IMG/VR virus record: IMGVR_UViG_3300042342_000302
Span: 1-46,500 of that record
Strand: one strand, 5' to 3'
DNA: 46,500 nt
Origin: a virus
Lineage: Duplodnaviria; Caudoviricetes
Shown here: in pieces, positions 1 to 46,500 of the stretch
Layout: the number at the start of each line of letters is the position of its first letter
How positions within the stretch are numbered: the stretch's first letter is position 1
Notes under the pieces: generated by a model
Database searches by the model: none
What the model saw: only the letters and a program-made list of their open reading frames with translations
What the model was told of the DNA's origin: nothing
Made by a program: the position numbers and the translations under genes

Positions 1-89
1 TGTTTTGCGTAGAATCGTAATGTATTCTCCTGTACGGGCTCTGTCATTAGTACTAGTTGTTGGTCTTGTAGTTCGTTTGTTTCTTCCAT
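1..89 (-). CDS. partial hypothetical protein (runs off window)
   Basis: ATG at 89, open frame MEETNELQDQQLVLMTEPVQENTLRFYAK to the window edge, follows the previous gene closely. Confidence 0.5.
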   Translation of the reverse strand, partial: MEETNELQDQQLVLMTEPVQENTLRFYAK

Positions 90-98
90 AGTATTTCT

Positions 99-344
99 TT
101 AGTCTATCTCGTGTATTACGTCTCTTGGTGGCATGTCTTGTGCCTTCTTTTTCTGTATAATCTTAACTGCTTCCTCCTTGCTCGTACAGGTTACGGCTCC
201 TCCGTTAGGGTTTATTATAGTGAACCACGTAGCTGTTATGTTTTGATCTAGCGTGTGGCTGTCCACGTATTGAGGGTAGAACAATGAGGTTTGGTTTTCT
301 GTTCCTTCTGCCATTATCTTCTCTAGTATTCTGTATGTTTTCAT
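99..344 (-). CDS. hypothetical phage protein
   Basis: ORF packed tightly between neighbours in a minus-strand gene run. Confidence 0.7.
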   Translation of the reverse strand: MKTYRILEKIMAEGTENQTSLFYPQYVDSHTLDQNITATWFTIINPNGGAVTCTSKEEAVKIIQKKKAQDMPPRDVIHEID

Positions 345-347
345 TAT

Positions 348-584
348 CTAGTTGTCTTTGTTATATAGGTACTCTTCTATGGTATTCTCCGCGTCGTTGA
401 TATGGTTACACTGACAGTCTTGGTATCCTATTTCGTAGAACTCTTTCATCTGCCCTCTCTCCATCTCCTTGGCTTTCTGTGCTGCGTCTGCCAATAGTAG
501 GTACGACATGCCTTCTAATTGTATATTTGAACCTAGGATTGCACTGAACTCCTCTATAATGTATTGTACTGCTGTCTTTGTCAT
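348..584 (-). CDS. hypothetical phage protein (KTAV...AKEME..Q family)
   Basis: MTKTAVQ...AKEMERGQM pattern; ATGA overlap with upstream gene. Confidence 0.75.
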   Translation of the reverse strand: MTKTAVQYIIEEFSAILGSNIQLEGMSYLLLADAAQKAKEMERGQMKEFYEIGYQDCQCNHINDAENTIEEYLYNKDN

Positions 585-799
585 AATCTGCTTCTTTTAA
601 ATCTTATCCGACTCATTAAAAACAGTGGTACAAATAGCCACGCTAGTAGTGCAGCAGGAAACAGTTTGCCCATCACTTCGAGTAGAGTAACGTACTCGTC
701 CGGAGGATCGCTTGCAAATCTGCTTGCGGGGTGTTTGATTAGCCAATAGACTCCGTATACGGTTGTGGCCATCCAATATGCTAGTAGTATTATTATCAT
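581..799 (-). CDS. small membrane protein, two predicted TM segments
   Basis: hydrophobic N- and C-terminal stretches with basic tail. Confidence 0.7.
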   Translation of the reverse strand: MIIILLAYWMATTVYGVYWLIKHPASRFASDPPDEYVTLLEVMGKLFPAALLAWLFVPLFLMSRIRFKRSRL

Positions 800-809
800 A
801 ACTGTTATT

Positions 810-1334
810 TTACTGTTCTACTACCCAAACTTGTTTTAATCCGAATACAATGTCTTTTAATTTTACTGTCTCTTCGAAGACATCAAATCCATTCTCTTTT
901 AATATGGCTAATTCTTTTGGGTCATCGAACCATTTATTCATTTGTTCTTTAGAGTCAAACGCAAAAAAATGTCGTTTAATTTTTACTCCACTCATTAAAT
1001 TCTCTCTGCTTCCAAACCTATTGCGTATGTTTTGCTTTAATAAGGGATCGTCATAAGGACCCGGCCTCTGTGTTTTAAACGTAGAAAAGAAGCCTTGCTC
1101 ACTAAATATTGGATACCGTTCTATCTTCTCTTTAATAGTATCTCCGGATTCAAATTTAGTATCGGACCATCTCTCTTTTAAAAATAGTATTTGCTTCATA
1201 AGTTTAATAGAAGGACTGTCCTCTGTCTTGCCTTCTTGTTCGTATAGCTTGTGTCTTAGATAGCCATAGGGTCCGATTCCTGGAAAGCCACCTTTGGCTA
1301 TTCTATAGATCCTCTTCTTATTATTGCCTGTCAT
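810..1334 (-). CDS. hypothetical protein, possible ADP-ribosyltransferase-like fold
   Basis: IYRI...GPY...PGPYDD...FAFDSKEQMNKWF...GF...QVWV motif order; fold call is inference. Confidence 0.6.
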   Translation of the reverse strand: MTGNNKKRIYRIAKGGFPGIGPYGYLRHKLYEQEGKTEDSPSIKLMKQILFLKERWSDTKFESGDTIKEKIERYPIFSEQGFFSTFKTQRPGPYDDPLLKQNIRNRFGSRENLMSGVKIKRHFFAFDSKEQMNKWFDDPKELAILKENGFDVFEETVKLKDIVFGLKQVWVVEQ

Positions 1335-1546
1335 AACTCTATTCTTATTAATGTTAATGCAAGTCTTCTAGTGAAATGCCCTCTATTCCTGTACGATCCT
1401 CTCCATAATGGATTAACTCCTATATTACTGGCCATTCTCACGCTCTTCCAATAGCTAATCCAATCTCTCCATACCATCCTTTCTGTTGGACTGTTTAGGA
1501 TTGCCGTTAGAAGCTTTGAGTCCCTACTGTTTAGTCTCTTGATCAT
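1331..1546 (-). CDS. hypothetical basic protein
   Basis: start re-assigned to ATG 1546 (MIKRLNSRD), ATGA overlap with the stop of 1543..1743. Confidence 0.6.
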   Translation of the reverse strand: MIKRLNSRDSKLLTAILNSPTERMVWRDWISYWKSVRMASNIGVNPLWRGSYRNRGHFTRRLALTLIRIEL

Positions 1547-1743
1547 AGCTTCTCGATCTCTGCCTTTACTTCCATCCAATACTGGTGACCTCTGTCCGCG
1601 CCCATGTCCGACAAGACTTGATTGCAACATATCAACGCGCACTCTTTGGCAAACTGCTTCATCGACACTCCTCTTGTGAAGTCCCTGCCCAAATCGAAGT
1701 ACCTATTGTACAGTTCTACTGCTTTCTCCTGTGGTGTTAACAT
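1543..1743 (-). CDS. hypothetical phage protein (TPxEKAxEL...YWxEVK family)
   Basis: similar to 2258..2539 within this window. Confidence 0.8.
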   Translation of the reverse strand: MLTPQEKAVELYNRYFDLGRDFTRGVSMKQFAKECALICCNQVLSDMGADRGHQYWMEVKAEIEKL

Positions 1744-1746
1744 AGG

Positions 1747-2034
1747 TTATTTGTTTTGGTTATTTAACTTCCATGCAAGTACATCATAATCAATTCTATA
1801 TTCTCCTTCTTCCCACATTTTATTTCTCATTTTTTCATCTATTAAAGGAGAAAATTCAGCATCTTTACCGTCTACTTTAATACTAGGTCTGAAGTTACCA
1901 TCTCCATCTGCGTGAAAAGATGTCCATCTACTTGCACCCGCATTTCCTAAACCAACCCAAGTTCTAAACATATCTTCTAATGCTATTGCTTGAGCTTCGG
2001 TAATATTTGAAATTTCTACATTAATTGTTTTCAT
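1747..2034 (-). CDS. hypothetical protein
   Basis: ORF with AT-rich leader; ADGDGNFRP motif. Confidence 0.75.
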   Translation of the reverse strand: MKTINVEISNITEAQAIALEDMFRTWVGLGNAGASRWTSFHADGDGNFRPSIKVDGKDAEFSPLIDEKMRNKMWEEGEYRIDYDVLAWKLNNQNK

Positions 2035-2050
2035 AAGTTATTTGTTTTGA

Positions 2051-2254
2051 TTATAGGTTTGGTTTAAAAGCAAATTCAAAGTTTAATGGAGCATTTTCTT
2101 TTCCTCTTTCATATACATCTTTTATTTGTTCAATTTCTTCTTGTAAATATTTATCAAATAAATCTTGATATATATTTTTAAATATTTGGTCGCCACAATA
2201 GCTTTGAATATCTAATCTTAATTTTTCAATTACTGTTTTTTCTCCTGTTTTCAT
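2051..2254 (-). CDS. hypothetical phage protein
   Basis: ORF packing; EEIEQIKDVY resembles the 348..584 family. Confidence 0.7.
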   Translation of the reverse strand: MKTGEKTVIEKLRLDIQSYCGDQIFKNIYQDLFDKYLQEEIEQIKDVYERGKENAPLNFEFAFKPNL

Positions 2255-2257
2255 ATG

Positions 2258-2539
2258 TTATTTGTTTTGGCCAAACGTTATCTTGATATCTGCATTTTCT
2301 GCAAACGATTTAAACGCGTCTTCTGATGAGTCTGTTTTAAATGCTGGTACACGATCTATCTCTATTAACACGTCTTCCCAATACTCCACTATTACGCTCA
2401 TGACCTTGTTGTACTTTAGTTTTACTATTACCTCCTTTGCTAGTATCCTTGCACAACTCTTGGCGTTCTCTCTTGAATTGGTATTGGTGTATTGGTAGAA
2501 CTCGTCGACCAAACTCTCGGCTTTCTCCTTCTCTGTCAT
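2258..2539 (-). CDS. hypothetical phage protein (paralogue of 1543..1743)
   Basis: MTEKEKAESLV...AKSCA...YWEDV. Confidence 0.8.
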   Translation of the reverse strand: MTEKEKAESLVDEFYQYTNTNSRENAKSCARILAKEVIVKLKYNKVMSVIVEYWEDVLIEIDRVPAFKTDSSEDAFKSFAENADIKITFGQNK

Positions 2540-2817
2540 AACTTATTGTAAGGGCTTTTTATTATGGCGTTAATCTGTTCTTGTACTTTTACTGCAATTG
2601 CTAACTCAAGACCCTTGTCCTTGAAGCTGGTAGTGAAGTAGAACCTTGGCCAATTGAATTTCATCTTGATTTGGTGTAACTCGAAGCCTGGGATTAGAGT
2701 CATGTCTTGCATTATTTGATCCATGTACTCGGTCACCTTTGGCTCGTCGAAGTCTAGTCCTGACCACCCGTCTGGTATCCACTGCTTGTATTTAGCGTTG
2801 AACTCGTTCTGCGTCAT
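2536..2817 (-). CDS. conserved hypothetical phage protein
   Basis: GWSGL...QIKMKFNWPRFY motif; start re-assigned to MTQNEF. Confidence 0.75.
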   Translation of the reverse strand: MTQNEFNAKYKQWIPDGWSGLDFDEPKVTEYMDQIMQDMTLIPGFELHQIKMKFNWPRFYFTTSFKDKGLELAIAVKVQEQINAIIKSPYNKL

Positions 2818-2821
2818 AAGA

Positions 2822-3094
2822 CTAGATTTCTGCATCGTAAGATTTGTTGGACAGTACTCCGTAATAATTGCCTCTACCGAATAGAGCTCTCCACTCTTTG
2901 GTAGTCGTTACAACTTCTTTCTCTAACTCTATACGATCGATGTCTCTCTCGCTCTCGCTTATTACCTTTGCGGTGTACGCGCTGACGTCCTTTATGTTGT
3001 GGTAGATTCTTCTTACTCCGTTCTTGAATGTAATTCTAATTGTGGCGCCGCCATCGATTAGACTCAATGGGCTTTTTTCGTACCTGTTTCTCAT
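2822..3094 (-). CDS. hypothetical protein
   Basis: ORF directly downstream of a promoter, AATAAAAGTCATG leader. Confidence 0.75.
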   Translation of the reverse strand: MRNRYEKSPLSLIDGGATIRITFKNGVRRIYHNIKDVSAYTAKVISESERDIDRIELEKEVVTTTKEWRALFGRGNYYGVLSNKSYDAEI

Positions 3095-3117
3095 GACTTT
3101 TATTGTTTTGTTATAAT

Positions 3118-3158
3118 CAAATATACTGCTATTTCCAACGTTGGGGAAATCTAAGTTT
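3118..3158 (-). promoter_or_regulatory. Bacteroidota-type sigma promoter
   Basis: minus strand AAACTTAGATTT-N21-TATATTTG, matches the TAnnTTTG -7 consensus. Confidence 0.7.
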
Positions 3159-3162
3159 GTGG

Positions 3163-3528
3163 TTACTTACCGCTTTTTGAACGTATCCAACTGTACATGT
3201 AGTCTTGATCTCTCTTTTCGGTGACCTTCTGCAATTCCTTGTCGTAGAACTCTCGAGTCCACCCGTCGTTGTAGGGACTGTTCGCTTCTACCCTTAGTTT
3301 TGTGTCGCGTATTGAAGACTCTAGGGAACCGTCAACTTGTTTGACTGTGAGTGAGGCTTCTTGCGATAGTAACCTTTCGGCTAATTCGTTCAATATCTCT
3401 TGATGGTTGGTCGGGACTTGCATCGCTAATCTATTGTATAGACCTATTAAGGCTAGTTCTATCTTTGTTTTGTCGCTTATCGGGTCGGGTTGTAAGTTGT
3501 CCCACTCCTGAATGTTTATTTCTTCCAT
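3163..3528 (-). CDS. hypothetical protein
   Basis: 121-aa ORF filling the space between promoter and neighbour. Confidence 0.7.
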   Translation of the reverse strand: MEEINIQEWDNLQPDPISDKTKIELALIGLYNRLAMQVPTNHQEILNELAERLLSQEASLTVKQVDGSLESSIRDTKLRVEANSPYNDGWTREFYDKELQKVTEKRDQDYMYSWIRSKSGK

Positions 3529-3553
3529 CTGTGTATATACTAGGTTATCGGGT

Positions 3554-3823
3554 TTATTTGTCTTTGTCTACGTAGTTCTTGAGCTTCTTCTTTAACGATT
3601 GAACTCTTACGCTTTGCCACCACTTGCCCATATTCGAAGAAGGCTGGTATGTATTTTCCCAGTAGTGTATCTCTCTTCTTATCGGTGCATTGTGTTCTTC
3701 TAGATAGTCCACGTCCCAAAAACTGTTGTTCTCCAACATGTCCTCTTCGGTGTACTTGCTAGGACGATTCTCTCTCGCCTTTTCTATCAAGAGCTTGCGT
3801 CTTTCTTTTTCTCCTTTAGTCAT
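3554..3823 (-). CDS. hypothetical protein, probably leaderless mRNA
   Basis: ATG lies 4 nt after TATATTTG. Confidence 0.75.
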   Translation of the reverse strand: MTKGEKERRKLLIEKARENRPSKYTEEDMLENNSFWDVDYLEEHNAPIRREIHYWENTYQPSSNMGKWWQSVRVQSLKKKLKNYVDKDK

Positions 3824-3827
3824 AGAT

Positions 3828-3868
3828 CAAATATACAGAATCCTTTTTTGCCAGTAAAATAAAAGTTT
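3828..3868 (-). promoter_or_regulatory. Bacteroidota-type sigma promoter
   Basis: AAACTTTTATTT-N21-TATATTTG, same spacing as the 3118 site. Confidence 0.7.
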
Positions 3869-4916
3869 AAAGTCCGTAAGTTCCCTTTATTGCATTAAAG
3901 TTTTGAGTGATTTCTCCTGACGATAATCCTCTACCGTATACACGCATTTGATAAAATGCTGGGTAGAATGCCGCTGTAGAGTTATTCAATACGTCTGTGA
4001 ATCCTGTACCTGCATTAGTGTGTCTTGCACCAAAATAGAAATTATTAGATGCAAATAGAGTTTGAATACTCACTGTGTCTGTAGTACCAACTTGAATACC
4101 ATTTAAATACAAGCTATGACTAGTTCCGTTTATAACAAATACCCAATGTCTTACTGCATCGCTAGCTGTTACAGTTTCTGAGGACTCAGAAGTTGACTTA
4201 CCATAATTTATTGATGTTGCACTATCCATGTAAGCGAAGTAGCCAGAGCCAGAGTTATAAACTTCATTACCCCATATTGCTCCCCAATAATCAGTAGGAT
4301 TGAACGAAGCAACCATTTCTACTGTTACTGCACTACTAGTAATATTATAAGGCACACTAATATATCCAGTTTCTTCTGAGTAATTATTGGCGTTTGCTAA
4401 TTGTATACCGCCTGAGAATGAAGATGTATAAGAAGAAGCTCCATTCAACGTTGCGTTGTATCCATTACCAGTTGCATCAGTCCATGTTGTTCCTGAAGTT
4501 GGTGCTGATGCTAGGTTGAATACCAGTCCTGAAGTTACAATTCCACCAGATCCACTAGAAGAAGGAGTTATGCTAGGAGTCGCTGAAGGAGTTCTTGTTA
4601 CTGATGGTGATGGAGTTATACTATTGCTCGGAGTTATAGAATTACTTGGTGTTATGGTTACTGAAGGAGTAATACTAACGCTAGGAGTTAAAGTTACTGA
4701 AGGAGTTATTGAAGCTGTAGGTGTTACAGATGGACTTGAAGTTATAGTTACAGACGGAGTTATTGACGGACTGGGGGTAACCGAAGGAGAAAAGGTATTG
4801 AGTTGAGGTTCTATGAATTGAATGCTTCCTCCACTTGTCGACCTATAATCTGCCACAGCGTTTCTAAACTTGATCTGTTGCTGCCTATTAATGTTTATTG
4901 CTTTTTTTGCTGCCAT
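3867..4916 (-). CDS. LamG/concanavalin-A-like lectin protein with Ser/Thr/Pro repeat stalk, probably virion-associated
   Basis: IVTSGLVFNL...SGTTWTD..GNGYNATLNG; LYLNG; MRVYGRGLSSGEITQNFNAIKGTYGL C-terminus. Confidence 0.8.
   Translation of the reverse strand: MAAKKAININRQQQIKFRNAVADYRSTSGGSIQFIEPQLNTFSPSVTPSPSITPSVTITSSPSVTPTASITPSVTLTPSVSITPSVTITPSNSITPSNSITPSPSVTRTPSATPSITPSSSGSGGIVTSGLVFNLASAPTSGTTWTDATGNGYNATLNGASSYTSSFSGGIQLANANNYSEETGYISVPYNITSSAVTVEMVASFNPTDYWGAIWGNEVYNSGSGYFAYMDSATSINYGKSTSESSETVTASDAVRHWVFVINGTSHSLYLNGIQVGTTDTVSIQTLFASNNFYFGARHTNAGTGFTDVLNNSTAAFYPAFYQMRVYGRGLSSGEITQNFNAIKGTYGL
4556..4790 (-). repeat. coding tandem repeat of about 6 aa (S-V/I-T-P-S type)
   Basis: SPSVTPSPSITPSVTITSSPSVTPTASITPSVTLTPSVSITPS... 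about 13 degenerate units. Confidence 0.85.
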
Positions 4917-4923
4917 CTATAGG

Positions 4924-4931
4924 ATAAATAT
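4924..4931 (-). promoter_or_regulatory. putative phage late-promoter motif ATATTTAT
   Basis: same octamer 7-17 nt upstream of five gene starts. Confidence 0.55.
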
Positions 4932-4954
4932 GTTACGATACTGAGAGTAAAATT

Positions 4955-5845
4955 CTATTTTAGAAAAGGCAATATTGCTAACTCTTTTGCTTTTGCTTCA
5001 ACCATAATGTCCACATCCAACTCGTATGTATTGGGGAGGGAATTAATATACAATGAATGGGCTTGCGGTTTTTCTTTAGCGTTGTTTTCATGTAATGCTT
5101 TTGATTCTGAGTAGTGCACAATTGGTTTTATGTCTTTTGGCCAAGTTGTTGATGCCAACTGTAAGGCCTCTTGCTCAGTCATATCTCCAGTACAAAATTG
5201 GTGGTGATGGTAATCGAATACAATAGGAATACCTATCTTCTTATGAATGTACATTAGATCTTTAACTGAGTACATAGATGCTTTGTCATCGTTCTCTACT
5301 GTTAATCTCTTACGTACTGAACTAGAAAGTCTCTTAAAGTTTTCGCAGAACCTATTCATAGCGGTCATCTTGTCTCCGTATACTCCGTTACAGTGTATGT
5401 TGATCTTGTTGTACGGAGTTTTAGAAAGGCCCATCATATCGAATAGTTTGCCGTGCATTTCTAAATCGGATATGGCATTATCAACTACGGTGTCCTTTGG
5501 CGAAGTAAGTACTACGAATGGACCGGGATGACACGTGATTCTCATATCCCAAAACTTGGCAAAGTCTCCTGCCTTTTTTAATTCAGACTTGATCTCTTTG
5601 TAGTCCTTTAGTTCGGTTATGTCTATGTTGTTTCCCCATGGAATTATGCTAGAAGACAATCTAAACAGTTTTATTCCGTGTTGTCTGTTCCATTCAAGTA
5701 TCTTAATGATATCTCTAGAATTTAGGAGTGCCAATTCTGAAACGTAATCCATTCCTTTGGCTTCGAATGTGCGCTTCATCATTGTTCTATTTGTACTAAC
5801 ATGTTTCTGCATAGTCATATTAATACAAGCGTAGCCTAAATTCAT
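4955..5845 (-). CDS. uvsE: UV DNA damage repair endonuclease
   Basis: LGYACIN, FRLSS, HPGPF, ENDD, FDYHHH, HYSES, MVEAKAKE motifs; start re-assigned to MNLGYACIN. Confidence 0.95.
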   Translation of the reverse strand: MNLGYACINMTMQKHVSTNRTMMKRTFEAKGMDYVSELALLNSRDIIKILEWNRQHGIKLFRLSSSIIPWGNNIDITELKDYKEIKSELKKAGDFAKFWDMRITCHPGPFVVLTSPKDTVVDNAISDLEMHGKLFDMMGLSKTPYNKINIHCNGVYGDKMTAMNRFCENFKRLSSSVRKRLTVENDDKASMYSVKDLMYIHKKIGIPIVFDYHHHQFCTGDMTEQEALQLASTTWPKDIKPIVHYSESKALHENNAKEKPQAHSLYINSLPNTYELDVDIMVEAKAKELAILPFLK

Positions 5846-5850
5846 AACTT

Positions 5851-5967
5851 TTATTTTTTTCTTTTTTTGTAGAATGTGTTGGTATCTTCGTCGTACCATG
5901 GCGCTCTATAAATTTCAAAAGCAATCCAAAGTCCTGTACCGATCAATCCTATTGCAATATACAACAT
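5851..5967 (-). CDS. 38-aa single-TM peptide (not in ORF track)
   Basis: MLYIAIGLIGTGLWIAFEIYRAPWYDEDTNTFYKKRKK fills the gap between neighbours. Confidence 0.6.
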   Translation of the reverse strand: MLYIAIGLIGTGLWIAFEIYRAPWYDEDTNTFYKKRKK

Positions 5968-5972
5968 AACCT

Positions 5973-6191
5973 TTACATTTTGTTTATTATCTTTTGAGCC
6001 TGTTTACAGAGTTCGCTACCTTCTACTTGATTGCCGTGAGGAAGAGAACTGCCTTTCTGATACCCTGATGGTGATTCGTACCACTGAGAAGGATCTACGA
6101 ATTTCTTTTGATATTCTATGTGCAATTTTATCCACGTTATAGAACTGCTCTCGCACATGTCGTTAACAAATTCTGCTTCTTCTTTAGTCAT
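5973..6191 (-). CDS. hypothetical protein
   Basis: ORF packing. Confidence 0.7.
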   Translation of the reverse strand: MTKEEAEFVNDMCESSSITWIKLHIEYQKKFVDPSQWYESPSGYQKGSSLPHGNQVEGSELCKQAQKIINKM

Positions 6192-6384
6192 TTTTCAAAT
6201 ACTTTTTAAGAGCATCATAAGCTGGAGCATTTTCAAAACAACCCAAACCCATATTTTCTAGTATAACTTTAACATCTGATACTGTTTTGACTTTATCCCA
6301 ATCAATCGCAAACCATTTGGGTTGTTCAGTTACTAAATTTTTAGAATCAATTTTTATTACTCTGGATTTTTTTGTCATTGCCAT
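6184..6384 (-). CDS. hypothetical protein
   Basis: ORF packing; IDWDKVKTVSDVK. Confidence 0.7.
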   Translation of the reverse strand: MAMTKKSRVIKIDSKNLVTEQPKWFAIDWDKVKTVSDVKVILENMGLGCFENAPAYDALKKYLKND

Positions 6385-6685
6385 TTTCTTCTTCTTTTTG
6401 TTGAATGTTTTTTAATGCTTCGTATAATGCTTCTTGAATTACTGGACTTCTTTTCTCGTAGTCTTCTACTAATTTATTTATACTTTTCTTTTTGGGTTCC
6501 TTGTAAGTAAGAATTTCTTTGATAGTTCTTGGATTTCCTGGAGGAATATTCTTCCACAAAGCATCCTTCTTCTTAATCAGTTCCGCTCTTATTTGTAGTC
6601 TCTCTCTTTCCATTCTTTCTGCGAAGAACGTGAACAAGAACCATCTCTCGATGATTTCATGCCAAATTGCTTTAAGCTTCTTCAT
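6347..6685 (-). CDS. hypothetical protein
   Basis: start re-assigned to MKKLKAIW. Confidence 0.6.
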   Translation of the reverse strand: MKKLKAIWHEIIERWFLFTFFAERMERERLQIRAELIKKKDALWKNIPPGNPRTIKEILTYKEPKKKSINKLVEDYEKRSPVIQEALYEALKNIQQKEEENGNDKKIQSNKN

Positions 6686-6830
6686 TCTTAACTTCTTTTT
6701 TAGCTGGTTTCTCTTGAGATTTCCACTCTGTTTTAGATACATAAGACCACTGGTTTCCTGCCATTTGGTAAGCTTGCACATCAGGTACTCTAATGATGTT
6801 GCCTGTTTTTTTGTTTTTTAAACACTTCAT
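6672..6830 (-). CDS. 52-aa hypothetical protein (not in ORF track)
   Basis: MKCLKNKKTGNIIRVPDVQAYQMAGNQWSYVSKTEWK... Confidence 0.65.
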   Translation of the reverse strand: MKCLKNKKTGNIIRVPDVQAYQMAGNQWSYVSKTEWKSQEKPAKKEVKNEEA

Positions 6831-6843
6831 GTTTGTCCATGTT

Positions 6844-7008
6844 TTATTTGATTACGAAATACATTTTGAATTTACTCAATTTATTACAATCTTGTATTAA
6901 TTTGTTTATGGTGTCTTTCCATTCAGAGTACTCCTGTTTCTTCCGTTTGTCAGGACACTTCATAAACAAATCTTCGATCTTATCGGTAAGTTCTACGATA
7001 TTAGCCAT
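6844..7008 (-). CDS. 54-aa hypothetical protein (not in ORF track)
   Basis: MANIVELTDKIEDLFMKCPDKRKKQEYSEWKDTIN... Confidence 0.6.
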   Translation of the reverse strand: MANIVELTDKIEDLFMKCPDKRKKQEYSEWKDTINKLIQDCNKLSKFKMYFVIK

Positions 7009-7139
7009 ACAACAAAGTTCCAAATTAATCCAATAATAATAGAGCCTAAAAACAGTATTACACTCATCGCTCCTACTGCCTCATTAGAGTCTTGTTGTTT
7101 TTGTGTTCTACCTTGATACTCTGGTTTTCTCTCTTCCAC

Positions 7140-7406
7140 TTAAAACCTTTTTGATATGTTAATAATAAATTCTGTTTCATCTTTTGATAACACATTCCAC
7201 TTTGTGTAGATCTTGTCTAAAGCTTCTATAAACTCTAATTCTGCTACACATACTTGTCTATCTATGTCTGTATTCTTTAGATGCCCTTTATCTTTTAACC
7301 AATCTATAACTTGCTCTATCTCATATTCATCACAATCTTCTAAAAAATCGTTAACTTCTACGTCAACGTCAACCTCTGTGTCTACTTGTACTAAAATGTT
7401 TGGCAT
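7140..7406 (-). CDS. hypothetical acidic protein
   Basis: ORF with ATAAAGTTATG leader. Confidence 0.75.
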   Translation of the reverse strand: MPNILVQVDTEVDVDVEVNDFLEDCDEYEIEQVIDWLKDKGHLKNTDIDRQVCVAELEFIEALDKIYTKWNVLSKDETEFIINISKRF

Positions 7407-7411
7407 AACTT

Positions 7412-8200
7412 TTATTTTTTTGTTTTATTAAATGATATTTGTCCGTCTGTAATAATCATATACTCTTGACTTGTTTCTTGCACGTCAACGAAGTAGTATC
7501 TACCGCCTGTGGCCTTACCTTGTTTGTCTATCTCGTTCTGATATGTGTGACCAACCACTTGAATAATCTTCTTACGTAGTGTTTTCTTATTGGCCTCCAT
7601 TAAAGCTTTAGGTCTTATCCACATCGGACCTTGATATGTCTCGTTACCATATCCACCAGATCCTATCACTGTTCCATTCTCTATGTCTGTTATCTTATAA
7701 GATCTGTAACATAAGTTTGCTGGTGTATACTTAAATGTATCGTTGATCTGATCTACCATGGTATCTGGTGTCCAACTAGGAATGAAATCGTCTAACCACT
7801 CGCTACTAATTCCCGCGTGGCTGAATACGAACTCGTCCATTCTATGTGCAACTTGTAGATGCTCTCTTTTTTCTGCTATCAATTGCTTTATCACAAAAGC
7901 CATTCTAGTTTGGTAACCAGAAGTGGAACTCTCGTCTATTTCTGGGAAGTAATGATAATCGTGGTTGCCTATTAATAAAATTACTTGAGTCTTGTGTTGA
8001 CCTTCTGTGCCAGCATTGGTGAACGAGGTCTCTTTAAACTCTACGATCTCCTTAAAGTTGTGCATCTGTACAGTTGCGCTTAAATCGAAAGAATCGAAGT
8101 AGTCACCTAAGAATATGACCGTATCCGCGTCCTTCTCTTGCGCTACGATCTGTTTCCATTGATCTCTACCATGGACATCTCCTATGATAATCGTTTTCAT
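7412..8200 (-). CDS. calcineurin-like metallophosphoesterase
   Basis: GDVHG, GDYFD, GNHD, HAG, GHT motifs. Confidence 0.92.
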   Translation of the reverse strand: MKTIIIGDVHGRDQWKQIVAQEKDADTVIFLGDYFDSFDLSATVQMHNFKEIVEFKETSFTNAGTEGQHKTQVILLIGNHDYHYFPEIDESSTSGYQTRMAFVIKQLIAEKREHLQVAHRMDEFVFSHAGISSEWLDDFIPSWTPDTMVDQINDTFKYTPANLCYRSYKITDIENGTVIGSGGYGNETYQGPMWIRPKALMEANKKTLRKKIIQVVGHTYQNEIDKQGKATGGRYYFVDVQETSQEYMIITDGQISFNKTKK

Positions 8201-8204
8201 AACC

Positions 8205-8240
8205 TAAATTTAATCTAATTAATAATGCTGATAAAATCTA
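8205..8240 (-). promoter_or_regulatory. promoter variant
   Basis: TAGATTT-N21-TAAATTTA, ATG 4 nt downstream. Confidence 0.55.
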
Positions 8241-8579
8241 TCTCCAAAGTATCTGAATTGCTACGATAGAAAAACCGAGTAGCAAACATACAATAGTTTT
8301 CAGTGTGAATGGCTCTCTAAACATGATAGCACTGAGTAAAGTAAACATGATTATGCCTATAGAAAAGCCAAGCAATCTACTTGGCCATATATCACCATCG
8401 AATGCATTGATAAAATACTCTACTGACTTGACGTAGAACCAACTTAAAGGAACTGCCATTAATAGTAGAGGCACTGTGTACTTAGGGTACCACCCATATT
8501 TTAGTGCTACTTGTAATTGTAAGAACGATCCTACTTGACCGATGATCCCGTATAGGATACCGAAAACTAAATTTTGCAT
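8238..8579 (-). CDS. 4-TM membrane protein, DMT/SMR-like
   Basis: four hydrophobic segments, FREPFTLKTIVCLLL end typical of DMT-like proteins. Confidence 0.7.
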   Translation of the reverse strand: MQNLVFGILYGIIGQVGSFLQLQVALKYGWYPKYTVPLLLMAVPLSWFYVKSVEYFINAFDGDIWPSRLLGFSIGIIMFTLLSAIMFREPFTLKTIVCLLLGFSIVAIQILWR

Positions 8580-8596
8580 AACTGTTTTTGTTTGTA

Positions 8597-8881
8597 TTAT
8601 TCCTCTGTTGGCATCGTCAAATTCATCATGTTTCCGCCAGTCTCGTCTACCGCTTTTCCTTTTTTACCCTTAGCAATTAACTTATCCATTTCCATTTTGA
8701 TCTCCTTTAAAGACGCAGCGTACTGTTCTAACTGCTCTCTATCGTCTGTGGTAAGGTTCTTAATTGCTTCTTTAACGGTAACGATTGTAGGTTCTGTAAC
8801 CATTCCAGTTACTGTGTCTAAGCCTTCTGATAATAGGCTTGCTATTTGTTTTGAATAGTCTTGTGGGTTTACGTAGCTCAT
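8597..8881 (-). CDS. hypothetical protein
   Basis: ORF preceded by ATATTTAT motif (8899-8906). Confidence 0.75.
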   Translation of the reverse strand: MSYVNPQDYSKQIASLLSEGLDTVTGMVTEPTIVTVKEAIKNLTTDDREQLEQYAASLKEIKMEMDKLIAKGKKGKAVDETGGNMMNLTMPTEE

Positions 8882-8905
8882 GTTTCTTGTTTGTGTTAAT
8901 AAATA

Positions 8906-9118
8906 TTAGCCTATTGAAGCCTGAGCCAATTGTTTGAGCTTTCTACCTACCTCAGGGTCTTTGATTATCTGTATTGAATAATCTGTCTTACCGTCTACAA
9001 CGAGGTGGCCAGTGAATCTCTCTGCTGTGCTGTGGTTAACACAAGTAGTAGAGTAACCAAGAGCCACCCTTTTTGGGTGGATCTCTACGCTACATACTTT
9101 ACAATACTTTTTATTCAT
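8906..9118 (-). CDS. TraR/DksA-like zinc-finger protein
   Basis: CKVC-x-EI-x-PKR-x-ALGY...CVNH. Confidence 0.65.
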   Translation of the reverse strand: MNKKYCKVCSVEIHPKRVALGYSTTCVNHSTAERFTGHLVVDGKTDYSIQIIKDPEVGRKLKQLAQASIG

Positions 9119-9119
9119 A

Positions 9120-9290
9120 TTAGAAGTGTACTTTTTTAATGTCCTTAATTTGCTGCTGAATTAATTTAGCCGCTGTCTTGTTTCCTTGAGCAAGGTAGAA
9201 CTTAACTTCCTTCTCAAGATCTTCGATTGTTTCTAGTAACTCGTCTTCGTTCTCGTTGTAAATGTCACCAATTTCAATTTCTTCAAACAT
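9120..9290 (-). CDS. 56-aa acidic protein (not in ORF track)
   Basis: MFEEIEIGDIYNENEDELLETIEDLEKEVKFYLAQGNKTAAKLIQQQIKDIKKVHF fills the gap exactly. Confidence 0.7.
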   Translation of the reverse strand: MFEEIEIGDIYNENEDELLETIEDLEKEVKFYLAQGNKTAAKLIQQQIKDIKKVHF

Positions 9291-9293
9291 AGA

Positions 9294-9554
9294 TTATAAA
9301 TTTTGGATTTGTGTTAATAATTTTGTTACGTCTTCTTCTGTCAAATAACCTTCTACGTCACTGGTTACTGGCGTACTATACGTTAAATCATCGTTGCTGT
9401 CTGTGACTGCTAACTCGTATAGACCTTGATCTCCACCGTACGTGTGTGGTCCTTTAACTACTGATGCACCAAATCCGTTATCGAATTTGATACGACTAAT
9501 GATACCTGATCCCATTGGATGGGGTTTGAATTCTAAATCACTGAATGTTTTCAT
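9294..9554 (-). CDS. conserved hypothetical phage protein
   Basis: FDNGFGASVV...YGGDQGLYELAV...DVEGYLT. Confidence 0.85.
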   Translation of the reverse strand: MKTFSDLEFKPHPMGSGIISRIKFDNGFGASVVKGPHTYGGDQGLYELAVTDSNDDLTYSTPVTSDVEGYLTEEDVTKLLTQIQNL

Positions 9555-9575
9555 AACTGTTTTTAATTTTAAATG

Positions 9576-10040
9576 TTACCAACTTGATTGATATATGTAC
9601 TCTTGTGTATCTGCATCTCCTGCTGACACGATACTCATTAAGATATCGTATGTGTTCTGTACTTGCTCAAAGTAGTAGTCGTCGTAGTCTGTACTTCCGA
9701 AGAAAAAGCCTGAGCTTCTCGGTAATAACTGCTCCGCTTTACTATGATCTTCTAACACATCTTCGCAAGCATTCAACAGATCTCGCAATTGTTCGTAGTC
9801 TACTCTGTACTCTGCGCAATTGTCTTTTCCCTTCTGCACATTCTCTACGAACCACTGATGGATCTGATTTGCTTTGCGCCAATATCCGACTTCTTCTACG
9901 ATGTATTCAATCTTTTTTGGATTGATGAACGGATGCGGCTTACCACCTTCGGTAACTGTTACTTCGCATCTCTTGTCTTCGCGTACCCATTCTCCTGTCT
10001 GTAAGAATGTTTTTTTCTGTAAATACATGTCTAATCCCAT
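9576..10040 (-). CDS. conserved hypothetical phage protein (MGLDMY...YWRKAN family)
   Basis: MGLDMYL, EVGYWRKANQIHQWF, GFFFGSTDYD, YQSSW. Confidence 0.88.
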   Translation of the reverse strand: MGLDMYLQKKTFLQTGEWVREDKRCEVTVTEGGKPHPFINPKKIEYIVEEVGYWRKANQIHQWFVENVQKGKDNCAEYRVDYEQLRDLLNACEDVLEDHSKAEQLLPRSSGFFFGSTDYDDYYFEQVQNTYDILMSIVSAGDADTQEYIYQSSW

Positions 10041-10045
10041 AACTT

Positions 10046-10252
10046 TTATTTTATTTTATTTTTATTTAACAACCATTCTAAACATTTTTCGCACACATTT
10101 TTTGGATCTTCTTTGTGTAGTTCAACAAAGTATGTAGTCTTTGTGACAAATGTGCCTCGACTATTCCTTTGTATATGCCTACCGCACTGAGTTCTAGAAG
10201 GATGCAACTTACCATTGCCTAAACTTTGAAAGACGTGTGCTTTATAATCCAT
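10046..10252 (-). CDS. small Cys/His zinc-binding protein
   Basis: H...TQCG...CEKC. Confidence 0.7.
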   Translation of the reverse strand: MDYKAHVFQSLGNGKLHPSRTQCGRHIQRNSRGTFVTKTTYFVELHKEDPKNVCEKCLEWLLNKNKIK

Positions 10253-10258
10253 TAACTT

Positions 10259-10489
10259 TTATTTTTGTTTAATAATATTTCCGCCATGAAAGTCGCCTCT
10301 TGCTCCGAAACCAAATTCCTTACCTAATCCATCGAGCTTTGCTACTACTGCAAATGTGTTATCATAATCGTCAACAACATTGTAGTCGATACAATCGAAA
10401 CTGTCTACAGCTTCTTTTTCGTTGTCAAATATCACCGTGTTTATATAGTCCTCTGTCGTGAGGATAACTGCATATAATTTTTTACTCAT
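10259..10489 (-). CDS. hypothetical protein
   Basis: ORF with ATAAAAGTTATG leader. Confidence 0.7.
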   Translation of the reverse strand: MSKKLYAVILTTEDYINTVIFDNEKEAVDSFDCIDYNVVDDYDNTFAVVAKLDGLGKEFGFGARGDFHGGNIIKQK

Positions 10490-10628
10490 AACTTTTATTT
10501 ATCTATCTTTTAATCTTTTAAATACTGCGATAATTTCTGGCTTCTCTAATCTTTTTAAGAAAGCTTTCAATTTATCATCTAATAATTTTTTTTCTTTTTT
10601 AGTCATAACTTATTTATTTATAATTTAA

Positions 10629-11552
10629 TTAGGCTACTTCTACTACTGTAGTAAATTTATTCATGTGATCAAGATACCTTTCAGTTTGCTTGGCATTGTA
10701 TTTAACGCTATCAAAGTTCTCCCAATTGTATACAGTAGCAATGAAGTCGTCGAATCTTGCTTTAGTAACAACTATAGGACTGAATGATCCGTCTTCTACT
10801 GCAGTAGTCTTTATGTTTATCTCTACTTTACCATTTTTGATATGACCAACAACTTCGAATGCATACACACGTACATGATCGTATCTACCTCTACCTGTTT
10901 GTAAATCAAAGTACTGAGGTTTAACTTCTAATGTATATGCGCCTTCTTGATCATAAGGAATGTTATACTGTCTTTCGCATACGGTACTAGAAGATATAGT
11001 ATGGGTAAATCCAGCTTGCTTGTAAGAAGCTAGACCTTCTTCTAATATCTCAGCTTGCGTTTTACGTATAGCAAATTCCGTGTGAGATATTGGTTGCTCG
11101 AATGTAGCGTAACGTTTTTGCGCGTACTGTTGATACTCATCTTTCCACGTAGGCATCATGAAATTGATTTGAGGCATTAATACCGAAACCATACCTAAAG
11201 TTTTTAAGTAAGCAATAGTCTTGGTATCGTCGTACTCTACTTCTTTAGAATAGAAACTTAATTTTGCTTTAGCAGCTTCGTTGTATCGAGAGTAATAGTA
11301 TATGGTAATAGCATTGTGATGCCACATATCTTTTACGTCTTCTTCAGATGAAAATATCTGCAACTGTTCACCACCACTTTGTATCTTGATTCTATAAGTT
11401 TCACCAGTAAATTTGTAAAACCATTCAACGATACTTGCTTCTAACGTAGCAATTTCTTTAGCGAAGACATTGTCATAGTAATACTTAGACGCTTCTTTTT
11501 GAGATTCCAATTGTGACTGTAACGCGGTCAACGTAGTTTGTAGTGTATTCAT
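10629..11552 (-). CDS. hypothetical protein, first gene after a promoter cassette
   Basis: 307-aa ORF, ATAAAAGTTATG leader. Confidence 0.85.
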   Translation of the reverse strand: MNTLQTTLTALQSQLESQKEASKYYYDNVFAKEIATLEASIVEWFYKFTGETYRIKIQSGGEQLQIFSSEEDVKDMWHHNAITIYYYSRYNEAAKAKLSFYSKEVEYDDTKTIAYLKTLGMVSVLMPQINFMMPTWKDEYQQYAQKRYATFEQPISHTEFAIRKTQAEILEEGLASYKQAGFTHTISSSTVCERQYNIPYDQEGAYTLEVKPQYFDLQTGRGRYDHVRVYAFEVVGHIKNGKVEINIKTTAVEDGSFSPIVVTKARFDDFIATVYNWENFDSVKYNAKQTERYLDHMNKFTTVVEVA

Positions 11553-11611
11553 AACTTTTATTTAATATTAAAAAATTTATATATATGATGCCTTATTTGG
11601 CAGCAACAGGG

Positions 11612-11734
11612 TAAAAGTACTGCTATCCTCCGAAACAAAAAAATTATTTATCAAGTATTCTAAAAATTCTTCATAGAGAACCAACGCGTTATGGATATTC
11701 TTTTTTAACATGCATAACTGATTGGTTTCCAATG
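11612..11734 (-). promoter_or_regulatory. promoter with upstream inverted operator-like repeats
   Basis: ATTT-N21-TACTTTTA at 11612-11644; motif copies at 11667-11693 and 11713-11734. Confidence 0.65.
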
Positions 11735-11794
11735 GGATACCAGTACGTCATTAGAGCTCATTTGGGAAGCTTTACCCAATATGGCTGTAATATA

Positions 11795-11992
11795 CTAAGT
11801 CTTAGGAATTGAGTCCAATGGTGAGGACTTGGGCAATTGAATTTTGTGATCTTTTTTACTTTCCGGTACCAAATGTGTGCAACCTAGGCACGGTTTTCCG
11901 AATAATTCTACGTGGTAAAAGCAACCAATTTGATCTGAGCTACAAGGTGAGATGGATACCTTATGCTTCTTTTTGAAAAAAAACTGTTTCAT
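11795..11992 (-). CDS. small Cys-rich protein
   Basis: CSSDQIGC...CLGC; AAGGTTATG leader. Confidence 0.55.
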   Translation of the reverse strand: MKQFFFKKKHKVSISPCSSDQIGCFYHVELFGKPCLGCTHLVPESKKDHKIQLPKSSPLDSIPKT

Positions 11993-12009
11993 AACCTTTA
12001 GATGGGGGT

Positions 12010-12321
12010 TTATGTGTATTTTGAGATGAGAGTGTCTATTATTTGTTTTTCGTTTTCGTTAAATACCTTTTTGTTTTGCACTGACTTTACGAATTGTATG
12101 TGCTTTTCTACCACCTCTCTCTTCATAGCAAAAAGTCCAGTGGACTTGCTATTCTCTAAACATCTTTTATATTCTTCTGATAGTGCCTCTTTTAGGAGGT
12201 ATATTTTAGTACCGTAATCTTGGTGTAATGTTTCTTTACGTTTTTTAAATGATTCGGCCAACTCTAAAGCTTTAATTAATTTGTCTCCTGCTTTTGCTAG
12301 TGCCGATCTTTTAAAATCCAT
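12010..12321 (-). CDS. hypothetical helical protein
   Basis: TAATG coupling to upstream gene. Confidence 0.75.
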   Translation of the reverse strand: MDFKRSALAKAGDKLIKALELAESFKKRKETLHQDYGTKIYLLKEALSEEYKRCLENSKSTGLFAMKREVVEKHIQFVKSVQNKKVFNENEKQIIDTLISKYT

Positions 12322-12614
12322 TACTCTCTGTTTTTAACCATGTACTTATATATAGTCTTCTGAAGTTCTTGTAGTGCTGCTGTGTTCTCTCTTATCAAGG
12401 TATCCAGTCGATCTCTTTCTTCTACTAGTATCTTCATCATCTGCTCTTGCAGTTTATCTACCTTCTGCTCAAGTGCTTCGTTCTTTTCTACCAATCTTAG
12501 GTACTGTTGCCACGCAAAGTAACCCAATAAAAAAGCTAATACACCCAATATGCCGTATTGCATGAATGCTGTACCTATACTCGAGCTATCAACCGTTGCC
12601 TGTAAAATCGTCAT
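12321..12614 (-). CDS. holin-like single-TM coiled-coil protein (BhlA-like architecture)
   Basis: QYGILGVLAFLLGYFAW TM followed by a heptad-rich tail. Confidence 0.6.
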   Translation of the reverse strand: MTILQATVDSSSIGTAFMQYGILGVLAFLLGYFAWQQYLRLVEKNEALEQKVDKLQEQMMKILVEERDRLDTLIRENTAALQELQKTIYKYMVKNRE

Positions 12615-12618
12615 TATC

Positions 12619-12834
12619 TTAGTTTAAATTTGAATACTTCCTACACAACAGCTCTTCCCAATTCTCAGCTAAAACTTTAATTTGTCTTGCAGATGGTTTG
12701 ATCTGGCCAGTATCTATTAAAGAAACCATCGTTTCAACCCATACTTCTCGACTATTTACATGTAGATATTCATGTATCTCGGTTGGGATCTGTATCTCTT
12801 CCGCTATTTTATCTAGTGTGTCGTGAATTAGCAT
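12619..12834 (-). CDS. hypothetical protein
   Basis: ORF preceded by ATATTTAT (12844-12851). Confidence 0.7.
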   Translation of the reverse strand: MLIHDTLDKIAEEIQIPTEIHEYLHVNSREVWVETMVSLIDTGQIKPSARQIKVLAENWEELLCRKYSNLN

Positions 12835-12857
12835 ATCCTGAACATAAATATTTAAGG

Positions 12858-13253
12858 TTAACCAATGTTGTATTCTTTTTTAAGAAACCTGAGACATTTT
12901 TTATAGTCTCTTCTCTCTATCCGTATTGCGTCCTTCTCTAATGGATTCTGGTGATGCGATAAGTATTTTGCGAGGATAGCATATTCGTGCATAGAATGTT
13001 TAACATAGTGAGTATACTCGTGTATGATTGTTTTAACAAGCTCTTCTAAACTATGGTGAATTTCCCTATTAACAAATATAGTTTGATCTATCTCGTCGTA
13101 GTATCCGTAGTCGTCACCTGAAAGATAATCTGGCTTCCTAAATTCTAGGGCCGGATATGCACCATTAATTTTAGACCTACCGTAGGTAAAGTAACACCAA
13201 TCCAATATCTTCTGTGCTGTGGATCTTGTTACCCAATTTTTTTCTTTGCTCAT
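12858..13253 (-). CDS. HExxH zinc-metallopeptidase-like protein
   Basis: GYY...IFVN...TIIHEYTHYVK...NPLEKDA. Confidence 0.8.
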   Translation of the reverse strand: MSKEKNWVTRSTAQKILDWCYFTYGRSKINGAYPALEFRKPDYLSGDDYGYYDEIDQTIFVNREIHHSLEELVKTIIHEYTHYVKHSMHEYAILAKYLSHHQNPLEKDAIRIERRDYKKCLRFLKKEYNIG

Positions 13254-13346
13254 AAACCCAATGCTTTTCTTTCTGTTTTAGTTAAATTTGCTATGGCTTC
13301 TTTCTTGGCCTTTTCGTACTTCTTAAGTCTCTGTTTCTCTTTATCT

Positions 13347-14033
13347 TTATTTTTGATTGATGTATTTTTCATATATGACTTTATACTTCTTTGATAGTTT
13401 TTCTAATTTGGTTTCCGGTATCTTGAAATTGAATTCAAAGTAATCTGAATCGATACATGTATATGCTTGAACTTCGTCGTAGAACACCTGCTCAGTGTAT
13501 CCCATATCTGTTAAGTTCTTACACATTCTTTTGTATATCGTAGGATCTATTTGTTTGGTAATGGCATCCACTTCTTTCTTATACTTATTATCTATATGAT
13601 AGTAAGCATGGCACAACTCATGTTGAAACGTACTTGATACTGTATCTGATACTCCAATGATATAAGCCTTAGTTTTAGGACTGTATCTTAGATTTATAGT
13701 CTCTCGTATCTCGTCTAATATCTTCATCATAACTCCATCGTATGCACTGTAGTATACAAATTTACCACTCATTTTATCGTAACACTTCTCAGCAACTTTA
13801 AGTGGGAAATTAAAACCTACCCAATCTGAAGCGTAACTAAATTTATCTCCATTCTTTCTACTGTACCACTCTATATAGTCCCATATACAGAATGTCTTGC
13901 CTCTAAATTTAGGATTGGGAGATTCGTAATACTCTTGTACTCGTAAGAATAACATTGCTCTGTGGTATCTGTCTGGTACTATCACTGCAAATACCTTTGG
14001 TTTTATTTCTACTATCGTGTATTGTATTTTCAT
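13347..14033 (-). CDS. HExxH-containing phage protein
   Basis: QEYYESP...DWVGFNFP...HELCHAYY...DEVQAY. Confidence 0.8.
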   Translation of the reverse strand: MKIQYTIVEIKPKVFAVIVPDRYHRAMLFLRVQEYYESPNPKFRGKTFCIWDYIEWYSRKNGDKFSYASDWVGFNFPLKVAEKCYDKMSGKFVYYSAYDGVMMKILDEIRETINLRYSPKTKAYIIGVSDTVSSTFQHELCHAYYHIDNKYKKEVDAITKQIDPTIYKRMCKNLTDMGYTEQVFYDEVQAYTCIDSDYFEFNFKIPETKLEKLSKKYKVIYEKYINQK

Positions 14034-14038
14034 AGTCT

Positions 14039-14281
14039 TTATTTTAAAAGTTCGTCTAAATCTATATTATAGTTACTCATAATTTCTTGCAATTCGTCTC
14101 TAACCTCTTGTAAGGCATCAACGATATCTTCGCTTACGGCATCTGGAGCATATTTGGTTTTGGCTCTTAGAAGTTGCTCTATATCCCATAAGGCGAGAGC
14201 CATGTCTTTTGCTTTTACGCAGCGCATATGTGATGCTTCGTCAAATGCGTCTTCTAAATTAAATTCTAATACAGCTTTCAT
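14039..14281 (-). CDS. conserved hypothetical phage protein
   Basis: MKAVLEFNL...MALALWDIEQLLR. Confidence 0.8.
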   Translation of the reverse strand: MKAVLEFNLEDAFDEASHMRCVKAKDMALALWDIEQLLRAKTKYAPDAVSEDIVDALQEVRDELQEIMSNYNIDLDELLK

Positions 14282-14282
14282 A

Positions 14283-15398
14283 TTAATTTTTTTTAATGTT
14301 AAATAATTCTGGTCTTCTTTGTTTTAGTTTATACATCTCATCGTCTTGCCATACTGGTTTCTGATATTTGGGTTTGATTATCTTCCATACCATGTGATCG
14401 TATTCTCTGCCATCCCACATTGCAAATAGTATGGACTTATGCTGTTTATCTACATACTTGTCCAAATGAAGAGCGAAGTCTTTTTTGCTAGGTTCTGGGT
14501 CCACATCGTTGTACTTACCGTATCTGAAATAATCGTGTATCTTACCGCAGTGTTCTCCTACTGAAAATTTGGCGTAGCTTAAGTTCATAACCCAATTTCT
14601 GACCCATTTGTCAAATTCGTCAGGCACTTTTTCTAGGTATTTCTCTATATCTTCGCCGTTCTTTAATATCTCCCATATATCTACGTTAGAAAGTCCAGTC
14701 AATATTCTATGTAGTCTCACGTACTCCTCTCCTTTGATCTTCATCCTGGTTCCATCGTTAAATCTTACAACGAATCCTTCTTGATTGTTTTTAATCATGG
14801 ACTTAAGTTGCTTATAATCTTTTATACCATCATATTGATATACTACATCGAAGTTGTCTTTATAGTAAGGAACTTGTACACTTGCTTCTATACCATCTGG
14901 TGAACAATCAATACAAGCAAGCAATACTAATTTTTCTAAACTTCCGTAGTTACACACAATCCTATTTTCTGGGTATATTATCTCGAATAGATATGTATAA
15001 CCTGGGGATAATAATTCTGAGTTGTATTTGTTTAGCATTTCTCTACCCTTTATTGCCTGATCAGAAACAAAAGATCCTTTGGAAGCTAAGTGCCATTCTC
15101 CATTGTAGTAGAATACAATACCCAAAGATCCGTCCATCTTCTCGTACACATGAAACTCTTCGTTAGGTATCTCTTTCATTTCCTCCATATTGAAGAACTT
15201 AGGAAATGATTTGGCTATCACATTACCTTCGTTGTCCAATATTGTGCCTCTCATGTTCAAAGTAATATCGTCCCATCTCCCTTCGTATTGACACGTACGC
15301 GAGTAGTTATAGATAGACAGCGGTAAAGTAGGGTGATCCTGTTTTACCACATATCCTCGTTCTATGTAGTTGTTTAATATGTCTAAATCGTATTTCAT
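14283..15398 (-). CDS. T4 Rnl1-like RNA ligase
   Basis: IYNY, RG, FPKFFN, EKMDGS (motif I), TYLFEII, EGFVV, MKIK. Confidence 0.92.
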   Translation of the reverse strand: MKYDLDILNNYIERGYVVKQDHPTLPLSIYNYSRTCQYEGRWDDITLNMRGTILDNEGNVIAKSFPKFFNMEEMKEIPNEEFHVYEKMDGSLGIVFYYNGEWHLASKGSFVSDQAIKGREMLNKYNSELLSPGYTYLFEIIYPENRIVCNYGSLEKLVLLACIDCSPDGIEASVQVPYYKDNFDVVYQYDGIKDYKQLKSMIKNNQEGFVVRFNDGTRMKIKGEEYVRLHRILTGLSNVDIWEILKNGEDIEKYLEKVPDEFDKWVRNWVMNLSYAKFSVGEHCGKIHDYFRYGKYNDVDPEPSKKDFALHLDKYVDKQHKSILFAMWDGREYDHMVWKIIKPKYQKPVWQDDEMYKLKQRRPELFNIKKN

Positions 15399-15808
15399 TA
15401 TAATTTAATATTAAAGCGTGATTTCATTTGTTCTATTTTTTCATCAGGTACTCCGTGTACGTTTTTACCTCCATGCCTATTCTCTATAATAAAGCTAAAC
15501 ACTTTATATCCGTATTGCTCTGCTAGTTTAAAGTACGGCTCCATCTCCCATTCTTGTGTGAATGTATTCGATACTACAATTTCTGGATAGTATTGAGGAT
15601 TCGCTATGTTATCTTTCATTCTTATTTCTACTTCATTTCTGCACCACTCGTGTGCTTGTCTTAATTTACTAGCATCGAAGTTGTAATTGCCTTCTTTATC
15701 GTAGAAGAACTTATCAGCTTCGCATATTGCGTAATCGTTCCACACATGATGAGCGAATGTAGATTTGCCTGAGCCAGGAATTCCTCGTATTAGGTATAAC
15801 TCTTTCAT
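15398..15808 (-). CDS. P-loop kinase (AAA_33 / polynucleotide-kinase-like)
   Basis: RGIPGSGKST, EAD, VSNTF, NVHGVP. Confidence 0.88.
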   Translation of the reverse strand: MKELYLIRGIPGSGKSTFAHHVWNDYAICEADKFFYDKEGNYNFDASKLRQAHEWCRNEVEIRMKDNIANPQYYPEIVVSNTFTQEWEMEPYFKLAEQYGYKVFSFIIENRHGGKNVHGVPDEKIEQMKSRFNIKL

Positions 15809-15813
15809 ATTTT

Positions 15814-16470
15814 TTATTTTGAATAATTTTCAGTTTTTTCGTGATGGTCAAATTTGAATAATGATTTGATTGGTTGTTTATTCATTAAGCTTAGCACTTC
15901 TGACATATCTATTGGATATAAATTGTTACCATCCACTCCCGCATCCATCATTTTGCCAGGTCCTATGCGTTGATTTGCAGGGAAGTGGACGTGACCGTGT
16001 AAATGGATTGTTCCTCTGGCCATGTTATTCCAACTAGCAATAGGATAGTGCATACACATAAACAACTGATCACCCATTAGTGGAGTACCAACGTTGTACT
16101 TTACATGAAGGTACAAGTAGTCGTGCACAGAACTGAATAAAGATTGTACGTTCTCTTTATTCTTTTGAATGTGGTCATCATGATTGCCTAATACTAAATG
16201 AATAGTCTTGCACACAATTCTATCTCTAAATTCCTTGATGCTATCGAATCCACCGAATGACCAATCTCCTAAGTGAATTAGTATGTCGTCTTGCTTAACC
16301 ACTTCGTTTATATTATCTACTAAAGTAGCGTTCATTCTTTCTAAACTCTTGAACTCCCTTATTGTAGTAGGATCAGTCCACTTAGTGGTAGCCGAACATA
16401 TATTAGCGTGATTATAATGCGTGTCACTCGTAAAAAATAACCGCTGTCCTTTTTCTAATGTTATCTTCAT
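15814..16470 (-). CDS. calcineurin-like phosphoesterase
   Basis: TSDTH, LGDWS, GNHD, HYP, HGHVH, DAGVD. Confidence 0.92.
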   Translation of the reverse strand: MKITLEKGQRLFFTSDTHYNHANICSATTKWTDPTTIREFKSLERMNATLVDNINEVVKQDDILIHLGDWSFGGFDSIKEFRDRIVCKTIHLVLGNHDDHIQKNKENVQSLFSSVHDYLYLHVKYNVGTPLMGDQLFMCMHYPIASWNNMARGTIHLHGHVHFPANQRIGPGKMMDAGVDGNNLYPIDMSEVLSLMNKQPIKSLFKFDHHEKTENYSK

Positions 16471-16473
16471 ATC

Positions 16474-17079
16474 TTATATGTTTTCTTGTTCAAATAGTTT
16501 TTCAAATCTCTTCGGTAACTTATCGTACTTGCCTCTAAAATTACTAGGCATCGCTGCGATAATATTTTTGTTCCTATATGGTGGATTATCAGAACTCGAC
16601 CATCTTCTTGTTTTCCTCATCCAATGATGAAAGTATAAATAAGCATTCGCCTTTTTGATATACTTTTCTTTGTCAATACTTAAGTTATATTTCTCAATCA
16701 ACTTAGCAGATCTTTTCTCGTTATCTAATTCTAATTCTACAACTCCTTGAATTGCTGATTCAATTATGTGAGATGGAAGATCCGATCCTGTTATCCATGC
16801 ATCCACCAATAATAGATACTTATTTGCTTTTACATATACTGGTACTTTGTCTATCCATTGAGTGAGGTGACTGTATTCGTGGACCAATATCTCAAACGAA
16901 TCTTTCTGCTTCATCGCCACTTGTAATGTTCTGCTATCGTCATCGAAATATCCTGTGCACCTAATAGACGGAATTGGCTTTAAATAGTTAACGTCTTTAA
17001 GCTTACACGATATCTTGTGCTTCTTACAATCATTTTTTACTAACTCAATAAACATCTTATCGTTCTTGCTTAATTTCAT
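16474..17079 (-). CDS. HExxH metallopeptidase-like protein
   Basis: CTGYFD...ILVHEYSHLTQW...ELDNEKR. Confidence 0.8.
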   Translation of the reverse strand: MKLSKNDKMFIELVKNDCKKHKISCKLKDVNYLKPIPSIRCTGYFDDDSRTLQVAMKQKDSFEILVHEYSHLTQWIDKVPVYVKANKYLLLVDAWITGSDLPSHIIESAIQGVVELELDNEKRSAKLIEKYNLSIDKEKYIKKANAYLYFHHWMRKTRRWSSSDNPPYRNKNIIAAMPSNFRGKYDKLPKRFEKLFEQENI

Positions 17080-17082
17080 ATC

Positions 17083-17280
17083 TTATAAATTAAAGTTTAG
17101 TTTAGAATAAAGTTTAGTGTTGTATTGCATTTGTAGATCATAGGCTTGTATCTTAGCCGTTCTGTCTTCAAACGATTGCGATACATTTAATTCCCTCATC
17201 CACGCTTGGAATTCTGGATTTGCCATTGTGTTTTCTCTTTCTTGTATTAACTCTATTTCTTTTTCTATGTCTTGTACCAT
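17083..17280 (-). CDS. hypothetical protein
   Basis: ORF packing. Confidence 0.7.
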   Translation of the reverse strand: MVQDIEKEIELIQERENTMANPEFQAWMRELNVSQSFEDRTAKIQAYDLQMQYNTKLYSKLNFNL

Positions 17281-17283
17281 AAC

Positions 17284-17502
17284 TTATAAGTTGTATTTTT
17301 GATTATATAATTTGTTTACTTCTTCTAAGAACTCTGACATTTTATCGTTAGAATAGAAACAGTCTTTGTCTGTTCCTCTTATCTCATTTGCGATATCAGG
17401 TTCTATGTCGTGTATAAAATTGAATGCGTGTTGACCCAATCTTAATTCGTCTGGTTTTTTGCTTTGCATAAAATCCAGTAATATTTGGTTAAATGTTTTC
17501 AT
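17284..17502 (-). CDS. conserved hypothetical phage protein
   Basis: RLGQHAFN...IRGTDKDCFY; start re-assigned to MKTFNQ. Confidence 0.75.
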   Translation of the reverse strand: MKTFNQILLDFMQSKKPDELRLGQHAFNFIHDIEPDIANEIRGTDKDCFYSNDKMSEFLEEVNKLYNQKYNL

Positions 17503-17503
17503 A

Positions 17504-17770
17504 TTATTCTGCGTATTCTTGTATGTCATAGTAATGATCAGCTTGATAAGGCAATACGCTAATTACGTTCTTAGCATCCCACATTTGTTTAACGCATTTC
17601 TGGAATTCTTCAAATGAGTGGTACGGCGCATCTATTCTAGATCCATCGTCGTAGGTTACTTCTACTCTAGCGATCTTATAATTCTCTATGTATCCACCGA
17701 AGCGGGCATTTTCGTATTGATCGTCTGTTCTAAAAGTAAATTCAATTCCTGTTAAGTTGTCTATATACAT
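17504..17770 (-). CDS. hypothetical protein
   Basis: ORF packing. Confidence 0.7.
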   Translation of the reverse strand: MYIDNLTGIEFTFRTDDQYENARFGGYIENYKIARVEVTYDDGSRIDAPYHSFEEFQKCVKQMWDAKNVISVLPYQADHYYDIQEYAE

Positions 17771-17787
17771 AAGTTTCTTTTTAGTTA

Positions 17788-18063
17788 TTAATAGCAGTAT
17801 GGTCCTATCATTGTCAAAGGTACATCGTATCTACCAAATCCGTCTATTTCGTGTACAGTAGCTTTAGTCAATCTGATATCTTTTATGATGAACACTTTAC
17901 CGCTTGTCTTCTTGTGTTCTACTATAACCTTATCTCCGATACTGAAAGCTTTACGCTTTTCTTTTGAATCGATTTTCTTCTTTGATTTAATAGTATCTAC
18001 TACCATTCTATTTAACTTTGATAATTCTAATAAAGTCAATTTGTTTAATTGTGACTGAGTCAT
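17788..18063 (-). CDS. hypothetical protein with SH3/KOW-like C-terminus
   Basis: FSIGDKVIV...GKVFIIKDI...KATV. Confidence 0.75.
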   Translation of the reverse strand: MTQSQLNKLTLLELSKLNRMVVDTIKSKKKIDSKEKRKAFSIGDKVIVEHKKTSGKVFIIKDIRLTKATVHEIDGFGRYDVPLTMIGPYCY

Positions 18064-18077
18064 GTTTTATATTTTTA

Positions 18078-18278
18078 TTAATTAAAGTAATAAGATTCCT
18101 GTTCCCATCTGCCATTAACATTTGTTTCTACTACGTAGTCTCCATTGTATGGTCTATTCTCTCGTAGTACTAACCAAATTCTATGAGTGTCGGTTTTGAT
18201 CTTTAACTCATCACCGTCCCATGCTTGCTCGATTGTATCCATACTGTTTAATTCAGCTTTAGTGTATTCGTGTAACAT
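18078..18278 (-). CDS. hypothetical protein
   Basis: start re-assigned to MLHEYTK. Confidence 0.7.
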   Translation of the reverse strand: MLHEYTKAELNSMDTIEQAWDGDELKIKTDTHRIWLVLRENRPYNGDYVVETNVNGRWEQESYYFN

Positions 18279-18285
18279 AATTAAA

Positions 18286-19464
18286 TTATTTATTGTTATA
18301 AAATTTAGAGTCGTCAATTTCGTTGTAAGAATAGTCTACGGTTATTCTCTCTTCTAAGAACTTCTCTTTAACCACACCTATCTTACGATCTTCTATAGTT
18401 ACTGTACCAACTCCATCGTATGCTTCTAATTCTATTTCGTCGTATTGATCGCATGCCGCTTTGTAACTAAAGAAAGGACCAAACATTACACTATAGTCTG
18501 CTGCATCGAATCCATCTAATAAGAATGATTCTCCGTACCCATCTTTGTACTTCATGTAGTATGGTGATTGAGTAACGAACCATACGTTAGGAGATTTGCC
18601 ATCACCGATAATTTCACTAGCCAAATCTTTAGCTAATTTTGCAGTTGCATTTTTATATTCAGCTAAAGCATCTTTCTCTTCTACTTTAGTAGCTTCTACT
18701 TTAGGCGTATTTAAGATGCCAAACAATAAAACGTATTCTCTGATCTTAGTTACAATTTCGTCTCTCGTCATACCTTTATAACTTTTATAAACAATATTAT
18801 ATGGTGCATTAGGAGTGTTTGTTTCTACTCCAGTTGCAACGTCTAAAGTCCATGTGATACGCTCTGTTTCGTACATATAACCTAATGCACTGTTAACATG
18901 ACCGCTATCTAACCATGCTGGAATGTGACATATTACTTTCCACAATCCACGCTCAGGATTTTTAACGAATCCTAAATGTCTTAAGTAAGTACGGTAAGTA
19001 TTGCTACGATAAAATAATTGCTTGTTGTATTTTTTCCACCAAGTTGGTTGTTCGATACCGTTCATTGCTGCGTGAAATTCTTTAGTAGTGAATGTGTCGC
19101 CTATGTTCTTAGAATTAATAAATGACTTAACTGATTGAAACAGGTTTGACTTTGGTGGAGCGTTCATAGTATCTAATGCTTCTACTAAAGTGTCTTGAGC
19201 TACGAAGGTATCTTTTAGGTTCATACCACCGATATGCCATTCGATTGTTTCTTTATCTGTATAACGACGATACTCTTTCCAATCGTAAACACTAAATACA
19301 GTGCCGTCTTCTAATTCCAATTCCCACTCGTTTTGTACCTTATCGTGGTGGTCACCGCTATGGTTTGGCGCACCTAAGATAATTTGTAGATCTGCTAACG
19401 TAGCACTAATTGTAGCACCATGAAATGAAGTACCGTCCAACGATTTGTTTGTTTTCTTTATCAT
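18286..19464 (-). CDS. multi-domain hypothetical protein
   Basis: 392-aa ORF; N-terminal GTSFHG...DKV..EW...YDWK...EWHIGG module. Confidence 0.85.
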   Translation of the reverse strand: MIKKTNKSLDGTSFHGATISATLADLQIILGAPNHSGDHHDKVQNEWELELEDGTVFSVYDWKEYRRYTDKETIEWHIGGMNLKDTFVAQDTLVEALDTMNAPPKSNLFQSVKSFINSKNIGDTFTTKEFHAAMNGIEQPTWWKKYNKQLFYRSNTYRTYLRHLGFVKNPERGLWKVICHIPAWLDSGHVNSALGYMYETERITWTLDVATGVETNTPNAPYNIVYKSYKGMTRDEIVTKIREYVLLFGILNTPKVEATKVEEKDALAEYKNATAKLAKDLASEIIGDGKSPNVWFVTQSPYYMKYKDGYGESFLLDGFDAADYSVMFGPFFSYKAACDQYDEIELEAYDGVGTVTIEDRKIGVVKEKFLEERITVDYSYNEIDDSKFYNNK

Positions 19465-19568
19465 AACTTATTTTTTGTTTTAATGTCTGTAAATTTAATG
19501 TCTGTGTCGGTTAAGTTTAATGTGTGACCGATATACACAATTGATAGGAATAGTATTACTGATATCAT
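19461..19568 (-). CDS. short hydrophobic peptide
   Basis: MISVILFLSIVYIG...; ATGA overlap with downstream gene. Confidence 0.45.
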   Translation of the reverse strand: MISVILFLSIVYIGHTLNLTDTDIKFTDIKTKNKL

Positions 19569-19573
19569 ATTAA

Positions 19574-19891
19574 TTAGTTTAATGAAGGCATTACTGAATA
19601 TTCTATGTCTGTGTTGTGCCACTTTTTCATGTACCTTTGCCATGACATTTCACCTTTATCTATTTTAATTTGATCTAGTTCCATATTGTGAGGTATGCCT
19701 GCGATAAAGTCTTGATTATCTAAGAATTCAAAATTAACGTGGCAATCTGGAAAAGACTCACTAAGTGCTTTATGATTCAACTGCATGTTTTTCCACATAA
19801 GCTCTTTGTCATAATCTTCAAATACTACAACCTCGTGGTCAGTAACGATCTCTTTTGTAAGCGCATTTTTAATGTAAATTCTAACTTTCAT
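19574..19891 (-). CDS. hypothetical protein, first gene after a promoter cassette
   Basis: start re-assigned to MKVRIYIK (ATAATAGTTATG leader). Confidence 0.75.
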   Translation of the reverse strand: MKVRIYIKNALTKEIVTDHEVVVFEDYDKELMWKNMQLNHKALSESFPDCHVNFEFLDNQDFIAGIPHNMELDQIKIDKGEMSWQRYMKKWHNTDIEYSVMPSLN

Positions 19892-19914
19892 AACTATTAT
19901 TGTTTGATATAAGG

Positions 19915-20080
19915 TAAAATTACACAATTCTGGCTATCTAGAGCTGTTTTATTGAACTATTTTCGAAACTTCTTCATAGATAACCAATCAGTTATGTATC
20001 TGTTTTTTAGTAATATGAGGAGTTTTCATAACGCGTTGATTACCAATAGGTTAGAACACTATGAAAACCAATCAGTTATG
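19915..20080 (-). promoter_or_regulatory. promoter with three operator-like repeats
   Basis: TAATTTTACC at about 19913-19922; motif copies at 19970-19996, 20027-20048, 20061-20080. Confidence 0.65.
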
Positions 20081-20116
20081 AATGGTCTTAAATTATATGT
20101 GTAAAGCGTTGGGAAA

Positions 20117-20797
20117 TTACTTGTAGTCTATGATATCGTCTACATTTAGGTTACCTTTATCGTCGTAGCCTATTCTTTGTAAGTGTTCTAAATAGAATGG
20201 ATCTAAGTCGTAGAACTTCGTATTATTCTCTTCTAATACATCTTCATCGTGTATGTACTTGGACTCTATGTTTCTCGTTATACGATCGCTGAATGGATCC
20301 ACTGCGAATAAGAAACTGCAGTTATAGCACAACCATCTCAAGTTCTCCAATCTCCAATCAGATTTGTTACCATTAGAGAAGTTAATCAATAACGGTACCT
20401 TCATATCTAATATGCGTTTCTCTTTGTATCCACACTCAGCACAACAATAACCTAATCTACCATCTTTCATCAATAGATCTTTGAGCTTTGCTATTCTTTG
20501 GGGATTTGCCACTTGTTTATCAGTAAGCATCTCGTCCAAGTCCTTCTTAAAATTACTGCCTTGAAAATTTTTAGGTATACCTTTAGCAGATTGATTCATG
20601 TGCAAATCGAATAAGGTTTTACCTGTATCACGATCTATATACTTACTCGCGTATTTCTTGTACGTAATATAAGTGATCTTCATCCATCTTGCAGCTTCGT
20701 GGTTACTACGCGTATTGTTGATTGCTTCCCATATCTGATCTTCTGTGATCTGGAGACCTTGGTATATAAATTGAGGTTTATCTTTATTCTCTTCCAT
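20117..20797 (-). CDS. HNH-fold zinc-finger protein with N-terminal HTH-like region, catalytic His apparently lost
   Basis: CAECG...LLINFSNGNKSDWRLENLRWLCYNC. Confidence 0.75.
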   Translation of the reverse strand: MEENKDKPQFIYQGLQITEDQIWEAINNTRSNHEAARWMKITYITYKKYASKYIDRDTGKTLFDLHMNQSAKGIPKNFQGSNFKKDLDEMLTDKQVANPQRIAKLKDLLMKDGRLGYCCAECGYKEKRILDMKVPLLINFSNGNKSDWRLENLRWLCYNCSFLFAVDPFSDRITRNIESKYIHDEDVLEENNTKFYDLDPFYLEHLQRIGYDDKGNLNVDDIIDYK

Positions 20798-21204
20798 TAC
20801 TCCTGTATTTTTGGGTTAATCGATATGATTAAACTCCAAAGATCGTAAGCCGTTTCTAATATTATTTCTTGACCACTTTGATCTATTAAAGGATTCAATG
20901 TACCGTCTGGATTCTTTCTATCGTAAAGGTAGAATGCCATTATTTCTGAGCATGATTCTCCGAAGTGTAAGTAGTACATTAGATCTATGATCGATAAAAA
21001 CTTCTCGTCGTATTTAAACATATCCACATCCATGTCTGCATACATTAGCGCTTGTCTTACTGTTATCTCTTCCATTGAGTTTATCATTTGAACAAACATC
21101 TCTTTCTTCTTATCCAACTCGGTTCTCTTCTTTCTTCTAACGTAAGACTTAACATTCAATATTCCATCTACCGCGGTTTGTATCTCTTTGAAATCTTCTG
21201 CCAT
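20797..21204 (-). CDS. hypothetical protein
   Basis: TAATG coupling. Confidence 0.8.
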   Translation of the reverse strand: MAEDFKEIQTAVDGILNVKSYVRRKKRTELDKKKEMFVQMINSMEEITVRQALMYADMDVDMFKYDEKFLSIIDLMYYLHFGESCSEIMAFYLYDRKNPDGTLNPLIDQSGQEIILETAYDLWSLIISINPKIQE

Positions 21205-21206
21205 TG

Positions 21207-21575
21207 TTATAGTTTTTGTTTGGCGATTACCTTTTTTGGTTTCTTCTTTATCTTTTCTACTAATTTGGTAATCTTATTACAAGATTCGTAATCTTCCTCT
21301 TCTATATAAAATAGGATACAAGTCTCTAGCGCTTGAATCCATTGATTCTTGTGTAGTTCTATATAACAATTTGAATCATTAATCTCGAATATAGAAGCAA
21401 AGGTTTTATTATTTTCTATAGCGTATTCTATAGAAGCTGGAACTTCTTTCTTTATCAGAGTCTTTAGTATCTCTGAACTTTGTATATCATGTGCTTTTAG
21501 AATGTCTATGTTTTCAAAGACTGCACGAGGAGGTCGGTTGTTTTTCATAACGATTATTGTTCTTTTATTCTCCAC
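21207..21575 (-). CDS. hypothetical protein with UVR-like C-terminal helix pair
   Basis: IEEEDYESCNKITKL. Confidence 0.75.
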   Translation of the reverse strand: MENKRTIIVMKNNRPPRAVFENIDILKAHDIQSSEILKTLIKKEVPASIEYAIENNKTFASIFEINDSNCYIELHKNQWIQALETCILFYIEEEDYESCNKITKLVEKIKKKPKKVIAKQKL

Positions 21576-21891
21576 CTTTGAAAGCCTTCATAATCATGTC
21601 TGATATAGAAGTCAAAGGTATTGTGAAGCCAATCACATTCTTATATGCATTTCGATCATCGTAAGCAATGGAAATACCAGCATCTCCCAATCTCTTTTGT
21701 AGGGCCACAGATATCTTATTTGCCAACTCTTGCTTAGCTCTTGGATCTTGAATTTCTTGACTCAATATGAATTGCATTTTAATACCCATCTTTGTGGTGT
21801 TATCGTTCACATCGAATTGTATATTAAATGGCATCTTCTTGCCGTCTATTGTCAAACTTACTGGATATCTAGGTTGTTGTGAAAGTGCCAT
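21565..21891 (-). CDS. hypothetical protein
   Basis: preceded by ATATTTAT (21907-21914). Confidence 0.8.
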   Translation of the reverse strand: MALSQQPRYPVSLTIDGKKMPFNIQFDVNDNTTKMGIKMQFILSQEIQDPRAKQELANKISVALQKRLGDAGISIAYDDRNAYKNVIGFTIPLTSISDMIMKAFKGGE

Positions 21892-21914
21892 TGTGTCTTT
21901 TATCTTATAAATAT

Positions 21915-23090
21915 TTAGAATACGTTCTTGATGAATGTTCCCATCATTTTGTCTGTGTGATCTACCATTTGCAATACGTCGATCTTAAGTCCATTGTATT
22001 CGTACGTACCTACTGCATCCACTGATTCTCTAATGATAACCTGTATATTAGGAACAATGTTTAGATCCACGTTCTCTTTTGCATCAAAGTAGATAAGTAT
22101 ATCGTTCTGCTTTGGTTCTTCTATAGGACGCACCCGAGCTTCAAGGATTAGATCTGTCTTAGGTTGCTCATATTCTATATAGTCAGCAATTAGAGACTGA
22201 TCTACGTATATGTTATTGAACCAGGGCTCTAACGATAGTAATAGGTTTGCGTCGCAATTCTCTACAACTATTCCTATATCGTACCTCGGTTTTAGTATTG
22301 GTCTTTGATATTCGTCATTCTCAATCCAACTACCCCACTTTCTAATATAATTTCTTGCTGCTTTTGCTGATGCATTCTTAAAGTAATCATCGTCTTTACC
22401 AATCTCTTCTGTCCATCTGTGTCCTCTACAAGTTAAGTGGTATACGAATGCGTCTCTTGACTGGATTAGTTCGTATCCGTGTAGTATCCATCTTTGGAAT
22501 ATGTCCGAGTCTTCGTAAGGGAATGGAGCAAATAATGCATCGTGACCTCCCATTGCAACGAAGTCTTCTTTGTATATGATCCAAGGAGCAAACATACCAT
22601 TTGTTGTTTCGTTTGCAAAAGTTGCTTGAGAATCGTAGGCAAATATTTCAAATGCATCTATATCTAAATTATCGAAGTCGGTACCAAAATCTTTAATGAT
22701 CTTCTCTTTACCTGCTGGGTGTAGAGGAGGTTCTACTCTTGTTGCACACACTACAGTTTCTTTTTGTAGGTGCTTTAACAAGTTCTCTAGATAATATGGA
22801 CCTAAGATCATGTCTGCGTGCATTATACCTACCACTTCTGTCTGTGCTAACTCAATTCCTTTATCATATAGTATTGTATGACCAACTCTTTTATCAGATC
22901 TGTATACAGCGGTAATATTATCATCGCTAATTCCAGCCAACCATTCTGTTGTACCGTCGGTAGATCCATCGTCTAACATAACGATCTTGCAGTCTTTAGC
23001 GCACCTCTTAATACTGTAGTATGCGTTTTTTAAGTGTCTTAAATTATTGCTAGATGGTATGACTAGCGTTACGTCTTCTTGTCTTAGCAT
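21915..23090 (-). CDS. glycosyltransferase family 2
   Basis: LVIPS, DDGSTDGT, HADM, EDSD, YHLTCRG. Confidence 0.92.
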   Translation of the reverse strand: MLRQEDVTLVIPSSNNLRHLKNAYYSIKRCAKDCKIVMLDDGSTDGTTEWLAGISDDNITAVYRSDKRVGHTILYDKGIELAQTEVVGIMHADMILGPYYLENLLKHLQKETVVCATRVEPPLHPAGKEKIIKDFGTDFDNLDIDAFEIFAYDSQATFANETTNGMFAPWIIYKEDFVAMGGHDALFAPFPYEDSDIFQRWILHGYELIQSRDAFVYHLTCRGHRWTEEIGKDDDYFKNASAKAARNYIRKWGSWIENDEYQRPILKPRYDIGIVVENCDANLLLSLEPWFNNIYVDQSLIADYIEYEQPKTDLILEARVRPIEEPKQNDILIYFDAKENVDLNIVPNIQVIIRESVDAVGTYEYNGLKIDVLQMVDHTDKMMGTFIKNVF

Positions 23091-24232
23091 AGTTTTAAAT
23101 TTGGTCTTTTCTCTTCTACTTTATTTACTTTTAATTTGAATATACCCAACTCATAATCTCCAGGCTCTGGTACATCGTAAGTTAGTATGTCTGGTAATGT
23201 TTGCACTAGTTGCATTATTGAATTGGAATCTAATATTAAATCATTATAATCCACTGAAACTATGATATCGTTAGTAAGTTCATCAACGTATTTTGATTTT
23301 ATATCAAAAGAACTTAAGTGGCTCATAGTATCTATATACGCTTTAGATATAGCTTCTTCTCCTAATTTTATATTATTGAAGTAAGGTTCTAATTGATTTA
23401 ATGTAGTTGCCATCTTATTACAGTTCTTAACTTCAAAGCCAATATCGTACTTAACATTGGGTATTGGTTCTAATGTGTCTGTTTGCTTTAAGAATCCTCC
23501 CCACTTACGAATGTACTCGTTCATTGAAATGCTGTTATTTATTTGCCATGCTTCATCTCTCTTCTGAAAGTCTTCCATCTTTTCTGCGTGAGCAAACTGT
23601 CCGCCTCTACAAGTCAAATGATATACCATTGCAGACCACGATTGAATCAAATCGTATCCATGTAATTTAAACCTTCTGAATAGATCCGCGTCTTCGAATA
23701 CAGATCTGAATACTGGATCGTGACCTAAATGTTGGTCCTTTCTAATTAGCCATGGAGCAAAGATACTTTTGGTTATCTTATCGCTTTTGTTAGCTTCAAC
23801 GAACCAGTTAAACTCTTCGATCTTCAAATCTTCTGGCCACATGCCAAAATCCTGTACTATCTTCTCTATTCCTTGCGGGTGTAGTGGCGGTTCTATTCGA
23901 GTAGCGCAAACGATGTTGTCTTTTGTTTTGATATCCATCATGTGTTTGTCTGCATGAGGACCAAGAATCATATCAGCGTGAAATGCTATTACGTATTCTC
24001 TATCAGCCCATTGAAACATGCTATCGTAAGCGAAACCAATTCCTCTTGGAGTCTCTTCGTGGTTTTGAATAAACTTAATACCGTTCTCTCTCAACCATTC
24101 TACAGTTCCATCTGTGTCTTGATCTACGTACACAATGATTTGATTCGGGTAGTAAGAATTATCTTGAATAGATTTGATACATGGTTTTAAGTATCGTAAA
24201 TTATTCTTGCTTGGTATGCAGAATGTTATCAT
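23084..24232 (-). CDS. glycosyltransferase family 2 (tandem paralogue of 21915..23090)
   Basis: FCIPS, DTDGT, HADM, ATRIEPPLHP, EDAD, YHLTCRG. Confidence 0.92.
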   Translation of the reverse strand: MITFCIPSKNNLRYLKPCIKSIQDNSYYPNQIIVYVDQDTDGTVEWLRENGIKFIQNHEETPRGIGFAYDSMFQWADREYVIAFHADMILGPHADKHMMDIKTKDNIVCATRIEPPLHPQGIEKIVQDFGMWPEDLKIEEFNWFVEANKSDKITKSIFAPWLIRKDQHLGHDPVFRSVFEDADLFRRFKLHGYDLIQSWSAMVYHLTCRGGQFAHAEKMEDFQKRDEAWQINNSISMNEYIRKWGGFLKQTDTLEPIPNVKYDIGFEVKNCNKMATTLNQLEPYFNNIKLGEEAISKAYIDTMSHLSSFDIKSKYVDELTNDIIVSVDYNDLILDSNSIMQLVQTLPDILTYDVPEPGDYELGIFKLKVNKVEEKRPNLKLC

Positions 24233-25092
24233 TTAAAAAACTGTTTATATTTTTCTCTATTATCTAAAAGGTATTTTGGTAATTGTGATTCATCTATCCA
24301 AAAATTAAAATGTGTTCTACCTAAAACGTCTTGATTATTATCCAATAGATCTTTAACTCTGTCTTTAACAGAATCGTTATTGTATTCTTGGTGACCGTAA
24401 GATTCTAGCTTAAGTTTAATTTGATCTGGTCCACCCATGAATGTAAAGTGCCAACCTCCGTTATTAACGTATTCATATTTAGTTTTAGATGGAGTTCTAA
24501 GATGGTTTAAGCATGCACCATCTATGTTTCTATATCTAGTTAATAGAGTACCAGCCCAATCTTCTGAAGATCTGACATTGATATGACCTGAATACGCGAG
24601 CTGTTTTAATTTATAGATCTTATCGTTTTCTATTTGTGTATAGTCCAATTCTGGATTCCATATCTCGTCTAAGTCGGTTACAAATATAAGATCGTCATTC
24701 TCTGCGTTTGCATTTTCAATAGCAAATCGTATCATTTCCTTTTGATAGAATTCTTTTAGCCAATGTAATTCCCCTTTAGGTACATTAGAAGTAGTTAATG
24801 CTTGAATACAAACATCTTTAATATCCCTATCTGTATTAGGATCTAATATACGTTGCTGTAAATCTTCAAACGATTTTGGTGGATCGTAAGTTACGTGGTG
24901 GTATATCTTGTGTAAATACTTTGAAAACCTTTCTTTATTATCTTGAAAGTATAATGGCTTTTGTTTACCTGAAAAAGTCTCTACGCATTCTATCAATACG
25001 AATTGATCTACGTATGGATCTAGCATCTCTAGTCTTAATTCTAATAGATCTAATTCATTAAAGAATGTGAATACATCAAATACTCTAGCCAT
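24229..25092 (-). CDS. glycosyltransferase family 17 (beta-1,4-GlcNAc-transferase-like)
   Basis: FTFFNELDLLELRL, TFSG..KPL, DLDEI, GGWHFTF, SYGHQE. Confidence 0.88.
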   Translation of the reverse strand: MARVFDVFTFFNELDLLELRLEMLDPYVDQFVLIECVETFSGKQKPLYFQDNKERFSKYLHKIYHHVTYDPPKSFEDLQQRILDPNTDRDIKDVCIQALTTSNVPKGELHWLKEFYQKEMIRFAIENANAENDDLIFVTDLDEIWNPELDYTQIENDKIYKLKQLAYSGHINVRSSEDWAGTLLTRYRNIDGACLNHLRTPSKTKYEYVNNGGWHFTFMGGPDQIKLKLESYGHQEYNNDSVKDRVKDLLDNNQDVLGRTHFNFWIDESQLPKYLLDNREKYKQFFK

Positions 25093-25978
25093 ATATCTTG
25101 CTTTCTTTTTTATATAATTCAAATTCTCTTACTACATCTGTATAAGATTGTAGTTGACCTTGTCTATCCATGTATGTAAACTTACGAGATACATTGTAAC
25201 CACACGACCAATATCCATCAGATACGTTATGTCTACACCAATACTTCGGTGCTATGATTAGATGAGCATCACTGCAAAATGCTGGGAAATAAGCAAAGCT
25301 TGAATTTGATATGATTAACCACTTAGCATTCTTAACAATAGAATAGTCTTTAGCTAAATCAAAGTGATATACATTGTCTGCTAATTCAGGTAATAATCTC
25401 TTCGCCATATCAGGATTCTCTGTTATGATTAAGAACTGCATATTAGGATTCAAACTAAGCATGTGATAGATCGCTCTAACCCAATAATCTCTTGATAAGA
25501 ATAGAGTTTTATCTGCTTCGTAGTCTCTGATATTCAATACGCATATATCATCGCTTCTAAAATCTGTGCAATCAAATTCTGGTTTTACTTTTAACCAATT
25601 TTTAATCTCTTCTCTATAATTCCAAAAATAGTCTTCATCTTGCATGATACCCATGATTCTAGTATCGTCAGCTACGTTCAATAAATCTTGATCTATTAAT
25701 CTTATATCGCAACCGTGAGTACGATCATGTTCTGAATGATCTAGCTTTATTCTTGTTTCTTTTTCTGTGTACATGTTATACTCGTGCTCAGGTACTTGTA
25801 TACCCAAATCTATGTCCATAAAGTACACGCCTTTATCGTTGTATCTTCTATCTCCAAAGTTTTCTAATCCGGTATAACCGAACTCATACCCATTACGTTT
25901 AGCTATCGCTCTAGTAGTTACGTAGACTGCAAGTTGGTTACCGAAACCTTGACCATACATGAATTGAGTGTATATCAT
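25085..25978 (-). CDS. glycosyltransferase family 11-like
   Basis: GQGFGNQL, IISNSSF, IIAPKYW; the usual HxRxGD reads NIRDYE. Confidence 0.8.
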   Translation of the reverse strand: MIYTQFMYGQGFGNQLAVYVTTRAIAKRNGYEFGYTGLENFGDRRYNDKGVYFMDIDLGIQVPEHEYNMYTEKETRIKLDHSEHDRTHGCDIRLIDQDLLNVADDTRIMGIMQDEDYFWNYREEIKNWLKVKPEFDCTDFRSDDICVLNIRDYEADKTLFLSRDYWVRAIYHMLSLNPNMQFLIITENPDMAKRLLPELADNVYHFDLAKDYSIVKNAKWLIISNSSFAYFPAFCSDAHLIIAPKYWCRHNVSDGYWSCGYNVSRKFTYMDRQGQLQSYTDVVREFELYKKESKIYG

Positions 25979-25987
25979 ATTACTTAT

Positions 25988-26665
25988 CTAGTGATTTAGG
26001 TAAGAATTTAATTTTGTGAAATGCTCTTCCCATATTTCTGGGAAGTGAGAGAATCCAAAGCTTACATCTTTTCTCACGTCTCCATAAGTTTCATCTTGAT
26101 TATTTCCGGTAAGTTCGTATCTATCGTGATAAATAACTATAGATTCTTTTTTATCTATTAAATTCAATCTTTTACCTAAAACATCTATCCATGAATCGCA
26201 GCTTGGATGATGAGAAAATTCTCCAGTTATTTCAACCCATTTTTTTGGAAGTATAGGGAATAAAACTCCCTTATTCATCCAAAAATCTTCCATGTTTTCT
26301 ACTTTAGGACTTATAACACAAAACTTTTCGTGATGTTTTAATATTTCTAAATCCCAATCCTGACTTTTCATAATTGCATCGTCGTTCCATAAAAATAAAG
26401 AAGTACCGCTAGCTTTAGTGCATAAATCATTTATATATAAATTTAACCCCCTATATCCGTATCTTTCATAACAGAAAGACTTTACATTTGGTCTTTGTAT
26501 TGAATATTCTTTTATTTTTTCAATAGTTTCTATGTCATCATTATCTAACGCAACTAATACTTCAAAATTATCTATATTGTTGCAAGTATTAAAAAGAGAA
26601 TCCACAGATTTACTAAACATTTCGTATCTTTTTCTAGTAGGTATCAATACACTTACTTTTTTCAT
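25988..26665 (-). CDS. glycosyltransferase family 2-like
   Basis: VSVLIPTRKR, DNDD, WNDD, QDWD, CDSW. Confidence 0.82.
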   Translation of the reverse strand: MKKVSVLIPTRKRYEMFSKSVDSLFNTCNNIDNFEVLVALDNDDIETIEKIKEYSIQRPNVKSFCYERYGYRGLNLYINDLCTKASGTSLFLWNDDAIMKSQDWDLEILKHHEKFCVISPKVENMEDFWMNKGVLFPILPKKWVEITGEFSHHPSCDSWIDVLGKRLNLIDKKESIVIYHDRYELTGNNQDETYGDVRKDVSFGFSHFPEIWEEHFTKLNSYLNH

Positions 26666-26675
26666 TTTTTATTTT

Positions 26676-27905
26676 TTATTTTATAGTATAAGAAACCAAT
26701 TCGAATTTTGGACATGGAACAATAAATGTACCACCATTCGCTAAAAACTCGTTTTCTCTAGATACAAATTCGTTTATGAAGTGCCATGGAAGAACTAATA
26801 AGTAGTCAGGCTTTTCTTTTCTCATGTGATCTTCCGAATAAATAGGTATATTAGTTCCCACAGTTTTTAATCCCCACTTATAAGTGCTTTTATCAGCTAT
26901 GCCATCTATTAATGTGCTATCTAAATTAAAGTATTGTAATAGCGTATTGCCTTTCGTAGAGGCTCCATAAGCCCAGATTTTCTTGCCTTCAGATTTTTTA
27001 TCTTTTATAAATTCATAAACTTGACTCTTTAAGTTTTCTATTTTAGAAAAGAATGCATTCCAAGTTTCCTGGCTATTTAAGTTTAAAGATTTTTCGTATT
27101 CTAAAATAGAATCAACTCTGTAATTTGAAACATCTCTGTACTGTTGAGTTCCAATATTCTTCATGTTATTATTTTGCGAAGTGGCGTACACTCTAAAAGA
27201 TCCGCCATTAACATCGTTTAATTCGCAATTAAATACTTTAAAGCCGCTATCTTCTAGCAATTTTTTGATATTAAATAGTGAATAATACCAAATATGTTCG
27301 TGACATATGTTATCGAAAGCCAATTGATTTATCATCAAAGGTGTATAACTCATCTGTAATACAAAAACGCCGTCCTCTTCCAATATACTGTGAACTTCCT
27401 GTAAGAATTTTTTAGGATCTTCTAAATCGTAAAACATGGCAATACATGTGATAACCTTTGCTTTATATTCTCCAAATTTAGAGTCCTTGTAAATCTTTGA
27501 ACTAAAAAAATCTTGTATGATTAAATTTGCATGTTGCTCTGCTTCTACTTTATATGTATCGTCAGCAGGATCTATACCTACTCTAATAAGATTCTTAGGT
27601 AAAAAGCTTAGCAATGTACCATCATTACTAGCAATATCAATCCACACATCATTATCCTTTAACTTTTTTATTTTGTTAACTGAATCCACTATTTCTTTTA
27701 ATTCGTTCTTCATAGTTTCATTGATACCTGATCTATACCAATATTTTCCAAACATGTCTTCCATTTTTGGAGGATTTTCTAATCTTGGAGCTTCTATGTT
27801 TTCGTCTAACACGACTTTTAACTCGTGTCTATCTAATCTTGGTGTCTCTCCATCTTTTACGAAATCTGACATGTACAAATTTCCTAGCGTTAGCAGTTGT
27901 TTCAT
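26676..27905 (-). CDS. NDP-hexose C-methyltransferase
   Basis: YWYRSG, DIASNDGTLL, FDNICHEH, GGSFR, YGASTKGNTLL, LPWHF. Confidence 0.9.
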   Translation of the reverse strand: MKQLLTLGNLYMSDFVKDGETPRLDRHELKVVLDENIEAPRLENPPKMEDMFGKYWYRSGINETMKNELKEIVDSVNKIKKLKDNDVWIDIASNDGTLLSFLPKNLIRVGIDPADDTYKVEAEQHANLIIQDFFSSKIYKDSKFGEYKAKVITCIAMFYDLEDPKKFLQEVHSILEEDGVFVLQMSYTPLMINQLAFDNICHEHIWYYSLFNIKKLLEDSGFKVFNCELNDVNGGSFRVYATSQNNNMKNIGTQQYRDVSNYRVDSILEYEKSLNLNSQETWNAFFSKIENLKSQVYEFIKDKKSEGKKIWAYGASTKGNTLLQYFNLDSTLIDGIADKSTYKWGLKTVGTNIPIYSEDHMRKEKPDYLLVLPWHFINEFVSRENEFLANGGTFIVPCPKFELVSYTIK

Positions 27906-28813
27906 TTTCTTACGTTGTTATAATTTTGTATAAAATATTCAATAGTTTCTTCTAATCCATCTTGTAATTTAGTGAATTGGTAATCTCCAACTATTGATTT
28001 TAAATGAGAGTTATCAGCATATTTTCTAAGTTGGCCATCTGGTTTAGCGGTATCAAAAACTATTTTATTTTGAAATTTCATGATATCACAAATAGTAGTA
28101 ACCACTTCTGCTATACTCACTTCTTCAGAAGTTGCCATGATTACTGGCTTAATGCCGTTGTAGTTTTCAATCAAAATTTCACTTAATTTGGCCACGTCTT
28201 TGGAAAATATAAATTGTCTTAAACCTTTTCCAGATCCCCAAACTTGTAAGTCTATATTATTAATTTTTGCTAAGTAAGCTTTATGAATTAACGAAGGTAT
28301 TACGTGGCTTGTTTCTAAGTTATAATTATCATTGGGACCATAGATATTACAAGGTATTACTGAAAAATATTCTGTGCCGTATTGTTGATTGTATGCCTTA
28401 ATTTGAATATCATTCGCCCTTTTTGCATGAGCGTATCCGTAGTTAGTTTCATGAGGAGGTCCTAAATGTATTTTTTCTTCTGTAAGAGGCAGTTCTATTG
28501 TTGAAGGAAACACACACGTTGAAGAAAAAGCCAATAGTTTCTTAACGCCAAACTTTCTTGCAGATTCTATAACGTTTGTTCCAATCATTAAATTGTTGTA
28601 GTAATATTCCCCCATCGCTGCCATATTTCCGCCTATGCCACCAACTTTTGCAGCGCAATGTATTATATGAGTAGGTTTGTGATCTTCTACCATTTTATTA
28701 GACTGGTGAGGATCGGTTAAATCGTACTCCTTACCTATTTTAATATCAGCTTTTATTTGGCTGCCTACTAGACCTTTTGCACCTGTAACCATTATTTTTT
28801 TATTACTTTCCAT
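27902..28813 (-). CDS. fcl: GDP-4-keto-6-deoxy-mannose epimerase/reductase (second Fcl paralogue)
   Basis: GAKGLVG, AAKVGGI, SSTCVFP, YAHAK, PCNIYGPNDNY, SHVIP; start re-assigned to MESNKK. Confidence 0.88.
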   Translation of the reverse strand: MESNKKIMVTGAKGLVGSQIKADIKIGKEYDLTDPHQSNKMVEDHKPTHIIHCAAKVGGIGGNMAAMGEYYYNNLMIGTNVIESARKFGVKKLLAFSSTCVFPSTIELPLTEEKIHLGPPHETNYGYAHAKRANDIQIKAYNQQYGTEYFSVIPCNIYGPNDNYNLETSHVIPSLIHKAYLAKINNIDLQVWGSGKGLRQFIFSKDVAKLSEILIENYNGIKPVIMATSEEVSIAEVVTTICDIMKFQNKIVFDTAKPDGQLRKYADNSHLKSIVGDYQFTKLQDGLEETIEYFIQNYNNVRK

Positions 28814-28818
28814 AATTT

Positions 28819-29814
28819 TTATTTTTTCCAAAATGAATAAATGCCTTTGTCTAATTCGTATGAAGGCCAAATGAATCTTTCTCTGTTTGGTTGACGCTGA
28901 GCCCATAACCACATATCATATAATCCTTCTTCTAATGTGGTCTTATGCTTAAAACCAAGAATGTCTTCTGATTTTTGATACGTAGGAATCGAATGTTTTA
29001 CTTCATGTCTCCCTTCTTTGTATTGATACTCTGCTCCGTATTTAATTATGTCTCTTAATACTTTATTAGCATCATTGATACTCCACTCTTCCACTCCTCC
29101 TAAATTGATAATCTCTTTAGACGCTCTTGGTTCTACCGCTGCATTCCATAGCGGTTCAACTATGTCGTCGATACAACTGAATGCTCTTGTTTGTGTGCCG
29201 TCTCCGAAGATTGTCATTGCTTCTCCATTCATATGTTGATACATCCAAATACCCAACACGTTACGATATTTGTCCCATATATTTTGCTTACGACCATATA
29301 CATTGTGTGGTCTGATAATAGTCCAATCCAAACCATGTTGTTCTCCAGCAATTTGAATATCCATCTCGCACGCATACTTCGCAACTCCGTATGGATCTAT
29401 TGGTTTTGGCACTTGAGTTTCATCGAATATACCGCCGTTACCATGTCCGTATACCGCTAAAGTAGAAGTAAAAATTAGTCTCTTCACATCGTACTTAATA
29501 CAATTGTTTACCACTCTTGCTGTTGCTACTAGGTTATTATCGTAGTTGTATCTTCTAATGAATGGACTTAAACCTTCTGCTGCGTAAGCTGCGAAGTGAA
29601 ATACATAGTCAAATTCATTAGTAGCAAAACAATTCTCAATAGGATGTTCTACTAAGTTCATTTGCCAGAAGTTAACTTTTTGGTTTACATTCTCTAAGTA
29701 CCCACCTGATAAATCGTCAATACCAACTACTTCTACTTCTGGTTTATTATCTATAATCCAATCTGCAAGTCTTGAACCTAATAAACCCGCTACTCCTGTT
29801 ATTAATACTTTCAT
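28819..29814 (-). CDS. NAD-dependent nucleotide-sugar epimerase/dehydratase
   Basis: GVAGLLG, DDLSGG, YGVAK, RPHNVYG. Confidence 0.9.
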   Translation of the reverse strand: MKVLITGVAGLLGSRLADWIIDNKPEVEVVGIDDLSGGYLENVNQKVNFWQMNLVEHPIENCFATNEFDYVFHFAAYAAEGLSPFIRRYNYDNNLVATARVVNNCIKYDVKRLIFTSTLAVYGHGNGGIFDETQVPKPIDPYGVAKYACEMDIQIAGEQHGLDWTIIRPHNVYGRKQNIWDKYRNVLGIWMYQHMNGEAMTIFGDGTQTRAFSCIDDIVEPLWNAAVEPRASKEIINLGGVEEWSINDANKVLRDIIKYGAEYQYKEGRHEVKHSIPTYQKSEDILGFKHKTTLEEGLYDMWLWAQRQPNRERFIWPSYELDKGIYSFWKK

Positions 29815-29815
29815 A

Positions 29816-30391
29816 CTATTTAATTATTGATACTTTTCTGTTAAACGTAATTAAACCCGTTCCGTGTAAATGTCCTATTTCAGTTAAATCATATTTGTCT
29901 AATAATATAGAATTCCACCAATTGCCCATACCTCCATTTATATGAATATCGTCGCAGAATAAATAGCCTTGCCACTCTATTCTGTGTAACATATCAGTAA
30001 ACACTTTTTCCTGTATTCCATCGTGTGGATCTATATCCAAATAGATTACTTCTGCTGAGTGAATAATATCTATGGATTCTTGATTTACATCCAATATTTT
30101 TACTTCTATGTTTGCTACGTTATTTAGGTATTTGTTTTCAAATCTATCAGTGATATCGTATGTAATTATATTATTTGTTGGGTTTTGTTTTAGAGCATAA
30201 GCTGACCATCCATAATGAGTACCTGCATCTAATATAGTTACATTATTAAATTGACTTGAAATATAATTAAGTAATTGAAATGCTTCTCCTTTTCTATATA
30301 CCCAATCTAAATTTAATTCTTTTTCAAAATATCCGATGTCTTGTTTTAAAACCTCTGAATAATCTATTTTTAAGATTTGCTCTTTGTTCAT
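29816..30391 (-). CDS. class I SAM-dependent methyltransferase
   Basis: ILDAGTHYGWS, YLDIDPHDG, DDI. Confidence 0.8.
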   Translation of the reverse strand: MNKEQILKIDYSEVLKQDIGYFEKELNLDWVYRKGEAFQLLNYISSQFNNVTILDAGTHYGWSAYALKQNPTNNIITYDITDRFENKYLNNVANIEVKILDVNQESIDIIHSAEVIYLDIDPHDGIQEKVFTDMLHRIEWQGYLFCDDIHINGGMGNWWNSILLDKYDLTEIGHLHGTGLITFNRKVSIIK

Positions 30392-31047
30392 TATAAACTT
30401 TTTTGTGTTACGTGATAATAATAATTGTCTCTTCCATGAAACCCGAATGGTATGTTTCCATAGTTCTCTGCTACCATAGTTTCATGACTAAATTCAGCCG
30501 CCACTTCTATTGGAGCAAACTTACATCCTGCTGATTCGTAAGTTTTTCTATGATGACAACAAAAGAACCCATCTTCGTGATAAAATCCATAATACTGTTT
30601 CCATTCTAAATCTAAATCTTTTGCCACACATAATAACTTTTTACTTCTTAGTGTGAATCCTCCGTTACCCATTCTTTGTATGTTGCCGTCTTGATCCCTA
30701 AAAGAGAAGTCGTCTTGAGGTAGAGGCCATAAAGCTCCTATATAATCGTATTGCATCCACTCTTCTTGCCATTTATCTGGATTAACTACATATCCATCGT
30801 TTTGTACCAATATACAATGCGTTGTGTTAATGTACTCGTGCAATCTATAAACTATAAAGTGGTTATACTGTTCGTAGTTTAAAGGTTCGCATTTGATTAT
30901 CTCTACTACATCGTCTTGTATATCGTCAGGAGTAATTAGGATCGCACGGTCAAACTCTAATTCTCTCATAGAGTACTTGATAGCCTTTAAAGTTTCTGCA
31001 GCTTTAGTGCCTGCTACAGCAGCGATGGTTACGTTATCTAGTTTCAT
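30391..31047 (-). CDS. GT-A-like protein (DUF5672-like)
   Basis: VQNDG, YDYIGALW, GNGGFTLRS, ED, FGFH. Confidence 0.82.
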   Translation of the reverse strand: MKLDNVTIAAVAGTKAAETLKAIKYSMRELEFDRAILITPDDIQDDVVEIIKCEPLNYEQYNHFIVYRLHEYINTTHCILVQNDGYVVNPDKWQEEWMQYDYIGALWPLPQDDFSFRDQDGNIQRMGNGGFTLRSKKLLCVAKDLDLEWKQYYGFYHEDGFFCCHHRKTYESAGCKFAPIEVAAEFSHETMVAENYGNIPFGFHGRDNYYYHVTQKSL

Positions 31048-31750
31048 ATCTTCTTATTACTCTTTGAATTTCTTCTTGTTTTTGTTTTTCTGTCATCATG
31101 TTAGTTGTTCTAACTTTTGCGTTTCTATTTACTGCGCATACTATATCTATAACTACAGGATCTCCGTATAACATGTACAATCTCTTATAGTATTCCACAT
31201 CCACTAGCCAATTTAAAGTCTCATCAAATTTTGGTTTTGTATATTCGTTTCTAATCGTTAATACAGATGGACAACTTATAGTATTAATTCCAGCGTATAT
31301 GCGATCATGATAGTAGGGAGTCATTCTATCATACATAGTTACACAATCATCGGTATGTACACACGCAGTAATGAACCAATCTTTATCTTGATTCTCGGCT
31401 ATACTATCGTATATGATTTGAAGAGAATCAGTGTCGTATAAGAAATCGTCTTGAAATAACATCTTGATAAATAGACCACTTGAATGTTCAATGGCATTAT
31501 TCATATTAGGTGCTATCTTGCCTCTACCGTTAGAATTTCTGAGGTACTTAATATCCATCATTGAACTCCAAGAATTGCATAGGTTCTTTATGTCATCGTC
31601 CTCGCTATGATCTGATATAACTACTTCGTAATCTGTGAAGCTCTGTTGCGCTAATATGTTAAATGAGTGTTCTAAGTATTCAACTCCTTTACCTTGAATT
31701 CCCCATGTGGGGATAGCAACACTAAAAAAAGGTATTACGCTTTTATCCAT
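31034..31750 (-). CDS. glycosyltransferase family 2
   Basis: SVAIPT, ISDHS, LFQDD, LVDVEYY; start re-assigned to MDKSV. Confidence 0.88.
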   Translation of the reverse strand: MDKSVIPFFSVAIPTWGIQGKGVEYLEHSFNILAQQSFTDYEVVISDHSEDDDIKNLCNSWSSMMDIKYLRNSNGRGKIAPNMNNAIEHSSGLFIKMLFQDDFLYDTDSLQIIYDSIAENQDKDWFITACVHTDDCVTMYDRMTPYYHDRIYAGINTISCPSVLTIRNEYTKPKFDETLNWLVDVEYYKRLYMLYGDPVVIDIVCAVNRNAKVRTTNMMTEKQKQEEIQRVIRRYETR

Positions 31751-32583
31751 GATTGAGGGTATAAATCTTTTGTATCGTGAACTCCGTTGTATGCAGGTCC
31801 GAACCATTTCTTTGGAGCTATAACTTTCTTATTAGGATTTTGGTTTAACCATGCACCCCACCAACTAAAACTGCTATTAGCTATTACGTTGTGATGGCAC
31901 ATACTCATCATACACATATCTACATCAGGATCGTTTCCTTCCATGTAAACAATGTTCTCTTGATCTCCAAATAATTCTTTTGCATATTCTATATCGTCAG
32001 AGAATATTAAGAAACAATAGTTACCATCCATAAAATGGGTCATAGCATTGAAGTAGTAGTCAGCATCCATTACGGGGTGAAACTGTTGAAGACCTGCGTA
32101 ATCTCCTTTTCTTAAATGTACTGATACGAATTCTAAATGCATCGGTACAAATGGAGGCAATTTTGGAAATAAGGACTTAGCTTTAGTTTTTGTTTCTGAA
32201 TTGAATTCAAAGAATTCTCGTATTGTTTCGCTACAATGTTCAAAGTACTTCTCTGTTTGAAAGTAACCCATTAGATTTGTTTGATCTGGCACTTTAAATA
32301 GATCTTGACAGAAGTGGAAGTGTGGTTCTTGTGCTACGTGTAATGTTATTATCTCTGATTGTGGTTTCAATGTCAACTTAACATTTTCAAAATACTTAGG
32401 CAAATCAAAGTATACTTCTCTTCTAACTCCGTCTTTAAAGTCTTCAACGCTTGGTATTTCTGTGTTCTCTATAGGAAATGCTACGCTGTGTCCAACTTTA
32501 TTAGCAACACCTACGGTGGAAGCAAATTGAAACATTTGATTTCCCAGACGCCCGTGATGTCCTATCTTATTATAACTTATCAT
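31735..32583 (-). CDS. alpha-1,2-fucosyltransferase-like, GT11
   Basis: GRLGNQMFQ, GYFQ, HLRKGDY, FSDD, ANSSFSWWGAWL. Confidence 0.92.
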   Translation of the reverse strand: MISYNKIGHHGRLGNQMFQFASTVGVANKVGHSVAFPIENTEIPSVEDFKDGVRREVYFDLPKYFENVKLTLKPQSEIITLHVAQEPHFHFCQDLFKVPDQTNLMGYFQTEKYFEHCSETIREFFEFNSETKTKAKSLFPKLPPFVPMHLEFVSVHLRKGDYAGLQQFHPVMDADYYFNAMTHFMDGNYCFLIFSDDIEYAKELFGDQENIVYMEGNDPDVDMCMMSMCHHNVIANSSFSWWGAWLNQNPNKKVIAPKKWFGPAYNGVHDTKDLYPQSWIKA

Positions 32584-33395
32584 ATCATTTGTTTAACTGC
32601 TTCGTAAACTCCTATAGATGGGAAAAATCCTAATGATCCCAATTTACTTGAATCCAAATACATGGACTCCACTTGTACTATCTTATGAAAGTCTGATGCT
32701 TCCATTGTTCCTATGTTACTATTAGATCCGATTTCTTGTTTTGCGTAAGCAATAATATCTTTGAATAGCGTTGGTTTTCTTGCAGATCCTAAATTGTATA
32801 TCTCTCCGCTTTCTCCACGATCCATAACGAACTTAATACCTGCAACTACATCATCAACGTGTACGAAGTCTCTATAGAATTCTCCATTGTTGTACAAGTT
32901 GATATCTCTATTGGCCTTCAATTCGTCTATTAAAAATTGCAATGCGTTCTTTTTCTTTGAAGCTTTACCATCTCCTTTACCTATTACATTTCCAAGTCTT
33001 ACGATCTTATACTTAATATTGAAAGTCTTACAATACGATTCTATTAATTGTTCTGCTGCTAACTTAGTTATAGAATAGAATCCCTTTGGTTTACAAGGAG
33101 ATGATTCTCTAGCTGGTAAGTGAGTATCACCGTACACAAACCACGAACTGATGAATGTAAACTCTATGTCTTTTCCTTTACAGTTGTCCAATACTTTCAT
33201 TAGATGTATTAGATTTGTTTCTATGTCTACGAAAGGATTTTCTAATACGTTGTAGTTATCTACAGTGCTAATCAAATACAGTACTCTATTAGATCGAGGT
33301 TGTACTTCTTCTCTTGGTATTACTACTGAATCTTCTTTGTATTTTTTATGGAATTTTGATCCTATAAATCCAGTTCCTCCGAATATTGATATCAT
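32580..33395 (-). CDS. NAD-dependent epimerase/reductase (SDR)
   Basis: GGTGFIG, SSWFVYG, YSITK. Confidence 0.88.
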   Translation of the reverse strand: MISIFGGTGFIGSKFHKKYKEDSVVIPREEVQPRSNRVLYLISTVDNYNVLENPFVDIETNLIHLMKVLDNCKGKDIEFTFISSWFVYGDTHLPARESSPCKPKGFYSITKLAAEQLIESYCKTFNIKYKIVRLGNVIGKGDGKASKKKNALQFLIDELKANRDINLYNNGEFYRDFVHVDDVVAGIKFVMDRGESGEIYNLGSARKPTLFKDIIAYAKQEIGSNSNIGTMEASDFHKIVQVESMYLDSSKLGSLGFFPSIGVYEAVKQMI

Positions 33396-34681
33396 TATTT
33401 AAACTTTTTTATTACTTCTTCAATGTATGCAAACACTTGGTCTGTATAGTGAGGCGCTGCACCAATAAAGAATACTTTGTCTAATACTTTGTTTGCTTCT
33501 GGATAATTCTTATAATCGTCCAAGAATGCATAGCCTGGATGCATTAAGATATTTCCTGCAAAATAGTTTCTTGTTTGAATCTTATTCTCTTCTAAGAATG
33601 CGACTAATCTGTGTTTTAGTCCGTCTTCGTCGCATATAAATGGAGTACCGAACCAACAAGGATCTGCTTGTTCTAATTTAGATGGCGATCTTAAATTTGG
33701 AATGTTGTCTGTAAATATCTTTGTTAGTCTTGCTTTAGCCGATCTTCTCTTTGCTTCCATCTCGTCTAACTTAATTAGCTGTTCTAATCCTATTGCGCCT
33801 TGTAAATCCAATGGTTTTAAGTTATAACCCATTTGAGAGAATACATACTTGTGATCGATAACACCATCGTAATTATCTAACCACTTATCAAATCTATTAC
33901 CGCATGTACCACAAGGCAATAAGTTAGCAGATCCAATGCAATAACAATCTCTACCCCACCAACTAATGCTAACGAATAGTTTCTTTAACTCATCATCGTT
34001 AGTACAAATCATACCGCCTTCACCTGTTGAGATGTGATGCGCTGGGTAAAATGAATTAGAGAATGCAACGTAGTATTCACTTAAGAACTTACCGTTCCAC
34101 TTAGAACCCAAACTATCACAGTTATCTCCAATCAATTTTAAATTGTACTTCTCAGCCAGTGCAATCAATCTATCCATATCTGGAGGATTACCCAATACCG
34201 GAGATATGAAGATGCCTTTTGTTTTGTCTGTTATCTTGGCTTCTACTTGATCTAAGTCAAAGTTAAGTGTATCCCATTCTATATCAACGAATACAGGTTT
34301 TAATCTGTGTTGGTATAACACTGATACTGTAGTAGCAAATCCAACAGGAGATACAATGATTTCGTCATCGTCTTCCCAATTGAATCTCTTCTTTAACGCA
34401 GCAATCAATACCAAGTTAGCAGAGCTACCTGAATTTACCATGTGCGAGTGCTTAACATTGAATCTCTTACTGAATTGGTTTTCAAACTTGTAAACCTTTT
34501 CACCTGTAGTAATCCATTTACCGTTTAAGAAACTTTCTATTGCAGCTTCGGTCTCTTTATTATCCCAATAAGGACCTGAGTAGTAGATTGGTGTTTTGCC
34601 TGGCGTAAAGTTCTTAGCATTGTAAATGTAAGGAGCTACGTGGTTACCAACTAACTCTTGTATGTTTTCTAATTTAATCAT
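33395..34681 (-). CDS. rfbH: NDP-4-keto-6-deoxyhexose 3-dehydratase, RfbH/DdhC (E1)-like, DegT family
   Basis: NSGSSANL, DNCD, SFYPAHH (His in place of the PLP Lys), GRDCYC...C..C; start re-assigned to MIKLEN. Confidence 0.85.
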   Translation of the reverse strand: MIKLENIQELVGNHVAPYIYNAKNFTPGKTPIYYSGPYWDNKETEAAIESFLNGKWITTGEKVYKFENQFSKRFNVKHSHMVNSGSSANLVLIAALKKRFNWEDDDEIIVSPVGFATTVSVLYQHRLKPVFVDIEWDTLNFDLDQVEAKITDKTKGIFISPVLGNPPDMDRLIALAEKYNLKLIGDNCDSLGSKWNGKFLSEYYVAFSNSFYPAHHISTGEGGMICTNDDELKKLFVSISWWGRDCYCIGSANLLPCGTCGNRFDKWLDNYDGVIDHKYVFSQMGYNLKPLDLQGAIGLEQLIKLDEMEAKRRSAKARLTKIFTDNIPNLRSPSKLEQADPCWFGTPFICDEDGLKHRLVAFLEENKIQTRNYFAGNILMHPGYAFLDDYKNYPEANKVLDKVFFIGAAPHYTDQVFAYIEEVIKKFK

Positions 34682-35352
34682 TTTATGTTTGGGTTGAATA
34701 TATAACATTCTAATCTTTCTATCATCCAAGGCGCTGATGCATCTTCTAATAGAAAATCGCATACTTTTTTATAAAATTCTTTTGATCTTAATTGTGCGTG
34801 TTGTTTTGTAATTCCGAAATGACCACCTGGCATGAATTCGTATTCTGTTGGAGGAGGCGCTTGTTCGAAGAACATACTCCAATACCTATCCACATCTATA
34901 TCAGGATTAGAGTCTTGTGGTGCTCCATTACTTTGGCAAATTAATACTCGCCCTTCTCCATGTTGTTTAGACTGACTTAGTCCCCACATTGTGCCGCCTA
35001 GCGGAGATGGGACTGTTATAGTATTGAAATGAAATCCGTAATAACCCCCTATTTTTAATTGACATCTTGATTCTTCTGTTCCGCTATTTACGACTTCTAT
35101 AATATCTTCCCAATGATCGAAAGGCCAATCTTGACCGAAGAATGTAATATCTGACAGATTATCGTAATTCGTGTATATGTGATTAAAGAAAGTGTGTACG
35201 CACCTTCCTTTGTTTGGTTCTAATTTAATCTCGTCTTCTCTTTGTTTTGCTTCATCTCCTTTTCTATATACAGTTACTTTAACATCTGCGTTGAGTTTAT
35301 CTAACCAATCTAAGTACTTATCGTATGCTGCTACAACTAATTCTCTTGTCAT
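34678..35352 (-). CDS. DUF3431-like putative glycosyltransferase
   Basis: LVVAAY, PNKGR..HT, YDNL.D, PFDH, ERL. Confidence 0.75.
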   Translation of the reverse strand: MTRELVVAAYDKYLDWLDKLNADVKVTVYRKGDEAKQREDEIKLEPNKGRCVHTFFNHIYTNYDNLSDITFFGQDWPFDHWEDIIEVVNSGTEESRCQLKIGGYYGFHFNTITVPSPLGGTMWGLSQSKQHGEGRVLICQSNGAPQDSNPDIDVDRYWSMFFEQAPPPTEYEFMPGGHFGITKQHAQLRSKEFYKKVCDFLLEDASAPWMIERLECYIFNPNIK

Positions 35353-36251
35353 TACTTTCTAACTTTTGGATAATTTAATATAAACCATTCTATCGATTCT
35401 TTTAAACCTTTCTCCAAAGTGGTGAATTCATATTCTCCAATGATACTCAAAAGTTTGGCGTTTGAAGATGGTTTTCTGTGTTGACCATTTGGTTTGTCTG
35501 TCAACCACTTTACTTTCCCTTTGAAGCCCATGTACTCCACAATCAGATCAACTACTTGCTTAATAGAATACTCAGTTGGATTTGATATGATCACTGGTTC
35601 AGTCCCTGTGTATTTCTGGATAAGTAGATCTACTATGTTCGCTACGTCTTTTGAATAGACAAACTCTCTAAGTGGAGTACCATCACCCCATACTTCAAAA
35701 GTCTTTCTATTCTTTTTGGCAAGATAACACTTGTGAATTAACATTGGAATTACGTGACCTACTTCTAAGCTATAGTTATCGTTTGGTCCGTATACATTAC
35801 AAGGAATCACTGAAAAGTATTGTGTACCGTATTGTTGGTTAAACGCTCTAATCTGTACGTCAGCCATTCTCTTAGCGTAAGCGTAAGCGAAGTTAGATGG
35901 GTGTGGAGGACCTAATTCTATTTTAGTTTCGTCTAATGGATATTCCACGTTACCTGGAAATACGCACGTTGATAAAAATGAAACTAACTTTGGTATCTTT
36001 AACTCTTGACAAGCTTGAATCACATTAGTATTCATTCTAATATTGTCCATAAAAAAATCAGCAGGAAATTGCATGTTAGCCCCGACTCCGCCGACTTTTG
36101 CTGCGCAATGTACTACCACATCTGGCTTGTACATTGATATTGCGAATTTAGCTTTATCGTAATCTCTTAAATCTCTCTTAGAACTTAATTTAACTCCTTG
36201 ATTGAAAGCAGATCCTATTAATCCAGTTCCTCCAGTAATTACTTTTGTCAT
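35352..36251 (-). CDS. fcl: GDP-L-fucose synthase
   Basis: GGTGLIG, AAKVGG, STCVFP, YAYAK, GHVIP, WGDGTPLREF. Confidence 0.92.
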   Translation of the reverse strand: MTKVITGGTGLIGSAFNQGVKLSSKRDLRDYDKAKFAISMYKPDVVVHCAAKVGGVGANMQFPADFFMDNIRMNTNVIQACQELKIPKLVSFLSTCVFPGNVEYPLDETKIELGPPHPSNFAYAYAKRMADVQIRAFNQQYGTQYFSVIPCNVYGPNDNYSLEVGHVIPMLIHKCYLAKKNRKTFEVWGDGTPLREFVYSKDVANIVDLLIQKYTGTEPVIISNPTEYSIKQVVDLIVEYMGFKGKVKWLTDKPNGQHRKPSSNAKLLSIIGEYEFTTLEKGLKESIEWFILNYPKVRK

Positions 36252-37234
36252 TAGAATACTCTATTTAATTCTTTTAACCAATATGAAATCATTTCATCCA
36301 ACATTGTTTCAAATGTATAAGTGGGTTTCCAACCAGTAGCTTTCATTAATTTGCTAGGATCTCCTTTTAAATCTGTTAACTCTTCTGGTCTTAGAAACTT
36401 CATGTCTAACTTTACATAGTCTTCGTAGTTCAATTCTAGCTTATTAAAAACATACTCGCACAACTGTCTAACCGAATGCGAAGTACCAGTAGCGCAAACA
36501 AAATCGTCGGCATCTTCTAATTGTAATATTCTCCACATAGCTTCTACATAATCTTTAGCATGACCCCAATCTCTTGTTGCTTCTAAGTTACCCAATCTCA
36601 ATTCTGTTGATTGACCGTAGAATATCTTAACAGCTTCTTTAACTACTTTATTTGTTACGAAGTTAGTACCCCTTCTTGGTGATTCGTGGTTAAATAGAAT
36701 TCCATTAGATACGAACATACCATAAGAGTTTCTATAATTTCTTGTTATGTTGTATCCAAATACTTTAGCGCAACCGTAAGGAGATACTGGATTCATCGGT
36801 GTGGTCTCTCTTTGAAATCTATCTTCGTCTATAGAGTTTCCAAACATTTCCGAAGAAGAGGCTTGATATATCTTTGCATTCTTACACATAGATAGAGTAG
36901 CTTCCAATAAATTAAGAGTTCCAATTGCCACTGTGTTTGCCGTGTATACTGGTTGATCGAAAGAGATTCTTACATGCGATTGAGCCGCTAAGTTGTATAT
37001 CTCGTCTGGTTGTACTTTGCTTAGCACTCTATTAAGAGAGGCTAGATCGGTCATATCAGCGTAAGTCAAATTATCTTTGATCTGATCGTATACTTTGATT
37101 CTCGCTGTTTGATTTTCAGCTACAGAGTTTCTCTTCAGAGTGCCGTGTACTTCGTAACCTTTATCTAATAGTAACTCTGCTAAGTATGATCCGTCTTGAC
37201 CGTTAATTCCAGTAATTAATGCTACTTTACTCAT
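36251..37234 (-). CDS. gmd: GDP-mannose 4,6-dehydratase
   Basis: ITGINGQDGSYL, AAQSHV, ASSSE, YGCAK, FNHESPRRG, RDWGHAKDY. Confidence 0.96.
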   Translation of the reverse strand: MSKVALITGINGQDGSYLAELLLDKGYEVHGTLKRNSVAENQTARIKVYDQIKDNLTYADMTDLASLNRVLSKVQPDEIYNLAAQSHVRISFDQPVYTANTVAIGTLNLLEATLSMCKNAKIYQASSSEMFGNSIDEDRFQRETTPMNPVSPYGCAKVFGYNITRNYRNSYGMFVSNGILFNHESPRRGTNFVTNKVVKEAVKIFYGQSTELRLGNLEATRDWGHAKDYVEAMWRILQLEDADDFVCATGTSHSVRQLCEYVFNKLELNYEDYVKLDMKFLRPEELTDLKGDPSKLMKATGWKPTYTFETMLDEMISYWLKELNRVF

Positions 37235-37842
37235 ATAGTGTTGTATAAAGAATTTTGTTTTACTTGTCTGTCAATATCTTTAGGATGGTACAAAGCCCAG
37301 TCTTCAAATTCAGCAGGAAATATAGATGAGGTTTTCCAACCTTCCAATCTTTCGTGAACTTTACCGACCCATTGAATTGACTCGATGTTCTTACATATTC
37401 TTGTTTGATAATCAGGCCAATTAACTCGGCCTTTTTCGTCTACTCTCCAATGCCATGTTTTGATGTGTTCTTCAGTAAGACCTTTAACAGTGTTTACTCT
37501 AGGAACTCCATAACATTCTACATTACTATTCGCTTCTAATACCTCTTTAATTAATTTTAATAGGTGCTCAGAAAGGTATTCGTCCGCATCAATAAAAAAG
37601 ATGTAGTCTCCTGTACAATTTTTCTTTAGATTATTTTTAAAAGCGGCAAAGTCTTTGTTAAGAGGAAATGTGATCGACTTTACAGGATATGCATCTACAA
37701 CAAACTTTACTTTGTCTGTAGCGGTGTCGTCTAACTGAATAATGATCTCATCTTCGCCTTGCTTACCTTGTGTAAGTTGCTTTAATAGCCTGTTTAATTC
37801 CTCTGCTTCGTTGTGAGCGGTGATTGCGTAACTTATTTTCAT
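37231..37842 (-). CDS. glycosyltransferase family 2 (beta-glucosyltransferase-like)
   Basis: IDADE, PRVN, WPDYQTR, VHERL. Confidence 0.88.
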   Translation of the reverse strand: MKISYAITAHNEAEELNRLLKQLTQGKQGEDEIIIQLDDTATDKVKFVVDAYPVKSITFPLNKDFAAFKNNLKKNCTGDYIFFIDADEYLSEHLLKLIKEVLEANSNVECYGVPRVNTVKGLTEEHIKTWHWRVDEKGRVNWPDYQTRICKNIESIQWVGKVHERLEGWKTSSIFPAEFEDWALYHPKDIDRQVKQNSLYNTI

Positions 37843-37847
37843 ATTCT

Positions 37848-38294
37848 TTATTTTATTTCAAATAACCCAATATAATCGCAAGAGTCAAAGAAGTCGCTTC
37901 CGAATCCTTTTAGACTAGCTGAATCTGATTTGTGGGTTTTGCCTTTGAATTTTGGAGTCTCTTTCTCTTCTTCTGTCAATTCAATAGATTTGATTGCACT
38001 CCACTCCCAATCTTCAGCGCTACTTCCATTTGCGAATACTGTGCCTTGATTTTCTATATTAATTACTTGAGGATACCACACTCGTTTATCTTCATCTACG
38101 TATTTGATATCTTTGTATAATTCTGGAAATTCGGCTTCGTATTGTTCGAAATCAAATTCTCCCTCTCTCATTAAATCGCTCGTAGTAAATCCACAGCTAA
38201 AGCATGCATATACATTATGAAACTCATTGATAGGCGTAACATAACAAGCATCTTCTGCTTTACACTTTGGACATATTGTTAATTGATCAGTCAT
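37848..38294 (-). CDS. zinc-ribbon protein
   Basis: CPKC...C...CFSCG. Confidence 0.8.
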   Translation of the reverse strand: MTDQLTICPKCKAEDACYVTPINEFHNVYACFSCGFTTSDLMREGEFDFEQYEAEFPELYKDIKYVDEDKRVWYPQVINIENQGTVFANGSSAEDWEWSAIKSIELTEEEKETPKFKGKTHKSDSASLKGFGSDFFDSCDYIGLFEIK

Positions 38295-38622
38295 TTAATA
38301 ATGTTTTTTCGTTAGAAGTTGTATAACTAATTGTACTACCTGATGGAAGTGATGTACTTGTTGATGTTGATATGTCTCCAAAAGATGCTACATATGGATT
38401 AGCAATTGTAATATAACCAGTACCAGGAGTTGTTGTAATTGTTGTCCCCGTTGGTGTTTCTGGACCTCTTGTTGAATTAGGCGTTCCAACAAAAGGATAT
38501 GTTTGATCATTTACTTCTGCTAATTTTTCTTTTAATATATCCCACTGTTTTGGGGTTATATTAAAATCGTGGACTCCTTCGGTAAATCCCTTCAGCCATA
38601 ATATGAATTCTTTACTTGTCAT
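38287..38622 (-). CDS. hypothetical protein with Thr/Ser-rich tail
   Basis: EFILWLKGF...QWDILKEKL then T/S/P-rich segment. Confidence 0.75.
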   Translation of the reverse strand: MTSKEFILWLKGFTEGVHDFNITPKQWDILKEKLAEVNDQTYPFVGTPNSTRGPETPTGTTITTTPGTGYITIANPYVASFGDISTSTSTSLPSGSTISYTTSNEKTLLND

Positions 38623-39910
38623 TTTTAACTTCTATTTTTTTAAGTTTAGGTAATGTCAATCCTACTTGTTTAGGAATTTTATCTAAATAAGTTCCCAATA
38701 AAGTCTTCATCTCATCAAAGCTAAATTTGGTTTTTGATTGATGCGCTTGCTTCTTCGCTCTCTCTTCGTACTTAGAATACTTCTCGTATACATCTCTTAA
38801 ATAGAACTCTGCTTGTTTTGTATCAGGACTAAACCATGCTGACTCTTTTATTAAAAGATTTTCTACTACTGCAGAAGGATGAATTTGTTTTAAAGCTCCT
38901 CCAATAAGACAGCAGTTTTCCATAAACAAAAAATCAACGTGTCCAGAGTACGCTGTAGTTATGATAGGCTTTTTTGATAATGTGAATTCTAAAAGAGGTC
39001 TGCCAAATCCTTCTCCTTTAGTTAAATTAAACATAGCCTTTACTTTTCCGTGATTATATAAGTTGTTTATGTCTTTATCATCCATCTCTCCGTGAAGTAG
39101 ATAAATGTTCGGCAAATTTCCACTCACAGATTTTTTTACTATATCGATCTTTCTTAAAATCTCTTCCCTATCCATAATACTAGATCCAGCTCCTGATGTT
39201 TTAATTATTAAAGCAGGTTGGCTCTTTCTGTTTTTAAAAGTCTCTAAAAACGTTTTTATCATTAATGGAACGTTCTTTCTGTCTTCTCCAAATTCCCCTT
39301 GTAACCAATGTCCAACAAACAAGTAACAGAAGTCTTCTTTTATTTCATCCAAAGCCTGAACCAATTCAGTGCCGTCTAAATCTTCGTCTGCTACATAAAA
39401 ATATTTGTTCAGATCAACGCCTTCGAATAATACTTCAATGGGTTTTTCTGCTTTTATTTCTTTAATTACTTGTCCTGTGGTTTTATCTTGCTCTTTAAAT
39501 CCTGAATTTAACATCACGTTTTTAGCATGTTGAGAAGAAACTAATGTTAAATTCATTCTATTTATTCCCTCTATCCAAGTTGCAGGACATATTGTAGTTT
39601 CTATACCTGCGGTTACTCCAATATTATATTTTCCCACTGGTTGAAATTCATTAGGAACCGTGATTTGAATCCAAACATCTGGCTGTTTTGGCATTTGGCT
39701 AGATTTAAGTATTAATTTTTCCAACCATCCCCACTCCTGCTCATTGTCTTTTATGTATCCCCATGGAGTAACTCCCCATCTTTGAGCTATGATATTGAAT
39801 TCGTATTCGTCTTTTTTTAATTCATATAGAGCTTTAAAAAAATCTCTAGATCTTGCACCGTAACCTGAATATGTGTCTATTGGGCAACTTATCACACAGT
39901 ATTGTTTCAT
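38612..39910 (-). CDS. glycosyltransferase family 4-like (GT-B)
   Basis: SGYG, DRKN, GEGFGRPLLE. Confidence 0.88.
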   Translation of the reverse strand: MKQYCVISCPIDTYSGYGARSRDFFKALYELKKDEYEFNIIAQRWGVTPWGYIKDNEQEWGWLEKLILKSSQMPKQPDVWIQITVPNEFQPVGKYNIGVTAGIETTICPATWIEGINRMNLTLVSSQHAKNVMLNSGFKEQDKTTGQVIKEIKAEKPIEVLFEGVDLNKYFYVADEDLDGTELVQALDEIKEDFCYLFVGHWLQGEFGEDRKNVPLMIKTFLETFKNRKSQPALIIKTSGAGSSIMDREEILRKIDIVKKSVSGNLPNIYLLHGEMDDKDINNLYNHGKVKAMFNLTKGEGFGRPLLEFTLSKKPIITTAYSGHVDFLFMENCCLIGGALKQIHPSAVVENLLIKESAWFSPDTKQAEFYLRDVYEKYSKYEERAKKQAHQSKTKFSFDEMKTLLGTYLDKIPKQVGLTLPKLKKIEVKNDK

Positions 39911-39911
39911 A

Positions 39912-41354
39912 TTAATATATTAATTTATGAGCTATTTTTTTTCTTGGTAAATCTTCTACTTTAATTAATTCAAATTGTTTTCTTGGTTTAAATTTTTCAA
40001 AAGTTTCTTCTATGCAGTCTAATACGTTTTGACACATATTACTAGAACTCATCATTGATTCTTTTGATTGGGCCCATTTTCTACCTTCTAGTCCTCTTTT
40101 CTCCCTCTCTTCAGATGGAAGTTCATACACTTTCTGTATAGATTTTGCTAGATCTCTAAAGTCCAATCTATCATCGAATATATAAGGCGTAGGAATAGAT
40201 CCTACAATGCTTGAATTGCTAGGGAATACAGGTTCTGCCCATTCTCCATGTTTTTTATAGGTGCCGAAGTGATTAGAGCAAAAGTTTTCATTAAAATCAA
40301 TCCAATTGCCTTGCTCATCTTCAAATCTCATTTGGTCTTGCATTCCTCCAGTAACTGTTGCTATAATCATTTTACCTGTCATCATAGATTCTGTCAATGA
40401 TAGTCCCCATCCTTCGTTAGAAGAAGGCAAACACGTTACGTCTGATAAATTATAAAGTAAATTTATTTGATCTGCTCCTACTCTAGAATCATGAATAATC
40501 ACTCTTTGATATTCAGGGTCGCAAAACAAATCTCTTACTACCCCTAAATCTGTACCATTTTCATCAGTCACTTGAGTGTGCATAAGTAGCGCACATTTTT
40601 TAGCTTTTTCTTTTCCTATAGTATCACAAAAAACAGAATATGCAAGAATTAAATCAGAAGTACATTTTCTTCTAATGTTTCTTGCGTTATAAAAAATTAC
40701 AAATTCTGGTATGTCTTCTCCAAAAACCGCTTTCTTTTTTACCTGTAATTTTTCATATTCGTCTTTCATGAATTCATTGATAGGGAAAAATATCTTTTCA
40801 TTAATACCGTGAGGAACATATTTTAAAACTTTGTTTTTTACTTTATCGCCTAATACAACTCTATTGATATTTAAAGTTTGTTTTGAAATAGCCATAAGAG
40901 TATCGCAAGATTCATAATATGCTTTATTGTATAAAGGCGCAGGTAAATCATCCCAAATGTTTAAATAAATCATAGGAATCTTTCTTCTAACTTCATTTTC
41001 CATTTGAAATAACCAGGTCCAATATCTTGGATCTGTAAAAAACATAATTGCGTCAGGTTTCTCTATGTCAAGAAGTTGTCTAACTAATTCAGGGGATCCG
41101 TAACCATTTATTGGATAAATAAAAACTGAAGCATCTGGAATTCCCATGATATTGTTAGTGTCTTCAGAAATATCGAGTCTCTTCCCTGCGTCTGGATGTT
41201 GTATTGCACCTCCTAAGTTTATCCAATTAAATCTATGAGATGTGCCTATAACTATCTCTCTTGCCATGGTAGATATACCGCTGGTCATTCTAATATCATC
41301 GCACATAAATAGGATCTTTTTTCTTTGATCCTGAGGAATGTAACCTTTTATCAT
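39912..41354 (-). CDS. glycosyltransferase family 4 (GT-B)
   Basis: VPHG, NARNIRRK, NEGWGLSLTE. Confidence 0.9.
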   Translation of the reverse strand: MIKGYIPQDQRKKILFMCDDIRMTSGISTMAREIVIGTSHRFNWINLGGAIQHPDAGKRLDISEDTNNIMGIPDASVFIYPINGYGSPELVRQLLDIEKPDAIMFFTDPRYWTWLFQMENEVRRKIPMIYLNIWDDLPAPLYNKAYYESCDTLMAISKQTLNINRVVLGDKVKNKVLKYVPHGINEKIFFPINEFMKDEYEKLQVKKKAVFGEDIPEFVIFYNARNIRRKCTSDLILAYSVFCDTIGKEKAKKCALLMHTQVTDENGTDLGVVRDLFCDPEYQRVIIHDSRVGADQINLLYNLSDVTCLPSSNEGWGLSLTESMMTGKMIIATVTGGMQDQMRFEDEQGNWIDFNENFCSNHFGTYKKHGEWAEPVFPSNSSIVGSIPTPYIFDDRLDFRDLAKSIQKVYELPSEEREKRGLEGRKWAQSKESMMSSSNMCQNVLDCIEETFEKFKPRKQFELIKVEDLPRKKIAHKLIY

Positions 41355-41361
41355 TTGTAAC

Positions 41362-41580
41362 TTATTTTATTGCATTAATTATTTCAGATCCAGTGTAGTA
41401 GGTGTTGTATTGCTCGTGCATCTTTGCTCTGAAGCCAGAATCAGTCAGATACATATACATCGTTCTCTCCACTATGTCTTGTAAGTTCATCTTAGTTCTT
41501 ATTGAGGTGATCTTGAAGTCCTCATATAGAGTCTCGGGTATCTTTACAGACGTAATTACCCTTTTCGTTTTGCTAACCAT
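41362..41580 (-). CDS. ribbon-helix-helix-like DNA-binding protein
   Basis: TSVKIPETLYEDFK...MNLQDIVER; preceded by ATATTTAT (41598-41605). Confidence 0.7.
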   Translation of the reverse strand: MVSKTKRVITSVKIPETLYEDFKITSIRTKMNLQDIVERTMYMYLTDSGFRAKMHEQYNTYYTGSEIINAIK

Positions 41581-41628
41581 ATTATAATTTATTTACTATA
41601 AATATATAGATAAAGAGTAAATATAAAT

Positions 41629-42549
41629 TTATAACAAAACTTTTTTATTTGTTCGGTCGCAGTGCTCTGGTTTGTCTTTGAATGGGCACCACTTGCATCC
41701 ATCTAAGTTCTTTGTGTACTCTCTTTCTGCTATGTACTTGGCGTCAACTGTGAATGTTTCTCTAACAAAAGATTCGAATTCTGCCACTGCGTCTTTTACT
41801 TTCTTAGTGCCTTGAGCTGGAATAAACTCTTGAACATACTTTGTAGGAAAATCAGGACTAACATAAGGTCGTCTCTTTACTATAAAGAATCTGACTTCTA
41901 TTTTATCTATAGGAACGTTTAGAGCTCTTGAGTAGAAGTGTTTGTACAAAAGCAACTGACTTATCTTGTTCTTGTCTTTTTTATCGTTATCGTTCCAACC
42001 TTTTGTCGAAGTCTTAATATCATAGATCTCGTAAGTCTCTGTGTTCTTATTAAAGAAGATCAAGTCGATTGAACCAGTCATGATCACATTTGGAATCTCG
42101 TCTACTATGTATTGCTCGATTGGAATCTCGATACCGATTAACTTAGTAGTTCTTAAGTTAAAGTACTCGCCTCTTCTCTTCTTAATCCAATCCAATATGG
42201 TAATACCATCTTCTATAAACTCTTTGAAATCGTTAGGCTTTATAAAGTGCTCGCCTTTCTGTTCTGCTAAAGCCTCTTTATAATTCTCGTACATTCTTTC
42301 TTTTAGCAATCCAGCCAAGTCCATTTCGTCTGCCTTTTTAGCTGAGTCTTCGAACATTACTTTTAACCAGTCTTGCATGGTTTCGTGGAAAGAGGTACCG
42401 AAAGTTAAATGCACAGAAGGTTTGAATATCTTTAGCTTCTTAATGTAGTTAAGATACCATTGATATTGACACTGCTTGTATATAGAATATTGTGAATAAG
42501 ACACAGACTTCTGATAAGCATAATTTACTCCCCATACATGTTTTGGCAT
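41629..42549 (-). CDS. PD-(D/E)XK exonuclease, Cas4/RecB-like with Fe-S cysteines
   Basis: SYSQ...C, GTSFH, E, GSIDL, DIKT, QLLLY, CKWCPF...C. Confidence 0.9.
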   Translation of the reverse strand: MPKHVWGVNYAYQKSVSYSQYSIYKQCQYQWYLNYIKKLKIFKPSVHLTFGTSFHETMQDWLKVMFEDSAKKADEMDLAGLLKERMYENYKEALAEQKGEHFIKPNDFKEFIEDGITILDWIKKRRGEYFNLRTTKLIGIEIPIEQYIVDEIPNVIMTGSIDLIFFNKNTETYEIYDIKTSTKGWNDNDKKDKNKISQLLLYKHFYSRALNVPIDKIEVRFFIVKRRPYVSPDFPTKYVQEFIPAQGTKKVKDAVAEFESFVRETFTVDAKYIAEREYTKNLDGCKWCPFKDKPEHCDRTNKKVLL

Positions 42550-42553
42550 TGTC

Positions 42554-42823
42554 TTATTTTTTACCGTCTATTGTAGACTTTATTTTTTGTAGATACAGAA
42601 TTGCATCCATGTGTTCTTCGATTGCATGTTGCAACCATTCTGACAAAGATAGATCGGTTCTGTCTAAATCGGTGTTGTATTTTGCTTTACCGACTCTTGA
42701 TCTGTCGATAAATTGATCTACGATACCATCGACTATAGAATCAGTCTTTAGAACTTGTCTTGTGTTTTCGGATGTGTATATAATGTTGTCTCCGTATACT
42801 TCTCTATTCTTCGTCTTTTTCAT
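42554..42823 (-). CDS. all-alpha NTP-pyrophosphatase-like small protein
   Basis: RSRVGKAKY...WLQHAIEEHMDAILY (EExxD). Confidence 0.65.
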   Translation of the reverse strand: MKKTKNREVYGDNIIYTSENTRQVLKTDSIVDGIVDQFIDRSRVGKAKYNTDLDRTDLSLSEWLQHAIEEHMDAILYLQKIKSTIDGKK

Positions 42824-43049
42824 TACTTTCTGTTATTGCTAATTCTGGTGGATAAAAATCTTTGTTTATGTGTCCGCATTTAACGCAACAAAAAACTTGA
42901 ACTGGTGCCAAGCCTTCTCTTCCGTCTGCAGATAAAAATTTACTGACCTTTCTTAATAGCAATCCCATAGTAAAAGCATTGTGACCGCAACTGTCGCAAA
43001 GCCATGGTGTGGTTTTGGTTAAATCTACCTGTGGTTGTTTTTGATTCAT
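42804..43049 (-). CDS. zinc-ribbon protein
   Basis: CDSCG...CVKCG; start re-assigned to MNQKQ. Confidence 0.8.
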   Translation of the reverse strand: MNQKQPQVDLTKTTPWLCDSCGHNAFTMGLLLRKVSKFLSADGREGLAPVQVFCCVKCGHINKDFYPPELAITESNEKDEE

Positions 43050-43522
43050 TATTTGTTTTTTTCTTGTTTTAAATCCCAATAAATTTTTCTTACTTTAGCT
43101 CCTAACTCAGCATCGTTTGGTGTGTATAAAATAGTAGTTTCGTCCACTAAGATTAACATATGAGATGGATTTGCTGTACCTAAAGGTTCTATTTCTGCAA
43201 ATGTTTCTGAAATTTCTTTACTTCCTCCGCATTTTACACATAATTGCCCAGCGCCTTCTACGTAATTAAAACGATAGTCGATGTGATCGTTAAATCTGTA
43301 AGCGGTTTCAGCTCCGCAGATAACGCATTTTTCAATTGGGTTATTTTTATACGGAGGTCTATCTATAACAGCGTCACCGGGCCCGTATTCCATTTTAACA
43401 TACCGTTGTTTTTGTTCTTGCTCTAATGCACAGGAAAGATGGTCTACGCCAACAAGATAATCGTATTCTATTTCTGAGGTGTCTTTGCCACAATATTGGC
43501 AGATAAATAGGGAGTTTTCCAT
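43049..43522 (-). CDS. double zinc-finger protein
   Basis: CQYC...H..C, CVIC...YVEGAGQLCVKC, PNDAELG. Confidence 0.8.
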   Translation of the reverse strand: MENSLFICQYCGKDTSEIEYDYLVGVDHLSCALEQEQKQRYVKMEYGPGDAVIDRPPYKNNPIEKCVICGAETAYRFNDHIDYRFNYVEGAGQLCVKCGGSKEISETFAEIEPLGTANPSHMLILVDETTILYTPNDAELGAKVRKIYWDLKQEKNK

Positions 43523-43540
43523 AGCGTTTTATTTATAACC

Positions 43541-43581
43541 TAAATGTAACAATTATGGAGAAGATGGAGAAATAAAAGTTT
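43541..43581 (-). promoter_or_regulatory. Bacteroidota-type promoter
   Basis: AAACTTTTATTT-N21-TACATTTA; upstream element identical to the 3857-3868 site. Confidence 0.7.
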
Positions 43582-43587
43582 AAAGTA

Positions 43588-43923
43588 AAGCTGTTGTTCT
43601 TGACTTATTTTTTATTTTTTGTTAATTAACTTTGATTCCAATTTGTCTAGTCGAGAATCCATCATGCTGTATATAGCTTGTTCTGATTCTGCTCGACTTC
43701 TGTGAACATTTTCTATCTCTAAGGATAGTACTCTATTTGTTTGAGCGTCTATTTCAATGACGTCTCTATTGAGGTCTTCGATTCTTTTTTCTAACTTAAT
43801 GGTCTTAACGAAGGCAATAACAGCAACTACCGCTAACGCGATAACCACCACTAAGCTCATCCCTAAAACGAATGATAGTGTTTCCATATTTTATTTCTCC
43901 TATATGCCAAAGAACAACAGCTT
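43588..43923. repeat. 14-bp perfect inverted repeat enclosing one CDS
   Basis: AAGCTGTTGTTCTT at 43588-43601 and AAGAACAACAGCTT at 43910-43923. Confidence 0.85.
43612..43887 (-). CDS. single-TM coiled-coil protein
   Basis: hydrophobic N-terminus, heptad tail ending DSRLDKLE; AGGAG upstream. Confidence 0.8.
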   Translation of the reverse strand: METLSFVLGMSLVVVIALAVVAVIAFVKTIKLEKRIEDLNRDVIEIDAQTNRVLSLEIENVHRSRAESEQAIYSMMDSRLDKLESKLINKK

Positions 43924-43924
43924 G

Positions 43925-44094
43925 CTGACAGGACTGGATTCGAACCAATATGCAGAGATTCAATAGTTAACAAAGTTGCTCGCGAGCTTGTGGTCTACCC
44001 ATATCAACTATCTATTTCTTTATCTGCGTCCTCGGGACCGGAGGATGTGTATGCCGGGGTCATAACTGAGACAACCCAATTTCACCACCTGTCA
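43925..44094 (-). ncRNA. 170-nt enlarged tRNA-like RNA
   Basis: UGACAGG/CCUGUCA acceptor, AUUGG-UUCGAAU-CCAGU T arm, extra D-loop hairpin, ~80-nt variable arm, non-canonical loop CGGUCCC. Confidence 0.75.
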
Positions 44095-44099
44095 TTATA

Positions 44100-44348
44100 T
44101 TAATAGATTCCGTCTTCGTCGTCTATTTTAAAATCCAATTTATTCTGATCGATTCTGGCTTGTTCAGCTTCTTTGTACCATCTAATCCAAGTTATAGATA
44201 CGTCAACAGGAGCCAATACCCAAGCCATTACTACAACCATAATAGCGTCTAACTCAGGAGAATTATATTCAACTCCTGATCTTTTGTATCTTTTGTTTAG
44301 TTGATAGAAACAATAGATAACACAAATAATGTAATAAATCAATAACAT
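44100..44348 (-). CDS. small membrane protein
   Basis: start re-assigned to MLLIYY so that it does not overlap tRNA-Gln. Confidence 0.75.
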   Translation of the reverse strand: MLLIYYIICVIYCFYQLNKRYKRSGVEYNSPELDAIMVVVMAWVLAPVDVSITWIRWYKEAEQARIDQNKLDFKIDDEDGIY

Positions 44349-44371
44349 ATTTTTAATTTTTATTTTTAAAG

Positions 44372-44442
44372 TTCCCACTCATGGATTCGAACCACAACAA
44401 ACTGCACCAAAAACAGTTGTACTACCGTTATACTAAATGGGA
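44372..44442 (-). tRNA. tRNA-Gln(UUG)
   Basis: full cloverleaf; ACTGT-TTTTGGT-GCAGT; GGTTCGAATCC; CCA not encoded. Confidence 0.9.
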
Positions 44443-44452
44443 CTAAAGCCGC

Positions 44453-44662
44453 CTATATTTTTATGTACACATCGCTATTGACCGGTAATGCCAATGAGTT
44501 GTTGTGATACAGTATTTTTCCATCTTTAGAAAATCCAGTGATACTAATTACCTCGTCCTTATCAACATTAGCCAGCATTTTATTGCCCAACTTATCTGAT
44601 ACGATTAGTAGCTTATCTCCTATTTTTAATTCTATTCCAAATTTATTTGTTACCTTTTTCAT
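44453..44662 (-). CDS. hypothetical protein
   Basis: ORF between tRNAs. Confidence 0.7.
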   Translation of the reverse strand: MKKVTNKFGIELKIGDKLLIVSDKLGNKMLANVDKDEVISITGFSKDGKILYHNNSLALPVNSDVYIKI

Positions 44663-44861
44663 TATGTTTTGTTAGATCTAAAGTAGCGTTGTGATGCATT
44701 CTTATTTGATCGCTTCTGTAATGTCTAATGTGACCTCCATCGCATAGTACAATACACCATATATCGTTCTCAAAAGTGCCTCCATTGGAAACGTACACTG
44801 CATAACCTTCTTTGTTGCCTTCTACAATAACTGGAATAGGCGTTTTAAATTCTAACATCAT
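44643..44861 (-). CDS. hypothetical protein
   Basis: start re-assigned to MMLEFKTPIPV, downstream of tRNA-Ser. Confidence 0.75.
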   Translation of the reverse strand: MMLEFKTPIPVIVEGNKEGYAVYVSNGGTFENDIWCIVLCDGGHIRHYRSDQIRMHHNATLDLTKHNEKGNK

Positions 44862-44870
44862 ATAAATTTG

Positions 44871-44957
44871 CGGAGAGACAGGGATTCGAACCCCAGATAC
44901 CGTTTCCAGTATGCCAGTTTTCAAGACTGGTGCATTCAACCGCTCTGCCATCTCTCC
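44871..44957 (-). tRNA. tRNA-Ser(UGA)
   Basis: GGAGAGA acceptor, CCAGT-CTTGAAA-ACTGG, long variable arm, G73. Confidence 0.95.
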
Positions 44958-45026
44958 AGTAGTTTAAAAATGTTTTAATATTAGTACTATGAATACTAAT
45001 TTATGACTTTTTTTAAACCAATACGG

Positions 45027-45142
45027 TGCCGGTGGAAGGGATTTTCACCCTCACGGAGTCCTTTTCGGTCACTCCACCATTCTAGAATAGGTACGTCTCA
45101 ATGTTACTCGTCAGTTTACACTGTTTATTCCGCCACACCGGC
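45027..45142 (-). ncRNA. 116-nt Leu-type tRNA-like RNA with expanded D loop
   Basis: GCCGGUG/CACCGGC acceptor plus A73, GCGGAA...AGACG D arm with insertion, irregular anticodon arm, T loop UGAAAAU. Confidence 0.7.
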
Positions 45143-45147
45143 ATATG

Positions 45148-45220
45148 AGCCTCGCGACGGACTTGAACCGCCGACCTGATCATTACAAATGACCTGCTCT
45201 ACCGACTGAGCTAGCAAGGC
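45148..45220 (-). tRNA. tRNA-Thr(UGU)
   Basis: full cloverleaf; GGTCA-TTTGTAA-TGATC; GGTTCAAGTCC. Confidence 0.95.
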
Positions 45221-45224
45221 ATTT

Positions 45225-45349
45225 AGGAAAGCAGAAGATGGGTGCGTGGACATCTGCTTTTACGATTGGCATTACTTTGGCTTTCGCCCCCTCAACCATA
45301 TATCAGCCCTTTCTACAGTTAAAAGATATAAGTTTTCCCAATCAACCTT
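45225..45349 (-). ncRNA. candidate ~125-nt structured RNA
   Basis: GAUUGG/CCAAUC, UAUAUC/GAUAUA, GGC-GAAA-GCC, AAAGCAGA/UCUGCUUU; no ORF. Confidence 0.55.
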
Positions 45350-45356
45350 AATATTG

Positions 45357-45433
45357 AAACAAACTATCCACAATTTTTCTAAGTCGCCATCCAAGTCATG
45401 CTCTGGTTAAACCAGCGGCAGATAGTTATGTTT
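45357..45433 (-). ncRNA. candidate ~77-nt structured RNA
   Basis: terminal helix AAACA-U-AACUAUCUGC / GUGGAUAGUU-UGUUU enclosing CUGGU/ACCAG hairpin. Confidence 0.5.
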
Positions 45434-45434
45434 G

Positions 45435-45506
45435 TACTCTGTACGGGATTCGAACCCGTATTACGCCCGTGAAAGGGGAGTGAACTAACCCTTATTCGAA
45501 CAGAGC
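45435..45506 (-). tRNA. tRNA-Glu(UUC)
   Basis: cloverleaf; loop CTTTCAC; GGTTCGAATCC; one mismatch in the anticodon stem. Confidence 0.92.
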
Positions 45507-45507
45507 A

Positions 45508-45550
45508 ATAAAAAAGGCTCTAACTGAAGTTTAAAACAATTAGAGCCTTT
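45508..45550 (-). terminator. intrinsic-terminator-like hairpin
   Basis: AAAGGCTCTAATTG-loop-CAGTTAGAGCC followed by TTTTTTATT. Confidence 0.75.
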
Positions 45551-45563
45551 GATAAGTTTTGTT

Positions 45564-46425
45564 AAAGCTTGAGACTACAGCTTCGACATGCAAAATCTTT
45601 AAGAGGATTATTTTGTTTCCCTCTCTGTCCAGTTCCTTTTGAGATCTATCTTTGCAATGCCAATTGATTAGGTCAATTACACCTTGAGCTACTTTAATTT
45701 AGTGGGATACTCTCTTTTTACTCCAACCGTTCAACTCTGCCGAGCTGATACATCCTTGCGAGATTACGACCTTTTAGAAAGAATACTCTCAGACTTGCGA
45801 TCTTTGAGTGCAACGAACCTCTCGTTACTGTGTAGGCATCTTTCTCCCGTAGCTGGCAAGCGCTTAAGCTTATGATTATATTAATTTTGATAAATTGAAA
45901 TCAAAGTTTTGACTTGTGGATCGTAAAGGTAGCGGCTTGCCACTGAACCTGCTCAGCTTTTGGCCAAGTAGATATTCAACTACCTTTTGAGATATCCCTA
46001 TCTCGGTTATTTTAGACAACTTCGTCAAAGAGTCTTGGTAGACTTCTTCGAAGGAAAGTAGCAGCACCATCTGTTCTCTTTCTTACCTTAAGGTTTTTAG
46101 CCATTCGGTTTTAAATCGCCATTCAATACTAGTGTGCGCAATAGTGTAATTGGATAAACTACATTTCTTGCATAATCACTCTCAGATTATTCTTATTGCT
46201 CTTCCAAGCTCAATCAGACAACCCACATTGCCTGATCACCAAACCATTTCGCTACGGAGTTACCCTCACTACTACAGGTCCAATGATATTCTGATTGCAT
46301 ACTCGAGCTTATTGCTAAGCCGCAAATAGGTTCAGTCAAACCTACTCACTTTATACTTGTTTCCAAGTTTATTTAACGACTATATGCCGCCGACGTTATT
46401 TAGGATTTCTCCACGGATAACAATA
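45564..46425 (-). ncRNA. large structured ncRNA, probably GOLLD-class
   Basis: ~870 nt without a credible ORF, dense hairpins with G-U pairs, own promoter and terminator, next to phage tRNAs; family assignment is from size, context and recalled resemblance. Confidence 0.7.
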
Positions 46426-46437
46426 TTTTCAAAGAGC
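46426..46437 (-). promoter_or_regulatory. boxA-like antitermination element
   Basis: GCTCTTTGAAAA about 20 nt after the promoter; resembles rrn boxA (TGCTCTTTAACA). Confidence 0.55.
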
Positions 46438-46457
46438 TATGTTTCAATGTTATAAAG

Positions 46458-46490
46458 CTAATATATAACATCTTTTCGTTTTTAAAAAAT
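46458..46490 (-). promoter_or_regulatory. promoter for the RNA locus
   Basis: ATTT-N21-TATATTAG, same spacing as the other promoters. Confidence 0.6.
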
Positions 46491-46500
46491 TTATCTTTTT

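Follow-up and report, generated by a model that had tools for sequence, protein, structure and literature searches.

An apparently undescribed family of tRNA-shaped RNAs with hyper-extended variable arms in phages and bacteria

What might a phage do with a tRNA-shaped RNA in which 76 of 170 nt form the variable arm? This question is raised by the minus strand of the window (the whole 46,500-nt stretch of Caudoviricetes DNA analyzed here, IMG/VR record IMGVR_UViG_3300042342_000302), in which a complete cloverleaf runs from 44094 to 43925 (RNA position i equals 44095 minus the window coordinate). A first-pass annotation, made from the letters alone, had described a tRNA scaffold with a non-decoding loop that displays a functional RNA module, and had proposed searches with Rfam, ARAGORN and a covariance model. 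When these were run, no known family was matched: ARAGORN called the window copy neither a tRNA nor a tmRNA, and Rfam 15 returned no RF00005 match for it, whether the cut-off was the gathering score or E <= 10, and no tRNA match at E <= 1 for bacterial members of 95-113 nt. The view that the element is not a tmRNA holds, with no hit in the Rfam tmRNA clan at E <= 10 and a full anticodon arm present. It is not a group I intron either, as no intron family was matched at E <= 10 and the extra sequence lies not in the anticodon loop but in the D loop and variable arm, where the inserts are conserved and covarying. Known aptamers or motifs were not detected in the various arm types at E <= 1, BLAST against GenBank phages returned nothing for the window element, a typical member or a 6.5-kb stretch of the window, and a full-text literature search found no description of such an RNA. 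The giant-armed family, which occurs in bacteria as well as viruses, is thus apparently undescribed.

The window copy has a 7-bp acceptor, a 5-bp T stem, U8, A14, G18G19 and a UUCRANY-type T loop. The acceptor 5' strand UGACAGG (44088-44094) forms 7/7 pairs with CCUGUCA (43926-43932), which is followed by discriminator G73 (the 3' strand and discriminator together occupying 43925-43932), and the T arm AUUGG - UUCGAAU - CCAGU lies at 43933-43949; both had been recognized as canonical from the outset. As the bases after G73 are CAAG, CCA is not encoded in this copy. The first reading had overlooked a proper D arm (44047-44085), whose 3-bp stem pairs G10 U11 G12 with C46 A47 C48 and whose loop retains A14, G18G19 (RNA 40-41) and A21. 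The stretch left unplaced in that reading forms an extra hairpin within the D loop (RNA about 16-39, 44056-44079), which is optional: members of 141-143 nt and two others of 157-158 nt (L016 and L056) have gaps in its columns, and in the remaining members it varies in both length and sequence. The anticodon arm (44029-44045) consists of a perfect 5-bp stem, UCCUC/GAGGA, and the 7-nt loop CGGUCCC, without U33 or a purine at 37 just as had been noted, and it presents the aspartate anticodon G34 U35 C36 (44036-44038). The hyper-extended variable arm (RNA 68-143, 43952-44027) contains the long pairing described earlier, namely GCAG/CUGC and AUAGUUGAUA/UGUUAACUAU, with helices broken up by purine-rich internal loops. 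It carries a 9-nt loop, GGUAGACCA (43991-43999), closed by G95-C105, and an optional distal palindromic hairpin, GCUCGCGAGC (43978-43987), which is missing from minimal forms and is represented in relatives by other palindromes (GCCGGC, CUCGAG, CGUACG, CUGCAG and others).

This structure is accepted as real because of the family evidence and not because of the single-sequence fold, whose energy is not significant by itself (z = -0.79). Homologues were collected as 65 distinct phage and 54 distinct bacterial copies (119 in total). RNAalifold on the 65 phage homologues predicted 38 pairs and showed compensatory changes in 29, and pair counting on the phage alignment found 97.5% of cells paired and both sides changing in 30 of 40 pairs, compared with 81.5% paired in shuffles (0/500 of which reached 97.5%) and 40-50% with slid partners. 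Compensatory changes were present in six of the seven acceptor pairs, four of the five T-stem pairs (100% of cells paired) and 14 of the 18 pairs in the variable-arm helices (alignment columns 72-75/170-173, 81-83/167-169 and 88-100/153-163). The anticodon stem and the D stem covary as well (D-stem pair counts in the phage alignment: U-A 54, C-G 11; G-C 49, G-U 10, A-U 5). Of 120 distinct sequences scanned from phages and bacteria, one of them a 5'-truncated bacterial copy, 104 contain the conserved arm loop, which reads GGUUGACCA in most members; its first closing pair is G-C in 103 and A-U in 1, and its second is U-A in 68, A-U in 12, G-C in 11 and unpaired in 13. The window element is therefore a real, conserved tRNA-shaped RNA, and the early argument that such pairing does not reflect random decay is borne out. 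The family covariance model (R1) matches the window copy over its full length (133.9 bits, E = 5e-37) and separates family members (67-134 bits) from ordinary class II tRNAs (41 bits at most); 58 related loci without the element gave matches at the tRNA-Leu level only. Among 151 genomes belonging to the same family as a Saprospiraceae genome, the model finds matches in 86. A pattern scan of genome contigs gave 89 matches, most of them by chance, with true members at 13 loci only.

Several alternative pairings were considered and rejected. A pseudoknot joining GUGGU (RNA 7-11) to the ACCAC of the arm, judged by eye on the alignment, was set aside since positions 10 and 11 covary with their D-stem partner and not with ACCAC; a GGCAUA/UAUG pairing was likewise rejected by eye, and a D stem using the CAC before GGCAUA was replaced, following the minimal forms, by one using the CAC after it.

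Textbook variable arms reach about two dozen nucleotides; in this family the shortest arms have about 20 nt and the longest about 130 nt. In bacteria, tandem paralogues combine a common core with differing arms, so that the arm behaves as an exchangeable module, in agreement with the proposal that it is a displayed one. There are also short-armed members, 95-116 nt in total, and the arm module therefore cannot account for everything. Their existence shows that the core can do its work, whatever this is, without the module, which counts against the explanation preferred below. A function of the tRNA body itself follows from G34-U35-C36, which is invariant in all 119 copies (65/65 phage and 54/54 bacterial). 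Splicing had been named as a process that could turn the element into an ordinary tRNA. An RNA-library contig follows RNA positions 11-161 colinearly, crossing both the D-loop insert and the arm without interruption, and so gives no sign of splicing; the evidence from the RNA run consists of assembled contigs at depth 2 in which DNA may be included. Parts of the window that lack cover in three RNA runs (X16, X17 and X19) carry no information.

The body can be compared with known tRNAs. In common with the class II tRNAs (Leu, Ser and Tyr), the family has a paired variable arm that separates the anticodon arm from the T arm, and the best canonical match of the R1 model is tRNA-Leu (36-41 bits), with tRNA-Ser also among the best. 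The tRNA-Leu(UAG/GAG) of the same bacterial genomes resembles the family in its 3-bp D stem and almost identical D-arm sequence, in a long arm that follows one unpaired U and leads through GU into the T stem, and in its canonical T arm. It differs in having A73, G1-C72/C2-G71 and an arm of about 12 nt, whereas the family has G73, U1-A72/G2-C71 and an arm that can reach about 130 nt, together with the GUC anticodon, U37 and the optional D-loop hairpin. A class II-type anticodon (Leu, Ser, Tyr) and A73 (Leu/Tyr) are absent, the invariant GUC and G73 standing in their place. Canonical tRNA-Asp(GUC), on the other hand, resembles the family in GUC, C38, G73, G2-C71 and a C-rich/G-rich anticodon stem; U3-A70 is also common to tRNA-Asp and most members, including all bacterial copies, but not the window copy. 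It differs in belonging to class I, at 75-77 nt, and in carrying G1-C72, U33 and A37. By sequence comparison, the build of the family is chimeric, with a tRNA-Leu-like body and a tRNA-Asp-like acceptor top and anticodon.

The anticodon loop of the family combines an invariant triplet with flanks that do not follow the rules for decoding. GUC, G73 and U1-A72 are invariant across 119/119 copies, and C38 occurs in 107. U33 and a purine at 37 are near-universal in tRNAs, but in this family position 37 is a purine in 4 copies and a pyrimidine, almost always U, in 115, and U33 is kept in 57 (11 of 65 phage and 46 of 54 bacterial copies); the window copy has G33 and C37. The claim of a non-decoding loop thus stands as far as the U33/R37 rule is broken throughout the family, yet the invariance of GUC leaves a decoding-type constraint that the claim did not anticipate. 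The conservation pattern is a better fit to a synthetase as the reader than to the ribosome. The bacterial aspartate identity set consists of G73, G10, G34, U35, C36 and C38 according to the review PMC9976931, and the window copy carries G73, G34, U35, C36 and C38 of that set. It has G10 as well, a base found in 59 of 65 phage copies versus 3 of 54 bacterial ones, and it carries G2-C71.

The explanation that we prefer, tentatively and at somewhat less than an even chance, is that the element is a tRNA-derived RNA with tRNA-like maturation that is recognized by AspRS, and probably aspartylated, that is not a routine decoder, and whose arm is an exchangeable docking or regulatory module. RNase P, 3'-end processing and CCA addition would mature it; from the fold, the tRNA-array context and the absent encoded CCA, we infer that RNase P and the CCA-adding enzyme are the probable processing activities. 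In phages, copies lie on the same strand as tRNA arrays, 4-8 nt from adjacent tRNAs. Bacterial copies are stand-alone chromosomal genes with promoter-like TAnnTTTG-type upstream boxes and terminator-like hairpin-plus-U-run trailers, and encode C74 in 55/55 cases and CCA in only 10/55. AspRS would then recognize and probably aspartylate the RNA, exclusion from the ribosome would keep it out of decoding, and the arm loop GGUUGACCA may bind a partner. Against charging by AspRS stand the presence of G10 in only 3 of 54 bacterial copies and the occurrence of U1-A72 throughout, whereas G1-C72 is described as strictly conserved and crucial in bacterial tRNA-Asp in PMC9976931. Across 30 loci, no protein partner recurred beside the gene beyond apparent synteny (GH113 at 11, Peptidase_M23 at 7, AAA_26 at 6, aspS at 1 and lysS at 1). 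There might also be a steric clash between AspRS and so long an arm on the variable-loop side. The element is accessory, as the closest complete relative of the window phage lacks it. As U33 is kept in 46 of 54 bacterial copies, weak decoding by these copies is possible.

Decoding is central to the first rival, which we regard as unlikely but deserving real weight, namely that the element is a working tRNA-Asp isoacceptor whose altered loop flanks and arm would let it evade host anticodon nucleases and so keep Asp codons readable for the phage under defence. Its position within phage tRNA arrays is in line with this, as are the Rnl1-type RNA ligase, polynucleotide kinase and phosphoesterase encoded in the same window and the tRNA-Asp label that ARAGORN gives to a single 95-nt bacterial member. 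Between close phage relatives, moreover, the element is only about 70% identical versus 88-98% in the adjoining 250-nt flanks, a sharp divergence island as expected at a conflict interface. However, pyrimidine 37 in 115 of 119 copies and the loss of U33 in 54 of 65 phage copies speak against routine decoding, a ribosome would probably have difficulty in accommodating arms as long as about 130 nt, and a canonical tRNA-Asp(GUC) is co-resident in all three large phage genomes that carry the element. In 5/5 bacterial genomes tested a canonical tRNA-Asp is present as well, and in phages and bacteria alike this coexistence favors the preferred explanation. Escape from host defence would also leave the tandem chromosomal copies of bacteria, with their different arms, unexplained.

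A second rival keeps the reader of the GUC loop but dispenses with charging, in that an uncharged decoy or regulator, itself not consumed, would titrate AspRS, a tRNA-modifying enzyme, or an anticodon-loop nuclease or toxin. This is doubtful, although it would account for invariant reader-specific bases beside freely varying loop positions, for the rapid turnover of alleles between near-identical phages and for the multi-copy arrays in bacterial genomes, and some irregular tRNAs are linked to toxin-antitoxin loci according to Mukai et al. (PMC5389517). The retention of features of a chargeable tRNA (U8, A14, G18G19, the T loop, G73 and an encoded C74) argues the other way, and no toxin, nuclease or synthetase gene recurs nearby.

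Charging by a different enzyme is the third rival: SerRS might charge the RNA through its long arm and G73, as with allo-tRNAs, leading to mistranslation of Asp codons as Ser or to a carrier whose Ser would be converted in a later step on the tRNA. According to Mukai et al. (NAR 2017, PMC5389517), allo-tRNAs are irregular, tRNA-Sec-like RNAs reported from Clostridia, Proteobacteria and Acidobacteria and found in bacteria and phage, with 8/4 or 9/3 acceptor/T geometry and GUC as one of three predominant anticodons, and the authors raise a regulatory, non-translational role. Like the family, they are long-armed and irregular, and their anticodon need not match the likely charging identity. Apart from the class II body with invariant G73 and the shared GUC, in which the parallel is striking, this rival can appeal to G2-C71 and R4-Y69 in the bacterial copies, both part of the bacterial Ser identity set as given in PMC9976931. 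We nevertheless consider it quite unlikely. Serine charging would explain an invariant GUC only in an RNA that serves as a decoder, which the make-up of the loop speaks against. Of the Ser set, C72 is replaced by A72 and C11-G24 is limited to 16 of 119 copies, and the arm junction is of the tRNA-Leu type. Such a junction orients the arm differently from that of tRNA-Ser in bacteria. The geometry is 7/5 in every aligned member, not 8/4 or 9/3, so the family was not assigned to the allo-tRNA class, from which it differs further in its far longer, modular arms and in its hosts, Saprospiraceae-type Bacteroidota and freshwater phages.

Far less probable is a processing signal of the phage, in which a cut in the polycistronic transcript by RNase P or a 3'-end enzyme would free the mRNA of a highly expressed 91-aa gene lying downstream. 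The element starts 5 nt past the stop of ORF 44100-44378 and ends 37 nt ahead of the ATG of that gene at 43887, and deep RNA-library contigs over the gene (depth 47-81, versus 0-20 upstream) end at 43882-43912, just 3' of the element, although contigs cannot show RNA ends. For such a cut an acceptor/T minihelix suffices, which leaves the invariant GUC and the arm loop unexplained; many phage neighbors are tRNAs and not ORFs, and the bacterial copies stand alone with terminator-like hairpins after them. A decaying pseudogene or chance fold, for which one could cite the silence of ARAGORN and Rfam and the unremarkable single-sequence fold energy, is almost certainly wrong in view of 119 distinct homologues, pervasive compensatory changes and invariant key bases.

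Other irregular RNAs offer partial parallels. Nematode nev-tRNAs, which have Gly or Ile anticodons, are reportedly charged with leucine. Like the family, they are class II tRNAs with the anticodon of an amino acid that is normally served by class I tRNAs (PMC3333845), but they are eukaryotic and have normal-sized arms. In phage T4, species 1 and 2 (rnaC and rnaD) are, like the element, stable RNAs inside the tRNA cluster of a large phage. Homology of rnaC was rejected, with 16.9 bits from the R1 model at the T-arm end (3' part) only; it ends in a canonical T arm but has no GUC loop or comparable arm, and rnaD was rejected as a homologue too. A known chromosomal tRNA-like RNA is aminoacylated and thought to act outside routine translation, but it belongs to another lineage, is of normal size and has no extended arm.

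A bolder form of the preferred reading, which we offer as a long shot, is that Saprospiraceae-group bacteria and their phages use a natural, chargeable tRNA scaffold of Asp identity, kept off the ribosome by U37, a free position 33 and U1-A72, for the display of swappable arm modules. The most frequent of these modules ends in the 9-nt loop GGUUGACCA, which holds GAC, the codon cognate to the invariant GUC, and also GGU, the trinucleotide through which RNase P RNA and T-box leaders base-pair with the 3' ends of tRNAs; with this content, the arm could fold back on, or bridge to, an anticodon or a CCA end. The RNA would then act in trans as a sensor or carrier of aminoacylation state, for example as a non-decoding carrier reserved for tRNA-dependent Asp/Asn chemistry, and U1-A72 is the GatCAB determinant. 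GatB, AsnRS and GlnRS were all found in 5/5 genomes tested, and GatB occurs in 126 of 151 phylum-sample genomes, including all 14 RNA-positive ones, a distribution that is uninformative for a transamidation role. Few molecules are as tightly constrained as tRNAs, yet the family is orderly in its rule-breaking, with a conserved Leu-type body and a conserved Asp-type acceptor top and anticodon, and is present in over half of the genomes sampled from one bacterial family. If its members are charged without decoding, they would be a new example of tRNAs devoted to non-ribosomal tasks and the first with a built-in modular RNA domain; if they decode, they would redefine what the ribosome can accept. 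Engineered tRNA scaffolds are used to express RNAs, and either way the family would be a natural counterpart to them. Saprospiraceae exist in culture, which makes the system testable. On the viral side, the family turns up in dozens of large freshwater phages.

The element encoded on the minus strand at window positions 43925-44094 (170 nt) belongs to a family of non-canonical tRNAs or tRNA-like RNAs of phages and bacteria, with a new arm architecture and a new host range. No paper describing such an RNA was found in a full-text literature search, BLAST against 50,697 GenBank phage records gave no match, and the nearest described systems are allo-tRNAs and nev-tRNAs. ARAGORN made no call on the element, Rfam 15 contained no match to it at the gathering score or at E <= 10, and nothing in Rfam matched any form or arm type of the family. 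Its single-sequence fold energy is unremarkable (z = -0.79), and an exact pattern search returned one near-identical copy. Further loci were collected around relatives of two neighbouring proteins and by scanning a viral collection for the conserved arm motif, and full-length elements were then identified by nhmmer in 25 of 40 loci fetched via the 91-aa gene, 7 of 35 fetched via the 306-aa exonuclease gene and 77 of 93 pattern loci. Of the 16 pattern loci in which no full-length element was identified, three matched the motif alone, and one additional copy was interrupted by a contig end. The pattern-derived loci were selected for the arm motif; the protein-anchored loci were fetched independently of it and carry the same motif, GGKUWGACCAY.

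The phage alignment comprises 65 distinct full-length sequences, for which RNAalifold predicted 38 pairs, of which 29 show compensatory changes. When 40 pairs were counted, 97.5% of the cells were paired, compared with 81.5% in column shuffles (0 of 500 reached the observed value) and 40-50% with slid partners; both sides had changed in 30 of the 40 pairs, and the covariation score was 0.472 versus 0.08-0.17 in controls. Compensatory change among homologues upholds the structure that the first-pass annotation had read from a single copy. The minimal members (141-143 nt) reveal a complete cloverleaf, which begins with a 7-bp acceptor stem, U8, G9 and a 3-bp D stem that covaries (U11-A in 54 sequences, C11-G in 11). 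A14, G18G19 and A21 are kept in the D loop, A26 follows, and the anticodon arm has a 5-bp stem and a loop of 7 nt. A single unpaired base links it to the long arm, from which two unpaired bases lead into a canonical T arm; the 3' half of the acceptor stem and G73 complete the molecule. RNA positions ~16-39, which had been left unplaced, are an optional hairpin insert in the D loop. The variable arm consists of three helical segments with purine-rich internal loops between them, and its tip is a small junction carrying a hairpin whose 9-nt loop (GGUUGACCA in most members, GGUAGACCA in the window copy) is closed by a G-C pair and a covarying second pair. Many phage copies contain an extra optional arm hairpin, usually a perfect palindrome.

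The covariance model of the family separates it from canonical tRNAs: the window copy scored 133.9 bits, and the best canonical matches were class II tRNAs (T4 tRNA-Leu, 36.3; T4 tRNA-Ser, 30.9; window tRNA-Ser, 25.1 bits). T4 rnaC reached only 16.9 bits, confined to its T-arm end, and in the 58 loci scanned of the 59 related ones without a full-length element the model gave just tRNA-Leu-level matches (<= 37.8 bits).

Pattern-based scanning across 185,579 species genomes yielded 89 matches, approximately the chance expectation, among which nhmmer confirmed 13 loci as true family members. Eleven have contig titles of Saprospiraceae (including Lewinella), Bacteroidota or Flavobacteriales; no tRNA was found near the element in any of these, and ordinary cellular genes flank it in the five whose flanks were read. 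The other two adjoin tRNAs, are phage-type and are probably mis-binned phage DNA (L197, a 170-kb contig binned with Methanobacterium, and L198, a 518-nt contig binned with Alphaproteobacteria). Searches with the covariance model detected the family at E <= 1e-12 in 86 of 151 genomes from the genome-taxonomy family to which one Saprospiraceae-titled genome belongs (67-127 bits, 95-224 nt, often 2-5 tandem copies) and in 14 of 151 genomes of a phylum-wide sample. Sixty of the model matches were aligned, giving 54 distinct full-length copies that have a common core and widely differing arms: the GGUUGACCA type, another type that recurs, short arms capped by GNRA or UUCG (RNAs of 95-116 nt) and giant arms (RNAs of 195-224 nt). 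In tandem paralogues the core can be identical while the arms differ. Tandem arrays of 3-5 members with repeated upstream segments were observed at four bacterial loci, L269 (G114:C1 ~4336203-4337194), L296, L302 and L295, and different arm types can coexist within one array. TAnnTTTG-like boxes lie ~45 nt upstream of the bacterial genes, which are trailed by a hairpin and a U-run; C74 is encoded in 55/55 copies, CCA in only 10/55. The recurrent neighbours in 30 bacterial loci (GH113 in 11, Peptidase_M23 in 7, AAA_26 in 6) look like conserved synteny, and aspS and lysS adjoin the element once each.

Conservation was counted over the distinct copies, 65 from phages and 54 from bacteria. G34, U35, C36, G73 and the pair U1-A72 are each present in every copy of both sets, C38 in 53/65 phage and 54/54 bacterial copies, and G10 in 59/65 and 3/54, respectively. 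The first-pass annotation had described a loop without U33 and purine 37; in the wider family a purine at 37 occurs in 2/65 phage copies (U in 62) and 2/54 bacterial copies (U in 52), and U33 in 11/65 phage and 46/54 bacterial copies. The review PMC9976931 gives G73, G10, G34, U35, C36 and C38 as the bacterial Asp identity set and describes G1-C72 and G2-C71 as strictly conserved in the tRNA-Asp of bacteria. Each of the five bacterial genomes tested has a canonical tRNA-Asp carrying G1-C72, G2-C71, U3-A70 and G73; in the same genomes, tRNA-Leu(UAG) has almost the same D arm and arm junction as the family, but differs from it in having G1-C72, C2-G71 and A73. From this comparison the family is a chimera: its body is of the Leu type, its anticodon, discriminator and second and third acceptor pairs are of the Asp type, and its first pair, U1-A72, is its own. 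Since the reader-specific bases are frozen, whereas the decoding-specific positions 33 and 37 are free or deviant, we infer that the pattern fits recognition by AspRS better than ribosomal use.

A possible link to GatCAB is suggested by U1-A72, a GatCAB determinant. GatB, AsnRS and GlnRS were all above curated cut-offs in five of five family-bearing genomes (G120, G114, G063, G093, G006), and thus the amidotransferase is kept despite both direct charging routes; because GatB is present in 126/151 phylum-sample genomes, its co-occurrence is uninformative for this idea.

We tentatively favour a tRNA-derived RNA that would be matured by tRNA-type processing, likely be recognised by AspRS and be kept from routine decoding, and that carries a modular variable arm. 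A decoder that evades nucleases is an unlikely alternative, to which the phage loci lend some features. They offer a tRNA-array context: the element always has the strand of the tRNA genes and often lies 4-8 nt from a neighbour (upstream tRNA-Ser(UGA), downstream tRNA-Leu(UAA) or tRNA-Met). In the window, tRNA-Gln (44372-44442, minus strand) and genes for tRNA-Ser, tRNA-Thr and tRNA-Glu lie upstream on the same strand. Repair genes also speak for such a decoder: at 14283-16470 (minus strand) the genes for a phosphoesterase, an Rnl1-type RNA ligase and a protein with a polynucleotide-kinase domain stand side by side, the classic phage tRNA-repair set of the kind that T4 deploys against anticodon nucleases. 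So does a sharp divergence island: between the window and three close phage relatives (L039, L040, L041) identity is 88-98% in the 250 nt to either side and ~70% in the element, whose structure is preserved, which suggests allele replacement, fast evolution or diversifying selection. U37, the cellular copies and a co-resident canonical tRNA-Asp(GUC) in three large element-bearing phage genomes (182, 238 and 321 kb, the latter two estimated complete) all count against it.

That the RNA is an uncharged decoy or regulator seems rather improbable. Charging by SerRS, as in an allo-tRNA-like species, is doubtful to a greater degree: G73 with a long arm (PMC7609411) and the predominance of GUC among allo-tRNAs (PMC5389517) would favour it, but the 7/5 geometry of the family and A72 oppose it, and the invariance of GUC would be left unexplained. 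A transcript punctuation mark is very improbable, and decay or chance scarcely deserves consideration.

In the window, the stop of an ORF (44100-44378) sits 5 nt before the element, and 37 nt separate the element from the ATG (43887) of the minus-strand 91-aa membrane/coiled-coil ORF on its 3' side. The window record is ~28% complete (CheckV estimate), and relatives are 160-320 kb. The element is absent from the closest complete relative (G001, 174 kb, estimated complete), where the corresponding position, immediately upstream of the 91-aa gene, is taken by an ORF (L042 3500-4000); this genome shows one tRNA match only. Fourteen lake-water DNA runs, two of which may be the source sample, contain the window stretch at half or more of the sampled words (0.86-0.99), and six metatranscriptome runs contain it partly. 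Four RNA runs were compared as assembled contigs, which cannot show RNA ends and may include DNA carry-over. A contig of 151 nt (depth 2, one mismatch) falls entirely inside the element (43934-44084) and is colinear across the D-loop insert and arm, with no joints; this hints at transcription without splicing. In two other RNA runs, contigs link the flanks to alternative alleles known from relatives. Depth over the 91-aa gene on the downstream side is 47-81.

A full-length GOLLD RNA (45566-45987, minus strand; 232 bits versus an Rfam gathering score of 150) heads the block with the tRNAs and both tRNA-like RNAs. The second of these (116 nt, 45027-45142, minus strand), between tRNA-Ser and tRNA-Thr, was not called by ARAGORN or Rfam. 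Its acceptor (GCCGGUG/CACCGGC, with A73) is Leu-like, as is its D arm, into which a hairpin is inserted. The class II arm is short, the T loop (UGAAAAU) is odd, and a 15-nt palindromic hairpin replaces the anticodon arm, leaving no 7-nt loop. L041 has an identical copy, and at least six other distinct sequences from related phage loci, among them that of the relative without the main element, keep this RNA with compensatory changes. In another related phage locus (L016 2052-2452), a tmRNA gene (76 bits) adjoins tRNAs and the element. By inspection, most optional hairpins of the main element (D loop and arm tip; alignment columns 16-47 and 137-147) are perfect palindromes, such as GCCGGC, CUCGAG, CGUACG, CUGCAG and GGAUAUAUCC in phage copies, and their 4-nt loops are for this reason self-complementary, beyond what a simple hairpin needs; kissing-loop dimerisation or a DNA-level origin could account for them.
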